Of a DNA stretch of 60,086 nucleotides, positions 1 to 60,086 are shown one piece after another. Source of the DNA: Poseidonia sp. Lineage in GTDB: Archaea > Thermoplasmatota > Poseidoniia > Poseidoniales > Poseidoniaceae. The stretch is from the NCBI GenBank assembly GCA_030827475.1, contig JAUREJ010000009.1, positions 1 through 60,086 of the forward strand, given 5' to 3'. Each line of letters opens with the position of its first letter. Position 1 is the first letter of the stretch. The notes below the pieces were generated by a model. The model searched no databases and was not told the origin of the DNA. It saw only the letters and a program-made list of their open reading frames with translations. A program made the position numbers and the translations under genes.

Positions 1-236
1 GGGATGAAATCGATGTGCGCCGTCCAAGGGTTGGCTGCCTTGAAGGCAACGCCCTGTTCGGTGGTCAGGTCGAGGCCGAACACATCGACGGGAACGTCGG
101 CCGACCATTCAGCCAACGCAGCGTACCATGCCGTGCAGTCATCGCACGTCGGCCGTCCCAAAACGAGCACGGCAGGCCGTTCAAACCCGAGCATCTCTCC
201 CGGGTCGGTCAATGGTTGCACCAACACAGAGTTCAC
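1..236 (-). CDS. Thioredoxin/glutaredoxin-like CxxC protein (partial, runs off left edge)
   Basis: Not in the ORF track. My minus-strand translation from GTG at 236 reads VNSVLVQPLTDPGEMLGFERPAVLVLGRPTCDDCTAWYAALAEW...VDVFGLDL...HIDFIP: beta strand, CxxC, helix, and a candidate cis-Pro (FIP). It abuts the upstream TAG at 237-239. Confidence 0.7.
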   Translation of the reverse strand, partial: MNSVLVQPLTDPGEMLGFERPAVLVLGRPTCDDCTAWYAALAEWSADVPVDVFGLDLTTEQGVAFKAANPWTAHIDFI

Positions 237-1031
237 CTAAGCGTAGGATTGGCTGTTGATGACGTCTTGGAGTTCGATGACTTTGGTGCCTCGGCCTTTG
301 GCGTGGTCCGCCGCACGGGTCAAGCGAGAACGCATCCAACCCAAGGTCATCATGCCCTTCATGGCGTTGATGGATTCAATGAAGTGCACGGGGTTGCTGC
401 CCAATTGTGCGTGGTTTCGGATGTCTTCCTCAAGGTCCTCGAGGACCTCAGCGTAGAGGTCCAACAATTCGTCCAAAGCCTCTCGCGTCACCGCCATGCC
501 AGCGATGCTTTTGGCCATCGCAAGCAGCGCCGTAGGTGTCACCAAACCACCGGCTTGACTGGCAACAAATTCTTCCGCCGCACTCAAATCGTCGTCCCCG
601 TCATCGCCGTCATGCTCATCGCTGGGGGAGGTGTTCAGGACCGCACGGTCCAGATGACGGGGTTTAATGGTCGCCACGCGGTCACGTTCGGCCGCTTCGG
701 AGGCATGACGAAGCAGTTGGGCAAGGTGCTGTTCGAGATGATCGATACCAGCTTGGACGGCAGCAGAACCCACGGAATCGACGTGCTCAATGCGGTCGAT
801 CATCAACTCTCGGGTCCGGTTGTAGTTCAAGCGGCTGCGTAGAGGGTCGTCAAGCGTCTTTCGCTCGGGGTCTTGGGAGAGAGTTTGGGATTCCATTTGG
901 GGCACGAGCCGGTCAAGCTCCTCGCACAGCAAGGTCACCAACCGGTCCTTGACCTCCCCCGAGAGTCGCATGGTCGTGTAGTGGGCGGAAACGGCGGCAA
1001 TGTGGCTGGAGGAGTACGGTTTCGCGACCAT
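237..1031 (-). CDS. Multi-histone-fold protein (three tandem histone-fold-like units)
   Basis: Central unit RLNYNRTRELM...VGSAAV...ASEAAERDRVATIKPRHL follows the HMf-type pattern. Similar L1/L2 motifs occur in MRLS...ERKTL and MAVT...GTKVIELQDV. Confidence 0.7.
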   Translation of the reverse strand: MVAKPYSSSHIAAVSAHYTTMRLSGEVKDRLVTLLCEELDRLVPQMESQTLSQDPERKTLDDPLRSRLNYNRTRELMIDRIEHVDSVGSAAVQAGIDHLEQHLAQLLRHASEAAERDRVATIKPRHLDRAVLNTSPSDEHDGDDGDDDLSAAEEFVASQAGGLVTPTALLAMAKSIAGMAVTREALDELLDLYAEVLEDLEEDIRNHAQLGSNPVHFIESINAMKGMMTLGWMRSRLTRAADHAKGRGTKVIELQDVINSQSYA

Positions 1032-1083
1032 GGGCCGGGTTGGTGGTGTGCCGCCCTTGAATGATGTGGTGCGGCGTGATGAC

Positions 1084-1347
1084 TTACTCGGTGAGACCGT
1101 CGTCCCTTCCCATCACCTGGTTGAATTCCCAAGCGTGGAGGCATTCGTGGCCACCGAGGAAGCCACCGGCCTCTCGGGAGGGGCCGATGAATTCTGCACC
1201 GCACATCGAACAGAAGACGTTGACCACGAGTTCGTTGTAGTATGTGCCGTTGGGGGTTTCCCGTTGAGGAATGCGCTTACCGACATCCTCGCGGGTCCAT
1301 CCCGATGTTTTATTGCAGATCTCTTCTCCGTGCGCGTCTTGTGTCAT
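1084..1347 (-). CDS. Small C2H2-like zinc-finger protein
   Basis: CSMC-x17-HECLH. ATG at 1347 overlaps the peptidase stop (ATGA). Confidence 0.6.
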   Translation of the reverse strand: MTQDAHGEEICNKTSGWTREDVGKRIPQRETPNGTYYNELVVNVFCSMCGAEFIGPSREAGGFLGGHECLHAWEFNQVMGRDDGLTE

Positions 1348-2624
1348 GCATCCCACTCCATCAGCCAAGGCAAACCACCGTCGGCGGTGAGCGGGCGCAT
1401 GCCGTCTTCGTCACGAACCCACGTGTCCTCGGTGCCGACGGTCCCCTCGCCGTAGACCACTTTCGGCTCAATCGCCATCGTCCCGCCCACCGGCAGTGGA
1501 CGGTCAAATCCAGCGGCCACGACCGGGGATTCATCGAGTTGGAGGCCGATGGAATGGCCCAAAAAGCGGCTTTGGTCGGGCGCTGCCCCCATCAGATGGT
1601 CGGCGTACCCCAATTCGGTCGCCAGCGCAAGACCGGCTTGCCATGCATCGCTGCAGTTCAAGCCCTGGTCAAGCACGTCAACGACTTCTTCCTTCACCAG
1701 CATCATGTCGTCAAGACGGGTTTGCCAGACCTCGTTCAGGCCGCCAACCGCAAACATGCGGGTGGCATCCACCATGTAGCCGCGGTGAGCGTGAACGAGG
1801 TCAACGAGCACCGGCTCGCCCCGCTTGACACGGGTGAATCCTGAACCCATTCCTCCAAGCGGATGTGGGCCTGTCCCGCCAACGGCGGAATCAAAGAAGG
1901 ACGGAATGCCGCCGGCTCGTCCCGCGACGATCACGCCACGGTCGCATTGCAGCGGATAGCGACGCATCTGCACGCTGCCCCCAAAGCCTTCGCTGCGGCT
2001 CACGGCTTCTGCGGCGGCCACCATGTCCAGTTCACTCACACCCTCACCGCCGATGGCCTGGACCGCCTCAAACATGCGAAACTGCACGGCGGCTCCGGTT
2101 TCCATCTGCTCCAGTTCCCATGCGGATTTGATTTCCCGCTGACGGTGAACCGTAGCGGTAACATCGCCGGCCTCGCCCAAGGAGGCCAAGGCGGAAGCAA
2201 AGCGAGCCGTAAACGAGCCCGGCGCCTCACCAAACTGCAGCCCAGGGGAAGCGGTGACGCCCATCTCGCCGAGCGTTTGGGCCAGTGTAGAAAGCCTTGG
2301 GAAGGCCGTCACTACATGCGGTGAATCGTCGCCGCCCGCTTCCCAAACCGCCCGCTTCAGCGAACGACGAACAAAGGCCACGGGCCCGTCGCCGCCGGCT
2401 TCCTCGCTGCCTCCAGCGCCCTTGGCGGGAACGAACAACGAGCCGTCCTGACGTCCCCCTGCATAATAGTACAGGTCGACGGGGTGTTGGATGAGCGCCC
2501 CTGGCAACCCAGCCTCGGCCAACATGGCACCCAAGCGACGTTGGCGAGCCTCGAGTTCGGCCGCAGGGACCCGCCAGTCCTCCCCATCGGGGCCAACGAT
2601 ATCGGCGGGGGACCAAGTGGTCAT
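1344..2624 (-). CDS. Xaa-Pro aminopeptidase/prolidase (M24 family)
   Basis: Creatinase-like N-terminus, REIKSAWELE, and metal ligands VLVDL, YMVDATR, GHSIG, AIEP, TEDT. Confidence 0.9.
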   Translation of the reverse strand: MTTWSPADIVGPDGEDWRVPAAELEARQRRLGAMLAEAGLPGALIQHPVDLYYYAGGRQDGSLFVPAKGAGGSEEAGGDGPVAFVRRSLKRAVWEAGGDDSPHVVTAFPRLSTLAQTLGEMGVTASPGLQFGEAPGSFTARFASALASLGEAGDVTATVHRQREIKSAWELEQMETGAAVQFRMFEAVQAIGGEGVSELDMVAAAEAVSRSEGFGGSVQMRRYPLQCDRGVIVAGRAGGIPSFFDSAVGGTGPHPLGGMGSGFTRVKRGEPVLVDLVHAHRGYMVDATRMFAVGGLNEVWQTRLDDMMLVKEEVVDVLDQGLNCSDAWQAGLALATELGYADHLMGAAPDQSRFLGHSIGLQLDESPVVAAGFDRPLPVGGTMAIEPKVVYGEGTVGTEDTWVRDEDGMRPLTADGGLPWLMEWDA

Positions 2625-2676
2625 GGTCGTGGGTGGCGGGCAACCGTTCAAAACCCGTTCGGCCGGCTTGCCCGCA

Positions 2677-3633
2677 TCATATGCGTATCGTCTCTAGCGA
2701 GACTTCGGCCACGGTCGCCAACCGCTCCTCGGCAATGCTGCAATACGCGGGAGAAAGGTCGACCCCGATGTAGGTGCGCCCGTGCATCTTTGCAGCCACG
2801 CAGGTGGTGCCCGAACCGTTGAACGGGTCGAGGACGACGTCGCCGGCAAAGGTGTACATTTCGATGCATCGCTTGGGCAACTCAACGGGGAACGGTGCAG
2901 GATGGTTCACCCTTGAAGCCCGCTCGGTAGCAAACGACCAGATCGACTTCGTGTGTTGAATAAAATCGTCGCGTGGAATCGTGTCCAAGCGACCCTCAGT
3001 TCGTTGAGCTTTGGTACGGGGCAATTTGTAGTCGCCTTTGGAAAACACGAGCAAGTATTCGTGCACGTCGCGAAGACAGGGGTTGGACGCCGATTGGAAC
3101 GAACCCCACGCACAGGAGGACCCTGCGCTGGCGGATTTGTCCCAGATGATTTCACCTCTCATCAAGAAACCGATTTCACCCATCATGACGTTGATGTGCG
3201 AAGACAGCGGAATGTAGGGTTTCCGTCCAAGATTGGCCACGTTCACGACCATGCGACCGCCCGGCGCAAGCACGCGGTAACATTCGGCAAACACATCGTG
3301 GAGCAGGGCCAAGTATTCGGGCAACGAGAGGTTTTCATCATACTCTTTGGAAGCGTTGTAGGGCGGCGAGGTGACGACGAGGTGAACGCAGTTGTCAGGA
3401 AGCGGCAGGGTTCGCGCATCACCGCAAAGGACGCTGTTCGCATAGGCGGTCGGCAAGGCCTGCTCCGAGCCAACTTCGCGCGAACTCACGAGGTCTTCGT
3501 TAAGCCGACTGGTGTAGTACACGCTGGCGTCGTGGCCTTCACGACGGGACACCCCAAAAGCCGACGTTGCGGTTGAAGCCCGGCGACGAGCACCTTCCAA
3601 AGGTGCAGGCTCTTGGGGCGGTTCATCGGCCAT
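2677..3633 (-). CDS. Site-specific DNA methyltransferase, N4-C/N6-A, beta class (orphan)
   Basis: Motif IV VTSPPY precedes HPAPFP and motif I VLDPFNGSGTT. No restriction endonuclease is adjacent. Confidence 0.92.
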   Translation of the reverse strand: MADEPPQEPAPLEGARRRASTATSAFGVSRREGHDASVYYTSRLNEDLVSSREVGSEQALPTAYANSVLCGDARTLPLPDNCVHLVVTSPPYNASKEYDENLSLPEYLALLHDVFAECYRVLAPGGRMVVNVANLGRKPYIPLSSHINVMMGEIGFLMRGEIIWDKSASAGSSCAWGSFQSASNPCLRDVHEYLLVFSKGDYKLPRTKAQRTEGRLDTIPRDDFIQHTKSIWSFATERASRVNHPAPFPVELPKRCIEMYTFAGDVVLDPFNGSGTTCVAAKMHGRTYIGVDLSPAYCSIAEERLATVAEVSLETIRI

Positions 3634-3891
3634 GGAGGCCAAGGGGTTCGCTGGCCTTATCACCTTTCGCGCCCGGACCGGGGGCGAGACGCGCGTCTAC
3701 GCACCCCATGAGAACCGCCAATGCTTGACGTTAGGACTTCGACGACCTGTCCACGGAACAATAAGCGCTTTGACGTGCCATCAAGGCGACGCCATCGCCC
3801 CCGTCGGGCCGATTGACGCTCGACCCTGCTGAGGTCCAGGGGGCGTAAGGCAGAGCGAGGGATGAAAAACCGACAGCCTCTCGGAGAGCCA

Positions 3892-5154
3892 ATGGCAAAG
3901 GTCCTGTCCTTGGACGATGTCAAGGTTGACGGGAAAACCGTCTTGCTCCGCGTTGACATCAACAGCCCCCTCGACCCTGCCACGAAGACCTTCTTGGACG
4001 TCACACGAATACGGGCCATTCTGCCCACGCTCCAAAAGTTGTCCAAAGCGAAGGTCATCCTGCTCGCCCACCAATCCCGGCCGGGTCTCGACGACTTCAC
4101 GAGCACCTTGGGCCACGCCCGTGAACTGGGTCGGCTTCTCGGCCGTCAAGTCAAATGGGTGGAGGACATTCACGGGGAAAAGGCCATGAAAGCCATTGAA
4201 GCGCTTGAAACTGGTCAATTGTTGATGGTGAACAACGTCCGAATGGACGAAGAAGAAGTGACGGTCAAAGGTGATTTGACGGCGATGGCCGACACCCAAC
4301 TGGTTCAACGTCTGGCGAGCGTCGCCGATATGTACGTCAACGATGCGTTCGCCTGTGCCCACCGCTCAACGCCTTCCATCGTCGGCTTCACGAGCCTGCT
4401 GCCCTGCGTGGCAGGCGAGTTGATGAACAACGAATTGAGCAAACTCGATCAGGCCTTGGAATCCCCAAAACGCCCGTGCCTTGCCGTGTTGGGCGGTGTC
4501 AAAGTTGACGACTCCATCGAGGTCGCCGAGAACATGTTGCGTAACGGTATCGCCGATGCGCTGTGGCCCACCGGCGGCGTGGCCAACTTGCTGCTCGACC
4601 TGGCCGGTTATGACATCGGTGAAGGCAACCGGAATTTTCTCAAATCCCAAATCGGCAAAAAGTGGCCCGAAACCGTCCGAAGAGCCCGAGAACTCATCGA
4701 AGACCACGGCAACAAAATTCACCTTCCCGTGGACGTTGCCGCCAACATCGAGGGGAACCGAGTGGACCTTTCCATCGATGATTTTCCACTCGATGCCCCC
4801 TTCCACGACCTTGGTCTGAAGTCCGTTGTCCACCTCTCCACCGCCATCAAACAGGCCGGCACCGTCATCCTCAACGGCCCTGCCGGTGTCTTTGAGAACA
4901 ACGATTTCGCGCTCGGCACTGTCGAGATGTTGAATGCATGCGCGGAATCCTCGGCCTTCACCGTCATGGGCGGCGGCCACACCGCCACGCTGGTCACCAA
5001 GCGGGGGCTGGCGGGCAAGATGGGTCACGTGTCCACCGGCGGTGGTGCTTGTTTGGATTACATCGCCGGGCGACCGCTTCCCGGTGTCGTGAGCCTTGAA
5101 CAAAGCGCCGTAGCGTTCGGCATTGACATCAAGGCCGGACCTCGCAAAGCGTGA
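3892..5154 (+). CDS. pgk: Phosphoglycerate kinase (archaeal type)
   Basis: LRVDINSP, AHQSRPG, YVNDAFACAHR, LGGVKVDD, NGPAGVFE, HVSTGGGA. Confidence 0.97.
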   Translation: MAKVLSLDDVKVDGKTVLLRVDINSPLDPATKTFLDVTRIRAILPTLQKLSKAKVILLAHQSRPGLDDFTSTLGHARELGRLLGRQVKWVEDIHGEKAMKAIEALETGQLLMVNNVRMDEEEVTVKGDLTAMADTQLVQRLASVADMYVNDAFACAHRSTPSIVGFTSLLPCVAGELMNNELSKLDQALESPKRPCLAVLGGVKVDDSIEVAENMLRNGIADALWPTGGVANLLLDLAGYDIGEGNRNFLKSQIGKKWPETVRRARELIEDHGNKIHLPVDVAANIEGNRVDLSIDDFPLDAPFHDLGLKSVVHLSTAIKQAGTVILNGPAGVFENNDFALGTVEMLNACAESSAFTVMGGGHTATLVTKRGLAGKMGHVSTGGGACLDYIAGRPLPGVVSLEQSAVAFGIDIKAGPRKA

Positions 5155-5156
5155 GG

Positions 5157-5229
5157 AGCCACTGGGGAGACTCGAACTCCCGACCTTCTGATTACGAATC
5201 AGATGCTCTACCAACTAAGCCACAGTGGC
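5157..5229 (-). tRNA. tRNA-Thr (anticodon CGT)
   Basis: Reverse complement GCCACTGTGGCTTAGTTGGTAGAGCATCTGATTCGTAATCAGAAGGTCGGGAGTTCGAGTCTCCCCAGTGGCT folds as a cloverleaf with loop TTCGTAA. CCA is not encoded. Confidence 0.95.
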
Positions 5230-5312
5230 GGCAACCTGCCGCTGTCCCAATCAAAGATAAGGCAGTCGGTGCAAACCTCTGCATTCTTGAAGCATGGAGC
5301 GCAGGACCCAAC

Positions 5313-6572
5313 ATGAGCGAGCCTGCTCCGGTGCGCTACCGAAACACGGTCCTCTACGACCGGGGCGGGCAACGCGTCGCCGGTGATGTGCTGCTTCACG
5401 CCGACGGGTCATGGACGCCATCAAACGGCGATGAGGACGTGTTGGAGGAGATTGACGGTTCCAAGCGCCTCATCACTCGCAGCTTCCAAAACTGGCACAC
5501 GCATTTGGCCATGCAACTCAATGCGCGGGATTTCAGCGACGGGTTTCCGCTTCACCGGTGGTTGAACGAAGCCATCTTTCCCACCGAATCCCGCATCACA
5601 CCCGAATACGTACGGATGGGTTCACGGTGCGCAGCAGCGGAGATGATCCGCACCGGCAGCACCTTCGCTGCAGACATGTACTTCTTTCCACATGTCACGG
5701 GCGAGGTGCTCAATCATGCTGGCTTGCGTGGCTTGGTCGGCGGACCGGTGAGCGACGCCGCGCTTCCAAGCCATCCAGATGCGTCCTCGGCCCTCAGTGA
5801 GCTCGACGGTTTGCTTGCCGCTAACCGGCCCGACGATCCGGTCCAGTACGCCATCGCGACCCATTCGGTGTATTTGTGTGAGGAAGACACCCTTTGCAGA
5901 GCCTCGGAACTGGCAGAGAAACGGAACGGGCGCTTGCACATCCACGTCAGCGAAACTCGGAAGGAAGTCGCCGACTGCCACGCAAAAACCGGGAAGTACC
6001 CCGTTGAATACCTCGACAGCATCGATTTCTTTCAGCCCGGTACCGTCTGCGCCCACGCATCGTGGGTGAAGAAAAACGAAATTCGCTTGCTTAAGCAGCA
6101 CGAGGCTACGGCGGTCCACTGCCCCTCGTCAAACATGAAGCTGGCTTGCGGTGGAACCCTTTCGCTTCCCGCCTACATGGAAGAGGGCGTTGATGTGCGT
6201 CTGGGAACCGACGGTGCGGCCTCCTCGGGCAACGGGCTCAACATGCAGGGCGAGGCACGACTCGCCTCGCTGGTGCAGCGCCACGACCACTGGGACCCCA
6301 CGTTGCTTCCAGCCGTCGAGACCATGGATTTGGCGACGAAAGGGAGTCGAGATTGGGCCGTTTGGGACCTTGAGGATGTTCGGATGCGACCCCGAGGTCG
6401 CTCGGACAACCGCCACCTCGCGAACCTCATTTTTAACGGCGCAACCTGCCTTGACCTCTGGGTCAACGGACAGGCCTTGCGACGAGACGGGACGACCCTG
6501 ACGCTGGACGAGCGGGCGATTTTGGACGAAGTCGACGAAGCGGTCGCCACCTATTACGAAGGTGTGGAGTGA
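5313..6572 (+). CDS. Metal-dependent amidohydrolase (MTA/SAH or nucleoside deaminase-like)
   Basis: NWHTH, HIHVSET, CAH, HCPSSNMKLA, LGTDGAAS motifs. Confidence 0.88.
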   Translation: MSEPAPVRYRNTVLYDRGGQRVAGDVLLHADGSWTPSNGDEDVLEEIDGSKRLITRSFQNWHTHLAMQLNARDFSDGFPLHRWLNEAIFPTESRITPEYVRMGSRCAAAEMIRTGSTFAADMYFFPHVTGEVLNHAGLRGLVGGPVSDAALPSHPDASSALSELDGLLAANRPDDPVQYAIATHSVYLCEEDTLCRASELAEKRNGRLHIHVSETRKEVADCHAKTGKYPVEYLDSIDFFQPGTVCAHASWVKKNEIRLLKQHEATAVHCPSSNMKLACGGTLSLPAYMEEGVDVRLGTDGAASSGNGLNMQGEARLASLVQRHDHWDPTLLPAVETMDLATKGSRDWAVWDLEDVRMRPRGRSDNRHLANLIFNGATCLDLWVNGQALRRDGTTLTLDERAILDEVDEAVATYYEGVE

Positions 6573-6573
6573 T

Positions 6574-7113
6574 TTACTCCACCCGGGTGTATGCAAGGCC
6601 CGCAACGCCGATGAGGGCGAACACGAAATAGAGGGCAAAACCCGCGCTCAAGTCCACGGAATACGCCAAGTCCACTTGCGTTCCATCGGGAAGACCGTCT
6701 CGGTTGAGGGTGCCGATGCCGGCAAAGTACGTGCCCTCCTGAACCTCCCACCTCAACCCGTTCTCTCCGTCGCTTCCCGAAGCCACCAAATCGGTATCAA
6801 AAGGGCCGCAGGTGGTGCTGGGGCCTTGGTTGAACAAACCGGGAGGTTGGGACTCGCAGGTGTTTTTCTCGTCTTCATCAGCGATGACGACATAGATGTC
6901 TTCGCGGTCCCACGTCAAGGTGAGGGTGGCGGAAACGAACACGGCAAGCGATTGCTCGGGAAGCGCTTCATCGGCGAAAAACGTCCGTTCGGGAAGATTC
7001 GGGGTGGTGATGTCGGTGATGGTGCCCTCGAGAGTGATACCAACCGCCCCTGCGAGCATCAGAAGAACTGCAACGACCACAAGACCGTACCCCACCTTCT
7101 CTTGCTTCCTCAT
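6574..7113 (-). CDS. Hypothetical membrane protein (N- and C-terminal TM, beta-rich middle)
   Basis: Two hydrophobic ends flank an acidic beta-rich domain. It fills the gap between neighbours. Confidence 0.7.
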   Translation of the reverse strand: MRKQEKVGYGLVVVAVLLMLAGAVGITLEGTITDITTPNLPERTFFADEALPEQSLAVFVSATLTLTWDREDIYVVIADEDEKNTCESQPPGLFNQGPSTTCGPFDTDLVASGSDGENGLRWEVQEGTYFAGIGTLNRDGLPDGTQVDLAYSVDLSAGFALYFVFALIGVAGLAYTRVE

Positions 7114-7206
7114 GAGATCACCTCACGATGTGCATGCCTTGCAAGGTTCAAACCGTCGTGCAAGGTCATGTCAAGCCGCTCTCCTCGTGGCGTTGGGCGA
7201 TGATGT

Positions 7207-10200
7207 TCAATCATCGTCCGAATTCCGCTTGACCGCGCGTCGCTTGACGGGGGCCTTCCGAGGGGCTGGACGTCGGCCAACAGCCCGGCGAACGGGTTTC
7301 TTGCGGGGCGCATCGTCATCATCGTCATCGTCATCGTCATCATCATCGTCATCGTCATCGTCATCGTCGTCCTCATCCTCCTCTTCGGGTTCCGGTTCGG
7401 ACTTCTTCTGGCGACGGCGCTCTTTGCGCTGCACGATGTTGATGGCGAAGGGATCGTCATCATCATTGACAGGAGCGGCTTTTGCCTCATCTTCCTTCTT
7501 TTCTTCCTCAGCAAAAGGATCGGACTTGGTCCCGGTGCCGGTGACGGCATCCATATCGAGGTCTTGGCTGGTGCCGATGAACTCCGCCATCCACGATTCG
7601 TCGTCGTCGTCGTCGTCGCCACGCTTTTTCTTCTTGGGTCCGGACATGCCAACCCGGATGATCATGAGGGAGACCACAATCGCCAACAGGTTGACCAAGG
7701 CGATAATCCACACCATCACATAGGGTGGGTCGGTATAGCCCGGTGTGATGGTTTCAGGTTCAACCGGTGGCTTGAGATCTTCAACATAGTTGCAATACGT
7801 GGTGCCGTCCAGGTTGTTTCGGCAGAAATCCACCACGAACTCAACGCGCTTTTGAACCTCGTTTCCTGCACCGTCCGTTGCTCGGACGGTCAAGGCGTGT
7901 TTGCCGGTTTCGAAGTTGCCCGACGAGATTTCCATATCGGCCGAGAGTGCCCGGCTGTTGCCGTCCACGTCGGTGATGCCCGTCAAATCCGACCAAGGTG
8001 TGGACACGGGCGAGCCGGTTTCACCACCAAAATGGTACGTAAATCGGTACTGGAACGTGGTGATGATGACGTCGTCTTCAGCGCCTGCGAGAATGTTGAT
8101 TCGGTTTCCATAGAGGTATTTTGAGCCGTCAGAGGCGGGGGTTGGCGAGAAGATGCTGACCTGCGGAAGTTGAGCATCGATGGAGAGGTGCGTCCAAGTT
8201 TGGATGACCTCGTTGTTGGATTCGTCCTCCATCGTGACCCGTATCACCATGTCCCCGGCGTCGGTGTTCGAGAGGATGCTAAAGTCGTAGGTGTAAAGTG
8301 GACCAACCTCGGGGTTGTTCCGATTGTCGTTGAGAACGGAAAGGGGTTCCTCGTCGTTGGTCAGTACCGCACCGTCGAGGGTGGTGATGTTGATGGTTGG
8401 TGTGGTGCCGAGGTCTTCGTTGACCTGGAGGCGGAAGCTGTACTGACCGGCCACCATGGTGGTGCTTTCGTACGGAGCCCCTTCCCCGTCAACGACGGTT
8501 AACGTGGCGTTGGGCAGCAAGGTGTCCTCTGGAACCTTGAAGGCGTTTCCACCGATGCCACCGAAGATCTCACCGTTGAAATTGCCCCACTCATCGGTGA
8601 TGGAAACGGCGTACCACACCTCACGGTCAACGTTGGGCGGGATGTCGAATTCTCTCGTGATGGTATCCCCGGTCTCGAGGCCGGTGGAAATGTCGTCGAG
8701 AACGAGTTCCCATCCGTCGGAGTCGGTGTCGGAGATGTCGTTCTCGTCTTCACCGAACGGCGCACCGTAATGGCGCCAGATGGCGTACGACTCGTTGGCT
8801 TCATCCTCGTTGAACCATTCAAGGCTCACGAGGTTCATCGAACCGATGGAATACGCATTCTTGATTCGGGGTGGGTTGGGTGCAAGGGTGTCCTCAAAGG
8901 GCACTTGGAAGAAATTTTGGATCAAGCCCGTGAAATGGTAGGTCCCGTTGACGTTGCCGTACAGGGCTTCGGAGGTCACCCAGTAAAACGAGTTCGTCCG
9001 ATACACGCCGTCGGGAACGGGCGCATCAAACGTTCCGATGCTGTCGGAAACGGTGCCCAAGTATTCAAGGGTCTCATTCTCTACGAATTGGCCGGTGTTC
9101 ACTCGGTACGTTGAGTACCAGATGTGATAGACTTCACCCTCGATGCCCAGTTGGTCGTCCCAAGTGACGCGCGTCGTCCGGTCGCCGATGAACTCAGCAT
9201 GAACGTTGGTGGGTTCCGCCACCCAATTGTAGAAGGCATCTTCCTCGATGGCGTTGGTGCAGGAATCGCCGGTTGTTTCGGTGTTGATGACGCCCGTTGA
9301 ATCCACGGTCACGACGCAATAGTAGGAATAACCGAGGAAACCTTGCGGGACTTGGACTTTGAAAGAATTGATGCCTTCAAGAATGCCCGAAACGAGGAGT
9401 TCAACATCGTTGCGAAGGATGGTCGTGAAGGGCTGGTCGGACCGATAAACGCTGTACGTTTCACCCGATTCGGACGCCACGTCCCCCCAGCTGAGGTTGG
9501 TATGTCCCGTGCCCGTCTGAGGTACCGGCACAAACTGGGCCCCCAAGAGAATGGGTTGCGGGGGTGGACGGTTGTCCTCAACCACGGGGTCAGTGAGCGT
9601 GTTTTTCCCCACGAAGCGGAGGTCTTCGTAATCCTCGTACAACCCCGATGTTGCGTTGTATGTATGGTTGGCCAAGAAATAGGTGATTGAGTAGTAACTT
9701 TCCCGTTGGGTGTTGGGCGGAACGGTCACCACGTAGGAGGTGTTGGTTGCATCAACAACGGCGATCGGCGTTGTGGTTCCGGGCAAGTAAATGCCGTTAC
9801 CACGGTTGATTTCATACGGAGTTTGCCAGATGCGAATCTGCAAGGCGTTCGGGCCGGTCGTCGGGTGAACGGGGAGGATATCGTTGTAATTCAACCACGT
9901 CAGGGTGGTTTCACTGGCCGTGGCATCAAACTGAGCCGAGATGATGAACGGGGTCTGAACGGGTTGCGCTATTTCGGTCACTGGGGTCGTTAGGTTCGAT
10001 TCGTCGGGCAACAAATCCGCCATTTCGCTCCCGTTGGCGAGCGTCGTGGTGATGGCGTAGTAGAACAGGCCGTCGGTCCCCGGGGCGACCGGATAGGCTA
10101 CGGCATGCCCTGGATGAGTGGTGCCCGAACAATACCCCGGATTTCCCCCTGCGGCCGTATTACTGCAAACGTCCACCGTGGCGAACGGGGTTAAACTGGC

Positions 10201-10479
10201 GAGATTGGAGGTGTTGATCGGTGCAGTGTGGCGATAAACATTGTACGTTGATGAGAACATGTTGTTCAGGACGGTGATGTCGGTGGAAACTTGATTCTCC
10301 CAAGTGACGGTCGTGGTTTCCGTCGCCGTGACGAAGGTAGCGCTGATGTTGTGCGCCTGATGATTGTCGGCGGGGCTCTGCCCTGAAACAGGCGTAAGGG
10401 GGGCGAGGGCGAGAAGCATCACCGCAGCAAGAAGGACGGCGCGCAAAGTTCCGTTTTGTTCAGCCGTTGGACTACCCAT
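7207..10479 (-). CDS. Large cell-surface protein: signal peptide, about 5 Fn3-like repeats, Ig-like domains, C-terminal TM and charged tail
   Basis: Repeated TTxxW...Y.(V/I)(Y/W)...YY.(I/V)T units, TM YVMVWIIALVNLLAIVVSLMII, poly-Asp and a K/R-rich end. Confidence 0.85.
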   Translation of the reverse strand: MGSPTAEQNGTLRAVLLAAVMLLALAPLTPVSGQSPADNHQAHNISATFVTATETTTVTWENQVSTDITVLNNMFSSTYNVYRHTAPINTSNLASLTPFATVDVCSNTAAGGNPGYCSGTTHPGHAVAYPVAPGTDGLFYYAITTTLANGSEMADLLPDESNLTTPVTEIAQPVQTPFIISAQFDATASETTLTWLNYNDILPVHPTTGPNALQIRIWQTPYEINRGNGIYLPGTTTPIAVVDATNTSYVVTVPPNTQRESYYSITYFLANHTYNATSGLYEDYEDLRFVGKNTLTDPVVEDNRPPPQPILLGAQFVPVPQTGTGHTNLSWGDVASESGETYSVYRSDQPFTTILRNDVELLVSGILEGINSFKVQVPQGFLGYSYYCVVTVDSTGVINTETTGDSCTNAIEEDAFYNWVAEPTNVHAEFIGDRTTRVTWDDQLGIEGEVYHIWYSTYRVNTGQFVENETLEYLGTVSDSIGTFDAPVPDGVYRTNSFYWVTSEALYGNVNGTYHFTGLIQNFFQVPFEDTLAPNPPRIKNAYSIGSMNLVSLEWFNEDEANESYAIWRHYGAPFGEDENDISDTDSDGWELVLDDISTGLETGDTITREFDIPPNVDREVWYAVSITDEWGNFNGEIFGGIGGNAFKVPEDTLLPNATLTVVDGEGAPYESTTMVAGQYSFRLQVNEDLGTTPTINITTLDGAVLTNDEEPLSVLNDNRNNPEVGPLYTYDFSILSNTDAGDMVIRVTMEDESNNEVIQTWTHLSIDAQLPQVSIFSPTPASDGSKYLYGNRINILAGAEDDVIITTFQYRFTYHFGGETGSPVSTPWSDLTGITDVDGNSRALSADMEISSGNFETGKHALTVRATDGAGNEVQKRVEFVVDFCRNNLDGTTYCNYVEDLKPPVEPETITPGYTDPPYVMVWIIALVNLLAIVVSLMIIRVGMSGPKKKKRGDDDDDDESWMAEFIGTSQDLDMDAVTGTGTKSDPFAEEEKKEDEAKAAPVNDDDDPFAINIVQRKERRRQKKSEPEPEEEDEDDDDDDDDDDDDDDDDDDDDAPRKKPVRRAVGRRPAPRKAPVKRRAVKRNSDDD
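7311..7384 (-). repeat. Coding (GAY)n trinucleotide tract encoding poly-Asp/Glu
   Basis: catcgtcatcatcgtcatcgtc... run on the + strand, giving EEEDE followed by about 20 consecutive Asp. Confidence 0.9.
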
Positions 10480-10566
10480 CAACGCATATGTAGCCTTCGT
10501 CCGTTATCACTATGTCGCTTGAAAGGCGTCAAAACAGCCCTTCCTCAGCCCGAAACAGAGGCGCCA

Positions 10567-11283
10567 TCACGATGTTGAATCGGCGCCCTCGTTTTGGTTG
10601 GGTTGAGGCAAGGGTTCCCGTTCGTCCAAGGCCTTGATTTCGCCTTTTGCTTGCAGAAACCGAACCAAGAATGTCCAAACCCCGCCCAAGGCCGAAATGA
10701 ACACGATGAGGCTCATCGGATTGACGCTGATGTGGTCGTAAGGTGCGGGGTAGGTTGCGCTCACATCCGCACCAACGATGAGCATGATGCCCATCACGAC
10801 CAACGAGAGCAAGGTCAACACCGTGCGATCGGCGCGCGAAAAGCCGCGGTAATTTCGGGCCCCAGCCACCGCTTGCGCCTGCGTCCCCATGTACGAGCCG
10901 AGCAGGGTCAAGAAAGCGGCGGCAAAACCGAGCGCCAGGTCACCAACGAACACGGAGGCGCTGATGCAAACGACCCAGGTCGCGTCGAGCAAGCGGTCGA
11001 TGGTGTGGTCGAGGTAATCGCCCCAGCGGGTGACCTCGCCCTTGGCCCGAGCCAGTGAACCGTCCAACCCGTCAAACAGCATGGCGAGGGCGATCATCAA
11101 GGCGCCACCCAGCAACCAGCCGCCACCCGAGGTGCTGTCGGGGGCGTACATGGCCAGCACACCTCCGGCCACCCCAAGCGGGAGGGCCATCCACGTCACG
11201 GCTTCGGGCGAAAAACGGTGAAACGTCCGCAACACAGGCTGAAGCGCGGCTTCCCAGCGACGGCGCATCTTCTCTAGGGCCAT
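10567..11283 (-). CDS. CDP-alcohol phosphatidyltransferase
   Basis: Signature DGLDGSLARAKGEVTRWGDYLDHTIDR and multiple TM helices. Confidence 0.93.
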   Translation of the reverse strand: MALEKMRRRWEAALQPVLRTFHRFSPEAVTWMALPLGVAGGVLAMYAPDSTSGGGWLLGGALMIALAMLFDGLDGSLARAKGEVTRWGDYLDHTIDRLLDATWVVCISASVFVGDLALGFAAAFLTLLGSYMGTQAQAVAGARNYRGFSRADRTVLTLLSLVVMGIMLIVGADVSATYPAPYDHISVNPMSLIVFISALGGVWTFLVRFLQAKGEIKALDEREPLPQPNQNEGADSTS

Positions 11284-11344
11284 GGGCCAACGACCTCCGA
11301 ACGGGTGTTATGGTTTGTGGAGGCCACCGCGCCGAATCGTTGGA

Positions 11345-11884
11345 TTAACCAAGCCAATCGATGGCGCTGGAGACGTGAGCATCCAACGCTTCCGAGGGCA
11401 TGCCCTCCTCCACCCAGGCTTCGATGCGGTGACCAAGCGTTTCGGTTTCGTTCGCACCGGCGTCCAATTCCAACAAGGGGAGGTCGACCTCAAACTCCGA
11501 CAACTCCGCCCAGTGGCCTGCCGTCATTTCCCATTCCACGTTGGCGCGAACCTTGGCCTCACCGTAGCCTCGTTGGGTCAAACGTTGGGAGAGTACCGAG
11601 GGCGAACACCGCAAGACGACGATGGCATCAACATCCAGAAAGTGGCTCAAATGCCCGTCGACCACCCATCGCCCCGACCGAGGAGGTTCCCACGCTTCGT
11701 CCAAACGTTGGATATCGATGGGAGCAGCGCCGTCCTTCGGGTCCACTTCCTCAAGACATCCGTGTGAAGCCGCCAGCTCAGCTACCGAGAGCACCCCCCA
11801 TCCGCGCGCTTGAAGCCATGACGCAACGGTCGATTTCCCCACACCGGGCGTCCCGGTCAAAGCCACCACGCAAGGTTCGTCCAT
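11345..11884 (-). CDS. Adenylate kinase, AK6/Fap7 type
   Basis: ALTGTPGVGKST P-loop, VVDGHLSH, VVLRC, RGYGEAKVRANVE. Confidence 0.9.
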   Translation of the reverse strand: MDEPCVVALTGTPGVGKSTVASWLQARGWGVLSVAELAASHGCLEEVDPKDGAAPIDIQRLDEAWEPPRSGRWVVDGHLSHFLDVDAIVVLRCSPSVLSQRLTQRGYGEAKVRANVEWEMTAGHWAELSEFEVDLPLLELDAGANETETLGHRIEAWVEEGMPSEALDAHVSSAIDWLG

Positions 11885-11987
11885 GACCGGCCTTCGGTGC
11901 TGCACGTATCTAAAGGGACACGCCGATGGACGGGCCCGCCTCAACAAAGGCATCATAGCCGGCGGCGTTCTCACCTCACCTGTTCCC

Positions 11988-12737
11988 ATGTTCGGCATGC
12001 AAGACCCGTCCCAAACGCTGCTCCAAATTGAGCGGTACATGGCGGAGGGTCGACTCGAGCTCTCCGAGGTGATGGCCACCCAATTTTGCGACTTGATGCT
12101 TTCAACGAAAAAAAGGGACCCGCAACAACAAATCTTCCTGCTCAAAGGACTCCGATTGATGTGCGATGTCTACTTGCTGCGCAACAAGGCCGAACAGAGC
12201 ATGAAAGCCATCAAACGCATGCATAACGAACGCAAAAACCTCGTCAATGTCCTGCAAAAGCATGCCCCACAGATGCTGGAGGCGATGCAACCCGAGCACG
12301 AAGACCACCTTCGGGCCGGTCGGTTGTACGCCGCAGCAGGCAAAACAAAGGCGGCATCAAAGGCGTTTGCTCGATGTGAAAAACTCGCACCGGGCCACCT
12401 CGCAGCCTCCCTTGCCGCAACCCGTGCAATGCCCTCAAAAGCCCACATCGCCCGCTTCCTCGGGGCGATCGACGCCGCTGGGAGCGTGGTGCTGGCCAAC
12501 GGTGCATTTGTGCTTCAGCCGACGGGGTCGCCTGCGGTACCGTTGGATGAAGTGCTGGACGCTTTGCGGCACGCTGCTTCAGCAAGTCCAGCGCACGCCG
12601 ATGCCTGCACAAAAGCCCAGGCCGACTTGAGCGTGCAACAGGCAGCCATTCTCGCCGGTGAGCAAGCCGCTAACGCACGCTTGCAATCAGCGCTGGACAG
12701 CCTGCAACCAAAGCACGACTACTACCAGTACGGATGA
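11988..12737 (+). CDS. Hypothetical alpha-helical/TPR-like protein
   Basis: HLRAGRLYAAAGKTKAASKAFARCEKLAP resembles one TPR unit. The protein looks helical throughout. Confidence 0.65.
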   Translation: MFGMQDPSQTLLQIERYMAEGRLELSEVMATQFCDLMLSTKKRDPQQQIFLLKGLRLMCDVYLLRNKAEQSMKAIKRMHNERKNLVNVLQKHAPQMLEAMQPEHEDHLRAGRLYAAAGKTKAASKAFARCEKLAPGHLAASLAATRAMPSKAHIARFLGAIDAAGSVVLANGAFVLQPTGSPAVPLDEVLDALRHAASASPAHADACTKAQADLSVQQAAILAGEQAANARLQSALDSLQPKHDYYQYG

Positions 12738-12738
12738 G

Positions 12739-12813
12739 TAGCGAGGGATGGATTTGAACCATCGATCTCCGGGTTATGAGCCCGACGGGATATCCAGACT
12801 ACCCCACCTCGCT
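12739..12813 (-). tRNA. Initiator tRNA-Met (anticodon CAT)
   Basis: Reverse complement AGCGAGGTGGGGTAGTCTGGATATCCCGTCGGGCTCATAACCCGGAGATCGATGGTTCAAATCCATCCCTCGCTA has A1-U72 and three G-C pairs in the anticodon stem, both archaeal initiator features. Confidence 0.95.
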
Positions 12814-12909
12814 AAACCAACCGCCACGGTTCACCGTCTTCAAACCACCGTTTGCTTCAGGTTCCCGAAAAAGGGTGCTTTCTTGAGGTGTAAACCCCTC
12901 CCCCTGACC

Positions 12910-13758
12910 ATGCGAACAACCGGCCATCTCACGGCGCTGATGCTCGCACTCCTGTTCTGCATGCCTTTCTCGGGGTGCCTCGCTGGTGAAGTTCAGGACG
13001 ACAGCAATCCCATCACGATGGCCGTGCATTACGATTCGACGTCGGGAACAATCACCGAACGCATCCAAAACAACGCCATTTTAACGCAAACAGGCGTGGA
13101 ATTGAGTTTTGATTTCGCACGCGTAACCTCCAAGGCTGGGGCGATGAAGAGCTTCACGCTCGACCCGGGCGACGATGACGAAGGGGGAAACGTCGTGACC
13201 GTGAACGCCAACGAGCGGGCGGAACTCTCCTACACCTACCTCACGCACGGCTTATTTACGGTCACCCTAAGCGCCACCGATGAAGCGAACAACAACGCCG
13301 AAATCAGCCTCACCGTTCGCATTGACAAAACCATCGACTGGACGCAAAGCAACACCGACGACCCCCCCACCATGACCGTGTCAACCACGCCCGATTGCGA
13401 TTGCCCAATCGCGGAAAAAATCACCGTCGATTCCACGATTTCAAATCCAGAGGATTTGGTGCCCGCTACGCAGGTCACGACCACCTGGCACCTCAATGAT
13501 CCCGACGGGGACCAACAAGCCTTCCACACCGAACAGATTGGCGACGGGCAGGAAGCCACGTGGACGCACAGCCAATACAACCTTGCCAGCGGAGACTGGA
13601 CATTGGAGGTCACCATTGATTCGGGTAACGATTCCATCTCTATCCATCACATCGTCACCGTGCTTTACGAAGCGCTTGAATCCACACCAAATCCGTTGAT
13701 GATTGAAATGCCCGATGAAGCGAGTGATTCACTTTCCGTTTTGCAAAATAAGAAGTGA
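12910..13758 (+). CDS. Putative lipoprotein with PKD-like domain
   Basis: Lipobox-like FSGCLA after a hydrophobic leader. DPGD...SYTYLTHGLFTVTLSATD is PKD-like. Confidence 0.75.
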   Translation: MRTTGHLTALMLALLFCMPFSGCLAGEVQDDSNPITMAVHYDSTSGTITERIQNNAILTQTGVELSFDFARVTSKAGAMKSFTLDPGDDDEGGNVVTVNANERAELSYTYLTHGLFTVTLSATDEANNNAEISLTVRIDKTIDWTQSNTDDPPTMTVSTTPDCDCPIAEKITVDSTISNPEDLVPATQVTTTWHLNDPDGDQQAFHTEQIGDGQEATWTHSQYNLASGDWTLEVTIDSGNDSISIHHIVTVLYEALESTPNPLMIEMPDEASDSLSVLQNKK

Positions 13759-13889
13759 AAGTGAAAAAACAGCGAACTGCGAGCAACCACAGGGAGAACT
13801 TGGCCGGCCGTAGAAGCGAAGTCACGTCGCGCCCTCCTTCGTCCGTTCATATAGGGACGCCAGCACAGCCGGAGTTGAAGGGATGAAGA

Positions 13890-14924
13890 ATGCCGACGAA
13901 AACAGAGAAGAACGTGAACATCGAAATTGAAAAGAATGAAGCACCGAAGGAAGAGGTGGTCGCTCCAATGACGGAGGAAGAGGAGGTCCAATTGACCATC
14001 GAAGACCTGCCTGGTGTGGGACCGGCAACCGCTGAGAAACTCCGTGAAGCTGGTTTTGAAGAACTCCTCGCCTTGGCCGTGATGTCGCCCGGCGACCTCG
14101 CTGAAGAAGCTGAACTGGGCGAAGCAGTCTCCGCCAAGATCATCGCTTCTGCCAAGAAAATGGCCAACATCGGCGGCTTCGTTTCCGGCGATGCCCTGCT
14201 CGAGCGCCGTCGTGAAGTGCGGAAGCTCTGCTCCAAGGTCCAATCCATTGACGACCTCCTCGGCGGCGGTTTTGAAACCCAAGCCCTGGTTGAGGTGTAC
14301 GGGGAATTTGGGAGCGGTAAGACGCAGATCGGCCACCAGTTGGCCGTGAACTGCACCCTGCCCGTTGACCAAGGAGGCCTTGACGGGGACGTGTTTTACA
14401 TCGATACCGAAGACACCTTCCGCCCGGAGCGCATCACGCAAATGGCGCGGGGCCATGGCCTCGACCCCGAGTACGTCCTCTCTCGTATCCACGTCGCTCG
14501 TGCTTACAACTCCGCTCACCAAATGTTGCTCGCCGACGAGATCAAACGGATGAGCAAGGGCTTGAACGTCAAGATGATCATCGTTGATTCACTCACCAGC
14601 CACTTCCGAGCCGAGTTCATTGGCCGAGGCATGTTGGCTCGCCGCCAGCAGAAGCTCAACAGCCACCTCAAAGATTTGAAGCAGTTGGCGGACATCAACA
14701 ACGCCCTCGTTCTTGTGACCAACCAAGTTCACTCCAAGCCCGATGCGATGTGGGGCGACCCTACCAAGCCCATCGGCGGCCACATTCTCGCCCACGCCAG
14801 CACCTTCCGCCTCTACCTCAGAAAGGCCAAGGGCGGTCGCCGAATTGCTCGCTTGGTCGACTCTCCAAACCTGCCGGACGGCGAGTGCGTCTACCAGGTG
14901 ACTGAAGAAGGCCTTCGTGACTGA
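13890..14924 (+). CDS. radA: DNA repair and recombination protein RadA
   Basis: Hh[16 protein letters not shown], Walker [36 protein letters not shown]. Confidence 0.98.
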
Positions 14925-15012
14925 TTCGGCGTTTCGGTGTCGGGAGTGAAAACGACCTGAGAACACTTGGCCGGTGCGGCAAGTTGAAAATGTCGTCAAG
15001 TGAACTTCGCTC

Positions 15013-16140
15013 ATGCGCCATCTGATCGAACGTGTGCTCGAACTCACCGATGAAGAGGAACGGATCCCCATTCGCGAACAGGCGCCCGACCAAGGCAGCG
15101 ATGAAGAATTGCGAGCCTTGCTTGAATCGCTCCAACCCCGAATCCGTGTTTACGGTGTGGGCGGTGCGGGATGCAACGCTGTGAACCGTCTCTTTGACGA
15201 ATCACTCTTCGAATCGTCCTACGTGACTGGGTACGCCATCAACACGGATGCTCAGGCGCTCCTTCAATCGCCAATTCAAGAAAAAGTCCTGATTGGCAGA
15301 ACAGCGCGAGGAAGGGGTGCCGGCGGCGATCCGACCAAAGGCGAGGCTGCTGCCCTTGAATCGGAGATGGTGCTGCGACGCATCACCAACGACACCCAAC
15401 TCGCCATCATCACCGCAGGGATGGGGGGCGGTTCGGGAACCGGCGCAGCGGGCCACATCGCACGACTCGCAAAGGCCCAGGGTGCGCTAACCATCGCCGT
15501 GGTGACCTATCCGTTCAACTCCGAGGGTTCGCTGAGAAAACAGAACGCTGAATGGGGTCTTGAACGTTTGAGGGAATACTGCGACACCATTCTCGTCATT
15601 CCAAACGAGCGGCTTTTGGAGATCGAAGGCGTCAAGGATTTGCCCATCGCCAGTGCGTTCCGTGTAGGCGACGAACTTCTCGTGCGTTCCATCACGGGCG
15701 TGACCGAGATGCTCAACAGCGACGGGATGGTGAACCTGGATTTCGAGGACCTCAAGGCCATCATCACGTCTGGAGGTGGCGTGGCCATGATCGGCTTGGG
15801 TTCAGCCAAAGGTCCAGGAAGAGCCGAGGCGGCCGTGATGGAAGCCCTGCATTCACCCTTGCTGGAAATGGACATGAGCGATGCTCGGGGTGCGCTCATC
15901 AACGTTATCGGCGGCCCAAGCCTTACCCTAGGCGAAGCTGAACGCTGCAATCAACTGGTCAGCGAACAAATCTCACCCAACGCCAAAATCATCTGGGGTG
16001 CCGATTCAAAACCTGAACACGGTGATGAACTGCGCGTCATGGTGGTCATCACGGGGGTGAAGAGTCCCCAAATTCACGGCTCCATGGAAAACCGACAGCT
16101 TCGTGCATTGCGAAACCGGCAAATCGAATTCGTGAACTGA
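15013..16140 (+). CDS. ftsZ: Cell division protein FtsZ
   Basis: GVGGAGCNAV, NTDAQAL, GAGGDP, AGMGGGSGTG, T7 loop NLDFED. Confidence 0.96.
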   Translation: MRHLIERVLELTDEEERIPIREQAPDQGSDEELRALLESLQPRIRVYGVGGAGCNAVNRLFDESLFESSYVTGYAINTDAQALLQSPIQEKVLIGRTARGRGAGGDPTKGEAAALESEMVLRRITNDTQLAIITAGMGGGSGTGAAGHIARLAKAQGALTIAVVTYPFNSEGSLRKQNAEWGLERLREYCDTILVIPNERLLEIEGVKDLPIASAFRVGDELLVRSITGVTEMLNSDGMVNLDFEDLKAIITSGGGVAMIGLGSAKGPGRAEAAVMEALHSPLLEMDMSDARGALINVIGGPSLTLGEAERCNQLVSEQISPNAKIIWGADSKPEHGDELRVMVVITGVKSPQIHGSMENRQLRALRNRQIEFVN

Positions 16141-16752
16141 TCACTTCCGGGCGCTGACCCACAACAAGCCAACAAGCACCGCAAGGCCGACGGCCAGCAA
16201 CACCTTGTCTCCACCATTCAAGCCGTCAATTCCGACATGCGGTTCAAGAGGGCCTTCAAAAGCCACGCCTCCCACCGCAATTTCGAGGCTTGACCAGCCA
16301 TCTTCAGTCGGTGCGTTGTTGCCGTTGACGGCATTGCCGTGAACCGTGAAATCCGTCCGGCTGTCGTTGTTGAGCGGTGAGATCCACACGAGGTCCCACG
16401 AGCGTTGCCCCGCTCCGGCTTCCGTGTGCGTCCAACCTCCCCCGAGTTGTTGACCCAAACTTGCATTCATCTCAATGGTCCCGTTGCTGGCCAAGATTCG
16501 AAAGCCACCTGCGTAAGCGCCACCAACCGGCACGCTTGGGTTCTCAATCGACAGGGTGAGCAGGTAGGACGTGTTGCTTTCGTAAACATCGGGAAGGCCG
16601 TCCAGCCTCACGGTCGTTTGGTCCAACGGAGCATGGCACAAACACCCCTCATTCGCTTCATCCCCAACACCGTTTGGAGAAGAGACCGCCGTGCTCGGGA
16701 AAAGCAGCGCAAAGAGGAGAACGCCGAACAACGCCCAGCGACCGCCTCCCAT
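16141..16752 (-). CDS. Secreted, membrane-anchored Reeler-like (choice-of-anchor V-like) protein
   Basis: Signal peptide, GCLCH, GLPDVYE...Y.LT, GGF, THT, W..P, GNAVNGN and a C-terminal TM. Confidence 0.65.
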   Translation of the reverse strand: MGGGRWALFGVLLFALLFPSTAVSSPNGVGDEANEGCLCHAPLDQTTVRLDGLPDVYESNTSYLLTLSIENPSVPVGGAYAGGFRILASNGTIEMNASLGQQLGGGWTHTEAGAGQRSWDLVWISPLNNDSRTDFTVHGNAVNGNNAPTEDGWSSLEIAVGGVAFEGPLEPHVGIDGLNGGDKVLLAVGLAVLVGLLWVSARK

Positions 16753-16866
16753 GCATCGGACCTTAGTTCCGGTTTCGTATGAGCCTTGCTTTGCTCGCAT
16801 GGTCGTGATACAAGGGGTCCCACGAGAAACCATCCATTAAGTAGGAAGAGCGAGAGGAATTAATCC

Positions 16867-17412
16867 ATGATGGACGCGTTTGAAGCGCCGGAGGATGACG
16901 ATGAAGACATCGACATCTACGCTGCGCTTGGCTTGAACACCCCCGTTGACAACGGCATCGAAACAGGTGCCACAACAGATGCCTACGATCCCCTGGCGGC
17001 CTTTATGGACGACGACGATGAAGAAGACGAGGTCCCTGTTGCTGACCTCTTCACGGGACGTGCAGACGATGCAAACATCGACGCTGCCCACCAAAACGTG
17101 GAAACCCTTCTCGCCACGCTCGCTCGAGATTTGCTGGATGAAGAACGCTTGGTTTCCTCTCTACCCGGCGGCGAAGCCGACCTGATGAGCCTCAAGGTTG
17201 AGCGGGACCGAGAGGCCTACCACCTCTCGCTCATCGTTGATATGGGCGGTCATCGCATCAAGCCCTTTGCAACCGTCGTCGCCGACAACAACACGTGGAG
17301 ACCGATGAACCCGCCCAAAGGACTTCACGCCAAATGGAAACCCCTCTATGACGCCTTGTGCAAGGCGCTTTCCGACGCCCTCATGGAGCAATCCCGTTCC
17401 ACCTCGGCTTGA
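16867..17412 (+). CDS. Hypothetical protein with acidic N-terminus
   Basis: 181-aa ORF filling the gap between neighbours, with an acidic low-complexity N-terminal half. Confidence 0.65.
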   Translation: MMDAFEAPEDDDEDIDIYAALGLNTPVDNGIETGATTDAYDPLAAFMDDDDEEDEVPVADLFTGRADDANIDAAHQNVETLLATLARDLLDEERLVSSLPGGEADLMSLKVERDREAYHLSLIVDMGGHRIKPFATVVADNNTWRPMNPPKGLHAKWKPLYDALCKALSDALMEQSRSTSA

Positions 17413-17428
17413 GAAAACGAGTTCGAGG

Positions 17429-17824
17429 TTAAACCGCACCGTCTTCATGAAGCACAACCCGCCAGTTGATGGTGATGCTGGGGTCGAGAGAATTTGAAAC
17501 GCTACAGTACTTTTCATGGCTCTTTTCAACCACGCGTTCAACCAATTTCTGAGGAACGTTGCCCACCACGTGATAGACCATCGTCATCGATGTAAACCGA
17601 CGTGGGGTGGTCTCGGCACGCTCGGAATCCAGTTCAACCCAGACCTTTGAAAACGGCCGTTCTTTCAAACCGACCACGACATCCACGAGCGAGCAAGCAC
17701 CGACCATTTGGAGGGTCAGTTGCATCGGTGAGGGGCCCGTCTCCCAATCCATCTCAATGCGTTGTCCTGAGGCGTTGATGCCCACCATTCCCGTGCCTGC
17801 TGTCCACTCCACCCGTCCCTGCAT
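17429..17824 (-). CDS. OsmC/YhfA family protein
   Basis: GPSPMQL...GACSLVDV...SHEKYCSVSNSL, with the two conserved Cys. Confidence 0.9.
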   Translation of the reverse strand: MQGRVEWTAGTGMVGINASGQRIEMDWETGPSPMQLTLQMVGACSLVDVVVGLKERPFSKVWVELDSERAETTPRRFTSMTMVYHVVGNVPQKLVERVVEKSHEKYCSVSNSLDPSITINWRVVLHEDGAV

Positions 17825-17882
17825 ACATGGAGGAGGGGCGGTTGATTCTTGAAGGAGATGCCTGTGGGTGATGATGAGAGCC

Positions 17883-19109
17883 ATGACAGGTACACCGATC
17901 ACCATGGAAAACGGTACGCTAAAGGTCCCCAACAACCCCGTCATTCATTACATCGAGGGCGACGGTATTGGGGTTGACATCACGCCCGTCATGATTCGAG
18001 TCGTCAACGCTGCGGTCGAGAAAGCCTACGGGAGCGAACGGAGCATCGTGTGGTCCGAGGTTCTCGCTGGCGAGAAAGCCTTCAACGCCACCGGCGAATG
18101 GCTACCTCAAGCCACGCTTGACGCTATGCAATCGGGTCTGGTTTCCATCAAAGGTCCGCTCACCACCCCGGTCGGCGGTGGGATTCGCTCGTTGAACGTC
18201 GCCCTCCGACAAAAACTGGACTTGTATGCTTGCGTCCGCCCCGTGCGCTGGTACGACGGCACCCCCTCCCCCGTGAAGGCGCCCGAAGATGTCGACATGA
18301 TCATTTTCCGTGAAAACAGCGAAGACGTCTATGCAGGCATTGAATGGGAGGCCGAAAGCGACGAGGTGAAGCGGGTCATTGATTTCCTCCAAAACGAGAT
18401 GGGCGTCGACAAAATCCGATTCCCCGCTACTTCAGGTATCGGCATCAAGCCGGTCTCAAAAGAAGGAACGGCCCGAATCGTTCGAGCCGCCATCCAATAC
18501 GCCATCGATAACGACAAGCCCAGCGTGACCCTGGTCCACAAAGGCAACATCATGAAGTTCACCGAGGGCGGTTTCCGAGATTGGGGATACAACCTCGCCA
18601 AGGAGGAATTCGGCGCCACGGAACTCGACGGAGGCCCGTGGTGTACGCTCACCAACCCCGTCACGGGCAACCCTATCGTCATCAAGGATGTCATCGCCGA
18701 CGCCATGCTCCAACAGATCATCACTCGGCCAGCGGAATACAGCGTCCTGACCACAATGAACCTGAACGGTGATTACATCTCCGATGCGCTGGCTGCTCAA
18801 GTTGGAGGCATCGGCATTGCACCCGGTGCAAACATCAACTACGACACCGGCATTTCCATCTTTGAAGCCACCCACGGGACCGCTCCAAAATACGCTGGAC
18901 AAGACAAAGTCAACCCCGGCTCCCTGATTCTTTCCGCTGAAATGATGTTGCGCCACATGGGTTGGAAACAAGCCGCCGACCTCATCGTGAAGGGCATGGA
19001 AGGTGCCATTTCCAACAAGACCGTGACCTACGACTTTGAACGCTTGATGGACAACGCAGAACTGCTGTCCTGCAGCGCCTTTGGCGAGGCCATGATTCGC
19101 CACATGTGA
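17883..19109 (+). CDS. icd: NADP-dependent isocitrate dehydrogenase
   Basis: [63 protein letters not shown]. Confidence 0.98.
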
Positions 19110-19121
19110 GGGGATTGGCTC

Positions 19122-19487
19122 ATGGCTCGCTCTTACGATGCCCGTTGGGTGAGCATCAAAGGCGGGGCAGACCGTAAATGGTGGATTCGGGCAAAGGCCA
19201 AAATTGACACCGGCGCAAAGCGATGCTCCATCGATGCCGGTCTGGCCGACGCTCTCGAATTGCCGGTGGTGGGCGAAGTCAATGTTCGCAACGCCATGGG
19301 CAGTCAAACGCGAAAACTGGTGACCGGCAACGTTCGCGTTGGCCGCACCACTTACGAAATTGAGATGACCGTTGCTGACCGAAGCGACATGAAATGCCCG
19401 ATGCTGCTCGGCAAAGCCTTCCTGGATGAACTCGCAAAAGCGCCGTTAAAACCCACCAACAAGCGCGACGTGCCTCAATTTGTTTGA
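19122..19487 (+). CDS. Retropepsin-like putative protease (RimK-associated type)
   Basis: AKIDTGAKRCSID and DRSDMKCPMLLG. Confidence 0.8.
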   Translation: MARSYDARWVSIKGGADRKWWIRAKAKIDTGAKRCSIDAGLADALELPVVGEVNVRNAMGSQTRKLVTGNVRVGRTTYEIEMTVADRSDMKCPMLLGKAFLDELAKAPLKPTNKRDVPQFV

Positions 19488-22400
19488 CGGCCCAACCACG
19501 GCTTGAGCGTGCGGTTGTTTTTCGTTACACCAAAGCCAAACCGTTCCTCGATAGCCCGATCGAGCAACGTGAAGTCGCCGTCCATCGTCGCAACCAAAAC
19601 CGCTCCGATGTCGGGCAGCGGCATGGAGGAGAGATGCATCGCCAATCGATAGATGTCGAGGTCGGTGGATTCTGGATAAATCGCCTCCCCGTCAAGTTCG
19701 GTGCGAACGGTGACGCTGCGCAAGGCTTTGAGCGCTGTAAGCTCTTCAAAGACCTCGGCATGGTGCCGCAAAAAGTCGTCCAAGGCCTCGGAGGTCTCGG
19801 GCACACCGGCCAACATTTCGGTTGTGGGCGACCAGGTCGTGAACTCCGTGAGGATTTCATCCACCAACGCCTTCATCGTGGCCGAGTCCAGAGTTTGTTC
19901 AAGCGTTGAGGCGTTGATCATCGAACCCCTGAAGCGGCTCAACAAGCGTTGGTCCTTAGCGATGAGGCGCAATTCCCCACGTACATCTTCGGGAATCATC
20001 AGCAAGAGGCGCTTTTCGGAAGCATGGTGACGCAGAAGGTGGTGGAAACGGTTGCCACCCAGAACATCGAGGTTGGTCTCAAAGGCCAAGTCCATGCGCT
20101 GGAACATTTTTTCGACCAGTGCATCCACCAGCACGTTCGTGTCGACGATAACGAGCGGTTTCAGGGAAAGGTTGTGGAGGAAACGACGCTTTGACGTGGG
20201 AATTTCCTCTTTGTACATCGAGAACAAAGACTGTTCCACCATGGCGAGTCGTTTGAGGGCCGAGACGGAAAACTTCGAGGAGTTTTGAGCGCGTTCCAAG
20301 TACATGAGTCCCTCGAACGCCCCTTCTTCAGCAGCGTTTTTGGCAATTTCATAGATTTCATCCATCGAGGGGGACATGCCCATCATGGCTTGGCGGAACT
20401 GTTGCTCAAATTGCGTTCTCGAGCGACGCAGGTCCCGACTGATTTGGGTCGTTGCAGCAGTGACCCGCCCGAGGAAGGGTTCAGGAGGCAACAGGTGGGC
20501 TTGTTCGTAGGGGTAATTGCGAAGCAAATCCAACTCCTCTTCGTTGTACACCGTCTTCGTACGTTCAACCATGTTGCCTTCGACGTCCTCCTCGGTGTAC
20601 TTGATGCGCTGTTGGACGTGCCTCCGAACGAGGCGAGCTGCTTCGCTGGTGTCGGTCCCGGCTCGGTGGCAAACCCGAAGATAGAGTTTGAACCGTTCGG
20701 TGATGGCGGTTTTGAGCGACGGTACCTTGTCGAGCAGTTCGACGGCCTCGGCCCAAGACATGGCGTGGGCGTAGTGGATGAGCGACTTTCGATAGAGCGC
20801 AAGGGGGAGCGCCAATGCTGAGTCGTCATCGTCGGATTCAGAAGCATGGCCTGCAAGTTCACCGCTCTTCTCCCGTTGTTTGGTGAACAACTCGGCGGCT
20901 CTGGAATATTCCCGAGCCGAGTTCAACTCGTCCCCTTTTGAGGCGAACAAGGCCGCTCGGCTCAAGGAAGCCCAGGGGGACAGCGGGTGGTGTTGCTGGT
21001 ACCAAGCGACGAGGTTGGGCAGACCCAAATCGTGCTCCATGACAACGTGGGACAGGGATTGCACCAAACGCAAGGGGAATACGGGGTTGGCGAGCATCGC
21101 ATTGAGTTCCTCGGCTTGGCCTTCCTTGGCCATCCCGATGCCGTAGGCTTGCATGTGGCCGTTGAGCGAAAGCGTGAGGATCATCACCTCAAACAAACGC
21201 CGTTCAATCATTGTTAACTCCAAATCATCGAGCGAATTGCTGAGGTTGTTGAGGTGCGTTTCGCTTACAACGCCGCCTTCAACAATGGCTCGGCTGATGG
21301 GAGAGAAGGCCTTCAAGGCGTTCTTGTTAAGAACTTGAACGACGGCGTCAGGGGACTCGAGCCGAGTCCCTTCCATCAACAGCAGCAGGTGCTCGGCGAC
21401 GGGGGTCATGACCTCGGGGAGTTCTGCCCCGTGAATGGCTTGAAGAGCCAAGGTTCTGCACTCAAAAACACCGGCCCGCAACGATGCATCCACCGTGGCT
21501 GGAGCCAAGTGATAAAGCAACAAAGCGACGTACGGGTGCTCCAAGGAAAGCATCTCGTCTTGAACGAACACGGTAGCGAGGCGGTTGATATCGAGCGTGC
21601 TCAACAAAAGCATCAACGCACTCGATTTTGAGGTTTCCCAAGCTTCTCCGGGCTCATCGCACATGCGTTGAGCGGCGGCCAAACGAAGTGCATGGCTCAA
21701 CGCCTCCGCCCCGATGATGTGCTGAAGAGCCTGTTCGTCGAGTTCGCCGATGAAACGCAACAGCCATCCATTCGCCCGTTCATCGTTCAACGAAACCACG
21801 AGCGGCAAGAGTTCGGTCACATCGGAGGAACCGTCCAGACGCAGGCTTTCAAGCACCTCCACGGCGGCGTCCCGTTGGTCCTCGCGAAGCAGGGCTTTGA
21901 GGCGCCACCATGTCAAGCGATCTTTTCCTTCGTGGAGGTTGGCGGTTTCCAAAAGGCCGAGCCCGTCTTGAAGTTGAGTCGAAGTGCACCCCTCGGCTTC
22001 ATCAGGTGCGTGCTGCCAAGCCAAGGTTCGGCGGGCGAGCGTGAGCGGGTCGTCCTTGTCGAGTTGAAGCAAGGACGCCCAGTCCGATACCTTCCCCTCT
22101 TGTAGGTTTGCAAAGTCTTGAAGGGCGTAGGCCAAGGATTCGTCAGTGGTCTCGCAGCGCTTGAAGACCGCATTGTCAACCGTTTCACCGTTGTGAAGAG
22201 CGAGCAAATAGGGGACGAAGGCCAGCGTGTTCTCCAGTCCAAGCAAGGTGCTGTCAAGTTTCGCGGCACGGGCTCCTGATAGTTGGCTCCCGGCCTTTTG
22301 CAACGCCACCTTGACATCGGGGTCGTCAACACCGGCTGCTGCCAGTTGAAGCACCGTTGCCAGAGCGTTTCGGTCGCGAGGGTCAACCCAAAAGAATTCG

Positions 22401-22936
22401 GAGGACAGGTTGGTTTTCTTGCTTGCAGCCTTGGCCTTGGCTTTCGGAAAAGCCAAAAATTGACCCAACAAAGGCGTTTTTTCACCGATGAGGTGCCAGA
22501 CCGGGTGAACGCCTTTTTCCATGCATGTTGTTCGCAAAGCGGTCTCGTGTGCGTTCCACGCTTCGTCCCAATCGTCACTGTTCAGTTGTTTGTGGATGAG
22601 CAACACGGCGAGGCGGTAGGCTTCGTTGTACGGCGCCTCGTCGATGATGGCTTGCGGTTCGTGCAGCCACGACATGTAGGAAGGTCCTGCGTTCCGGCCG
22701 CTTCGGCGAGTGCGGCCGCGGGGGCGAGCCATGGCCGGACGACGTTGGGTAGATTCGTCCTCGTCATCGGCGGGAGGAGGTTCGGTTTCGTGAGCGGCAA
22801 CGCACAGCACCGCCATCAACGGGCGGTCAACCATTTTCGAAGCGTTTTCACGGTTCATGGTTGCGATGCGTACGTTGCCCGACATGGGCTTTGAAAACGC
22901 TGCCTTGAGGCAGGTCTCCATGTACGTTTCCTCCAA
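19475..22936 (-). CDS. Large helical-repeat (TPR-like) protein with C-terminal PIN domain
   Basis: LVIVDTNVLVD...PEDVRGEL...STDLDIY...VATMDGDF supplies the PIN acidic tetrad after about 900 helical residues. Confidence 0.75.
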   Translation of the reverse strand: MEETYMETCLKAAFSKPMSGNVRIATMNRENASKMVDRPLMAVLCVAAHETEPPPADDEDESTQRRPAMARPRGRTRRSGRNAGPSYMSWLHEPQAIIDEAPYNEAYRLAVLLIHKQLNSDDWDEAWNAHETALRTTCMEKGVHPVWHLIGEKTPLLGQFLAFPKAKAKAASKKTNLSSEFFWVDPRDRNALATVLQLAAAGVDDPDVKVALQKAGSQLSGARAAKLDSTLLGLENTLAFVPYLLALHNGETVDNAVFKRCETTDESLAYALQDFANLQEGKVSDWASLLQLDKDDPLTLARRTLAWQHAPDEAEGCTSTQLQDGLGLLETANLHEGKDRLTWWRLKALLREDQRDAAVEVLESLRLDGSSDVTELLPLVVSLNDERANGWLLRFIGELDEQALQHIIGAEALSHALRLAAAQRMCDEPGEAWETSKSSALMLLLSTLDINRLATVFVQDEMLSLEHPYVALLLYHLAPATVDASLRAGVFECRTLALQAIHGAELPEVMTPVAEHLLLLMEGTRLESPDAVVQVLNKNALKAFSPISRAIVEGGVVSETHLNNLSNSLDDLELTMIERRLFEVMILTLSLNGHMQAYGIGMAKEGQAEELNAMLANPVFPLRLVQSLSHVVMEHDLGLPNLVAWYQQHHPLSPWASLSRAALFASKGDELNSAREYSRAAELFTKQREKSGELAGHASESDDDDSALALPLALYRKSLIHYAHAMSWAEAVELLDKVPSLKTAITERFKLYLRVCHRAGTDTSEAARLVRRHVQQRIKYTEEDVEGNMVERTKTVYNEEELDLLRNYPYEQAHLLPPEPFLGRVTAATTQISRDLRRSRTQFEQQFRQAMMGMSPSMDEIYEIAKNAAEEGAFEGLMYLERAQNSSKFSVSALKRLAMVEQSLFSMYKEEIPTSKRRFLHNLSLKPLVIVDTNVLVDALVEKMFQRMDLAFETNLDVLGGNRFHHLLRHHASEKRLLLMIPEDVRGELRLIAKDQRLLSRFRGSMINASTLEQTLDSATMKALVDEILTEFTTWSPTTEMLAGVPETSEALDDFLRHHAEVFEELTALKALRSVTVRTELDGEAIYPESTDLDIYRLAMHLSSMPLPDIGAVLVATMDGDFTLLDRAIEERFGFGVTKNNRTLKPWLGRQTN

Positions 22937-23061
22937 CCCTTCATCCCCTCGGTTCCCCCCACGACGAGAGCCCTTTCAATCCACCGCCAACCGCGAATGG
23001 GAAATCCAACGCCAACACATACCTCCTTGAACCGATGCGGCTTCGGGCACAACGAGTCTCC

Positions 23062-23532
23062 ATGGACACGCTGCCGTTCCTCGTCCTGTTGCTCCACCCG
23101 TTGCTGGCCAGCGGGCTGGTGTTCTGGGTGTGGTGGCAATACGCTTGGCGAAAGAAGTCCTACGAACTCAAGGGCGAGGAGCGCGCCGCCTACTTGGCAA
23201 GGCACGAAACCAACGGCGAACGCCTCCTTTGGGCCACCGGGGCGGTCATCCTCGTGGCCTTCCTCGCACGGGGCTTCGCCGGATGGTACGCCGGTGACGG
23301 TGTCATCGCCTCGCTCGTTCCGCAATCCCTTCACGGTTTCATGGGACCCGTCGGCTTCGGCTTGATGGTGTTCACGACTCGGTTGGGCAAGCAGGCTCGG
23401 TCCCAACGCAACGCAGGAGAATCCTTCGCTGTGGCCAAACTCAAGCACGGACGAGCCGCCGACCTGATCGTCTACCTCGTGTTCATTCACGCCTTCCTCG
23501 GATTCATCTACACCTTTGACGTGTTGATGTGA
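23062..23532 (+). CDS. Four-TM membrane protein (DUF4079/cytochrome b561-like His pattern)
   Basis: Four hydrophobic helices with His in LHP, RHE, LHG, KHG and IHA. Confidence 0.65.
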   Translation: MDTLPFLVLLLHPLLASGLVFWVWWQYAWRKKSYELKGEERAAYLARHETNGERLLWATGAVILVAFLARGFAGWYAGDGVIASLVPQSLHGFMGPVGFGLMVFTTRLGKQARSQRNAGESFAVAKLKHGRAADLIVYLVFIHAFLGFIYTFDVLM

Positions 23533-23588
23533 GCCAGCCCTTGGCCAGCCAAATCAAGCGCCATCAGCTTCAGGCCTTTTACCGGCGC

Positions 23589-25043
23589 TCAGAAGATGTT
23601 GTTGAACAACCAGCCGAAGGTGGATTGGTCACCGGGACCGAGATAGAACATCAGCATGAAGATGGCCACACCCCACATGATGGGGCTGACATCGTTGAGT
23701 TTCTCTCGGTCGGTGATTCCGCCCATGAGCTTGATGACGACGAAGGAGATCACACCCCAAGCGATACCGTCAGCAATGGAATAGGTGAACGGCATCATCA
23801 CCATCGTCAGGAACGCTGGCAAGACCATGTCTTGGTCCTCCCAGTCGATTTGCGTGGCTTGCTTCATCATCATGGCGCCGATCATCACCAAAGCACAAGC
23901 GGCGGCGAAGGTCGGGATGGCTTGGAACAAACCGGACAAGAAGAGTCCAGAAAGCATGAGCACACCAACGGTGACGGCGGTCAGGCCGGTCTTGCCGCCT
24001 TCTTCTACACCCGCAGCGGATTCGATGTAGGTGGTGGTGGTGCTGGTGCCGCAGGCAGCGCCAATCACCGTAGCGACGGCGTCGGACATGAAGGCCTCGT
24101 CGGAGTTCTGCAACTCGTCGTCCTCGTTGACGTAACCGGCTTGGCGACCCACTGAGTACAATGTACCGGCGGTGTCGAAGATGTCCACGAACAGGAAGGC
24201 GATCATGACCAACATGAAGTCAGCAAGGTTGTCGCTGATGTCACCAAAGGCGCCGAACGCAGCACCGAGGGATTCCTCAGGCAAACCCACGAAGCCAAAG
24301 ATTTCGGTCGGCCACTCGGCAGTCTTCGAACCCCACCCTGCTCCGCCTGCAGCGAAGTCGTTGTAGGGGTCGTAGGCGCCTACGGCCCATCCGTAGACCG
24401 AAGCCCCAAGGATACCGTAAATGATGGCCCCTTTCACGCCCTTGGCCATCATCACGGCGATGGCGAGCAGCGCCACCATGCTGATGAGTGCGCCGTGGTC
24501 ATACCCAAAACCTTCCGTGGTGGCGAGGTTGACAAGGGTGGCGCCGTCGTCTTGAATCCAACCCATCTCGCGCAGACCAATGATGGCCAGGAACATCCCG
24601 ATACCGGCGCCGGTTGCAATTTTGAGGTCCTTGGGGATAGCATTGATCATCTTGGTCCGCCAACCGATTTGAGGAAGGGAAATGATGAGGAAGATGATAC
24701 CTTCAACGAAGACGGCGGCAAGGGCGATGCGCCAATCGATGCCCATGCCGAGAACGACGGCGAAGGTGAAGTAGGCGTTCAAACCCATTCCCGGAGCAAG
24801 AGCAAAGGGAAGATTCGCCCACAAACCCATCACCACACAGCCAACAAAGGCAGCGATGGCGGTGGCGAAGAGTGCATCGTCAAAGGGAATACCGGACACA
24901 CTCAACATGGCCGGATTGACCAGCAAGATGTACGCCATCGTCAGGAAGGTCGTCAATCCAGCTCGCAATTCTCCATTCAACGTCGCTCCTCGTTCTTCAA
25001 ATTTGAAGAATTTTCCGATATCTTGCTCAAATCCCATGTTCAT
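23589..25043 (-). CDS. NCS2/AzgA-family purine permease
   Basis: ELRAGLTTFLTMAYIL.VNP, ALAPGMGLNAYF, DIFDTAGT, YIESAAGVEEGGKTGL, PFTYSIADG. AGGAGA RBS lies upstream. Confidence 0.95.
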   Translation of the reverse strand: MNMGFEQDIGKFFKFEERGATLNGELRAGLTTFLTMAYILLVNPAMLSVSGIPFDDALFATAIAAFVGCVVMGLWANLPFALAPGMGLNAYFTFAVVLGMGIDWRIALAAVFVEGIIFLIISLPQIGWRTKMINAIPKDLKIATGAGIGMFLAIIGLREMGWIQDDGATLVNLATTEGFGYDHGALISMVALLAIAVMMAKGVKGAIIYGILGASVYGWAVGAYDPYNDFAAGGAGWGSKTAEWPTEIFGFVGLPEESLGAAFGAFGDISDNLADFMLVMIAFLFVDIFDTAGTLYSVGRQAGYVNEDDELQNSDEAFMSDAVATVIGAACGTSTTTTYIESAAGVEEGGKTGLTAVTVGVLMLSGLFLSGLFQAIPTFAAACALVMIGAMMMKQATQIDWEDQDMVLPAFLTMVMMPFTYSIADGIAWGVISFVVIKLMGGITDREKLNDVSPIMWGVAIFMLMFYLGPGDQSTFGWLFNNIF

Positions 25044-25145
25044 TTCTCCTTGAGGGTTGAGGCTGCTTAGCCATGGAGGGGTTATATACTTCGGGTGCAA
25101 AATCAAGGCCTAGAGGCTCAAAACCAATCTTTTCAGCACAAACCG

Positions 25146-25661
25146 TCATTCGTCGTAGGCCACCAGGGCATGGACAGGTGCATCGACAGCACTACGACCG
25201 TTGAGGAAGGGCAAATCGATCACCACACCGCAACCTGCGACCTCGGCTCCGGCTTGCCGGCACAAGGTAACCGAGGCGGCCAACGTACCCCCCGTCGCCA
25301 GCAGATCGTCAAGAATCACCACGCGCTGTCCGGGGTCTAAGGCATCAGCCTGAATCTCAATCGTATCGCTTCCGTACTCCAAATCGTAGGTGAGGGACAC
25401 GGTCTCACCGGGCAACTTCCCGGCTTTTCGAATCATCATCATGGGAAGACCAAGTCGCTGAGCCAGCGGCGTTGCGAAGAGAAAGCCGCGACTCTCAATC
25501 CCTGCGATCACATCGGGTTTCCAAGTGCGCACCACCGATTCGAAGGCTTCCAAGCAATGCGCCATCGCGTGCGGTTCCCTCAACAACGTCGCGATGTCGT
25601 AGAACAAAATCCCCTCAACGGGAAAGTTAGGAATGCTGCGAATGTGTTCTTTGAGATTCAT
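25146..25661 (-). CDS. apt: Adenine phosphoribosyltransferase
   Basis: IPNFPVEGILFYDI, GIESRGF, RKAGKLP, LEYG, and the PRPP motif VVILDDLLATGGT. Confidence 0.95.
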   Translation of the reverse strand: MNLKEHIRSIPNFPVEGILFYDIATLLREPHAMAHCLEAFESVVRTWKPDVIAGIESRGFLFATPLAQRLGLPMMMIRKAGKLPGETVSLTYDLEYGSDTIEIQADALDPGQRVVILDDLLATGGTLAASVTLCRQAGAEVAGCGVVIDLPFLNGRSAVDAPVHALVAYDE

Positions 25662-25775
25662 GGACGAAGAGACCGCCATCCGGTTCATCAAGATGCCTCA
25701 CTCCAATCCGTAGGCATTCACGGCTTTGGGCAAATGAAACGCTGATTGAAATACACCTTTTTTGCCGAGCAACTC

Positions 25776-28121
25776 ATGGAAGGTGCGACAGACCCCGCCG
25801 TTTTGAAAGACCGCGCTTTCTACAAAATGGGCTTGTTCATCCACGACCACCAAAAGACCGTCATGGTTCTGGGTTTGATTTCCTGTGTCTTGATGGCAGG
25901 TTTGTGGACCATCGGAGCGGATTGGGCCGAAGGGTTCGGCGAAGACGATGTTGAATCCGTGAACGCCGGGCGTTTGATTTCCGAACGCTTTGCGAGCGAC
26001 GGCGATGACAGCGGCCAAAGCTTCCGCTACGTCGTTCATCACCCCTCATTGAACGACAGCAGTGAGACGTGGCAAGCGGCGGTCATTGAAGCGCTTTCTT
26101 CCTTTGCCGAACACCCCGAAGTGACCGTTGAGTATTCATGGGAGGTCAACGATGTTGACCGGGACGATGTCGTAGCGAGCGACGAGGAAGGAAATTATGC
26201 CATCAACACCGTTCGGATGTCGACCGACCGCAAAGAGGCCAAAGCCATCATGGACGAACTCCACGAGACGGTCAGCATCGGTGGCGACTTTGAAGGGTGG
26301 ATGACGGACGGTATTTTCATCGATTGGACCTTTGACGATCGCATCAAAAACGACCTCATCAAGGCCGAACTGATTTCCGGACCCCTCTCCCTGCTCATTC
26401 TCGGCATGGTCTTCGGCTCAATCGTCGCAGCTTTGCTCCCTGTTGGCGTTGGCGTTGGAACGGTGCTCGCAGCCATCGGCATGACCGTGTGGCTTTCGAA
26501 CGTGACCGATGTTACGGTTTACGCAACCAACATCATCTCCCTCATCGGCATCGGTGTTTCCATCGATTACTCTCTCTTCTTGGTGAACCGGTTCAGGGAG
26601 GAGCTTGATCGGGGGCACGACGTCCGAACGGCTACGGCGATGAGTTGCGCCACCGCAGGCAAGGCCGTCTTTTACTCCGGCATCACCGTCGCCATCGGTT
26701 TGATGGGGATGCTGTTTTTCAAGAACACCTCCTTGCCCTCACTCGGGATCGGAGGGACGATGGCCGTGTCCATCGCCATGGTCTACTCCACCGTGGTTTT
26801 GCCCGCCGTAATGGCATGGCTGGGTCCCCGCGTCAACAGCGGCCGCATTCCCTTTGCTCTGGACATGCGGGCGAAAGACGACGGGATTTGGGCCAGCATC
26901 GCCAAGCGCGTGATGGACCGACCTTGGGCGGTTCTCATCCCGACGCTCATTCTCTTGATCGGCGCAGGACTGCCCTTTGCCTATGCTGAGTTTTCCCTCT
27001 CATCGTGGAAGGCTTTGCCGCCCGATGATGAATCTCGGCTCGGCATGGAACTCATCGACGAGCAGTGGCCCGACCAAGCGGCGAACTCGATCTTCCTCGT
27101 CATTGATATGGACGGTGAAGACCCGCTGTCGGAGGCCAACTTGCGCGCCCAGCATGCGTATCTTACCGGCCTGCTCAACGACAACCGTGTCTCTGGGGGC
27201 ATTGGCGTGGGCCTCCCAATGGCGGCCATGACAGCTGACGAAGTCGTTGGATACTGGTCAGCGAGTGCCGAAGCGCTGGGCGAACAAGCGGCGATGCGGG
27301 AGAGCCTGCGAGCCGCCTTCGTCGGCGAAGGTGCAACCCTCATATCGATTCAACTGGTCGGAGCGCAAACCAGCGTTAATTCCCGCGAAACGGTGGAGGA
27401 CATCAGGGATGAACGGGACACGTTCTTGGGCGAGTTAACCGGAGAAAACGACAGGTTGCTCGTCGCCGGTTTCGCTGCTTACAACGCCGACAACTTGGAC
27501 GCCATCGCCGATAACCTCCCCAGAGCCTTAGCCTTCATCCTCATCGCCACGATGATGTTGATTTTTGTTCAGGTCAAATCGGTCGTTATTCCGATCAAAG
27601 CCATCGCCATGAACATCCTCTCGATTTCGGCCTCCTTCGGCATGTTGGTTTGGGTGTTCCAGTGGGGCTACGGCGAATCCCTGCTCAATTTCACGGCCCA
27701 ACCCATCGACTCGGGAAATCCCGTCATCATGTTCTGCATCGTCTTTGGACTCTCGATGGATTACGAAGTGCTGATGCTTTCCCGCATCCATGAGGAATGG
27801 GAACGTACCGGCGACAACACCCTTGCCGTCGCCAACGGCCTGCAAAAAACCGGTGGCCTCATCACCGGTGCAGCCGCCATCATGGTCGTCGTGTTCAGTG
27901 CGTTTGGCCTCTCTTCGGTGATCATTTTGAAACAGATCGGCCTTGGACTCGCCCTTGCGATTCTCGTTGATGCAACCCTGGTCCGCGCCCTGGTGGTGCC
28001 CTCAACGATGCGCCTCATGGGCAAATGGAATTGGTGGGCACCATCGTTTTTGAGCGGAAAGCAAGCCCATACTCAGCCGGGGCTGCAGGCTTCAAACGAG
28101 GGGGCCAACGAGCAGGAATAA
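25776..28121 (+). CDS. MMPL/RND family transporter
   Basis: Two repeats with GIGVSIDYSLFLVNRFREE and FGLSMDYEVLMLSRIHEE, plus DATLVRALVVP. Confidence 0.93.
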   Translation: MEGATDPAVLKDRAFYKMGLFIHDHQKTVMVLGLISCVLMAGLWTIGADWAEGFGEDDVESVNAGRLISERFASDGDDSGQSFRYVVHHPSLNDSSETWQAAVIEALSSFAEHPEVTVEYSWEVNDVDRDDVVASDEEGNYAINTVRMSTDRKEAKAIMDELHETVSIGGDFEGWMTDGIFIDWTFDDRIKNDLIKAELISGPLSLLILGMVFGSIVAALLPVGVGVGTVLAAIGMTVWLSNVTDVTVYATNIISLIGIGVSIDYSLFLVNRFREELDRGHDVRTATAMSCATAGKAVFYSGITVAIGLMGMLFFKNTSLPSLGIGGTMAVSIAMVYSTVVLPAVMAWLGPRVNSGRIPFALDMRAKDDGIWASIAKRVMDRPWAVLIPTLILLIGAGLPFAYAEFSLSSWKALPPDDESRLGMELIDEQWPDQAANSIFLVIDMDGEDPLSEANLRAQHAYLTGLLNDNRVSGGIGVGLPMAAMTADEVVGYWSASAEALGEQAAMRESLRAAFVGEGATLISIQLVGAQTSVNSRETVEDIRDERDTFLGELTGENDRLLVAGFAAYNADNLDAIADNLPRALAFILIATMMLIFVQVKSVVIPIKAIAMNILSISASFGMLVWVFQWGYGESLLNFTAQPIDSGNPVIMFCIVFGLSMDYEVLMLSRIHEEWERTGDNTLAVANGLQKTGGLITGAAAIMVVVFSAFGLSSVIILKQIGLGLALAILVDATLVRALVVPSTMRLMGKWNWWAPSFLSGKQAHTQPGLQASNEGANEQE

Positions 28122-28211
28122 CGGCTCAACCGCTGACAGAACGTTCAAAGCATCACCGGCCGCCTGATCACCATAGGACGAGACCGTACCGTTCGAAAAG
28201 TCGAGAAGGTC

Positions 28212-28403
28212 ATGAAGCGTGTTGAAAAGCACATTGACGCCACACGAGACGCTCTTGAGGACCTGGAAATTGAGTTTGAGGTCCTCAAAGCCTCCGTGAA
28301 ACGCCTTCGGGATGCCACTCCCGAAGAGGTCCCCGTTGAAGAGGTCGAAGAAGAGGCCGACATCGAGAATTCAACCAACACCACCGCCTTGCGGAAGTTT
28401 TGA
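28212..28403 (+). CDS. Small coiled-coil hypothetical protein
   Basis: 63 aa with a heptad pattern and acidic tail. It fills an intergenic gap. Confidence 0.55.
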   Translation: MKRVEKHIDATRDALEDLEIEFEVLKASVKRLRDATPEEVPVEEVEEEADIENSTNTTALRKF

Positions 28404-28407
28404 CCCT

Positions 28408-29397
28408 TCACCGGCGAAGGACAGTCTCACGATTCGCCCACATCGCTATCCAATGTGCAAGGTTGGCATCCAAACCGGGCGGTTGAATTCGGCATCCACA
28501 GGCGTTGGCGTGGCCGCCGCCCGTCGGGTCAAGCGCCGTTGCAAGCCGCGAGAGGTCGTAGCGCCCCTGGCCGTTTGGGAGGAAGGAATTGGCGTAGAAG
28601 CTCGCCGAAAGAGGAGGGTGATGCGGGTCCTCAAGCCGTCCGTCGGCGTACCCGTGAACGATGCAACACGCATCCGCATCGCTGCCGGCCCACGCCGTGA
28701 CGAGATAACCGTTTGACCGCAACGGGGTCTCATCAAAACGGCAAACGGCCAAGCGGTCGACGATGGTGGTGTTCGTGTTGACATGTTCGAGCGCAACGCT
28801 TCGTTCCTCAACCACTGCTCGACGACGCTCCAGAACGATGGGGTCGTTGATCAGCACCTCGTGCGTGGCTCCCGATGTGAGTAAACCAACGAGATGACGC
28901 ATGTATTCCGGGTCCCTTGATGTGCATGTTCGGGCGACTTGGAGCAAAGGGCCGTCTTCAAGGAACGCTTCCTTGGAGATACCCCCCGAATCAAGGGCGT
29001 CAACCACCGGCATCATGTCGGCCAAATGGCCCATCTCGGTGATGTCGACCAACAGGTCGTAGGCCAACCGCGCTGCGGACGGGGTCGCTTCCCAATGTTG
29101 CGTCCCTCCGGATGCAGCAAAGGCCGTCGCCTGCTCGTCGTCGGGACGGTTGGTCGTGTGATGGTCGACGTACCATCCGCACTCGGGGTGAAACGGGAGG
29201 TCAACCAACGCCGTTTCCCGGTCAACGAGTTCGTCCACGATGCCCGAACGCATGGCGGCAGCGTGGGTGAAGTGGACCTCGGCTTCAGGCCGGTAGGCCT
29301 TGAGCACGGCAGCCCCAAACAAGCCGTCCATGTCCGAATCGGCCAAAATGCGGGTGTAAAAGGGAACTTCACCCTCGCTTAACGGCCGCACAGGCAT
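28408..29397 (-). CDS. DHH-family phosphoesterase
   Basis: DSDMDG, LVDL, VDHH and C-terminal GGGHANACG. Confidence 0.88.
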   Translation of the reverse strand: MPVRPLSEGEVPFYTRILADSDMDGLFGAAVLKAYRPEAEVHFTHAAAMRSGIVDELVDRETALVDLPFHPECGWYVDHHTTNRPDDEQATAFAASGGTQHWEATPSAARLAYDLLVDITEMGHLADMMPVVDALDSGGISKEAFLEDGPLLQVARTCTSRDPEYMRHLVGLLTSGATHEVLINDPIVLERRRAVVEERSVALEHVNTNTTIVDRLAVCRFDETPLRSNGYLVTAWAGSDADACCIVHGYADGRLEDPHHPPLSASFYANSFLPNGQGRYDLSRLATALDPTGGGHANACGCRIQPPGLDANLAHWIAMWANRETVLRR

Positions 29398-29483
29398 GGT
29401 TCTCCTCCACGAACGGCCATCCATGAAGGTTCGGTGAAGGCTCGCCGTTACGACCATGAACGAGAACCGATGGGCTCACCATC

Positions 29484-29894
29484 ATGGAGACCTCGTGCGG
29501 CGTGGTGTTGGTGAACTACGGGACCGTCTTGTTGCTCCAATACCCGCAAGGTCACTGGGACCTTCCGAAAGGGCATGTGGAGGGCGACGATGCGAATCGG
29601 CACGAAACGATGCTGCGCGAACTGGCCGAGGAAACCGGCATACGCGACGTGACCATCATCGATGGATTTGAGGAGCGTACCGAGTACACGTTCCGCCACA
29701 AAGGCAAGCGTCAGACGAAGGAAGTTTACTGGTACTATGCCGAAACCGAAGAACTCAGCGTGACGCTCTCCCACGAACACCGAGGTTACCTCTGGTTGGA
29801 CTGGGAACAAGCGCTGGATACCATCACCCACGACGAGACCCGAGCGGTTGTTGAACAAGCCCATCGCTTTGCGCAACTCCACGGTCGACAATGA
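29484..29894 (+). CDS. NUDIX hydrolase (Ap4A hydrolase-like)
   Basis: SCGVV, HWDLPKGHVE...RELAEETGI, LSHEH. Confidence 0.9.
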   Translation: METSCGVVLVNYGTVLLLQYPQGHWDLPKGHVEGDDANRHETMLRELAEETGIRDVTIIDGFEERTEYTFRHKGKRQTKEVYWYYAETEELSVTLSHEHRGYLWLDWEQALDTITHDETRAVVEQAHRFAQLHGRQ

Positions 29895-30590
29895 TCAGAG
29901 CGTGGAAAAGTCATCGTCGTTGGAGCGAATCTGGGCTACACGATGAGCCACACCTCGTTCGGAAGGGCGTTTTCCGAGGGGCACCCAAAGCGTCTCGTCT
30001 TCGTTCAGCATGTGCCCGACCCAGCGACCGAGGACAAAGAGCCAGTCAGAAAGCCGGTTGAGGTAGACGAGCACGACAGAGCGCACCGCCCCATCACCTT
30101 CGTGTTCACCGAGTTGGACAGCGGCCCGCTCCAAACGCCGTGTCACCGTTCGCGCAAGGTGAAGAAAGGCGACCGGGGGTGACCCGGTTGGAAGAATGAA
30201 ACTCGTTAGTTCGGGAAGGTCTTCCAGCCAAGCGTCCATCTCGGCCACCAAGACATCGGTTTGGGCTTCGGAGAGAAGCACCATGTATTCGGGAAGGGTT
30301 GCCGGAGGACAGGCCAACTCTGCTCCAAGGTCAAACAATTCGTTTTGAACCCTTGAAAGGGCTTCACAAGCGACGTTTTGAACACGCTTCGCTCCCGTTC
30401 GATCGCCCCCGTCTTCATGCTCGGGCAATCGCTCCAATTCCATCAAGACCGTTCCAATCCAACTGTTCACTTCGTCGCAAACCCCAACAACGTCAAACCT
30501 TGGGTCACCTTTTGACCGACGAGAGCCGTCAACCAAGGAAGATTCACCTCCATCACCACCGCCGGTGTATACGCGATTGATTCGAACCAT
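29895..30590 (-). CDS. ATP:cob(I)alamin adenosyltransferase (PduO type)
   Basis: VYTGGGDGGESSL, DEVNS, QNELFDLGAELA, FILP, ARTVTRRLER, YLNRLSDWLF. Confidence 0.93.
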   Translation of the reverse strand: MVRINRVYTGGGDGGESSLVDGSRRSKGDPRFDVVGVCDEVNSWIGTVLMELERLPEHEDGGDRTGAKRVQNVACEALSRVQNELFDLGAELACPPATLPEYMVLLSEAQTDVLVAEMDAWLEDLPELTSFILPTGSPPVAFLHLARTVTRRLERAAVQLGEHEGDGAVRSVVLVYLNRLSDWLFVLGRWVGHMLNEDETLWVPLGKRPSERGVAHRVAQIRSNDDDFSTL

Positions 30591-30614
30591 GCGCTCCCCT
30601 CAAGGCCTGCGAGG

Positions 30615-31121
30615 TCAAGCTTCTATGAGGGGTTTGCGGGAAGGAAAGCCTTCCTCCATTCGGTAATACCACTCGATATCTTCTTCGCCAACCGCCCACG
30701 AAAACAAGGCCATTCGTCGGTCGACCACCCCGTACCATTCCAAACGCCCGGGTTCCATGGAGACGATCCGAGCACCCACCGATTCGAGCCGTGCGACGTT
30801 CGCTTGCCACTGCGCAACGAGTTGACCGAGGTGTTCAGCCACCTCCATCACGTGCGGGTGGGTCATGGGGAACCGGTCAAGCAACATCTCCAATTCATCG
30901 GTGACGTCATGTGCTTCATCGCTCATCGCTTGAAGCACCATCAACACGCTGCTCGCCTCACTCAGCGATGCTCGGGCGGATTCGATGGTCACGACCACGG
31001 CACCGTCAGGAAGCGGATACGGGATGGGTTCGTCGGGCGAAAGTTCGTCGAGTTCCATGGGGAGTCCCGAATAGGACGGTTGGTCTTTGGGGAAACTCAC
31101 GGAGAACCCTTGACTTGACAC
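30615..31121 (-). CDS. DUF2203-like protein
   Basis: TIESARA..., coiled segment, then G...LFSWAVGEEDIEWYY...EGFPSRKPL. Confidence 0.7.
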   Translation of the reverse strand: MSSQGFSVSFPKDQPSYSGLPMELDELSPDEPIPYPLPDGAVVVTIESARASLSEASSVLMVLQAMSDEAHDVTDELEMLLDRFPMTHPHVMEVAEHLGQLVAQWQANVARLESVGARIVSMEPGRLEWYGVVDRRMALFSWAVGEEDIEWYYRMEEGFPSRKPLIEA

Positions 31122-31195
31122 CCTTTCAACTCATCGGAAGAGAAACATGAAAAAACCGGCTTTTTGGGCGAAAATCAAACATCCGACCAGACCAA

Positions 31196-31462
31196 TCACA
31201 CAGAGAGTGCGGATGGAGCAGAGGATTGCGTGCGCAGGCGGCGAAGTTTGAGCCACCCCACCGCCACCAAGCCAACCCACATCCCGAGTTCGAGCACGAC
31301 GACAAGGTAGTACACCGGGCCAAGCGATTTCAGCATCGAAACCGCATCGTAAGGCAAACCATGGACGGCCATGTAGGCGGACTGAGACAGCAGGCTTGAT
31401 GAGAACCAGACGAGGACGGCGAACCAAAGGATGTTACCGAGGGGCCAATCTTTAGCGGGCAT
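31196..31462 (-). CDS. Small two-TM hypothetical protein
   Basis: Two hydrophobic helices, co-oriented with neighbours. Confidence 0.6.
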   Translation of the reverse strand: MPAKDWPLGNILWFAVLVWFSSSLLSQSAYMAVHGLPYDAVSMLKSLGPVYYLVVVLELGMWVGLVAVGWLKLRRLRTQSSAPSALSV

Positions 31463-31549
31463 TCGTGTGTTTTCCACGTTCCTATATCAGCATGAAAGGA
31501 TATAAGACCTCGTTTTGGTTGTGCATGACTTCCCCGAATTCCGACAGTC

Positions 31550-32311
31550 TCACTCGCTCTCCGACACCGATTCCTCATCAAGAGAGGGGGAAAATGGACG
31601 GTTCATGTCTTCCAGGGCCCGTTCCACGGCGCCGATCCATGCCGGTGCAACTGCCGCCTCGCCCCCCGCATCCTCAAAGGCTTCGAGCCACGTCTGAGCC
31701 ATCCGCTCATCACCAAGGAAGGTGTGAATGCGATGAAGTGCCACATACGCCATCGGGTTAAGGTGTTCCTCGTCGGCATCCCAGCCACGTTCAAAGCAAG
31801 AGATGGCTCCGTGGTCCCCTTCCAGTTGCCCGCGCTGCAACGCCACCATGCCCGCTTGGCTCCAGGCCAAGGGCAAGCGTCCGATGAGCAAACCCCGGAA
31901 CACCAACCACGTCTGACCGCCGCCGAGCAGCACCAACATCGCAAAACCTGCCCATTGTTCGAACATGGTCAATTCGGGCCATGTTTGGACCATCAAGCCC
32001 CCAGCACCAACACAAAACAGGAACCCTGACATGGGGGCGATGAACACGTCGCGTCGCGTTCGAACCATGTGGTGCACACCGGCGAGGACACCGAAAGAAC
32101 CGATGCCGAGCACAACCATCAGCAAGAAGGAAAGCGCCATTGGACGAGGAGCTTGCTCACCGACGGCGAGCAGCGAGGTGAGGGAGAAAAGCACCCAACC
32201 AAATCGCCTGGAAATTTCCGGGAAGGGTTGGTGGCGACTGCCGACCAGCAGAGCAACGGACACCGTCACCATCCCGATGAGAACAAGCCATTTGCCGGTC
32301 GTTTCGTCCAA
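31550..32311 (-). CDS. Multi-TM hypothetical protein with C-terminal TPR-like helices
   Basis: About 5 TM segments followed by WSQAGMVALQRG...AISCFERG. Confidence 0.65.
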   Translation of the reverse strand: MDETTGKWLVLIGMVTVSVALLVGSRHQPFPEISRRFGWVLFSLTSLLAVGEQAPRPMALSFLLMVVLGIGSFGVLAGVHHMVRTRRDVFIAPMSGFLFCVGAGGLMVQTWPELTMFEQWAGFAMLVLLGGGQTWLVFRGLLIGRLPLAWSQAGMVALQRGQLEGDHGAISCFERGWDADEEHLNPMAYVALHRIHTFLGDERMAQTWLEAFEDAGGEAAVAPAWIGAVERALEDMNRPFSPSLDEESVSESE

Positions 32312-32351
32312 AATTTGCCCTCCTCATCCCTCAACGCCCAAAGGTGTCCTT

Positions 32352-32786
32352 TCATCCTTTGTGATATCCCGAGCCCCGTTGAATTTCGCTTGCGCGGTAG
32401 ACCTGCTCCACCAACACGACCGCCGCCAATTCATGCGGGAAGGTCATCGGCGAAAGCGATAACCGCTGAACTGGGTCGAGGATACGCAGGTCAGGCCAGC
32501 CTTCGGCCGGTCCGATGGCGAGGTGAACCGCTTCGCTTCCAAGTTGCCAAGTGTCAAAGCGCTCTGCGAAGGCCAACGAATCACCGATTTCGCCACCCTC
32601 ATCCAGCAACACCAGAGCTCCACCGGCACCGAGCAATCGGTTGACGTAGGCTTCGGGCGTCAGCTTGGACGGGTGATGTTCGATGCGCACACCTCTTGTC
32701 TTCAAACGGTCGCCGTACATGGACACCAACTGTTTGAACGCCGCTTCTTTCGGCACGCCGTGGGTGTGCAGAACGAGACGACCCAT
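32352..32786 (-). CDS. rlmH: 23S rRNA (pseudouridine-N3)-methyltransferase RlmH (SPOUT)
   Basis: [36 protein letters not shown]...GSGYHK. Confidence 0.9.
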
Positions 32787-32863
32787 GCCCCACCGAGAAA
32801 CGACGCCGATTTCAAACCTCGGCGAATAAACAACTCCTTGAACCCCAAGGCCGGCAGCACACC

Positions 32864-33202
32864 ATGGGATGGTGGCCCTTTGGGAAGAAACGCCCCTCTT
32901 CCGGCCCCAACAACGATCCGATTCTCAAGGACACACGGACCTGGTTGTCCGAACTGCGGGACGCTTGCGAGTTGAACTTTGACAACCCTGAAGAGGCTCG
33001 TCGTCAAATCCGCCACATGCAGGTGGAATGGAAGGACGCCATGGACCTTGGCGAGATGGCCCCCCCTCTGCGGGAAGGTTTGGAGAGTCGAGCGTTTCGT
33101 CTGTTGACGTGCACCGACAAGGAATGGTTGGTGTGGCTTGACGACTTGGCGTTTTGGAAAGCAGGTTGGAAACCATCACAAGGCGACGAGAACGAGGCTT
33201 GA
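32864..33202 (+). CDS. Hypothetical Trp-rich helical protein
   Basis: 112-aa ORF with a TTGAAC box 26 nt upstream. Confidence 0.6.
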
Positions 33203-33227
33203 AGAAGGAAGGTCCCCACCAAGCATC

Positions 33228-33920
33228 ATGCCTCAATCGTCGCAATTACACATCCTCTATTCCTGTCCGTTCTGCTGGAAGGTTCGTGGCCTCATCGAGC
33301 ACCTTGACCTCGATGTGGAGTATGTCGGCGTCAACGGCATGAAAATTCGCAAAGAAGTGGCCTTTGCCGGCGATTGGGGAAAAGTCCCCGTGTTCACCGA
33401 TGAAAACGGAGAACACCACGTGGATTCCACCCCGCTTTTGCGCCACATTGACGCCACCTACAACGGTGGAAAACTCGCCGCCATCGGTGATGCGGAAAGG
33501 CAGGATACATGGATGGAATGGGTTGACACCCACCTCTCCAAAGCCACCGTTCCCATCCTCTACGGGTCGCTGGGATCAGCGTTGAAAACGACCACCCGGA
33601 TTTCCAAAATCGAGACCTTTGGATTCTTCTCAAAGCGCCTCTATGCCTGGGCAGGTTTTCCAATCATGTGGGGCATCATCGCCCGAAAACGGGTCAAGCG
33701 CGACGGGCGGCGTCCCAAGCAACTCTGGCACGATTTGCTCGGCGAATTCACCGACGCGCACAACGGCAAACCCTTCTTTGGTGGCGAGCAACCGGATTTG
33801 GTCGACTTTGCAGCCTTTGGCTACATGCGTTCGGTCTCGCCTTTCCCCCAATTTGCTTTGCTAAGCGACCATGCAGCCGGCATGGCGTGGTACCGACGGA
33901 TGGAAGGGACCCTTGCGTGA
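33228..33920 (+). CDS. Glutaredoxin/GST-fold protein (mPGES-2-like)
   Basis: SCPFCWKVR, KVPV, DST, FFGGEQPDLVDFAAFG. Confidence 0.85.
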   Translation: MPQSSQLHILYSCPFCWKVRGLIEHLDLDVEYVGVNGMKIRKEVAFAGDWGKVPVFTDENGEHHVDSTPLLRHIDATYNGGKLAAIGDAERQDTWMEWVDTHLSKATVPILYGSLGSALKTTTRISKIETFGFFSKRLYAWAGFPIMWGIIARKRVKRDGRRPKQLWHDLLGEFTDAHNGKPFFGGEQPDLVDFAAFGYMRSVSPFPQFALLSDHAAGMAWYRRMEGTLA

Positions 33921-33929
33921 GGTGGGACC

Positions 33930-34772
33930 GTGTCGGTCACCCTTAACGGCCTGACCTTCGCTCGAGTTGATCCCGCTACCACCGTTTTGGGAACGACAAA
34001 GGGGGGATGGGTTTACGCCAGCCAACGGCCCTGCTACGAGGCAAAACTTCCGCAATTTTTCGTCATGAACAACCCGCTCACGGAGCGCGACGTGGCCGTC
34101 GCCCTCGGATTGCCCTCGGCGAATGAAAAACCCGATGAGATCATGGAAGCCTTGACCTCGGACGACCTCAACGAACTCGCAAGCCATGTGATGGCCGGAG
34201 AGGATTTTCGAGCGTTTACGGCCCAGCAGGATGGCCTTTGGGAGGTGCGAGCCTTGAGCGAGAGCGAATGGAAAACCGCAACCTCGCAAAACCTGCTCAA
34301 CCTCAGCCCCGGCCTTACCGAACGCTTGTGCGACGCTCCCGCATCCAACAACCGAGGCGCCATGATGGACGGTCGCCCCCGACCCAACGAAGTCTTGGGC
34401 CCGGCTTCCCATCAGGTCGCCGCCATGGCCGTCCATCCAAAAAACACCGAAATCACCGCCCTCACCAGCGTACCACGAGAACGACCGTTGCCCAACGTCG
34501 TGACCCGACTTGCATTAACACCCCTGCGTCAAGGCTCCCCAAAGCGGGTGCCCGAAGCGACCGACCGCTGGTCAAACGTGCGCTCTGAACTGCTGTGGAC
34601 AACCGTACTCGGTATCGTGCCGTCCTTCCTGATTCCGGTCCTCCGAGGGATGAGCGGTTATGCGGTTGACGGATGGGCTAACCTGCTCTTTGGAGGCTTG
34701 TGCGCTGGGTTCCTCACCGGAGCGATTTGGCGACCAAAACGGCCGTTGCTTCGCTACGATGACGTGTCCTGA
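33930..34772 (+). CDS. Degenerate FGE-sulfatase-like domain protein with two C-terminal TM
   Basis: RPCYEAKLPQFFVMNNPLT and RALSESEWKTA echo FGE-family motifs (RLPTEAEWEYA). Confidence 0.55.
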   Translation: MSVTLNGLTFARVDPATTVLGTTKGGWVYASQRPCYEAKLPQFFVMNNPLTERDVAVALGLPSANEKPDEIMEALTSDDLNELASHVMAGEDFRAFTAQQDGLWEVRALSESEWKTATSQNLLNLSPGLTERLCDAPASNNRGAMMDGRPRPNEVLGPASHQVAAMAVHPKNTEITALTSVPRERPLPNVVTRLALTPLRQGSPKRVPEATDRWSNVRSELLWTTVLGIVPSFLIPVLRGMSGYAVDGWANLLFGGLCAGFLTGAIWRPKRPLLRYDDVS

Positions 34773-37078
34773 CCTTGGGTCAGCGTGGCCCAAACCTTGT
34801 CCTTACGAAGCGAATCGGCCGTGCAAATGGTGGCCATATTCACGATGTGGCGAACACCGTCTTGGCGTGCGACGAGTTGCACGGGTTGAGCCATGCCCTC
34901 CAAGATAGGGCCCGTCATCTCCGCATCGCCGAGCTCCTCGAGCAATTTGTAGGCAATGTTTGCCGAGGCGAGGTTGGGTAAAATCAACACGTTGGCGGGA
35001 CCGACGAGTTCCATGAACGGGTATTCTTCCTGAACCGCTGGATTGAGGGCCGTGTCGCCTTGCATCGGTCCGTCGATCATCAAGGTAGGGTCGAGCGTCC
35101 GGGCGATTTGGACCGCCTCTTCGATGCGTTGGCTTCGCTGAGCGCGAGTGGACCCGAAGTTGGAAAACGAAAGCATCGCCACCCGAGGAGCCACACCAAA
35201 TCGGCGTGCAACCTTCGCGGTCTGGACGGCAATTTCAGCCAACGTTCGACTGTCAGGGTAGACGTTCACGGTCGCATCCGCGAGGAAGATGGTGCGGCCC
35301 TTGACGTTCATCATGTAGCAGCCGATGACGCAATGTGCGTCGTCCGCTTTGCCGATGAGTTCCAGCGTAGGTCGAAGCACATCAGCGTAATTCCGACTCA
35401 CGCCTCCGACAAAACCGTCGGCATCCCCTGAATGAACCATTTGCGCCGCAAAATAAGGTCGGCTCTTCAGCAGGCGAGCAGCATCGAGCCAGGTGGTCCC
35501 CTTACGTTGTCGTCGCTTGAAGAAGGCGTTGGCGTAGACGGTTTTTCGCCGCTCGTCGTAGCGGGGGTCGCAGGCTTCGTAGGCGAAGTTCAAACCGAGT
35601 TCCTCAACCATGCGGTTGATGCGGTCAACCGGCCCGAGCAAGATGGGAGAGCAGATGTTTTGATCAACCAATTGAGCCGCTGCCCGAAGCACGGATTCTT
35701 TGTCGCCTTCAGGGAAAACGATGCGCTTGCCTTTGCCTTTGACCTGGTTGATAACTTGACGCATGACGGAGTAGGATTCACCAAGGCGTGCTTCCAACTC
35801 CTCGCGATAGCGAACCAGGCTGAATTCTTCGGACGTTACCCCCGCAACGCCTTCCTCGATCGCGGCTTCTGCGACGGCAGCGGCTTCCCAGATCAAAACA
35901 CGCCGGTCAAAGGGTTTGGGAATGATGTATTCCGGCCCGTATTGCATGACGACGCCGTCATAAGCTGCTGAAATGTAGTCGGGTACCGGTTCTTTGGCCA
36001 AGGCTGCGAGCGCCCGAGTAGCGGCCATTTTCATGTTTTGCGTGATGTCCCTCGCCCGCACGTCAAGAGCGCCACGGAAGATGTAAGGGAAGCCAAGCAC
36101 GTTGTTGACTTGATTCGGATAATCCGACCGCCCTGTGGCGATGATGGCGTCGTTGCGAACCTTCAGCACCTCTTCAGGCGTGATTTCCGGCGTGGGGTTG
36201 GCCAAAGCGAAGATAATGGGATTCTCGGCCATGCTGGCGACCATCTTTCCTGTGACAAGACCACCGCGTGAAAGCCCAAGCATCACGTCAGCACCTTTCA
36301 GTGCATCCGCAAGTTCGCCTGCGGGCCGATCGTGGGCGAACGGCGCTTTGTATTCGTTCAGTTCACCGGCATCCAACCGAGCCTTGGTCACGATGCCTTG
36401 GCTGTCGACCAGGGTGATGTTGGCCATCGAAACCCCAACGGCAACGTAGTGATTTGCACAGGCGATGGCCGATGCTCCAGCCCCGATGACCACGACCTTC
36501 AGGTCACTCAAGGCCTTTCCTTGGAGTTCGGCAGCGTTCAAGAGGGCTGCAGCAGAGATGATGGCGGTGCCGTGTTGGTCGTCGTGCATCACCGGGATAT
36601 CGGTCGCTTCGGCAATCCGTCGCTCGATTTCAAAACATTCAGGCGCCTTGATGTCCTCAAGATTGATGCCTCCAAAGGTTTTCGAGATGTTGACCACGGT
36701 GTTGATGAATTCCTCCGAGTCTTCAGTATCAACTTCGATGTCAAACACATCGATGCCGGCGAAGGTCTTCAGCAAGAGACCCTTGCCCTCCATCACGGGC
36801 TTGCTCGCCAGCGCCCCAATGTTGCCGAGCCCGAGCACAGCGGTCCCGTTTGAAATCACGGCGACAAGGTTGCCTTTGGAGGTGTACCGGTAAGCATCTT
36901 CCGGACGCTTTTCAATCTCAAGGCAGGGGTAAGCCACGCCCGGGGAATACGCAAGGCTCAGTTCGTGGGCCGTCGAATGCGGTTTGGTGGGGACGACCTT
37001 GATCTTCCCCTTTGGCTCCGCTTCGTGGTACTCAAGCGCTTCCTTACGGAGAAGGCGATCCTTTTTGTTGAGCGACAT
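34754..37078 (-). CDS. maeB: NADP-dependent malic enzyme with PTA-like domain
   Basis: LSLAYSPGVA, SKPVMEGKG, INLEDIKAPECF, HDDQHGTA, GRSDYPNQVNNVLGFP, then RIVFPEG...LSFSNFGS. Confidence 0.96.
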   Translation of the reverse strand: MSLNKKDRLLRKEALEYHEAEPKGKIKVVPTKPHSTAHELSLAYSPGVAYPCLEIEKRPEDAYRYTSKGNLVAVISNGTAVLGLGNIGALASKPVMEGKGLLLKTFAGIDVFDIEVDTEDSEEFINTVVNISKTFGGINLEDIKAPECFEIERRIAEATDIPVMHDDQHGTAIISAAALLNAAELQGKALSDLKVVVIGAGASAIACANHYVAVGVSMANITLVDSQGIVTKARLDAGELNEYKAPFAHDRPAGELADALKGADVMLGLSRGGLVTGKMVASMAENPIIFALANPTPEITPEEVLKVRNDAIIATGRSDYPNQVNNVLGFPYIFRGALDVRARDITQNMKMAATRALAALAKEPVPDYISAAYDGVVMQYGPEYIIPKPFDRRVLIWEAAAVAEAAIEEGVAGVTSEEFSLVRYREELEARLGESYSVMRQVINQVKGKGKRIVFPEGDKESVLRAAAQLVDQNICSPILLGPVDRINRMVEELGLNFAYEACDPRYDERRKTVYANAFFKRRQRKGTTWLDAARLLKSRPYFAAQMVHSGDADGFVGGVSRNYADVLRPTLELIGKADDAHCVIGCYMMNVKGRTIFLADATVNVYPDSRTLAEIAVQTAKVARRFGVAPRVAMLSFSNFGSTRAQRSQRIEEAVQIARTLDPTLMIDGPMQGDTALNPAVQEEYPFMELVGPANVLILPNLASANIAYKLLEELGDAEMTGPILEGMAQPVQLVARQDGVRHIVNMATICTADSLRKDKVWATLTQGQDTSS

Positions 37079-37268
37079 ACGAAGTCCCAGCACAATCGGG
37101 GAGGAAGAGGTGTTTGAGTCTTGTGCGGAAACGAACCGTCCGAGCACCAATCCAAGGACCAACAGCGACGGCGGAACCGAAACGAATCCGTTTTGTTCCA
37201 AAATCACTGAAGCGTTGTTCCAGCAATCAAGGGCCTGTTTCAAATACGGGGAAAGACCCGTTTCGTTC

Positions 37269-40200
37269 ATGAACAAGGCGAATTCGGCTTATCGCCGCTC
37301 GCAACAGCGCCAAAAAGCCGTTTCGATGGTGGCCCTCATGCTCCTCATGTCCATGAGTCCATTGTTGACCTTACCTACGGTTTCGGCCCATGCCGAACCC
37401 AGTGGAGTCTCATGGCCGCTGGAGGGAAGCAACGACACGGGGTGGATTCGCCTCGATGCAACAGGTGCCAACCCGCTTACTGGCCAACAAGCCACGGCCG
37501 ATTGGAACCTTTCCTTTGCTCCAGGTGCCGCCCTCTCCAACGTGACCCTTGAAATCCGAGCAAGTGGTGAAAACGGGTTGACCATCAGCGAGCCGCATCT
37601 CACCGTCAACGGCATGGGAACATCACTCTTTGATTGGCGGGGCCTGGGTACGCTTGGGCAGGCCAACGACTTTGCAAGCGGCTCAATCTACACCGGTCGA
37701 TTGAACCCCAACAGCAACTCAGGTGCTGGATGGGATCTGCCATCGGACGCCGAAATCACCGAGATGATCATCGAGGTTTTGTCGCCTTCCGATCCCCTTG
37801 TTTCCCTCGGGCCCGTCTCGTTTGAAATCAACGACGCGGAGGTAGACGACGCCTCGGGCTTACTCTACTTGGCCACGACGACAAAACTCCTCCTGCTCAA
37901 CGCCAACAACGACCCTGTCATCGTTGACGCTTACGACTTTGAGTCCGAAGGAGGTGTCTTGGACATCGTGATTGACGACACCAACGCTGTGCTCCATTTG
38001 CTGCTTGGCGACGGGACCTTCCGCGCCATGTCGCTTCTTGACAGCACTTCCCTCGCAGCGTTGGGCGACGGCGACGTCGACCGCTTCCTCATGACCAGCG
38101 CCGGTGATGTGTTTGCGGCCAGCGGCACTGGCCTGTACGAGTGGGACGGCGGCGCATGGAAGCAGCGCATGGTATCCACTTCCAGCGACACCCCCACGCG
38201 GGCTTTGGCCATGGTCGAAGTCAACGGCATCGTGTATGCCTCCATCGAAGGCGCGGGCGTGTTGCGCTACAACACCGCTAACGCTCAGGCGCTTTCCACT
38301 TGGTCCACCGCCAATTCCCTCCACTCCGACAATGTGGTTCAAATCGTACCCTCCGGAAACCAATTGCTCCTTGGTTCCACCGACTCTGGCGTGGGGCGCT
38401 TTGATTACGCCGCTGGGTTTTGGCTATCCACCTGGACCTCCGCCAATTGGCTGGCAAGCGACGACATCGCCGGTATCCAGCGAGTTGGGAGCGTTCTGTA
38501 CATCCTCAACGGGGATTCGCTTCACACCTACAACGTCTCCAACGGGGTGTTTTCCACGAACTACGACCTCGCCAACCTCAACCTCGCCGGAACCGGTGCA
38601 TCCCTCCTTCTCTGGGATGGGGCAGGGGTTGGGTCGCCATCTACACCTGCACTTCTGGTCGACGATGCAAGCGGAACCTTGGCCCACCTCAGCCCCGAGC
38701 AAGTCCCGTTCTTCGAGGGCAACATCGTCCTCGCAAGCGGACCCATAACCACGGACATGGTTGACATCGTTGAACTCGACAACATCCTCTACATCTCGGC
38801 GGGTGACGGCTCTGGCATCTTGCGCTACGACATCGAAAATGCCGTTTGGATGACGCCATGGACCGGCTTGAACGACGATGCCGTGGCCTTGGTGGCCGCA
38901 CCTTCGTCCACAGGGGTCACCTCCTTGTTCGCAGCCACGTCTGCCCAACCAACGGTCAAGGAGTTGGGCCAAGCCGGCCAAGTGCTCACCACCTACGATG
39001 GAACCTCGGGATGCTACCCCTCAACCTCGGATATCGTGGGTTTGGCCGTTGATGCGAACAACGTCGTGATGAGTCTTGACAGCGGAGTGTTCGTTCACTT
39101 CCAACGCACGGGTCAACAGGCAGGTGCGTGTACAGCGTACGACACCACAAACGGCTTGCCCTCTTCGTTCCTTGGCGATGTGGCTCTTTACGGCGGAAAC
39201 GCTTATCTGGCCACCGAAGACAAAGGCGTGTTACGCTACAACATCGCCAACGACACCTGGCTCGAGCCTTGGGGGTCGACCGGCATCAACGGCGTCAACG
39301 AAGCCCCCGTGGCCATGGTCGGCGATATCCTGCACCTTGGCCTGCAAGGGTTCGGTGTGGTTCGCAAGGACATGAGCACCGGAGAAATCCTGTCGCCGCT
39401 TTTGGCGTCGAACCAAGGGGGTGTTTTGCCCTCGAACCAAATCTACGCATTGGAGTCCGACGGTTCCAACTTGTACATCGGCACGCAGCAGGGCGCCCGG
39501 AAATGGGACGGCAACCAAGCCACAAATTTCGGCCAAGGAAGCACGTGGCAAACCCGCCCCTTCCAGTTCTTTGATTTCGTCATCGACGGAGGGGATTTGT
39601 ATGCGGGAACCAACATCGGCGTTTGCAAATACACCCTCTCCACCATGGCCGTCAACGATTGTCAAAACGTCTACGACGGCATGCCCAACTGGGCGACCTA
39701 CAGCGTGGGTGTGGATGCATCCTACGTCTATGGGGGCACCAACGACGGCGTTGGACTCATCACCAAATCCAATTTCCAACACGACACGAACTGGGGCGAA
39801 GGAACCCAAACAGGAAACGCCGTGGTGGAGATCATGGGCGACATCGCCTACATCGGCACGGAAGGCTTGGGCGTGCTGCGCTACAACATCACCTCCAACC
39901 ATTGGTTGACGCCGTTCAACGAAGACAACGGTGTTCTCGACGGTGGAAACGACGACGTGACGGGTTTGGTCGCCGATATCCGCCCCAATCTGCTTTGGGT
40001 TGGCGGCGACGACGGTTTCCAATTGATCAACGTCACGACCGGTTCCGAAGCCTACGACATCGAACGCAACAGCAACCTGTACACCGCTTCTGGACCGCCC
40101 CATGAAATGGTGATTCACAACAACATCCTCTACTACCACGCCAGCACAGCCAGCGATGAAGTCAGTCGCCTTGACGTCGCCAACCTCACGGCGCTCAGCA

Positions 40201-43200
40201 ACCTCGACATCGGGGCACAAGTCGGCGAAAACGGAGGCGACATCACCTCAATGGAAATCATCGGCGACGAGTTGTTGGTGAGCGTGGTCTCGGGCCAGTG
40301 GTGGAACGCAGACGGGTCGGGTGGCATCGCTCGCTGGGACACGGTGAACGCCTCGTTCGCTCCAAACGTGCTTCCAACGGGCTCCATCGACCGCGTCACC
40401 GCCTACGAATCGTCCGCTGGCAACACCTGGGTGGCATGGGGCGAATTGAAGCTGGACCTCTACGATGCTAACCGTTCCCTCGTGAACTCGTGGACCTCGT
40501 TCGACCTCCCGATTCGAGGCATCGTTGAATACGACGGTGAAACCTTGTTTGCTACCGAAGACGGTGTGCTTCGCTACAACGAATCCACCAACCAGTGGAA
40601 CTCGAAATGGGAAGCGGGCAACGGCCTGCCGAACAACGCTGGTGAACGATTCTACGAGCTTTGGACCAACGGAAACGACCTCGTGATCGGCGGAGCCCGG
40701 TTCAGCAACTTCGGAGGCTTCCAAGAGGGGATCATCTCCCACCTCAGTTCATCCGGGGCATGGACAACCTATCCGGCAGACTCCCTCACCAACGTCCCTG
40801 ACGGCTACCCAATTTCGATGGAAATGTGCGGGGGTGTACTCAACGTTGCCATGTACAACGGAAACGGTGGCATCGCGCGCATCGACCTGCAGAACGGAAC
40901 CCTCTCCCCCCTCGACAGAACCCAACTTGACGGAACCGGACCTGCATCGGTCACCTGCGACGCCCAAGACACCCTTTACATCGGCTACTACAACGACAAC
41001 CAACCCGTTTCCCGGTACAGCTATGTTACAGCTGCCTTCCTTTCCAGCCTCACCACCTCAAGCCACAACCTGCCCAGCGACCGTGTCTGGTACGACGGCC
41101 TCGCCCATTCCGGCACCCAACTCCTCGTGGGGCACGGTATCGGGTTCACCGGAACCAACGTCATCGGCGGGGGGTACTCCACCTTGGTCGCCAACGGTGC
41201 CACGGCGCTTCAGGCTCAAGTGTATAGCGGTGGGTCCTCCGTGACCTCCTTCCAGTGGCAGAGCGGTTCATCGCAATGGCTCATCGGTCAAGCCGGTGGC
41301 GCCTCTGGGTACAGCCATGTTTCGAGCCTGTCGTCAAACGGCATGCAGAAGATCGTCGACCTCCCCGGATTGGTCAGCGGCCAAGTTTCCGCCATGACCG
41401 CCAACAGCACCCACATCTGGGCCGCAACCGGAGGCGGACAAACGGGCGGCGCTGGAAATTTCGGTGGAAGCGGCACCGGACTGCTCCAAGGCATCTTCCT
41501 TCCCAACGGCAGCGTCGAATGGACCTACGGCTGGACCCTTCCGGGCAACACCGTCGCCAACGACCTCATGCTCAACGGTGGCGATTTGTACATCGCCTCA
41601 AACCCTGACGGCTTGTACAAACTCAACCTCCGGACCAAGGCCATCACAGCAATTTCTGGCTCACTCCACGGAAAGTTCGACACGATGCACCTCTACAACG
41701 GCGAATTCGTGTTCGGTTTAGCAGGTGACGGCGGAAGCCCGCCGGGCGTGCAAATGTTTGATCCGTCCACGGGCCAATTCGGGAACGGTCGCCTCATAGC
41801 AGGTCTCCCTTCCAACATCATCAACGGGTTCACCTCCACGACCGATGTTCTGTACATCGCCACCAACGGCGGCATCGGCCGATGGAATTACAGCACCAAC
41901 GACTGGATGGATTCCATCACAGCGGGCAACGGATTGCCCAACGACATCGTCGAAGACGTGGTTTCGGTCGGTGATGACATCTACATGGCCACACCTTCCG
42001 GAGTGTTCGTTTGGGACGCCTCCACCGGGAACGGCACCACCATGACGACCGCCGACGGTCTGATGGGACAATCCGCTTGGGGCTTGGTCAAACATACGAG
42101 CAGTTCAGGTGCGGTCTCCATCCTCGTCAGCCACGACGGTCGGGGTCCAGAGCGACCCGGCGTGAGCATCATTGACGCAGCCACACAGCAGGTCACCTCC
42201 ACTCACCGGTTCGACCAACTTCCGTCCAACACCGTCACCGCACTCACCAGCGATTGGTGGGGCCTTCACATCGCTACGGAAGGTTGGCCGCTGACCCATT
42301 GGAACGCTTCCAGCGGTGATTTTGAAGACGGTGCAATCTTCACTCAAGTGCAGTATCCCGTTCACAGCATGTTTAGTAACGGTGACCAACTTTTGGCATT
42401 GGGCGGACAAAACGACGGCATGTTGGTCGAAGCGCGAACCGTCGCACACGCTTCTCTGCAAACCTTCCGCCCCGGAAGCGTGACCGGGGGAACGTTGGGT
42501 GCGAACACGATTTGGATCATCACCGAGGACGGCCTCCAAGGTTGGGCCAACAACCGACAATACACACCGGTGGAAGAAGTCAGCATGCGCCGGGCCCTGC
42601 CTTTGACGCTGCGAGCCATGAACAACGGCGGGGGCGTGGACGTGAGCAACATGACCCACCCAGGCATGCCCGTCCAACTCGTTGACTCCACCATGCCTTA
42701 CCAACTGGACGGTTCGCAAGGTACGCCAGGCGTTCACAACCTCCTCTTCCAAAACGTCCCCGTGGTCATGACCTCACCCGTGGAAGGCGCTGCCATCTGG
42801 GCCAGGGCTGTCTCGCTCGAGTACGACGTTACCTTGAACATCAGCGGAGACCCTGCGCTCGCGTTGAACCTGCAGGACGCCGTGGACAACGGACAACTTT
42901 TCAACAACACGCGGCACGTTTCTCTTCGCCTGTATTCGCCCGCCAACGGGTCCTTGGAAGCGCGCATCACCTACGATTATGTTCGCTCGGACACCCCCGT
43001 TACAATGGAGGGATTGGTGGACCGGCCCGACGACGGCGGGGGCATGCTCACGGCCTCTTGGTCGCTGGTTCATGACGAAGACTTTGCTCGCTACCTCATC
43101 TTCGTCAACGAAGGGCCTTGGAGCGCTTCACCGAGCGAATTGATGCTGTTGGGACAAACCCCCGACAAAGCCATCTCCCTCCACAGCCGACTGTCTGCTG

Positions 43201-45581
43201 ATGTTGAGACCGCAAACGGTCAACCGCTTCAAGACGGCGTGGAATACTACGCCACCGTCGTGGTTGAGTACAGCGATGGACGATGGGGTGAAGTGGCCGA
43301 TGCACTCGGTCCAGCGAGTCCCAGCGACGAAATTCCCGGCGCACCCTTGTGGGCATCCGCACAGGCGCTTGGCAATTCAGGCGATGACGGCGATGTGGAG
43401 CTTGAGTGGGCTCGCTGCACGGCGCTTGACCTGGCGAGGACGAACATCTACGTGGCCACCACCCCGATGACGGACGCTTATGGACGAACCCCCTACACTT
43501 CCATGGCACCAAACGAAGGCAACCTCTCGGTTGTCTCGCTCACGCCCGCAGTACCGGTTTGGATTGGCTTCACCTGCGTTGATAAAGCAGGTCAAGAGAA
43601 CCTCGCAAACATCACGGTCGTCGGACCCATCGTCCCAACCGGTGAACTCAACGACAACGAGGCACCTGAACCGGTTGAAGGAACCGCTGCAAGCGACATC
43701 CCGAACGACGAAGGTGGTCGTTTGCGGGTCACATGGAACCAGAGCGGTGCCGAAGACTGCGCCTTTTACACCGTCCTCATCAAGCAGGGTGACCACGTGC
43801 CGGAAAACGGTGAACGTGCCGGTGTTGACGGCTTTTCGCAGGCTGCCGTCGTCAACCCTTGCGATGCAACCGAGGCGGTCATCAGTTCAATGGACGGCGT
43901 CCCACTCATCGATGGGCAAGTCTACACGTTCGGTGTCGTCGCCTACGACGTCTGGATCAACGGCAACACGGACGAAGTGACGCTCGTCACGGCAACACCG
44001 TTCCAAAACATCGTCGGCCAAGGCAGCACGCCGCCGCGAATCATGTCCCTGATGGCTTTTGACCACCCCGATGATGACGGAACCGCCGTCGACGTGGTTT
44101 GGGAACCTTCAACGGTTGAAGACTTTGCATCCTACACCGTATGGGTCTCCAATCGTCCGGTTTCGAACCTTGCATCGGCTTACGCAACCTTCGGCACCGA
44201 CCCGGATGCTTGCGGTTGCTTCTCGTTCAACAAGCAGTGGATTGACGAGCGAACAAACCCCATCGAGCTAACCCTTTCCACCGCCCTCTACGTTCCTGAA
44301 GGAGGCGAGTTGACGGACGGCACCCTCGGTCTCATCCAGCCCGATGTGAAACTGTACGTTGCCGTCACGGTTCACGATCTCAAAGGCAACGTCCATCTGA
44401 CGAACCTGACGCAGGCAACCGTGACGCCCATTGACAACCAAAACGACATCACGGCGCCAGACCGCATCACGGACCTTGACCTGCGAGACCGACCCAACGA
44501 CGACGGTACGGCGCTCCTGCTGGACTTTGAGCCTTCAACCTCCAGCGACGTGGCCTTCTACGAGGTCCATGCAGCAACCTACGATTTCGGAGGCGCTGTC
44601 AACGCCCAACTTCCTTCCGTCGCCACCTTGGGCAGAAATCCCGCCTTCCCCGTCGTCATCGACCTTGTTGCAGGTGACGCCCCCGTCGTGCCCGGACAGA
44701 AAATCTGGGTGGCCGTTGTGGCGGTCGACACCTCGGGCAACGCTCACACCACCCAACTCACCGTGGTTTCAGCAGAATCGACGGATGAGGGGATCACTGA
44801 TGCGGGCATTTACCTGCCGGATATTGAAAGCGTTCAGGCTGAGTGGTTTGACAACACCAGCATCCTTGTCGAATGGCGGCACTCGATCGACGCCAATGTA
44901 CGTGGTTACCATGTTTACATCAGCGACGAGAGGTTTGTTTCGACCGAAGATGCAACGATGGTCGGCCAAACCGTGTCGGACAACACCTTCCTCATCACGA
45001 CCGAAAACTACGCCGAACTTGACGCCGCCTCGACGTGGTTCGTTGGTGTCGTTCCGTACGACGATTCGGTTGCAAAATCAACCGTGGAATCGGTCAAGGT
45101 CGACCCGCTCCAAACCGGTGAACAGGATGGTGAAACCTCAGACGAGACCGGACAACTCTCGCTTGACTCGCTCCTAACGGGTCCAAACATCATCGCAGCA
45201 GGGATGATCATCATCATCCTCTTGCTCCTCATTTTGGTCGTCCGCTCTCGAGGCGCTTCTTCCCAGAAAGCGAAGGGATGGGAACTCCAAGAGGCGACGT
45301 GGGGTATCCAAGACAAGGACTGGAGCGATGTTCCACCTGCACCTCCCTCGATGGCTGCACCGGCTCCACCCCAAGGCGTATCGACGCAGCAGGCCAACGA
45401 CATCTATGCCGCCGCCGATCAAATCCTAGCCACGTCGACCGGACGCGAGGTCTACCAGCAACAACAACCCGTTTTGCGCCCACAGGCTGACCCGTCGTTG
45501 CTCGATGGTTTGCTTGATGAGGCACCTGCGACGTCGAAAATGCCGCAAATTGACACGTCCTTCCTCGACGACCTGTTGTGA
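37269..45581 (+). CDS. Giant (about 2770 aa) surface protein: beta-propeller repeats, Fn3-like repeats, C-terminal TM
   Basis: Signal peptide, many GVLRY(N/D)...W...GLPS(N/S) blade repeats, D(R/H/I)PxDxG-initiated Fn3-like units, TM IIAAGMIIIILLLLILVV. Confidence 0.85.
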   Translation: MNKANSAYRRSQQRQKAVSMVALMLLMSMSPLLTLPTVSAHAEPSGVSWPLEGSNDTGWIRLDATGANPLTGQQATADWNLSFAPGAALSNVTLEIRASGENGLTISEPHLTVNGMGTSLFDWRGLGTLGQANDFASGSIYTGRLNPNSNSGAGWDLPSDAEITEMIIEVLSPSDPLVSLGPVSFEINDAEVDDASGLLYLATTTKLLLLNANNDPVIVDAYDFESEGGVLDIVIDDTNAVLHLLLGDGTFRAMSLLDSTSLAALGDGDVDRFLMTSAGDVFAASGTGLYEWDGGAWKQRMVSTSSDTPTRALAMVEVNGIVYASIEGAGVLRYNTANAQALSTWSTANSLHSDNVVQIVPSGNQLLLGSTDSGVGRFDYAAGFWLSTWTSANWLASDDIAGIQRVGSVLYILNGDSLHTYNVSNGVFSTNYDLANLNLAGTGASLLLWDGAGVGSPSTPALLVDDASGTLAHLSPEQVPFFEGNIVLASGPITTDMVDIVELDNILYISAGDGSGILRYDIENAVWMTPWTGLNDDAVALVAAPSSTGVTSLFAATSAQPTVKELGQAGQVLTTYDGTSGCYPSTSDIVGLAVDANNVVMSLDSGVFVHFQRTGQQAGACTAYDTTNGLPSSFLGDVALYGGNAYLATEDKGVLRYNIANDTWLEPWGSTGINGVNEAPVAMVGDILHLGLQGFGVVRKDMSTGEILSPLLASNQGGVLPSNQIYALESDGSNLYIGTQQGARKWDGNQATNFGQGSTWQTRPFQFFDFVIDGGDLYAGTNIGVCKYTLSTMAVNDCQNVYDGMPNWATYSVGVDASYVYGGTNDGVGLITKSNFQHDTNWGEGTQTGNAVVEIMGDIAYIGTEGLGVLRYNITSNHWLTPFNEDNGVLDGGNDDVTGLVADIRPNLLWVGGDDGFQLINVTTGSEAYDIERNSNLYTASGPPHEMVIHNNILYYHASTASDEVSRLDVANLTALSNLDIGAQVGENGGDITSMEIIGDELLVSVVSGQWWNADGSGGIARWDTVNASFAPNVLPTGSIDRVTAYESSAGNTWVAWGELKLDLYDANRSLVNSWTSFDLPIRGIVEYDGETLFATEDGVLRYNESTNQWNSKWEAGNGLPNNAGERFYELWTNGNDLVIGGARFSNFGGFQEGIISHLSSSGAWTTYPADSLTNVPDGYPISMEMCGGVLNVAMYNGNGGIARIDLQNGTLSPLDRTQLDGTGPASVTCDAQDTLYIGYYNDNQPVSRYSYVTAAFLSSLTTSSHNLPSDRVWYDGLAHSGTQLLVGHGIGFTGTNVIGGGYSTLVANGATALQAQVYSGGSSVTSFQWQSGSSQWLIGQAGGASGYSHVSSLSSNGMQKIVDLPGLVSGQVSAMTANSTHIWAATGGGQTGGAGNFGGSGTGLLQGIFLPNGSVEWTYGWTLPGNTVANDLMLNGGDLYIASNPDGLYKLNLRTKAITAISGSLHGKFDTMHLYNGEFVFGLAGDGGSPPGVQMFDPSTGQFGNGRLIAGLPSNIINGFTSTTDVLYIATNGGIGRWNYSTNDWMDSITAGNGLPNDIVEDVVSVGDDIYMATPSGVFVWDASTGNGTTMTTADGLMGQSAWGLVKHTSSSGAVSILVSHDGRGPERPGVSIIDAATQQVTSTHRFDQLPSNTVTALTSDWWGLHIATEGWPLTHWNASSGDFEDGAIFTQVQYPVHSMFSNGDQLLALGGQNDGMLVEARTVAHASLQTFRPGSVTGGTLGANTIWIITEDGLQGWANNRQYTPVEEVSMRRALPLTLRAMNNGGGVDVSNMTHPGMPVQLVDSTMPYQLDGSQGTPGVHNLLFQNVPVVMTSPVEGAAIWARAVSLEYDVTLNISGDPALALNLQDAVDNGQLFNNTRHVSLRLYSPANGSLEARITYDYVRSDTPVTMEGLVDRPDDGGGMLTASWSLVHDEDFARYLIFVNEGPWSASPSELMLLGQTPDKAISLHSRLSADVETANGQPLQDGVEYYATVVVEYSDGRWGEVADALGPASPSDEIPGAPLWASAQALGNSGDDGDVELEWARCTALDLARTNIYVATTPMTDAYGRTPYTSMAPNEGNLSVVSLTPAVPVWIGFTCVDKAGQENLANITVVGPIVPTGELNDNEAPEPVEGTAASDIPNDEGGRLRVTWNQSGAEDCAFYTVLIKQGDHVPENGERAGVDGFSQAAVVNPCDATEAVISSMDGVPLIDGQVYTFGVVAYDVWINGNTDEVTLVTATPFQNIVGQGSTPPRIMSLMAFDHPDDDGTAVDVVWEPSTVEDFASYTVWVSNRPVSNLASAYATFGTDPDACGCFSFNKQWIDERTNPIELTLSTALYVPEGGELTDGTLGLIQPDVKLYVAVTVHDLKGNVHLTNLTQATVTPIDNQNDITAPDRITDLDLRDRPNDDGTALLLDFEPSTSSDVAFYEVHAATYDFGGAVNAQLPSVATLGRNPAFPVVIDLVAGDAPVVPGQKIWVAVVAVDTSGNAHTTQLTVVSAESTDEGITDAGIYLPDIESVQAEWFDNTSILVEWRHSIDANVRGYHVYISDERFVSTEDATMVGQTVSDNTFLITTENYAELDAASTWFVGVVPYDDSVAKSTVESVKVDPLQTGEQDGETSDETGQLSLDSLLTGPNIIAAGMIIIILLLLILVVRSRGASSQKAKGWELQEATWGIQDKDWSDVPPAPPSMAAPAPPQGVSTQQANDIYAAADQILATSTGREVYQQQQPVLRPQADPSLLDGLLDEAPATSKMPQIDTSFLDDLL

Positions 45582-45590
45582 GGCGACCTC

Positions 45591-46340
45591 ATGGGCGTCC
45601 AAGGTCCCCGCAGCGAGGTGTTCACCACCGTGCGAGCCGATGCGAAGGGCAACGTTGCAGATTGGCCGGCTCACCTGAACCGCCTCCAAGCGCATGCCGT
45701 GCGCCTTCGCATCCCTTTGCCCGAAGTCCCTTCTTTTGAGGTTCAAGGTGACGGGAAGGGAGAGACATTGGTCCGAATCGGTTTTCGCCCTGAAACGGAA
45801 GCGTGGACCATAACACGACGACCTCTTGGCGTCCACAACGAGGACATCGACGCCATCAGTTATCCTGCCCCACGATGGAACGAGCGCACAAACGGATGCA
45901 AACATGGGCAATGGGAGGCGTACAACGATGCCAGAGATGCAGCCGAGCAAGCTGGTTGCGATGTGGCCTTGCTCGTCCACGATCACGCCATCGTTGACGC
46001 TGACCGAGCAACGCCGATGGTGTTGGATGAAGACGGAACGGTGTGGATGGCGCCGGTGGGCGACGGCGGTGTCGAAGGCATTGCAGCCGCCGTGGTCGAG
46101 GCCGCCTTGCCCTCGTTGGGCTTCCCTGTGGTCCGTGGCCGACTCAACGAACGAACGGTAGCCCGATGTGCGGAATTGGTCGTGGTCGGCACCGGCATGG
46201 GAGCCTGCAGAATCAACACCATCGACGGCGAAACTTTGGGAGATTCAAGAGCGCTCTCACGAACGTGTCAAGCCGTGTTGCGGGAACATTTTACCAACGA
46301 GGCCACGTGGTCCACAACGGGGCAGCAACGTGGCGCATGA
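45591..46340 (+). CDS. PLP-dependent aminotransferase class IV (aminodeoxychorismate lyase-like)
   Basis: EVFTTVR, HLNRL, catalytic K in NGCKHG, GVEGI. Adjacent to the ADC-synthase-like gene. Confidence 0.75.
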   Translation: MGVQGPRSEVFTTVRADAKGNVADWPAHLNRLQAHAVRLRIPLPEVPSFEVQGDGKGETLVRIGFRPETEAWTITRRPLGVHNEDIDAISYPAPRWNERTNGCKHGQWEAYNDARDAAEQAGCDVALLVHDHAIVDADRATPMVLDEDGTVWMAPVGDGGVEGIAAAVVEAALPSLGFPVVRGRLNERTVARCAELVVVGTGMGACRINTIDGETLGDSRALSRTCQAVLREHFTNEATWSTTGQQRGA

Positions 46341-48573
46341 CATCATCGCCATCGCTCAGCGCTTAACCGAGGAAGGGTTGTTGGGGGCTCCTGCCCTTCG
46401 TTACGGTTCACCCGACCGCACAATGCTGGTCTCGGCAGGCCCTCCTTCGCATTTGGCCCGTTGGTCCTTGCTGAGCGGCCCGACAACCCAGCGTGTGACG
46501 GTTCGTCAACCATCTCGTGAAACGATGCCTTCGGCTCCATCCCACTCCCCGCTCGCCGGTGAAATCCGCCTGGTCGAAGCGAAGCCGCTGCTGCAAGCCG
46601 AAGTCGAAGAATGGAAGCACGGATCGTGGTACCACAGCGTCACGCTTCGTGCGACTGATCTGGGAGATTTGATGAAGAAATTGGGGGCTCAAACGCCAAC
46701 AGACCCCTTTCTCAATCCCCACGCCTCCTCGTTCCCTATGGCACCGTTCTGGTGCGGTGGATTGGCGTACGATTTGGTGCAGTGGACCCAGCCGTTGCTC
46801 TTGCAACATCCACCCGCCGAGGGGGCTCTCCTCGCCGTGCTTTGGTGCGTCACCAATGGCGTGGTGGTAGAAAACAGGACGGGAGAGACGACGGTGTTCG
46901 GAAACGACAGGACGTGGTGTGCAAAAGCCGAGGAGGCCATCGCCACGCCGGGGCATGTGGAAACGCCTCCGGAAGCCACGCACTTTCGAGAAGCGGTCAC
47001 GCACACCGACGAAACGCATCAAGCCAACATCGAAGCCGTTCGCGCAGGCATCGTCAACGGCCAGGTGTATCAGGTGAACATCGGGAAACACTGGCAGGGC
47101 GAAATCGACCATCCGTATGCCGTGTTTCAGCGCCTGCTCGTTACCAACCCTGCGCCGTATTCCGCGTACATTGAAGCCGAAGATCTCGGATTTGCCTTAG
47201 CAAGTTCCTCGCCGGAATCCTTGCTTACATGTCAAGAGGGGCGCTTGTCGACTTCACCGATCAAAGGCACGTGCCCCCAAGGGGAAAGCGATGCGGAGCG
47301 AGAAGCATTGCGAAACACCATGTTGCAGGACCAAAAAGAACGGGCGGAACACCGCATGCTCGTGGACTTGATGCGCAACGACCTCACCCGAATTTCTCAA
47401 CCTGGAAGCGTTGTCGTGAGTCGGTTTGATGTGGAAGCGTACGCCAATGTTCAGCATCTGGTCAGTCACATCACCTCCCAATTGAGAGAGGATGTTTGGT
47501 CGGGCGAAGCCTTGCAAGCCGTGTTTCCCGGTGGCTCCATCACGGGTTGCCCTCGCACGATGGTGTGTGCTGTCATCGACGAGCTCGAACAAATGCCGAG
47601 GTCCTATTGGACGGGTTCAGTGGGTTACATCGATGTTCACTCGGGAGCGTGTGCGTGGAACATTTTGATCCGAACACTCGAGGCTCACCGAAAAGGGAAC
47701 CAATGGATGGCTTCGGTTGGAGCAGGTGGGGGCATCACCATCGCCTCTGACCCCATCAAAGAGGTGGAAGAGGCGGCGTGGAAAGGTTCAGCCCTTCGCG
47801 TGGCTGCAGGTTGGATGCGAAACGAACACGCCCGCTTACCCCAAGCATCGCTGAGCATCCATCCAATCCACGCAGAGGCTTCCTCCACCGTGCCCGAGGC
47901 AACAGGAACCATCCAGTCGTTGAAACAAGCGCTACGTCAAGAGCGCTCCACGGGGGTTTTGTTCGTCGACAACCTTGACTCGTTTTCGCTGAACATCGCC
48001 GATGCCTTTGCCCAACTTGGGCACAACGTGACGGTGCTCGAGGGGCGCTCACCCAGCATGGAGTCGTACGTTGACCCGGTCGCCCTCAACGACCTGCTCG
48101 ACCGTCTCCAACCGACCCACATCGTGCTCGGTCCGGGCCCGGGTCGACCAAACGACGGAGCGCTCACCCTCGCCTTGGCGCATCACGCCTTGGCCGGTCA
48201 ACTCAATGTGCCCGTTCTCGGCGTTTGTTTGGGCCATCAGGCCTTGGCTCAAGCCGATGGCTGGAACATCCTTGCTGCACCCGAGGGGCCGGTGCACGGC
48301 GTTCCTGTCCTCGTTGAACACGACGGGTCCGGACTTTTCGGCGGACTCGGGGCAGAGGGGATGGTTTTGACGCGGTACAATTCCCTGGTGGCTGAACGCA
48401 CCGCAAAGGCCGCGTTGTTCACGAACGCCACGGAAAAGGAAACGGGGTATGTCATGGGATTGCACCATCCGTCCCTGCCGATTCACGGGCTGCAAGTTCA
48501 TCCAGAATCAATCGGATCGCCAAGAGGAAAGATGCTGTTGAAGACCTTTCTTGAAATTCAATCGGATGGTTGA
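46330..48573 (+). CDS. Fused chorismate-binding (PabB/TrpE) and glutamine amidotransferase (PabA/TrpG) protein, probably aminodeoxychorismate synthase
   Basis: GQVYQVN, NPAPY, SSSPE, PIKGT, KERAEHRMLVDLMRNDL, FPGGSITGCP, then DNLDSF, GPGPG, GVCLGHQ, QVHPES. Confidence 0.9.
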   Translation: MAHDIIAIAQRLTEEGLLGAPALRYGSPDRTMLVSAGPPSHLARWSLLSGPTTQRVTVRQPSRETMPSAPSHSPLAGEIRLVEAKPLLQAEVEEWKHGSWYHSVTLRATDLGDLMKKLGAQTPTDPFLNPHASSFPMAPFWCGGLAYDLVQWTQPLLLQHPPAEGALLAVLWCVTNGVVVENRTGETTVFGNDRTWCAKAEEAIATPGHVETPPEATHFREAVTHTDETHQANIEAVRAGIVNGQVYQVNIGKHWQGEIDHPYAVFQRLLVTNPAPYSAYIEAEDLGFALASSSPESLLTCQEGRLSTSPIKGTCPQGESDAEREALRNTMLQDQKERAEHRMLVDLMRNDLTRISQPGSVVVSRFDVEAYANVQHLVSHITSQLREDVWSGEALQAVFPGGSITGCPRTMVCAVIDELEQMPRSYWTGSVGYIDVHSGACAWNILIRTLEAHRKGNQWMASVGAGGGITIASDPIKEVEEAAWKGSALRVAAGWMRNEHARLPQASLSIHPIHAEASSTVPEATGTIQSLKQALRQERSTGVLFVDNLDSFSLNIADAFAQLGHNVTVLEGRSPSMESYVDPVALNDLLDRLQPTHIVLGPGPGRPNDGALTLALAHHALAGQLNVPVLGVCLGHQALAQADGWNILAAPEGPVHGVPVLVEHDGSGLFGGLGAEGMVLTRYNSLVAERTAKAALFTNATEKETGYVMGLHHPSLPIHGLQVHPESIGSPRGKMLLKTFLEIQSDG

Positions 48574-48609
48574 AGAATCCCTTGCCGTTGGGCAACATGA
48601 GGGAACGTC

Positions 48610-48996
48610 ATGCCAGCCTGTCGTCACTGCGGAAGCACGTATCCACGGGAGTTCTTCATCCACGGCAACGGACCCAACGCCCAAGTTTGCGTCCAATGCG
48701 GCGTCGACAAAGGATTGGTCACCAAAGAAGAAGTCCCTGTGCTCTTCGAAAAAGGGACTGCAGGTGCCCGATTCTCAGCCGTAGCACGACGTTACAGCAT
48801 GTTCCTCTACTTGCCGTTCCTTTGGGTCTTGTGGGGAGCCACGCTGTCCGATGTTGAGCCCTGGGGCCTCTTCTTCCTCGGATTGCTCTTGCTGCTCACG
48901 CTCGCAGCGCCGGTCCTGTTCATCTACCGAGGTGGCCGGTACTCCGGTGACATGGCTCGCCTTTCTCCGGCTTACGAACGCCCAAAAGGTCACTGA
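48610..48996 (+). CDS. Zinc-ribbon plus two-TM hypothetical protein
   Basis: CRHC...CVQC followed by two hydrophobic helices. Confidence 0.65.
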   Translation: MPACRHCGSTYPREFFIHGNGPNAQVCVQCGVDKGLVTKEEVPVLFEKGTAGARFSAVARRYSMFLYLPFLWVLWGATLSDVEPWGLFFLGLLLLLTLAAPVLFIYRGGRYSGDMARLSPAYERPKGH

Positions 48997-49001
48997 GCGG
49001 T

Positions 49002-50291
49002 TCATGTCTTGGCGTGAATTTTCAGGACATCGCCGTCGGCAAGTTCGTGATCAGCACCCACGACGCGACGGGTTCGTCCGTCAACACCACGGATGAAGCC
49101 TGCACCCAAATCGGTGTGGACGTGGTTGGCAAGCGCCTTGGCGTGCATGCCTTGAGGGACGACAAAGGCGTCTGGCAACACGCGCCCCTCTCCGTCAACC
49201 CAATGGGTTTCATCTTGGACAGGATAAACGACGATACGATTGAGGTGGTCAAACAGCACCGTATCGAGAAGACGAGCAAGCCCGGTGCCCCCCATCGTTT
49301 GCAATTTTGCGTGCATGTGATTCAATGCCTTTTGTTGGGCATCGCTCAGCGATGAAGCGGACGTCACCTCAAACGTATCCGCCCCCAGACGGTAGTGAAT
49401 CAAGCCGGATTCAGTCGCCCTGCGAAGCGCCAATTCCATGTCCGCCATGCACGGCACGATGGTTCGGTTGACAAACCGGTCGAACACGCCTAAAGGCGCA
49501 AGGTCGGCTTTGTTCGCCGCGTAGACGATGGGGAAGAGGTGGAGGCGCAAACTTTGGCCAAGTTGCTGGAGAACGTCAGCCCCCCAATCCCAGGGTTGGC
49601 CCTCAACCGAACGGTGCTCTCGGAAATGCATCATCGCCTGCATCACCAGTGAATGGGTTGCGCCCAACCCGCTCAAGCGTTCATGAATAAACGAGACGAG
49701 GCCTTTCTCGCCCTCGGCCTGTACCCGCCGTACGCCTCGGTTCCATCCATCGTTGAGCAGCCCGCCAATCCAAGCATCCAGCTCGTTTTCAAGGAAGGTG
49801 ATTTCCGCTTCCATGCGATTGGAGGCGTCCTCGAGGGACGCTGCACCGCCGAGGTATTGGCCTTCTTCGTCGGTGGTGCCTGCAGCATCAAGCACCTGAA
49901 TCAGCACGTCGCAATTGGCCAAGTCCGCGAGGAAAGCGTTGCCACGGCCCCGACCTTCGCTCGCACCAGGGACGAGGCCGGCAACGTCAACCAGCGCTAC
50001 GGGGACAGACCGTCGGTGACCGATGCACGTTCCCGTCCGAGGTTCGCAAAGACTTCCTTGACGAGGATCGTCAGGCGTCATGGGCGCCAACCGGCCTTCG
50101 TCTTCCAACTTTTCCCGCAAACTCTTGCACGCACAAGGAAGCCGTGCTTCAACAAAAGCAACACCGACATTGGGGTCAATGGTGCAGAAAGGGTAGTTCG
50201 CAATATCAACCTGCGCAAGCGTGGCCGCACTAAAGAAAGTGGATTTGCCGACATTCGGTTTTCCGACCAGCCCGATGCGCACAAGCATCAC
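49002..50291 (-). CDS. ychF: YchF/Obg-family NTPase (archaeal type) with TGS domain
   Basis: GKPNVGKST, NYPFCTIDPN, DVAGLVPGA, GRGNAFL, NKAD, HTDL...DGDVLKI. Confidence 0.92.
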   Translation of the reverse strand: MMLVRIGLVGKPNVGKSTFFSAATLAQVDIANYPFCTIDPNVGVAFVEARLPCACKSLREKLEDEGRLAPMTPDDPRQGSLCEPRTGTCIGHRRSVPVALVDVAGLVPGASEGRGRGNAFLADLANCDVLIQVLDAAGTTDEEGQYLGGAASLEDASNRMEAEITFLENELDAWIGGLLNDGWNRGVRRVQAEGEKGLVSFIHERLSGLGATHSLVMQAMMHFREHRSVEGQPWDWGADVLQQLGQSLRLHLFPIVYAANKADLAPLGVFDRFVNRTIVPCMADMELALRRATESGLIHYRLGADTFEVTSASSLSDAQQKALNHMHAKLQTMGGTGLARLLDTVLFDHLNRIVVYPVQDETHWVDGEGRVLPDAFVVPQGMHAKALANHVHTDLGAGFIRGVDGRTRRVVGADHELADGDVLKIHAKT

Positions 50292-50301
50292 CGAGCGTTC
50301 T

Positions 50302-52287
50302 TCACTCCTCTTCTACCGAGGCGGTGATGTTGTGGTCCCGCTTGACTTGAGCGATGGCGATGTCAAGTTCGGGGAGGTTCAATTCGCCGTCTCCGTCGAG
50401 GTCCATGCTCTCAACGAGGTCAGCAGCCTCAATACTGGACAAGGCCGTGATGTTGGAGTCCTCGAGGGCAGCCAAAAATTCCCGGCTGTCAATCTTCCCG
50501 GATTCGTCAAGGTCCATGCTTCGGAAGAGGTCGAACACCGATTGGTCCGTGTCAACGAGGTATTGGACGAAGTCCACCATGGCTTGGGCCGTCGTGGCCG
50601 GGAACTCGGTGATCTCGTCGTTGTGGAGAGCCGCAGCAACGCCGATGACGGTAGAACCGCCTTCGGCTTCCGATGCTTCACCCACGAGAAGTTCGGTATC
50701 AACGCCGACTCCGCGCCCGATCAGCGCTCGAATGGTGGTGGAAGAACCGGCGACCAGCGTGTAGGTGGAGACGTCCGAGGCCACAATTGCGTCCACGGTT
50801 CGACCGGAGGAGGAAATGCCTGTTCGAATGGTGACCAAGGTCGCAAAGATGGTTCCGATGCCAAGCAAGTAGAACAGGGCAGCACCCGTCAAGTAGAAGC
50901 CGCCGTTGTTCGCCACAACATCTTCGATTTCAGAGGATGCAACTGCATTGGCGGTGAACTCGCCCGTCAGATAGATCAGCGTTGATGCAACGCCCCCCAC
51001 CAACACCAACCACGAGGCCAGATGGGCGCTTGAAGGGGTGGCCAGCGGCTTTCCAATCGCCAGCGGGTAGTTGGTGAAGACACCGGCAAGAACGAGCAAG
51101 CCCCCGACCGTGAAGAGCATGCCGAGGTCGACGGCGTGAGCCATAGTGCCCAATTCACCGGTTCCAACGAAGGTGTCCATGGCGGTGAAGTACCCGCCGA
51201 TGGCAAAGAATGGAAGCACCATGAACGCCATGACGCCCGCCATGGCTCCGGGGTGCTTGACCGCCGCACTCAAACCGCTGGCTGCGGTCATGACGAGGTT
51301 GATGGAGACCGCAAAGAGAGGCAGCATACCGAGGGTCAGGAGGATGGCCCCTAGGTTGGTTACGAAATTGCTTCCTGAAGCCTCGGTCATGAAGAACGGA
51401 GGGACGGTCACGAAGAGCAGGAACATGCTGGCTGTCCGCATCGAGCCCGACCAAATGGGTTGCTTGGAGGCCATGGGAATCACGTGATAACCGACGGCGA
51501 ACATGAAGGCCAGCGGAGCCCAGCCCAGCGCAACACGCTCACCGAACCAAACCACCTGGGTCGCATCGGCAAGCTCGCCGAAGAAGATGAAGAACATCGA
51601 GAGGATGTAGGCTGCAAGCCCCATGATGAGGAACCAAGCGCTCGTTTGGAGATCTTGTTCACCGCGCTGTGCAACCGTGATGAGGACGTTGATGAAAACC
51701 GGAAGCAACAACATGCCGACGACCACCGTTTCAAGGCTGAACAAGAACGTGCGGTAGGGATTTTCTGAGGTGTCGAGGTCCAAGAACCCGAAGATGAACG
51801 GGAGGATGTACGTGGCCAGAAGAACCGCAGACAGCAGAACGGCCACCATCGAAGCGTTGGCCTCGCTGGCGAGGCGTCCGTTGCCGTTGCGTGCAGCGGC
51901 GACCATGGCGCTTCCGATCAGTCCGTAGAGCAAAGCGATGCTGAGGAAGTTCACCGTGGCGTCTTTCAGTGACGACCCATCATCGTAGGACCAACCGACG
52001 CTAGCGAGCGAATCCAGTGCGGTGGGGTCGTAATTGTGCCAGCCCCAGAGGAAGCCAAGGACGCTGGAAAAAACCAACCAGAGCATGCCGAAATTCATCC
52101 AGGTGCGGGAACCGCTACCGTCTTTGTCGTCAAAGATGTCAACGAGACCGGGCGGGTTCTTTCGGAGCACAAACAGGCCGATGTGTTGGAGCGCACCGCC
52201 CACCGAGCCAACGCCCTTTGCGAGGGATTGGGAGAGCAAAAACAGGGCACCAATCATGAAGGCGCCAGCAAAGAAAACCGTTTCCAT
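50302..52287 (-). CDS. Multi-TM CcoN (cbb3 oxidase subunit I)-like protein lacking His ligands, with C-terminal EF-hand pair
   Basis: About 12-13 TM helices, CcoN-like loop motifs (YHVIPMASKQPIWS, NYPLAIGKPLAT), EF loops DLDESGKIDSRE and DLDGDGELNLPE. Confidence 0.7.
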   Translation of the reverse strand: METVFFAGAFMIGALFLLSQSLAKGVGSVGGALQHIGLFVLRKNPPGLVDIFDDKDGSGSRTWMNFGMLWLVFSSVLGFLWGWHNYDPTALDSLASVGWSYDDGSSLKDATVNFLSIALLYGLIGSAMVAAARNGNGRLASEANASMVAVLLSAVLLATYILPFIFGFLDLDTSENPYRTFLFSLETVVVGMLLLPVFINVLITVAQRGEQDLQTSAWFLIMGLAAYILSMFFIFFGELADATQVVWFGERVALGWAPLAFMFAVGYHVIPMASKQPIWSGSMRTASMFLLFVTVPPFFMTEASGSNFVTNLGAILLTLGMLPLFAVSINLVMTAASGLSAAVKHPGAMAGVMAFMVLPFFAIGGYFTAMDTFVGTGELGTMAHAVDLGMLFTVGGLLVLAGVFTNYPLAIGKPLATPSSAHLASWLVLVGGVASTLIYLTGEFTANAVASSEIEDVVANNGGFYLTGAALFYLLGIGTIFATLVTIRTGISSSGRTVDAIVASDVSTYTLVAGSSTTIRALIGRGVGVDTELLVGEASEAEGGSTVIGVAAALHNDEITEFPATTAQAMVDFVQYLVDTDQSVFDLFRSMDLDESGKIDSREFLAALEDSNITALSSIEAADLVESMDLDGDGELNLPELDIAIAQVKRDHNITASVEEE

Positions 52288-52301
52288 TCATCACACCTCC
52301 C

Positions 52302-52574
52302 TTATTCGGCAAGCACCTCGCCCACCAAAGTTGCAACGATCGCTCCCACACCGATGAGGAAGCCGATGAGATAGTACCAGATGCCGCTCCCGCCGAGGTT
52401 CTGAACCAGCGGCACGAGTTCGCCGAGCAGGGGCAGATTGTCCCAACCGAAGATGTTTGAGAAAAGAGAATACAAGCCGAGCAAGCCAACAAAAAAGAGC
52501 GTCAAAACAATCCTGCTGGCAGTGGGTTCGCCCGTGCCGACGGTCGTGTCGGGAAGGGCTCGAGCGTTTGTCAT
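52302..52574 (-). CDS. Small two-TM membrane protein
   Basis: Two hydrophobic helices. It ends 14 nt before the next ATG, with a GGAGGTG SD in between. Confidence 0.65.
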   Translation of the reverse strand: MTNARALPDTTVGTGEPTASRIVLTLFFVGLLGLYSLFSNIFGWDNLPLLGELVPLVQNLGGSGIWYYLIGFLIGVGAIVATLVGEVLAE

Positions 52575-52590
52575 ACGGTGCACCTCAAAA

Positions 52591-52607
52591 TGACCCCATA
52601 GGGGTCA
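52591..52607. promoter_or_regulatory. Palindromic site TGACCCC-ATA-GGGGTCA
   Basis: Perfect 7-bp inverted repeat 17-33 nt upstream of the ATG at 52574. Confidence 0.4.
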
Positions 52608-52681
52608 AACCTCCGACTGGACGGGCGGTGATAAACATTCACCACGCTCAATGACGAAAAAGAACGACCTGCAAGGCGGTC

Positions 52682-53848
52682 TCAGGGTGAGCGAAGGGCG
52701 TCAACAACCCTCCCGCGTCGGGGTTTCGAAATCCCGAGTGGGAGCGGCAGGTGGCGTTCCAACATGACTTCGGTTTCCCATACGCCACGGCACGTACAAT
52801 CCAACCCTTCGAATTCGAGCAGACTTCCCGACACCGCATAACGTTCGATGGCGGCGACGACCTCGGAATCGCAGGTCCCGCAATTGTGCGAACCGCGTAT
52901 TTTCCCTCCAGCCGTTGGGTGCACGATGAGGCGAGATACCTGGTCTTCATCACCGTTCGTGCCGCCCTTCGGGTGGATCACAGCGTGGGCTCGCTGAATC
53001 ATTTCAACCAACGACCAAAGCCACGGAGGGCGGTATTCGTTGTGCCGATGGAGGCGGTCGATGACGGTCCCCCGTTGGATGTTCATCGGATTGACCGAGA
53101 TTTCGTCCGACCGATCTGCAACGGCTGCAATCCACGTGACGCAGTGGTCAAGGGCATCGGCTTCGCTCATGAACGGCGGCTTGAACATCAGGTAGGTTTT
53201 GACGCGGAGATTGAAGCGCTGAAGATTCACCACAGCACGGTCCCATGCGGCGGTGGAGAATCCTTTGTTGACATGGAAGCGAAGCACTTCATCGTCGTAA
53301 GCCTCGAGGCCGATGGCCACGGTAAACGAAGGGTTGATGCTCGTGGCCCAAGCGAGTTTGGCTTCCGTGAGTTGTTCACATCGGCTCTCAACGATGAGTT
53401 CCTTCCCAAGTTCGTGGCAGTCTCTCAAAACGGTTTCTTGGAAATCAACGGGAATTTCCCGGTCCTCGAGCAGGCTTCCTGAAGTGTAGACCTTGACCAT
53501 GGCCTGTTCGCTGAAGTTGTCAAACTTCTTCTTCGCAGCTGCCCATTGGGCGTGGAGGTCCTCGCTGGTCACATCGTCTCGGGTGTCGTTGAAGTATCCG
53601 CAAAAGGTGCACCCCGATGACCACCACCAATGGCATCCCTTGGTGCGAAGAATCACGGTGACGGCAGAACAAGGCGTTCCGTCCTCCTGCACTTCGGGTG
53701 TCGTGTACACCGTTGCAGGCTCAGAAGCATCCCAAGATTGTTGCTTGGCCTTGGCCCAAGGAGTGTTCGCCGGAGCTTTCACCAAGTCGTGAATTCGAAG
53801 GCCGCGGTCGGTGGTGCCGAGTAAGGACTGGGGACGAGGGTCGGCCAT
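52682..53848 (-). CDS. Archaeosine biosynthesis radical SAM protein RaSEA
   Basis: ILRTKGCHWWWSSGCTFCGY (CX6CX2C), KVYTSGS, VESR, IGLE, KPPF, YRPPWLWS, RGSHNCGTCD. Confidence 0.9.
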   Translation of the reverse strand: MADPRPQSLLGTTDRGLRIHDLVKAPANTPWAKAKQQSWDASEPATVYTTPEVQEDGTPCSAVTVILRTKGCHWWWSSGCTFCGYFNDTRDDVTSEDLHAQWAAAKKKFDNFSEQAMVKVYTSGSLLEDREIPVDFQETVLRDCHELGKELIVESRCEQLTEAKLAWATSINPSFTVAIGLEAYDDEVLRFHVNKGFSTAAWDRAVVNLQRFNLRVKTYLMFKPPFMSEADALDHCVTWIAAVADRSDEISVNPMNIQRGTVIDRLHRHNEYRPPWLWSLVEMIQRAHAVIHPKGGTNGDEDQVSRLIVHPTAGGKIRGSHNCGTCDSEVVAAIERYAVSGSLLEFEGLDCTCRGVWETEVMLERHLPLPLGISKPRRGRVVDALRSP

Positions 53849-53883
53849 GGGGTCACCGCATGCTTGCGTCGGTGTCGTTGGTT

Positions 53884-54957
53884 TCAAACCACCGCATCCG
53901 GCTTTCCGATGCTCGATTCAAAGAAACCCACCATCCGGTCCCGGTATTCGTCGGGTTGGGTGAGCATCAGCGTGACGTGCGAGAGAATGCCTTCCCGGTC
54001 CCGGTCGTTGTGGGCAACCCCGGAGGAGGCAAACCAGCAGTCAACGGACCCGTCCTCGTTCACGCCCGCTTGAGCGGCTTCGCACATGGATTCCCCGTGG
54101 TGGATGTTGATGCGGACATCTTCCAAGGATTGAGTGATGAACACCGAACGGTCCCCCACATCAGCCATGGCATTGATGGGTTCGTACTGAACGAGATCAT
54201 CCCCGGACGAAACTTTCCCAGCAAAGATGGCTGCATCCTTCAGGAAAGGAGGGAAACCGGCAAACACCAACTCTTCATGGATGATGGTACCCATCGAAGA
54301 GAACGGTGATTCAAGGAAAATGGACTGCAATTTCGGTTCTTGCTCAAAGGCGATGGTGACGGCCCCCGCGCCCATCGAGATGCCTACCCCACCGATGTTT
54401 TCGGGCGCTGTACCCTTCTCATCCTGAATCCACTGCCAAACAGCAAGGAAATCCCGGTACTCTCGCTGACCCGCCGAAACCAAACCGTCCTCGGTCGTGC
54501 TGTCGCCGTGGTCTCGCATGTCGAAGAGGATGACGTTGAACCCTGCTTGGTGGAGCCACGCTGCAGGAATCAACACTTCGTGGTTGGCTTTGCAGGACCG
54601 GATACCGTGGACGAGGATGACCCAAGGGCTGGAAGCGTTGCTCTCCATCACCCAAGCCGCCAACGTGATGGGTTCATCCGGCACGTCGATGGTGACGTTG
54701 TCCCACTGGTCAAACCACAACGGTTGGAGGTTGGAAGCCAGGGTCTCGTTCTTCTGATGTGTCACCGTGGCCACGTCTTCGTGCCACAATTCAACGCTAA
54801 ACTCAGCCGGTGAATTTCGGGCGGCGTGTCCAGAGCAGTCTGGACTGCTCGCAGCCGCCTGCGTGTAAACGAGGTTGCCGACCTGGAAGTAAGCAAACGG
54901 CATGCTCGCTATGAGAAAAATCAACACCGCAGGAACGGTTCGTCGCCATCCACTCAT
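53884..54957 (-). CDS. Alpha/beta hydrolase with N-terminal signal/TM
   Basis: LVHG, FDMRDHGDS, nucleophile elbow GISMG, D in EDVRI, H in SHV. Confidence 0.88.
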   Translation of the reverse strand: MSGWRRTVPAVLIFLIASMPFAYFQVGNLVYTQAAASSPDCSGHAARNSPAEFSVELWHEDVATVTHQKNETLASNLQPLWFDQWDNVTIDVPDEPITLAAWVMESNASSPWVILVHGIRSCKANHEVLIPAAWLHQAGFNVILFDMRDHGDSTTEDGLVSAGQREYRDFLAVWQWIQDEKGTAPENIGGVGISMGAGAVTIAFEQEPKLQSIFLESPFSSMGTIIHEELVFAGFPPFLKDAAIFAGKVSSGDDLVQYEPINAMADVGDRSVFITQSLEDVRINIHHGESMCEAAQAGVNEDGSVDCWFASSGVAHNDRDREGILSHVTLMLTQPDEYRDRMVGFFESSIGKPDAVV

Positions 54958-55814
54958 TCTTCTCCCTCCGAAATTGATTCAAAGACCACGCTGGTTCCAG
55001 CCATCAAATGCATCCCCTTCGGATGGTCCTTTTGGCCGTCCTCTGCGGTGATGATTGAAGAAATGTACGCTTCCGCAGGGACGCGAAGGTCTACTCTTGA
55101 GCCCAGACGGATCATGCCGATGCGCTGTCCACGACGAACCGGGTCGCCGTCAAAGACGTAAGGCACCACCGTGCGAGCAAGCGCTCCGGAAATTTGGTTG
55201 AGTTCAATGCGATGACCGTTTTCGAGGAGGTGCACCGAACGAACGCGTTCGTTGTGCTCGCTCTCTTTCGTGTAGGCTGCTCGGAAAGGCCCCCGACGCA
55301 ACCCTTTGCCCGTACGATGTTCAATTCGCTCCACGGTCCCTGCGCACGGGGCCCGATTGACATGAACGTCAAGCGGTGACATGAAGATCGCAAGCCGCCA
55401 AACATCGGTGGGTTGCTCTTCTCCCGCTTTGACGGCTTCGTACCGCTGTTCGGTTTCAAAACTCAGCGGGTCGTCGAGCGGTTGGGGAAACCAATCGCCG
55501 GTCAGCGGGTCGGTTTCCACGCGTCCTCGAGCGATGTCCGCTTTTGAAGGTCGCCGGCCAACAGCACGCTCCCTTCGCAAAAACATCGCGTGACCGTCGG
55601 CGGGCGAGACCAAGATGCCTTCTTTCCGAGGCACGGGCCGGTCTGGGTCGCGCCAAAAATAGCCAAAGAACACGGCCGCCATTAAACAGCCCATACCGAA
55701 AAGAGGCACGAGACCAGCAACAGGGTCGATCAAAGAGCCGATGACAAGGGCGCTCACGCCCATCATGCTCATCGTCAAAACGGGGGCATGACCGCCCCGG
55801 GCCAATCCGGCCAT
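54954..55814 (-). CDS. psd: Phosphatidylserine (archaetidylserine) decarboxylase proenzyme
   Basis: FWRDPDR, SPADG, IFMSPLDVHVNRAP, NER, GMIRLGSRVD (pyruvoyl cleavage site). Confidence 0.92.
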   Translation of the reverse strand: MAGLARGGHAPVLTMSMMGVSALVIGSLIDPVAGLVPLFGMGCLMAAVFFGYFWRDPDRPVPRKEGILVSPADGHAMFLRRERAVGRRPSKADIARGRVETDPLTGDWFPQPLDDPLSFETEQRYEAVKAGEEQPTDVWRLAIFMSPLDVHVNRAPCAGTVERIEHRTGKGLRRGPFRAAYTKESEHNERVRSVHLLENGHRIELNQISGALARTVVPYVFDGDPVRRGQRIGMIRLGSRVDLRVPAEAYISSIITAEDGQKDHPKGMHLMAGTSVVFESISEGEE

Positions 55815-55822
55815 GCATTCAC

Positions 55823-56590
55823 CTACTCAGAGGCCCAAGGATCTGCACCGTCGCCCCAACTCTCCTGCGGGGCGTCTTCTTCAGCAGAGGCTTCAGGTTC
55901 TTCGGCAGGTGCTTCTTCAGCAACGGGAGCTTCCTCGACAGGCTCGCTTGGCTCCTCAATGACCTCAACAGCAGCGGTGGATGCTTCGGCCTCAGCGGCT
56001 TGGGCTTCTTCAGCGGCTTGTTCTTCCGAACGGGCTTGCACCATCTCCTCCATACGCTCGGTGAACACACGGGACATGTGTTGGGATTTGCGTTCGGATT
56101 CAACCGCACGTTCGATCATTTCGTAGCGTTCCTTGATGGCCTTGTTCAAGTCTTCGAAAATCTGCATGTGGGCGACGTACCAGTCGTCCCTGGCCTTCAT
56201 TTCCGTCACGGCGAGGCGCAGGTCGTTGTCAAGTTCCTCAGCGATACCGAAGACCTTGCCCAAGCGCTCTTTTTCACGGGAGTATTTCTCCTCCATCTTC
56301 TCGAGTTCCGGTTCGAGGTGCTCCACGCGCTTGGAGGACTTCGTGGCTCGCATCTCAAGTTCACGGGCTCGAACGTCCTTTTCGGCGATGATGGATTCGA
56401 GCGATTCTTTTTCGATCTCACGATCGATGATTTCCTTTTCCAAGACCTCGATTTCCGCCTTGGCGTCAACGAGTTCTTTTTCCTGAGTTTCGTAGGCAGC
56501 AAACAACTTCTGCAGACGGTCGGTCTCGGTCGCCAACGCTTCTTCAAGTTCCTTGATTCGCACTTCAGGCGTGATGGTTCCTTCCGACAT
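55823..56590 (-). CDS. Long coiled-coil protein with acidic disordered tail
   Basis: About 190 residues of E/K-rich heptads, an E/A/P-rich tail, and the end WGDGADPWASE. Confidence 0.75.
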   Translation of the reverse strand: MSEGTITPEVRIKELEEALATETDRLQKLFAAYETQEKELVDAKAEIEVLEKEIIDREIEKESLESIIAEKDVRARELEMRATKSSKRVEHLEPELEKMEEKYSREKERLGKVFGIAEELDNDLRLAVTEMKARDDWYVAHMQIFEDLNKAIKERYEMIERAVESERKSQHMSRVFTERMEEMVQARSEEQAAEEAQAAEAEASTAAVEVIEEPSEPVEEAPVAEEAPAEEPEASAEEDAPQESWGDGADPWASE

Positions 56591-56690
56591 GCGTTCACCC
56601 GGAGGTCAAGCCTCCACATTAGGCGAGTCCCCTCCTCCCTATCAAGCCGACGCTCCAAAGAGCACCGATTCGGCGGACATGACGGACGCT

Positions 56691-57653
56691 TCACCGAAGG
56701 GCATCGGTCGCAGCGACCAACTCTCGTGCAATGCTGACCTCGCCCATGGAGTGCCCTGCATCGGGGACGATGATGAGTTGGCTGTGAGGCATGGCTTGGT
56801 GAAGTTCCCATGCGCTGCGGGTCGGGCAGACCACGTCGTAACGTCCCTGGACGATGATCGTAGGGATGTGTTGGATACGGTCGATGCGGTTGAGGATGTG
56901 GGCCTCCTCAACGAAAATGGCGTTGATGAAGTAGTGGCATTCAATCCGGGCAAACGCCACTGCAAAATCCAAATCTTCGGCTTTATCGAGGTACTCTGGG
57001 TCGGGAAACAGTCGACTGGTCGCCATTTCCCAGCGGGTCCACTCCTTCGCTGCTGCTCGGCGAACCTCAACGTCGTCGCTGGTCAAGCGCTTGTAATAGG
57101 CTTGAATCAAATGGCCTCGCTCGTCTTCGGGAATGTGATTGCGGTAGGGCTCAAAGGCGTCGGGGAAGATGTGGCTTGCACCGTCTTGATAGAACCAATG
57201 CAACTCCGAGGTTCGGCACATGAAAATCCCTCGGAGCACCAAACTCAGCACTCTCTCGGGATGGTTTTGTGCATAGATGAGCGACAAGGTTGAGCCCCAA
57301 GATCCACCAAACACATGCCACCGGTCGATTCCAAGGTGTTCCCTCAAGCGCTCCATATCTTGAACGGAGGCTTGAGTGGTGTTGTCCGTGAGTTCCGCAT
57401 ACGGCGTCGATTGACCGCACCCTCGTTGGCTGAACTGGACGATGTTGAAAGCGGTCGGGTCGAAGTATTGCCGGTAGGAAGGTTGAGCCCCGCCCCCCGG
57501 CCCGCCGTGAACCACCAACACGGGGATGCCGTCAGGATTGCCGCTCTGTTCCCAAGCGATGGTGTGGAGGTCCGAAACCGGTAACATGCCCGTTTGAACG
57601 GGCTCGATGGGCGGATAGAGGACATCAGCCAAGGTGGTCGTGGTGTTGAGCAT
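56691..57653 (-). CDS. pip: Proline iminopeptidase (S33)
   Basis: LYPPIEP, HGGPGGG, QRGCG.STP, FGGSWGSTL, QGRYDVVCP, DAGHS. Confidence 0.95.
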   Translation of the reverse strand: MLNTTTTLADVLYPPIEPVQTGMLPVSDLHTIAWEQSGNPDGIPVLVVHGGPGGGAQPSYRQYFDPTAFNIVQFSQRGCGQSTPYAELTDNTTQASVQDMERLREHLGIDRWHVFGGSWGSTLSLIYAQNHPERVLSLVLRGIFMCRTSELHWFYQDGASHIFPDAFEPYRNHIPEDERGHLIQAYYKRLTSDDVEVRRAAAKEWTRWEMATSRLFPDPEYLDKAEDLDFAVAFARIECHYFINAIFVEEAHILNRIDRIQHIPTIIVQGRYDVVCPTRSAWELHQAMPHSQLIIVPDAGHSMGEVSIARELVAATDALR

Positions 57654-57730
57654 GAACCTTCCAGACCGAAGGCGTGCATCTTCCTTTCGCTGTAAACAGG
57701 TTCATGGACGACCGAAGACGGCCCGAGGGC

Positions 57731-58357
57731 ATGGGGCAACGCGACGCGACTGAACTGTTCAGCGAGTGGGCCGATAACGGACGGGACGAGGGCATGGAAC
57801 GCGGCCACACGCCAAGCGTGACCGTCATGCTCGAGCACCTGCTCGAAGGCGTAACAGCCCCGTTCACCGCGATTGATATCGGATGCGGCAACGGGTGGGT
57901 GGTCCGAAAACTCGCAGCACACCCGCTTTGCGAACACGCCTCTGGCGTGGATGGTGCACCCTCGATGATTCAAAAGGCGAGAGAGGTCGACCCGAACGGC
58001 GATTACATCGAAGCGATGTTGCCCGATTGGGGTCCGTCCGAACCGGTGGATTTGGTCCACACCATGGAATGCCTGTATTACCTTCACGAACCCGTTGCCT
58101 TCCTCGGTGAGGTGTACCAACGATGGATGAAACCTGGTGGAAAAATCGTGATCGGGGTCGACCACTACCTCGAAAACCCGTCCAGCCTCGATTGGGGGGT
58201 CTCCCTCCATGTCCACATGACGACCTTGTCCATCGAAGCGTGGATGCAGGGGTTGAGCGATGCTGGGTTCGTTGATGTTCACGCCCAGCAGGTCGGCGCC
58301 AAGGAAGGGTGGAACGGGACGTTGGTGCTCACCGCATCAAAACCCGCAGTCAATTGA
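57731..58357 (+). CDS. Class I SAM-dependent methyltransferase
   Basis: IDIGCGNGW, GVDGAPSMI, MECLYY, MKPGG. Confidence 0.88.
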   Translation: MGQRDATELFSEWADNGRDEGMERGHTPSVTVMLEHLLEGVTAPFTAIDIGCGNGWVVRKLAAHPLCEHASGVDGAPSMIQKAREVDPNGDYIEAMLPDWGPSEPVDLVHTMECLYYLHEPVAFLGEVYQRWMKPGGKIVIGVDHYLENPSSLDWGVSLHVHMTTLSIEAWMQGLSDAGFVDVHAQQVGAKEGWNGTLVLTASKPAVN

Positions 58358-60086
58358 AACCCAACGGTTCACCTTCGGGACCGCAACGACGTAAATCGCC
58401 TCGGTAATATGGACACATCGTGCACGCCTTCGCCCCTGCCTCCAAACGAGGAGGTTCGGCCAAATGGGGGTTGAGGTGAACCGCAGTGCGCCACTTGAGG
58501 TGGTCACGGAGAACGGCTTTTGCAAGGTCAAACCTCGTTTGCGTGAGTTGGACCATGCGCCCGTTTGCTCCCACCAACAAAGCCGGAGGCAAAACCCGAC
58601 GACGATCTTCTTCCGGTTTGGCCGCCTCCATCGCTTCCAAGGCCACTGAATACAGCGTCAGTTGGAGTTCATGCTCCGTCAGGAGTTCCTCCTCTGCATC
58701 CGATTCGGGGAAAAGCGAGAGTTCAGTCGGTGGAACGGCTTGGAGAGGGTGGCCGGAGGCAGCGTCTTGGGCGTTGAAATCCTTCAGACATCCTTTGGTT
58801 TTCAGGTCAACCACCTGGAGCGCTCCTTCGCCGTTGCTGTTGGCGAGCGCCAGCACCAAATCGGCCCGGCCGCTGAAATCCATGTTGACGGCTCGCACGT
58901 CCGAAGGGCCGGTGGTGAGCGGAACCAATTCGCGCATCGTCGCATCGTCCATCGCCAGCCGCTCTCGGTGGAAAAAAGGCAATTCGGTTCGGACGGCCTC
59001 GAGGGTCCACCCGTGAAGTTCTTCGCCTCGCGTCCAACGCCCAAGCACGCCTGCGTCGATGAGGCGACCGAGGTCCAACAAACGGTCTCTCCATCGAGCT
59101 GGGTCCGTGCTTTCGTCCTGCTCAAGGCCGTAACCAAATTCGTTCATCACCCGAGCAACCGTTGTTGAAGAGGCCAAGTCGTCTTCGGATGCATGTTTCC
59201 ACGACGGCCCCAGCGCCGGAGCGCCCTCCACGAACTTCAACGGATTCCGCAACCCGATCTCCATCACTCGGTGCATCATCAACCCGAATTCGGTGGGTTT
59301 GGGCCACGTCCCATCGTGATGCTGCCCCTGCTCTGAAGACGGAAGACGGAAGGGTTCCGGTGTCCAGCCGTTCACGTGTTCAAGCCAATACCTCCGCTGA
59401 CACGCTGAGGTTGAATCCAAATGGTGAGCAGCACCCTGCAGGGTTTCAACCACCTGCAAACGGGGCGGAGATGAGGCGAGCCGGTGGGGCCCTGTCGCCA
59501 GATGGGCCGCCAAATCCCGCGCACGCTGTTGAGCCGAACGGGGGGGTATTGGGTCAAAGCACCTCGGATGATGGTACACCCGAAGACCGCGAACACCGTG
59601 GACGCCCAACGGTGCCTCGTCAAGCAACCGGGCGGGGTCGAGCAAGGTCATGGTTTTCAGGGGCGTAAACACGGGCAGGTCTGCGGCATCAACCTCGGCT
59701 TCGCTCAGCCAAGGAGCGGCACCGTCACCCGCACACCATGACGCTCTGCGCAACCCCTCAACAAGCATCTTGCCCATCGTCCGAGGGTCAGGTTGGAAGC
59801 GAACGGCAAGGGCTCCCGTCTCCTCATCAAAAGTGGACTGCTTGCCGGGAGACCCCGTGATGATGAGCCGGTCCCTCACCCGAGTCAAGGCAACGTAGAA
59901 TTTTCGCCGCAGTTCCGCTTTGTCTTGCGCCTTGTTCATTTCCGTCGCAAACGACCACAGGCCGTCCTCAGGCCGCTCCCGGGCTCGCCAGGGCTGAATC
60001 CGACCCGCAACCACCTGGGGGGTGACGAGCACGTTGTCGGACACCGCCATGCTCGCATCGGCCATGCCTGCGCTGAACAAGCCCGA
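58350..60086 (-). CDS. C-terminal part of a UvrD/AddA-like helicase-nuclease (PD-(D/E)xK, putative Fe-S), partial
   Basis: Helicase motif VI ELRRKFYVALTRVRDRL, nuclease motifs TELPF, GRADL, VDLKT, QLTLY, and Cys in ACQRRY plus CTMCPY...RRC. Confidence 0.88.
   Translation of the reverse strand, partial: SGLFSAGMADASMAVSDNVLVTPQVVAGRIQPWRARERPEDGLWSFATEMNKAQDKAELRRKFYVALTRVRDRLIITGSPGKQSTFDEETGALAVRFQPDPRTMGKMLVEGLRRASWCAGDGAAPWLSEAEVDAADLPVFTPLKTMTLLDPARLLDEAPLGVHGVRGLRVYHHPRCFDPIPPRSAQQRARDLAAHLATGPHRLASSPPRLQVVETLQGAAHHLDSTSACQRRYWLEHVNGWTPEPFRLPSSEQGQHHDGTWPKPTEFGLMMHRVMEIGLRNPLKFVEGAPALGPSWKHASEDDLASSTTVARVMNEFGYGLEQDESTDPARWRDRLLDLGRLIDAGVLGRWTRGEELHGWTLEAVRTELPFFHRERLAMDDATMRELVPLTTGPSDVRAVNMDFSGRADLVLALANSNGEGALQVVDLKTKGCLKDFNAQDAASGHPLQAVPPTELSLFPESDAEEELLTEHELQLTLYSVALEAMEAAKPEEDRRRVLPPALLVGANGRMVQLTQTRFDLAKAVLRDHLKWRTAVHLNPHLAEPPRLEAGAKACTMCPYYRGDLRRCGPEGEPLGFN

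Follow-up and report, generated by a model that had tools for sequence, protein, structure and literature searches.

How many histone folds a single archaeal polypeptide contains, and whether they act on DNA, is the question raised by an open reading frame at one end of a 60,086-nt stretch of Poseidonia sp. DNA (hereafter the window). The original prediction, made from the letters of this stretch, saw three histone-fold units, of which two would form an internal pseudodimer and one would be left to pair with another chain. Few planktonic archaea are as abundant as Poseidoniales, and the family to which the protein belongs is their only histone-fold protein. Possible DNA binding by its N-terminal doublet, the role of a shrunken second doublet and the loss of the gene in some genera all matter for understanding what histone folds can be used for away from nucleosomes.

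The gene and its neighbours

The gene occupies positions 237..1031 on the reverse strand of the window, to which all coordinates below refer. The open-reading-frame list and the translation show a genuine ORF and a complete coding sequence for a long acidic histone-fold protein of 264 amino acids, followed by a stop codon. All motifs quoted in the original prediction are present in the translation of this single ORF: MRLS (aa 21-24), ERKTL (aa 56-60), RVATIKPRHL (aa 118-127), DEHDGDDGDDD (aa 138-148), MAVT (aa 179-182) and GTKVIELQDV (aa 248-257).

Two genes lie upstream on the same strand, a small Cys/His-rich ORF of 87 amino acids (1084..1347), which has no matches in Pfam, and an M24 metallopeptidase gene (1344..2651; PF00557, E 1.5e-21). 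The ATG of the small ORF overlaps the stop of the peptidase gene, and its end is located 52 nt ahead of the ATG of the histone-fold gene. With each locus covered to 1.5 kb on either side, nine of the 13 related loci have the peptidase gene next to that of the histone-fold protein, and three of the 13 keep the 87-residue ORF between the two (69-71% identity). Sequence of the histone-fold gene is present in contigs from all four of four metatranscriptome runs, and one RNA contig of 1,475 nt corresponds to positions 255-1729, covering the histone-fold gene, the small ORF and the end of the peptidase gene; such contigs carry no information on expression level, strand, DNA carry-over or co-transcription, and the parts that they leave uncovered are uninformative.

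Family membership

Judged by its sequence, the protein is a member of the Poseidoniales 'cluster 5 acidic quadruplets' defined in 'Histone diversity in the archaeal domain of life' (Nat Commun 2026; PMC13260811). The family is therefore already in print, known from sequence and prediction, and the novelty of the protein is low; the original prediction had allowed that related Poseidoniia variants might have been catalogued, and cluster 5 is where they are found. As described there, cluster 5 comprises 130 sequences with a median length of 262 residues, a median pI of 5.2 and a median GRAVY of -0.35 (Table 1 in PMC13260811), is exclusive to Poseidoniales and one related genome, is always the sole histone gene, and has four predicted histone-fold motifs. 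The present protein has 264 residues, a pI of 5.06 and a GRAVY of -0.39. Its gene is found in a single copy in an 87%-complete genome, which contains no second PF00808 match over the cut-off. Its motifs and the order of its parts match the 'Single 5' sequences in the Source Data of that paper, in which, the representative included, 'RLNYNRTRELM' occurs 103 times and 'TIKPRHL' 110 times. In the main text of a 2024 catalogue (Schwab et al.; PMC11390915) we found no mention of Poseidoniales or of triplet histones.

Of the 3151 candidates with lengths of 145-462 aa in a word-indexed search, 342 proved to be homologous at E<=1e-3. The best 120 of these 342 are nearly all 259-281 aa long, and some homologues are labelled by their sources as 'histone H3/H4' or assigned to Candidatus Poseidonia or Poseidoniaceae. 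Exhaustive phmmer searching of 1.84 billion cluster representatives gave 73 matches at E<=1e-3, with no ordinary singlet histone among them. Identity between family sequences inside the order ranges from 50 to 97%. A 43-member family alignment (A2) is the source of the residue counts and of the family profile used below.

As a single sequence the protein stays below the Pfam cut-offs, both for PF00125 (E 0.0024; 18.6 bits, cut-off 26.4) and for PF00808 (E 0.089; 13.5 bits, cut-off 21.4), and both sub-threshold matches fall within aa 62-131. At E<=0.01, PF00125 matches 37 and PF00808 13 of the 43 members of A2. Compared with the PDB, the single sequence retrieved only H2A chains in phmmer, at E about 1. 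The A2 profile, searched against 177,635 PDB sequences, matched the archaeal histone HmvA (8bdk) at E 8.5e-7, H2B-H2A.Z chains at E 1.6e-6 and NC2-alpha (1jfi) at E 1.5e-4, the matches to HmvA and to the H2B-H2A.Z chains all being located in the second fold.

The N-terminal half is predicted to be a histone-fold pseudodimer

Whole-protein modelling with AlphaFold2 and a 32-sequence alignment reached only moderate quality (pLDDT 70, pTM 0.46). Fold 1 (aa 4-62; 846..1022), supported by AlphaFold2, residue counts and hhalign, is predicted to contain alpha1 (helix 8-15), L1 with 'MRLS' (strand 22-23), alpha2 (helix 25-53) and L2 with 'ERKTL' (strand 59-60), while alpha3 is absent. Fold 2 (aa 63-135; 627..845), supported by sub-threshold Pfam matches, the family profile and residue counts, would have the full alpha1-L1-alpha2-L2-alpha3 arrangement (helices 70-80, 89-116 and 124-134; strands 86-87 and 121-122) and contains 'RSRLNYNRTR' and 'TIKPRHL'. 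These helices agree with the earlier description of a first unit without a clear alpha3 and a complete second unit. The two folds align with each other in hhalign at E 1.8e-4, and fold 2 taken alone has a pI of 8.6.

When superimposed on known structures, the model of aa 1-138 matches 9cvt_D (Z 14.6, rmsd 2.3, 131 residues aligned), 7n8n_A (Z 14.0) and the Methanopyrus doublet 1f1e (Z 13.0, rmsd 2.4, 126 residues aligned). Paired histone folds take all of ranks 1-33 in this structural search. The model therefore has units 1 and 2 pairing with each other within the chain, in line with the internal pseudodimer of the original prediction. The predicted strand pairs are found at the expected L1-L2 positions, and the handshake arrangement (alpha1-L1-alpha2-L2-alpha3 with two L1-L2 bridges) is present in the predicted model over aa 1-135, except for alpha3 of fold 1. 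The combination of the HmvA profile match (E 8.5e-7) with doublet matches at Z 13.0-14.6 indicates that the fold assignment reflects more than chance. Foldseek with the whole model found no match in the PDB at E<=0.001 (best, single-chain H2B-H2A and 1f1e, E 5e-3 to 2e-2).

The pseudodimer is followed by an acidic linker (aa 136-162; 546..626). Residues 135-162 have pLDDT values below 50 and look disordered, and aa 136-160 have a net charge of -10. The length and sequence of the linker vary across the family, with acidity throughout.

The C-terminal domain as a probable collapsed second doublet

The C-terminal domain (aa 163-260) was originally described as a third histone fold, with an alpha2 interrupted by about 30 extra residues. 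In the AlphaFold2 model it consists of helices 166-177, 183-208, 214-228, 231-246 and 254-259, with strands at 180-181 and 251-252. An interruption of alpha2 is indeed seen, but it spans about 22 residues (209-230), and helix 214-228 is additional to a histone fold.

The origin of this helix is suggested by a profile comparison of the two halves of the protein. In A2 columns, aa 1-137 and aa 160-264 align in hhalign with a score of 44.4 (probability 93.6%, E 2.2e-7) over 95 colinear columns. Alpha1-L1-alpha2 of fold 1 falls onto aa 163-214, alpha1 of fold 2 onto aa 213-229, and the C-terminal part of alpha2, L2 and alpha3 of fold 2 onto aa 232-257; L2 of fold 1, and L1 and early alpha2 of fold 2, are unmatched in the C-terminal domain. 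Reversing the profile of the C-terminal domain or of the N-terminal half reduced the score to 12.5 and 12.0, respectively, and none of 40 column shuffles scored above 21.6. Piece by piece, the match of fold 1 to aa 160-212 is strong (E 6.3e-7, probability 92%), whereas that of fold 2 to aa 210-264 is weak (E 0.003), so that, for fold 4, the case for duplication has little strength when considered by itself.

The best reading of the C-terminal domain is that the N-terminal doublet was copied and that the copy then collapsed, with the loss of about 40 residues. Its first part (aa 163-210; 402..545), assigned by hhalign and AlphaFold2, would be the remnant of fold 3, a copy of fold 1 with alpha1, L1 containing 'MAVT', and alpha2. 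The second part (aa 211-260; 252..401), assigned by the colinear alignment of the two halves, would be the remnant of fold 4, with an alpha1-like helix (214-228), the C-terminal half of alpha2 (231-246), L2 and a short alpha3. Because the extra helix 214-228 aligns colinearly with alpha1 of unit 2, unit 3 is better described as a shortened copy of units 1 and 2 than as a single fold into which residues were inserted. With regard to the four folds of cluster 5, the protein thus has two full folds and a C-terminal domain colinear to both, in which the fourth fold lacks L1 and half of alpha2. As the C-terminal half reads as a collapsed doublet, 'triplet' and 'quadruplet' are two parsings of identical residues; the original count of three is a defensible parse of an architecture of two plus a collapsed two, and the fold call was right. 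We hypothesize that aa 163-260 arose by duplication of the whole doublet, after which L2 disappeared from fold 3, and L1 together with the N-terminal half of alpha2 from fold 4; five helices would have been left, packed into a compact domain in which only one L1-L2 strand pair persists.

Structural comparison points to two kinds of relatives. The model of the C-terminal domain superimposes on 1f1e (Z 8.9, rmsd 3.5, 100 residues) and on the further histone doublets 8uqe, 7n8n, 1q9c and 1wwi, and it is tied between these and AAA+ lids (MCM, RuvBL, Lon, ORC; Z 7-8.9, rmsd 1.8-2.2, about 70 residues); Z values of 8-9 lie in a range that may be common for helical domains. The likeness to AAA+ lids would follow from the single L1-L2 pair that the domain keeps, which is half of a histone dimer. 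Foldseek with this model gave nothing in the PDB at E<=0.001 (best E 0.13), and a profile of the domain (18 sequences) found nothing significant among PDB sequences (best E 0.015, an unrelated GTPase; HmvA 0.074).

Half a histone dimer could be completed by a second chain. The C-terminal unit would then open and pair with that of another molecule, and the resulting dimer of two doublets would bridge DNA or polymerise on it. AlphaFold3 predictions for cluster 5 lend some weight to such trans pairing, in that N termini can adopt histone-fold-dimer-like conformations within a chain and C termini between chains (PMC13260811). However, aa 155-264 modelled alone (47 sequences) form a compact closed domain with pLDDT 81.5 and pTM 0.72, and the closest compact matches, at an rmsd of about 2 Å, are the monomeric AAA+ lids. 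The turns between the helices are also kept in A2 (G211 in 36, P214 in 35 and G231 in 40 of 43 members, next to W232 in 37), and conservation of G211, P214 and G231 makes a continuous alpha2 unlikely in Poseidoniales. A predicted homodimer of aa 155-264 (two copies, with alignment) scored 0.02 against a mark of 0.42 in a comparison made without control runs, and weighs neither way. On these models the last unit need not pair in trans, as the original prediction had it; with the published interchain result taken into account, we consider pairing in trans quite improbable. A closed C-terminal domain within one chain agrees better with the models and the conserved turns.

Conserved residues at DNA-contact positions

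The best-conserved surface residues of the family are basic and occupy canonical histone DNA-contact positions, where they are kept in 38-43 of the 43 aligned sequences. In fold 1, these are R22 in L1 (39/43) and R57 (38/43) and K58 (42/43) in L2, with T59 and L60 (both 42/43). Alpha1 of fold 2 contributes R65 (41/43), R67 (39/43), R72 (43/43) and R74 (39/43, the remaining four having lysine), and its L2/alpha3 region T121 (43/43), I122, K123 and R125 (each 42/43) and H126 (43/43).

We compared these positions with the histone signature motifs defined in section 10 of PMC13260811 (RKT[VIL] in L2, R[V] in L1 and the R-D clamp). Fold 1 carries 'RL' in L1, which is of the RV type, and 'RKTL' in L2, which is of the RKTV type. 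Fold 2 has T121, I122 and K123, with 'VA' instead of 'RK', and in its L1 a serine rather than an arginine (S86, 39/43). By position, R22 of one fold could pair with T121 of the other within the pseudodimer. An R-D clamp is lacking, H126 taking the place of the aspartate of fold 2.

Folds 3 and 4 are without signature motifs in Poseidoniales, where the loop arginine of the C-terminal domain is absent and the conserved residues of this domain are mostly glycine, proline, tryptophan and hydrophobic residues. The motifs are present in relatives from outside the order, which have 'RGKKTIDVEE' in the region of aa 211-260. In distant relatives L2 of the C-terminal domain resembles the classic histone loop ('KKTI' or 'KKSI'), and in one A2 member (P0189) and three loci (L021-L023) L1 of this domain also reads 'KKRI' or 'RKRI'; position 22 is asparagine in the four most distant A2 members. 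The canonical arginine-threonine loop pair thus appears to lie in the N-terminal doublet in Poseidoniales (R22/T121) and in the C-terminal domain in at least one distant relative, of the P0189 and L021-L023 type.

The authors who defined cluster 5 suggest that its proteins possibly do not bind DNA and could have been recruited to another function (PMC13260811). The histone folds would then be a platform for protein-protein contacts, as in TAFs, NC2 and the histone domain of SOS. According to that paper, the classic signatures are largely limited to the first fold, the conserved stacking glycine is missing, and neither four-helix-bundle assemblies nor nucleosome-like complexes with DNA were obtained by AlphaFold3 prediction and simulation. 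NC2-alpha (1jfi, as above), SAGA/TFIID subunits and SOS are indeed among our sequence and structure matches. A scaffold without DNA binding would leave the basic residues at the canonical contact positions unaccounted for, and neither the pI of 8.6 of fold 2 nor the acidity of the whole protein speaks for it: 44 ORFs of the window have a median pI of 5.28, with 80% below 6, so that a pI of 5.06 is the norm of this organism. The suggestion that acidity might mark a protein acting away from DNA is weakened for the same reason. We regard a purely protein-binding scaffold as unlikely, though it deserves serious attention, and a DNA-binding N-terminal doublet as the better account of the conserved residues.

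Distribution and other chromatin proteins

In an earlier survey of archaeal chromatin proteins, the wider clade that contains Poseidoniales is described as one that lost its histones, and MC1 is recorded for marine group II (PMC7613761). In a sample of 201 Poseidoniales genomes, 130 have a match to the family, which is found in 97 of 99, 2 of 2 and 30 of 99 genomes of the three families f1, f2 and f3. Six Thalassarchaeaceae-type (f3) genera have the gene in none of their 58 genomes (0/3, 0/13, 0/4, 0/15, 0/9 and 0/14), among which are genomes that are 91-97% complete and one that is a single contig. Outside the order, full-length or near-full-length matches (E 2e-29 to 2e-74) occur in 5 of about 237 genomes from other families in a phylum sample of 301. 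These five relatives, from families f36 and f46, have genomes of 3.1-4.4 Mb; PF00808 is matched in four of them, each time within the family gene, with three over the cut-off and none in G273.

The genome studied here also encodes MC1 (95 bits, 88 aa, pI 10.5) and an Alba homologue (50 bits, 106 aa, pI 5.35), and a search of the same genome for HU gave no match. Five gene-negative f3 genomes were checked; MC1 is retained in all five, and none of them gave a PF00808 match above the cut-off. MC1 is thus not dependent on the histone-fold protein. This bears on a further alternative, in which two acidic segments, the linker and the first half of the C-terminal domain, would act as a chaperone or DNA mimic that binds basic proteins, for example MC1. 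Such a function would fit the net charges of the linker (-10) and of aa 161-210 (-7), the family-wide acidity of a linker of variable sequence and the co-occurrence of MC1 in the genome; the presence of MC1 in gene-negative genomes argues against it, and it leaves the conservation of basic residues in the doublet without an explanation. We consider it highly improbable. The dispensability of the gene in many genera of the order, and the availability of the basic MC1 for packaging, can be read in favour of the protein-binding scaffold discussed above. The same distribution, with MC1 in the genome, the histone-fold gene in none of 58 f3 genomes and MC1 kept in the five that were checked, suggests an accessory role for a DNA-binding protein.

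Proposed role

The reading that we favour, with modest confidence, is that of an accessory DNA-binding architectural protein, made of a fused doublet and a collapsed doublet, which acts beside MC1 and is not the main packager. Fold assignment and architecture come from structure prediction and profile statistics; we infer DNA binding, the part played by the C-terminal module and the accessory position next to MC1. The N-terminal pseudodimer would be the working DNA-binding surface, with contacts from R22 and T121 in the L2 of the partner fold, the 'RKTL' loop of fold 1, R65, R67, R72 and R74 in alpha1 of fold 2, K123 and R125. Acting as one unit, it may bind or bend a short DNA segment, and it would not form nucleosome-like stacks. 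The C-terminal domain, which in Poseidoniales has lost its loop arginine, may have a structural function or one in self-association or the binding of partners, and the whole protein would be an accessory chromatin or architectural factor next to MC1.

We speculate further, and only tentatively, that collapse of a histone doublet has turned the C-terminal domain into a closed monomeric helix-strand-helix pair, which would reverse the swap proposed for the path from AAA+ lid to histone fold; that the arginine-threonine loop pair has moved between lineages; and that the protein is a monomeric, non-wrapping DNA bender beside MC1. All three together have a limited chance of being correct.

Comparison with known systems

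The AAA+ lid and the histone fold have a helix-strand-helix unit in common (Alva et al.; PMC1847821). Unlike an AAA+ lid, the C-terminal domain follows a histone doublet, and by sequence it copies its neighbouring doublet and no lid family; in Pfam, no ATPase family matches the 264-residue protein at E<=10 that could provide an ATPase core ahead of the domain. Lid models match isolated A2 members (Cdc6_lid 2/43, AAA_lid_14 1/43, LonB lid 1/43). DUF1931 (PF09123) likewise matches one of the 43 members (E 8.1e-4), and superposition on the DUF1931-type structure 1wwi gave Z 10.7 for the N-terminal half and 7.8 for the C-terminal domain.

Fold 2 resembles eukaryotic H2A in the 'PRHL' that follows L2, in the alignment 'VG..A...LE...A..L..A..AA......I.PRHL..AV.N' and in profile matches to H2A and H2A.Z chains (E 1.6e-6 to 2e-3), whereas the docking domain and tails of H2A are absent from the protein. 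A special kinship of fold 2 with H2A was set aside, as HmvA scores equally well. The features shared with singlet histones are the match of fold 2 to HmvA (8bdk, E 8.5e-7) with 'TIK.R' in L2 and, as in the HMfB type, 'R[LIV]' in L1 and 'RKT[LI]' in L2 of fold 1. In contrast to singlets, the protein has an invariant histidine for the clamp aspartate, is fused, long and acidic, and scores below the PF00808 cut-off.

The predicted N-terminal half is most like HMk (1f1e) and the Melbournevirus H2B-H2A doublets (9cvt, 7n8n), in which fused folds form an intramolecular pseudodimer (Z 13.0-14.6, rmsd 2.0-2.4), although sequence identity in these superpositions is only 14-18%. It differs from both in the missing alpha3 of fold 1 and in the degenerate second doublet that has been added. 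With cluster 5 as published (PMC13260811), the protein is alike in length, pI, taxon and motifs, and nothing sets it apart. Our analysis refines the published description of this family by a truncated fourth fold within a collapsed C-terminal half, by relatives outside the order, by six genera without the gene, and by a range of 50-97% identity within the order.

Genomic neighbourhood and RNA-library contig

An ORF of 87 residues, rich in Cys and His, lies on the minus strand (1084-1347) between the gene for the M24 metallopeptidase (1344-2651, minus strand) and the histone-fold gene (237-1031, minus strand). The stop codon of the M24 gene and the start codon of the small ORF overlap (ATGA). 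The ORF is conserved in three of the 13 related loci examined, with 69-71% identity, and had no match in Pfam. In the RNA library of run X6, a single contig of 1,475 nt covers positions 255-1729 of the window, extending across the histone-fold gene and the small ORF into the M24 gene at its 3' end, which is compatible with, but does not prove, co-transcription of the three. A gene for an N6/N4 DNA methyltransferase (2677-3663, minus strand; PF01555, E 9e-50) is located two genes upstream from the histone-fold gene, and a phosphoglycerate kinase gene is found at 3862-5154 on the plus strand.

Distribution of the family and other chromatin proteins

Within family f3 of the order Poseidoniales, the histone-fold gene was found in none of the 58 genomes from six whole genera (G005-G043 and others). 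Sister genera retain it, for example in 9/10, 9/12 and 4/4 genomes. In all five genomes checked among those without the gene, the basic chromatin protein MC1 is still present, and none of the five has a conventional histone. The source genome also encodes an Alba homologue of 106 residues, counted from the first Met (locus L004, G000:C14:12087-15239), which is acidic (pI 5.35), in contrast to the basic MC1 of the same genome (pI 10.5).

Beyond the order, relatives occur in five genomes of 3.1-4.4 Mb from two other families of the same phylum (G268, G273, G323, G338 and G344). In G273 the family profile matches in two parts (G273:C2:55565-56272), an N-terminal one (profile positions 2-133) and a C-terminal one (160-261), the latter including one TGA. 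The gene itself could be broken or naturally divided at the linker, or the two-part match could stem from misassembly.

Comparison with other histone folds

Four outgroup loci were aligned (L021-L024). In three of them (L021-L023) the C-terminal domain retains classic motifs of the histone loops, 'KKRI' or 'RKRI', and 'KKTI'. Compared with these sequences, the Poseidoniales C-terminal domain has lost both motifs.

A weak, sub-threshold match to the histone-fold model PF00808 (E 0.006-0.15) was detected in the source genome (L002, G000:C14:52829-52915) and in three relatives (L018-L020), in each case within an open frame of ~750-765 residues. The segment may be part of an AAA+ lid, which would fit the similarity between such lids and the histone fold.

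In the printed alignments, the second histone fold (residues 63-135, nt 627-845) and eukaryotic H2A have in common 'PRHL' and several alpha2 positions. H2A scores no better against this fold than the archaeal singlet histone HmvA; we therefore claim no special kinship with H2A.
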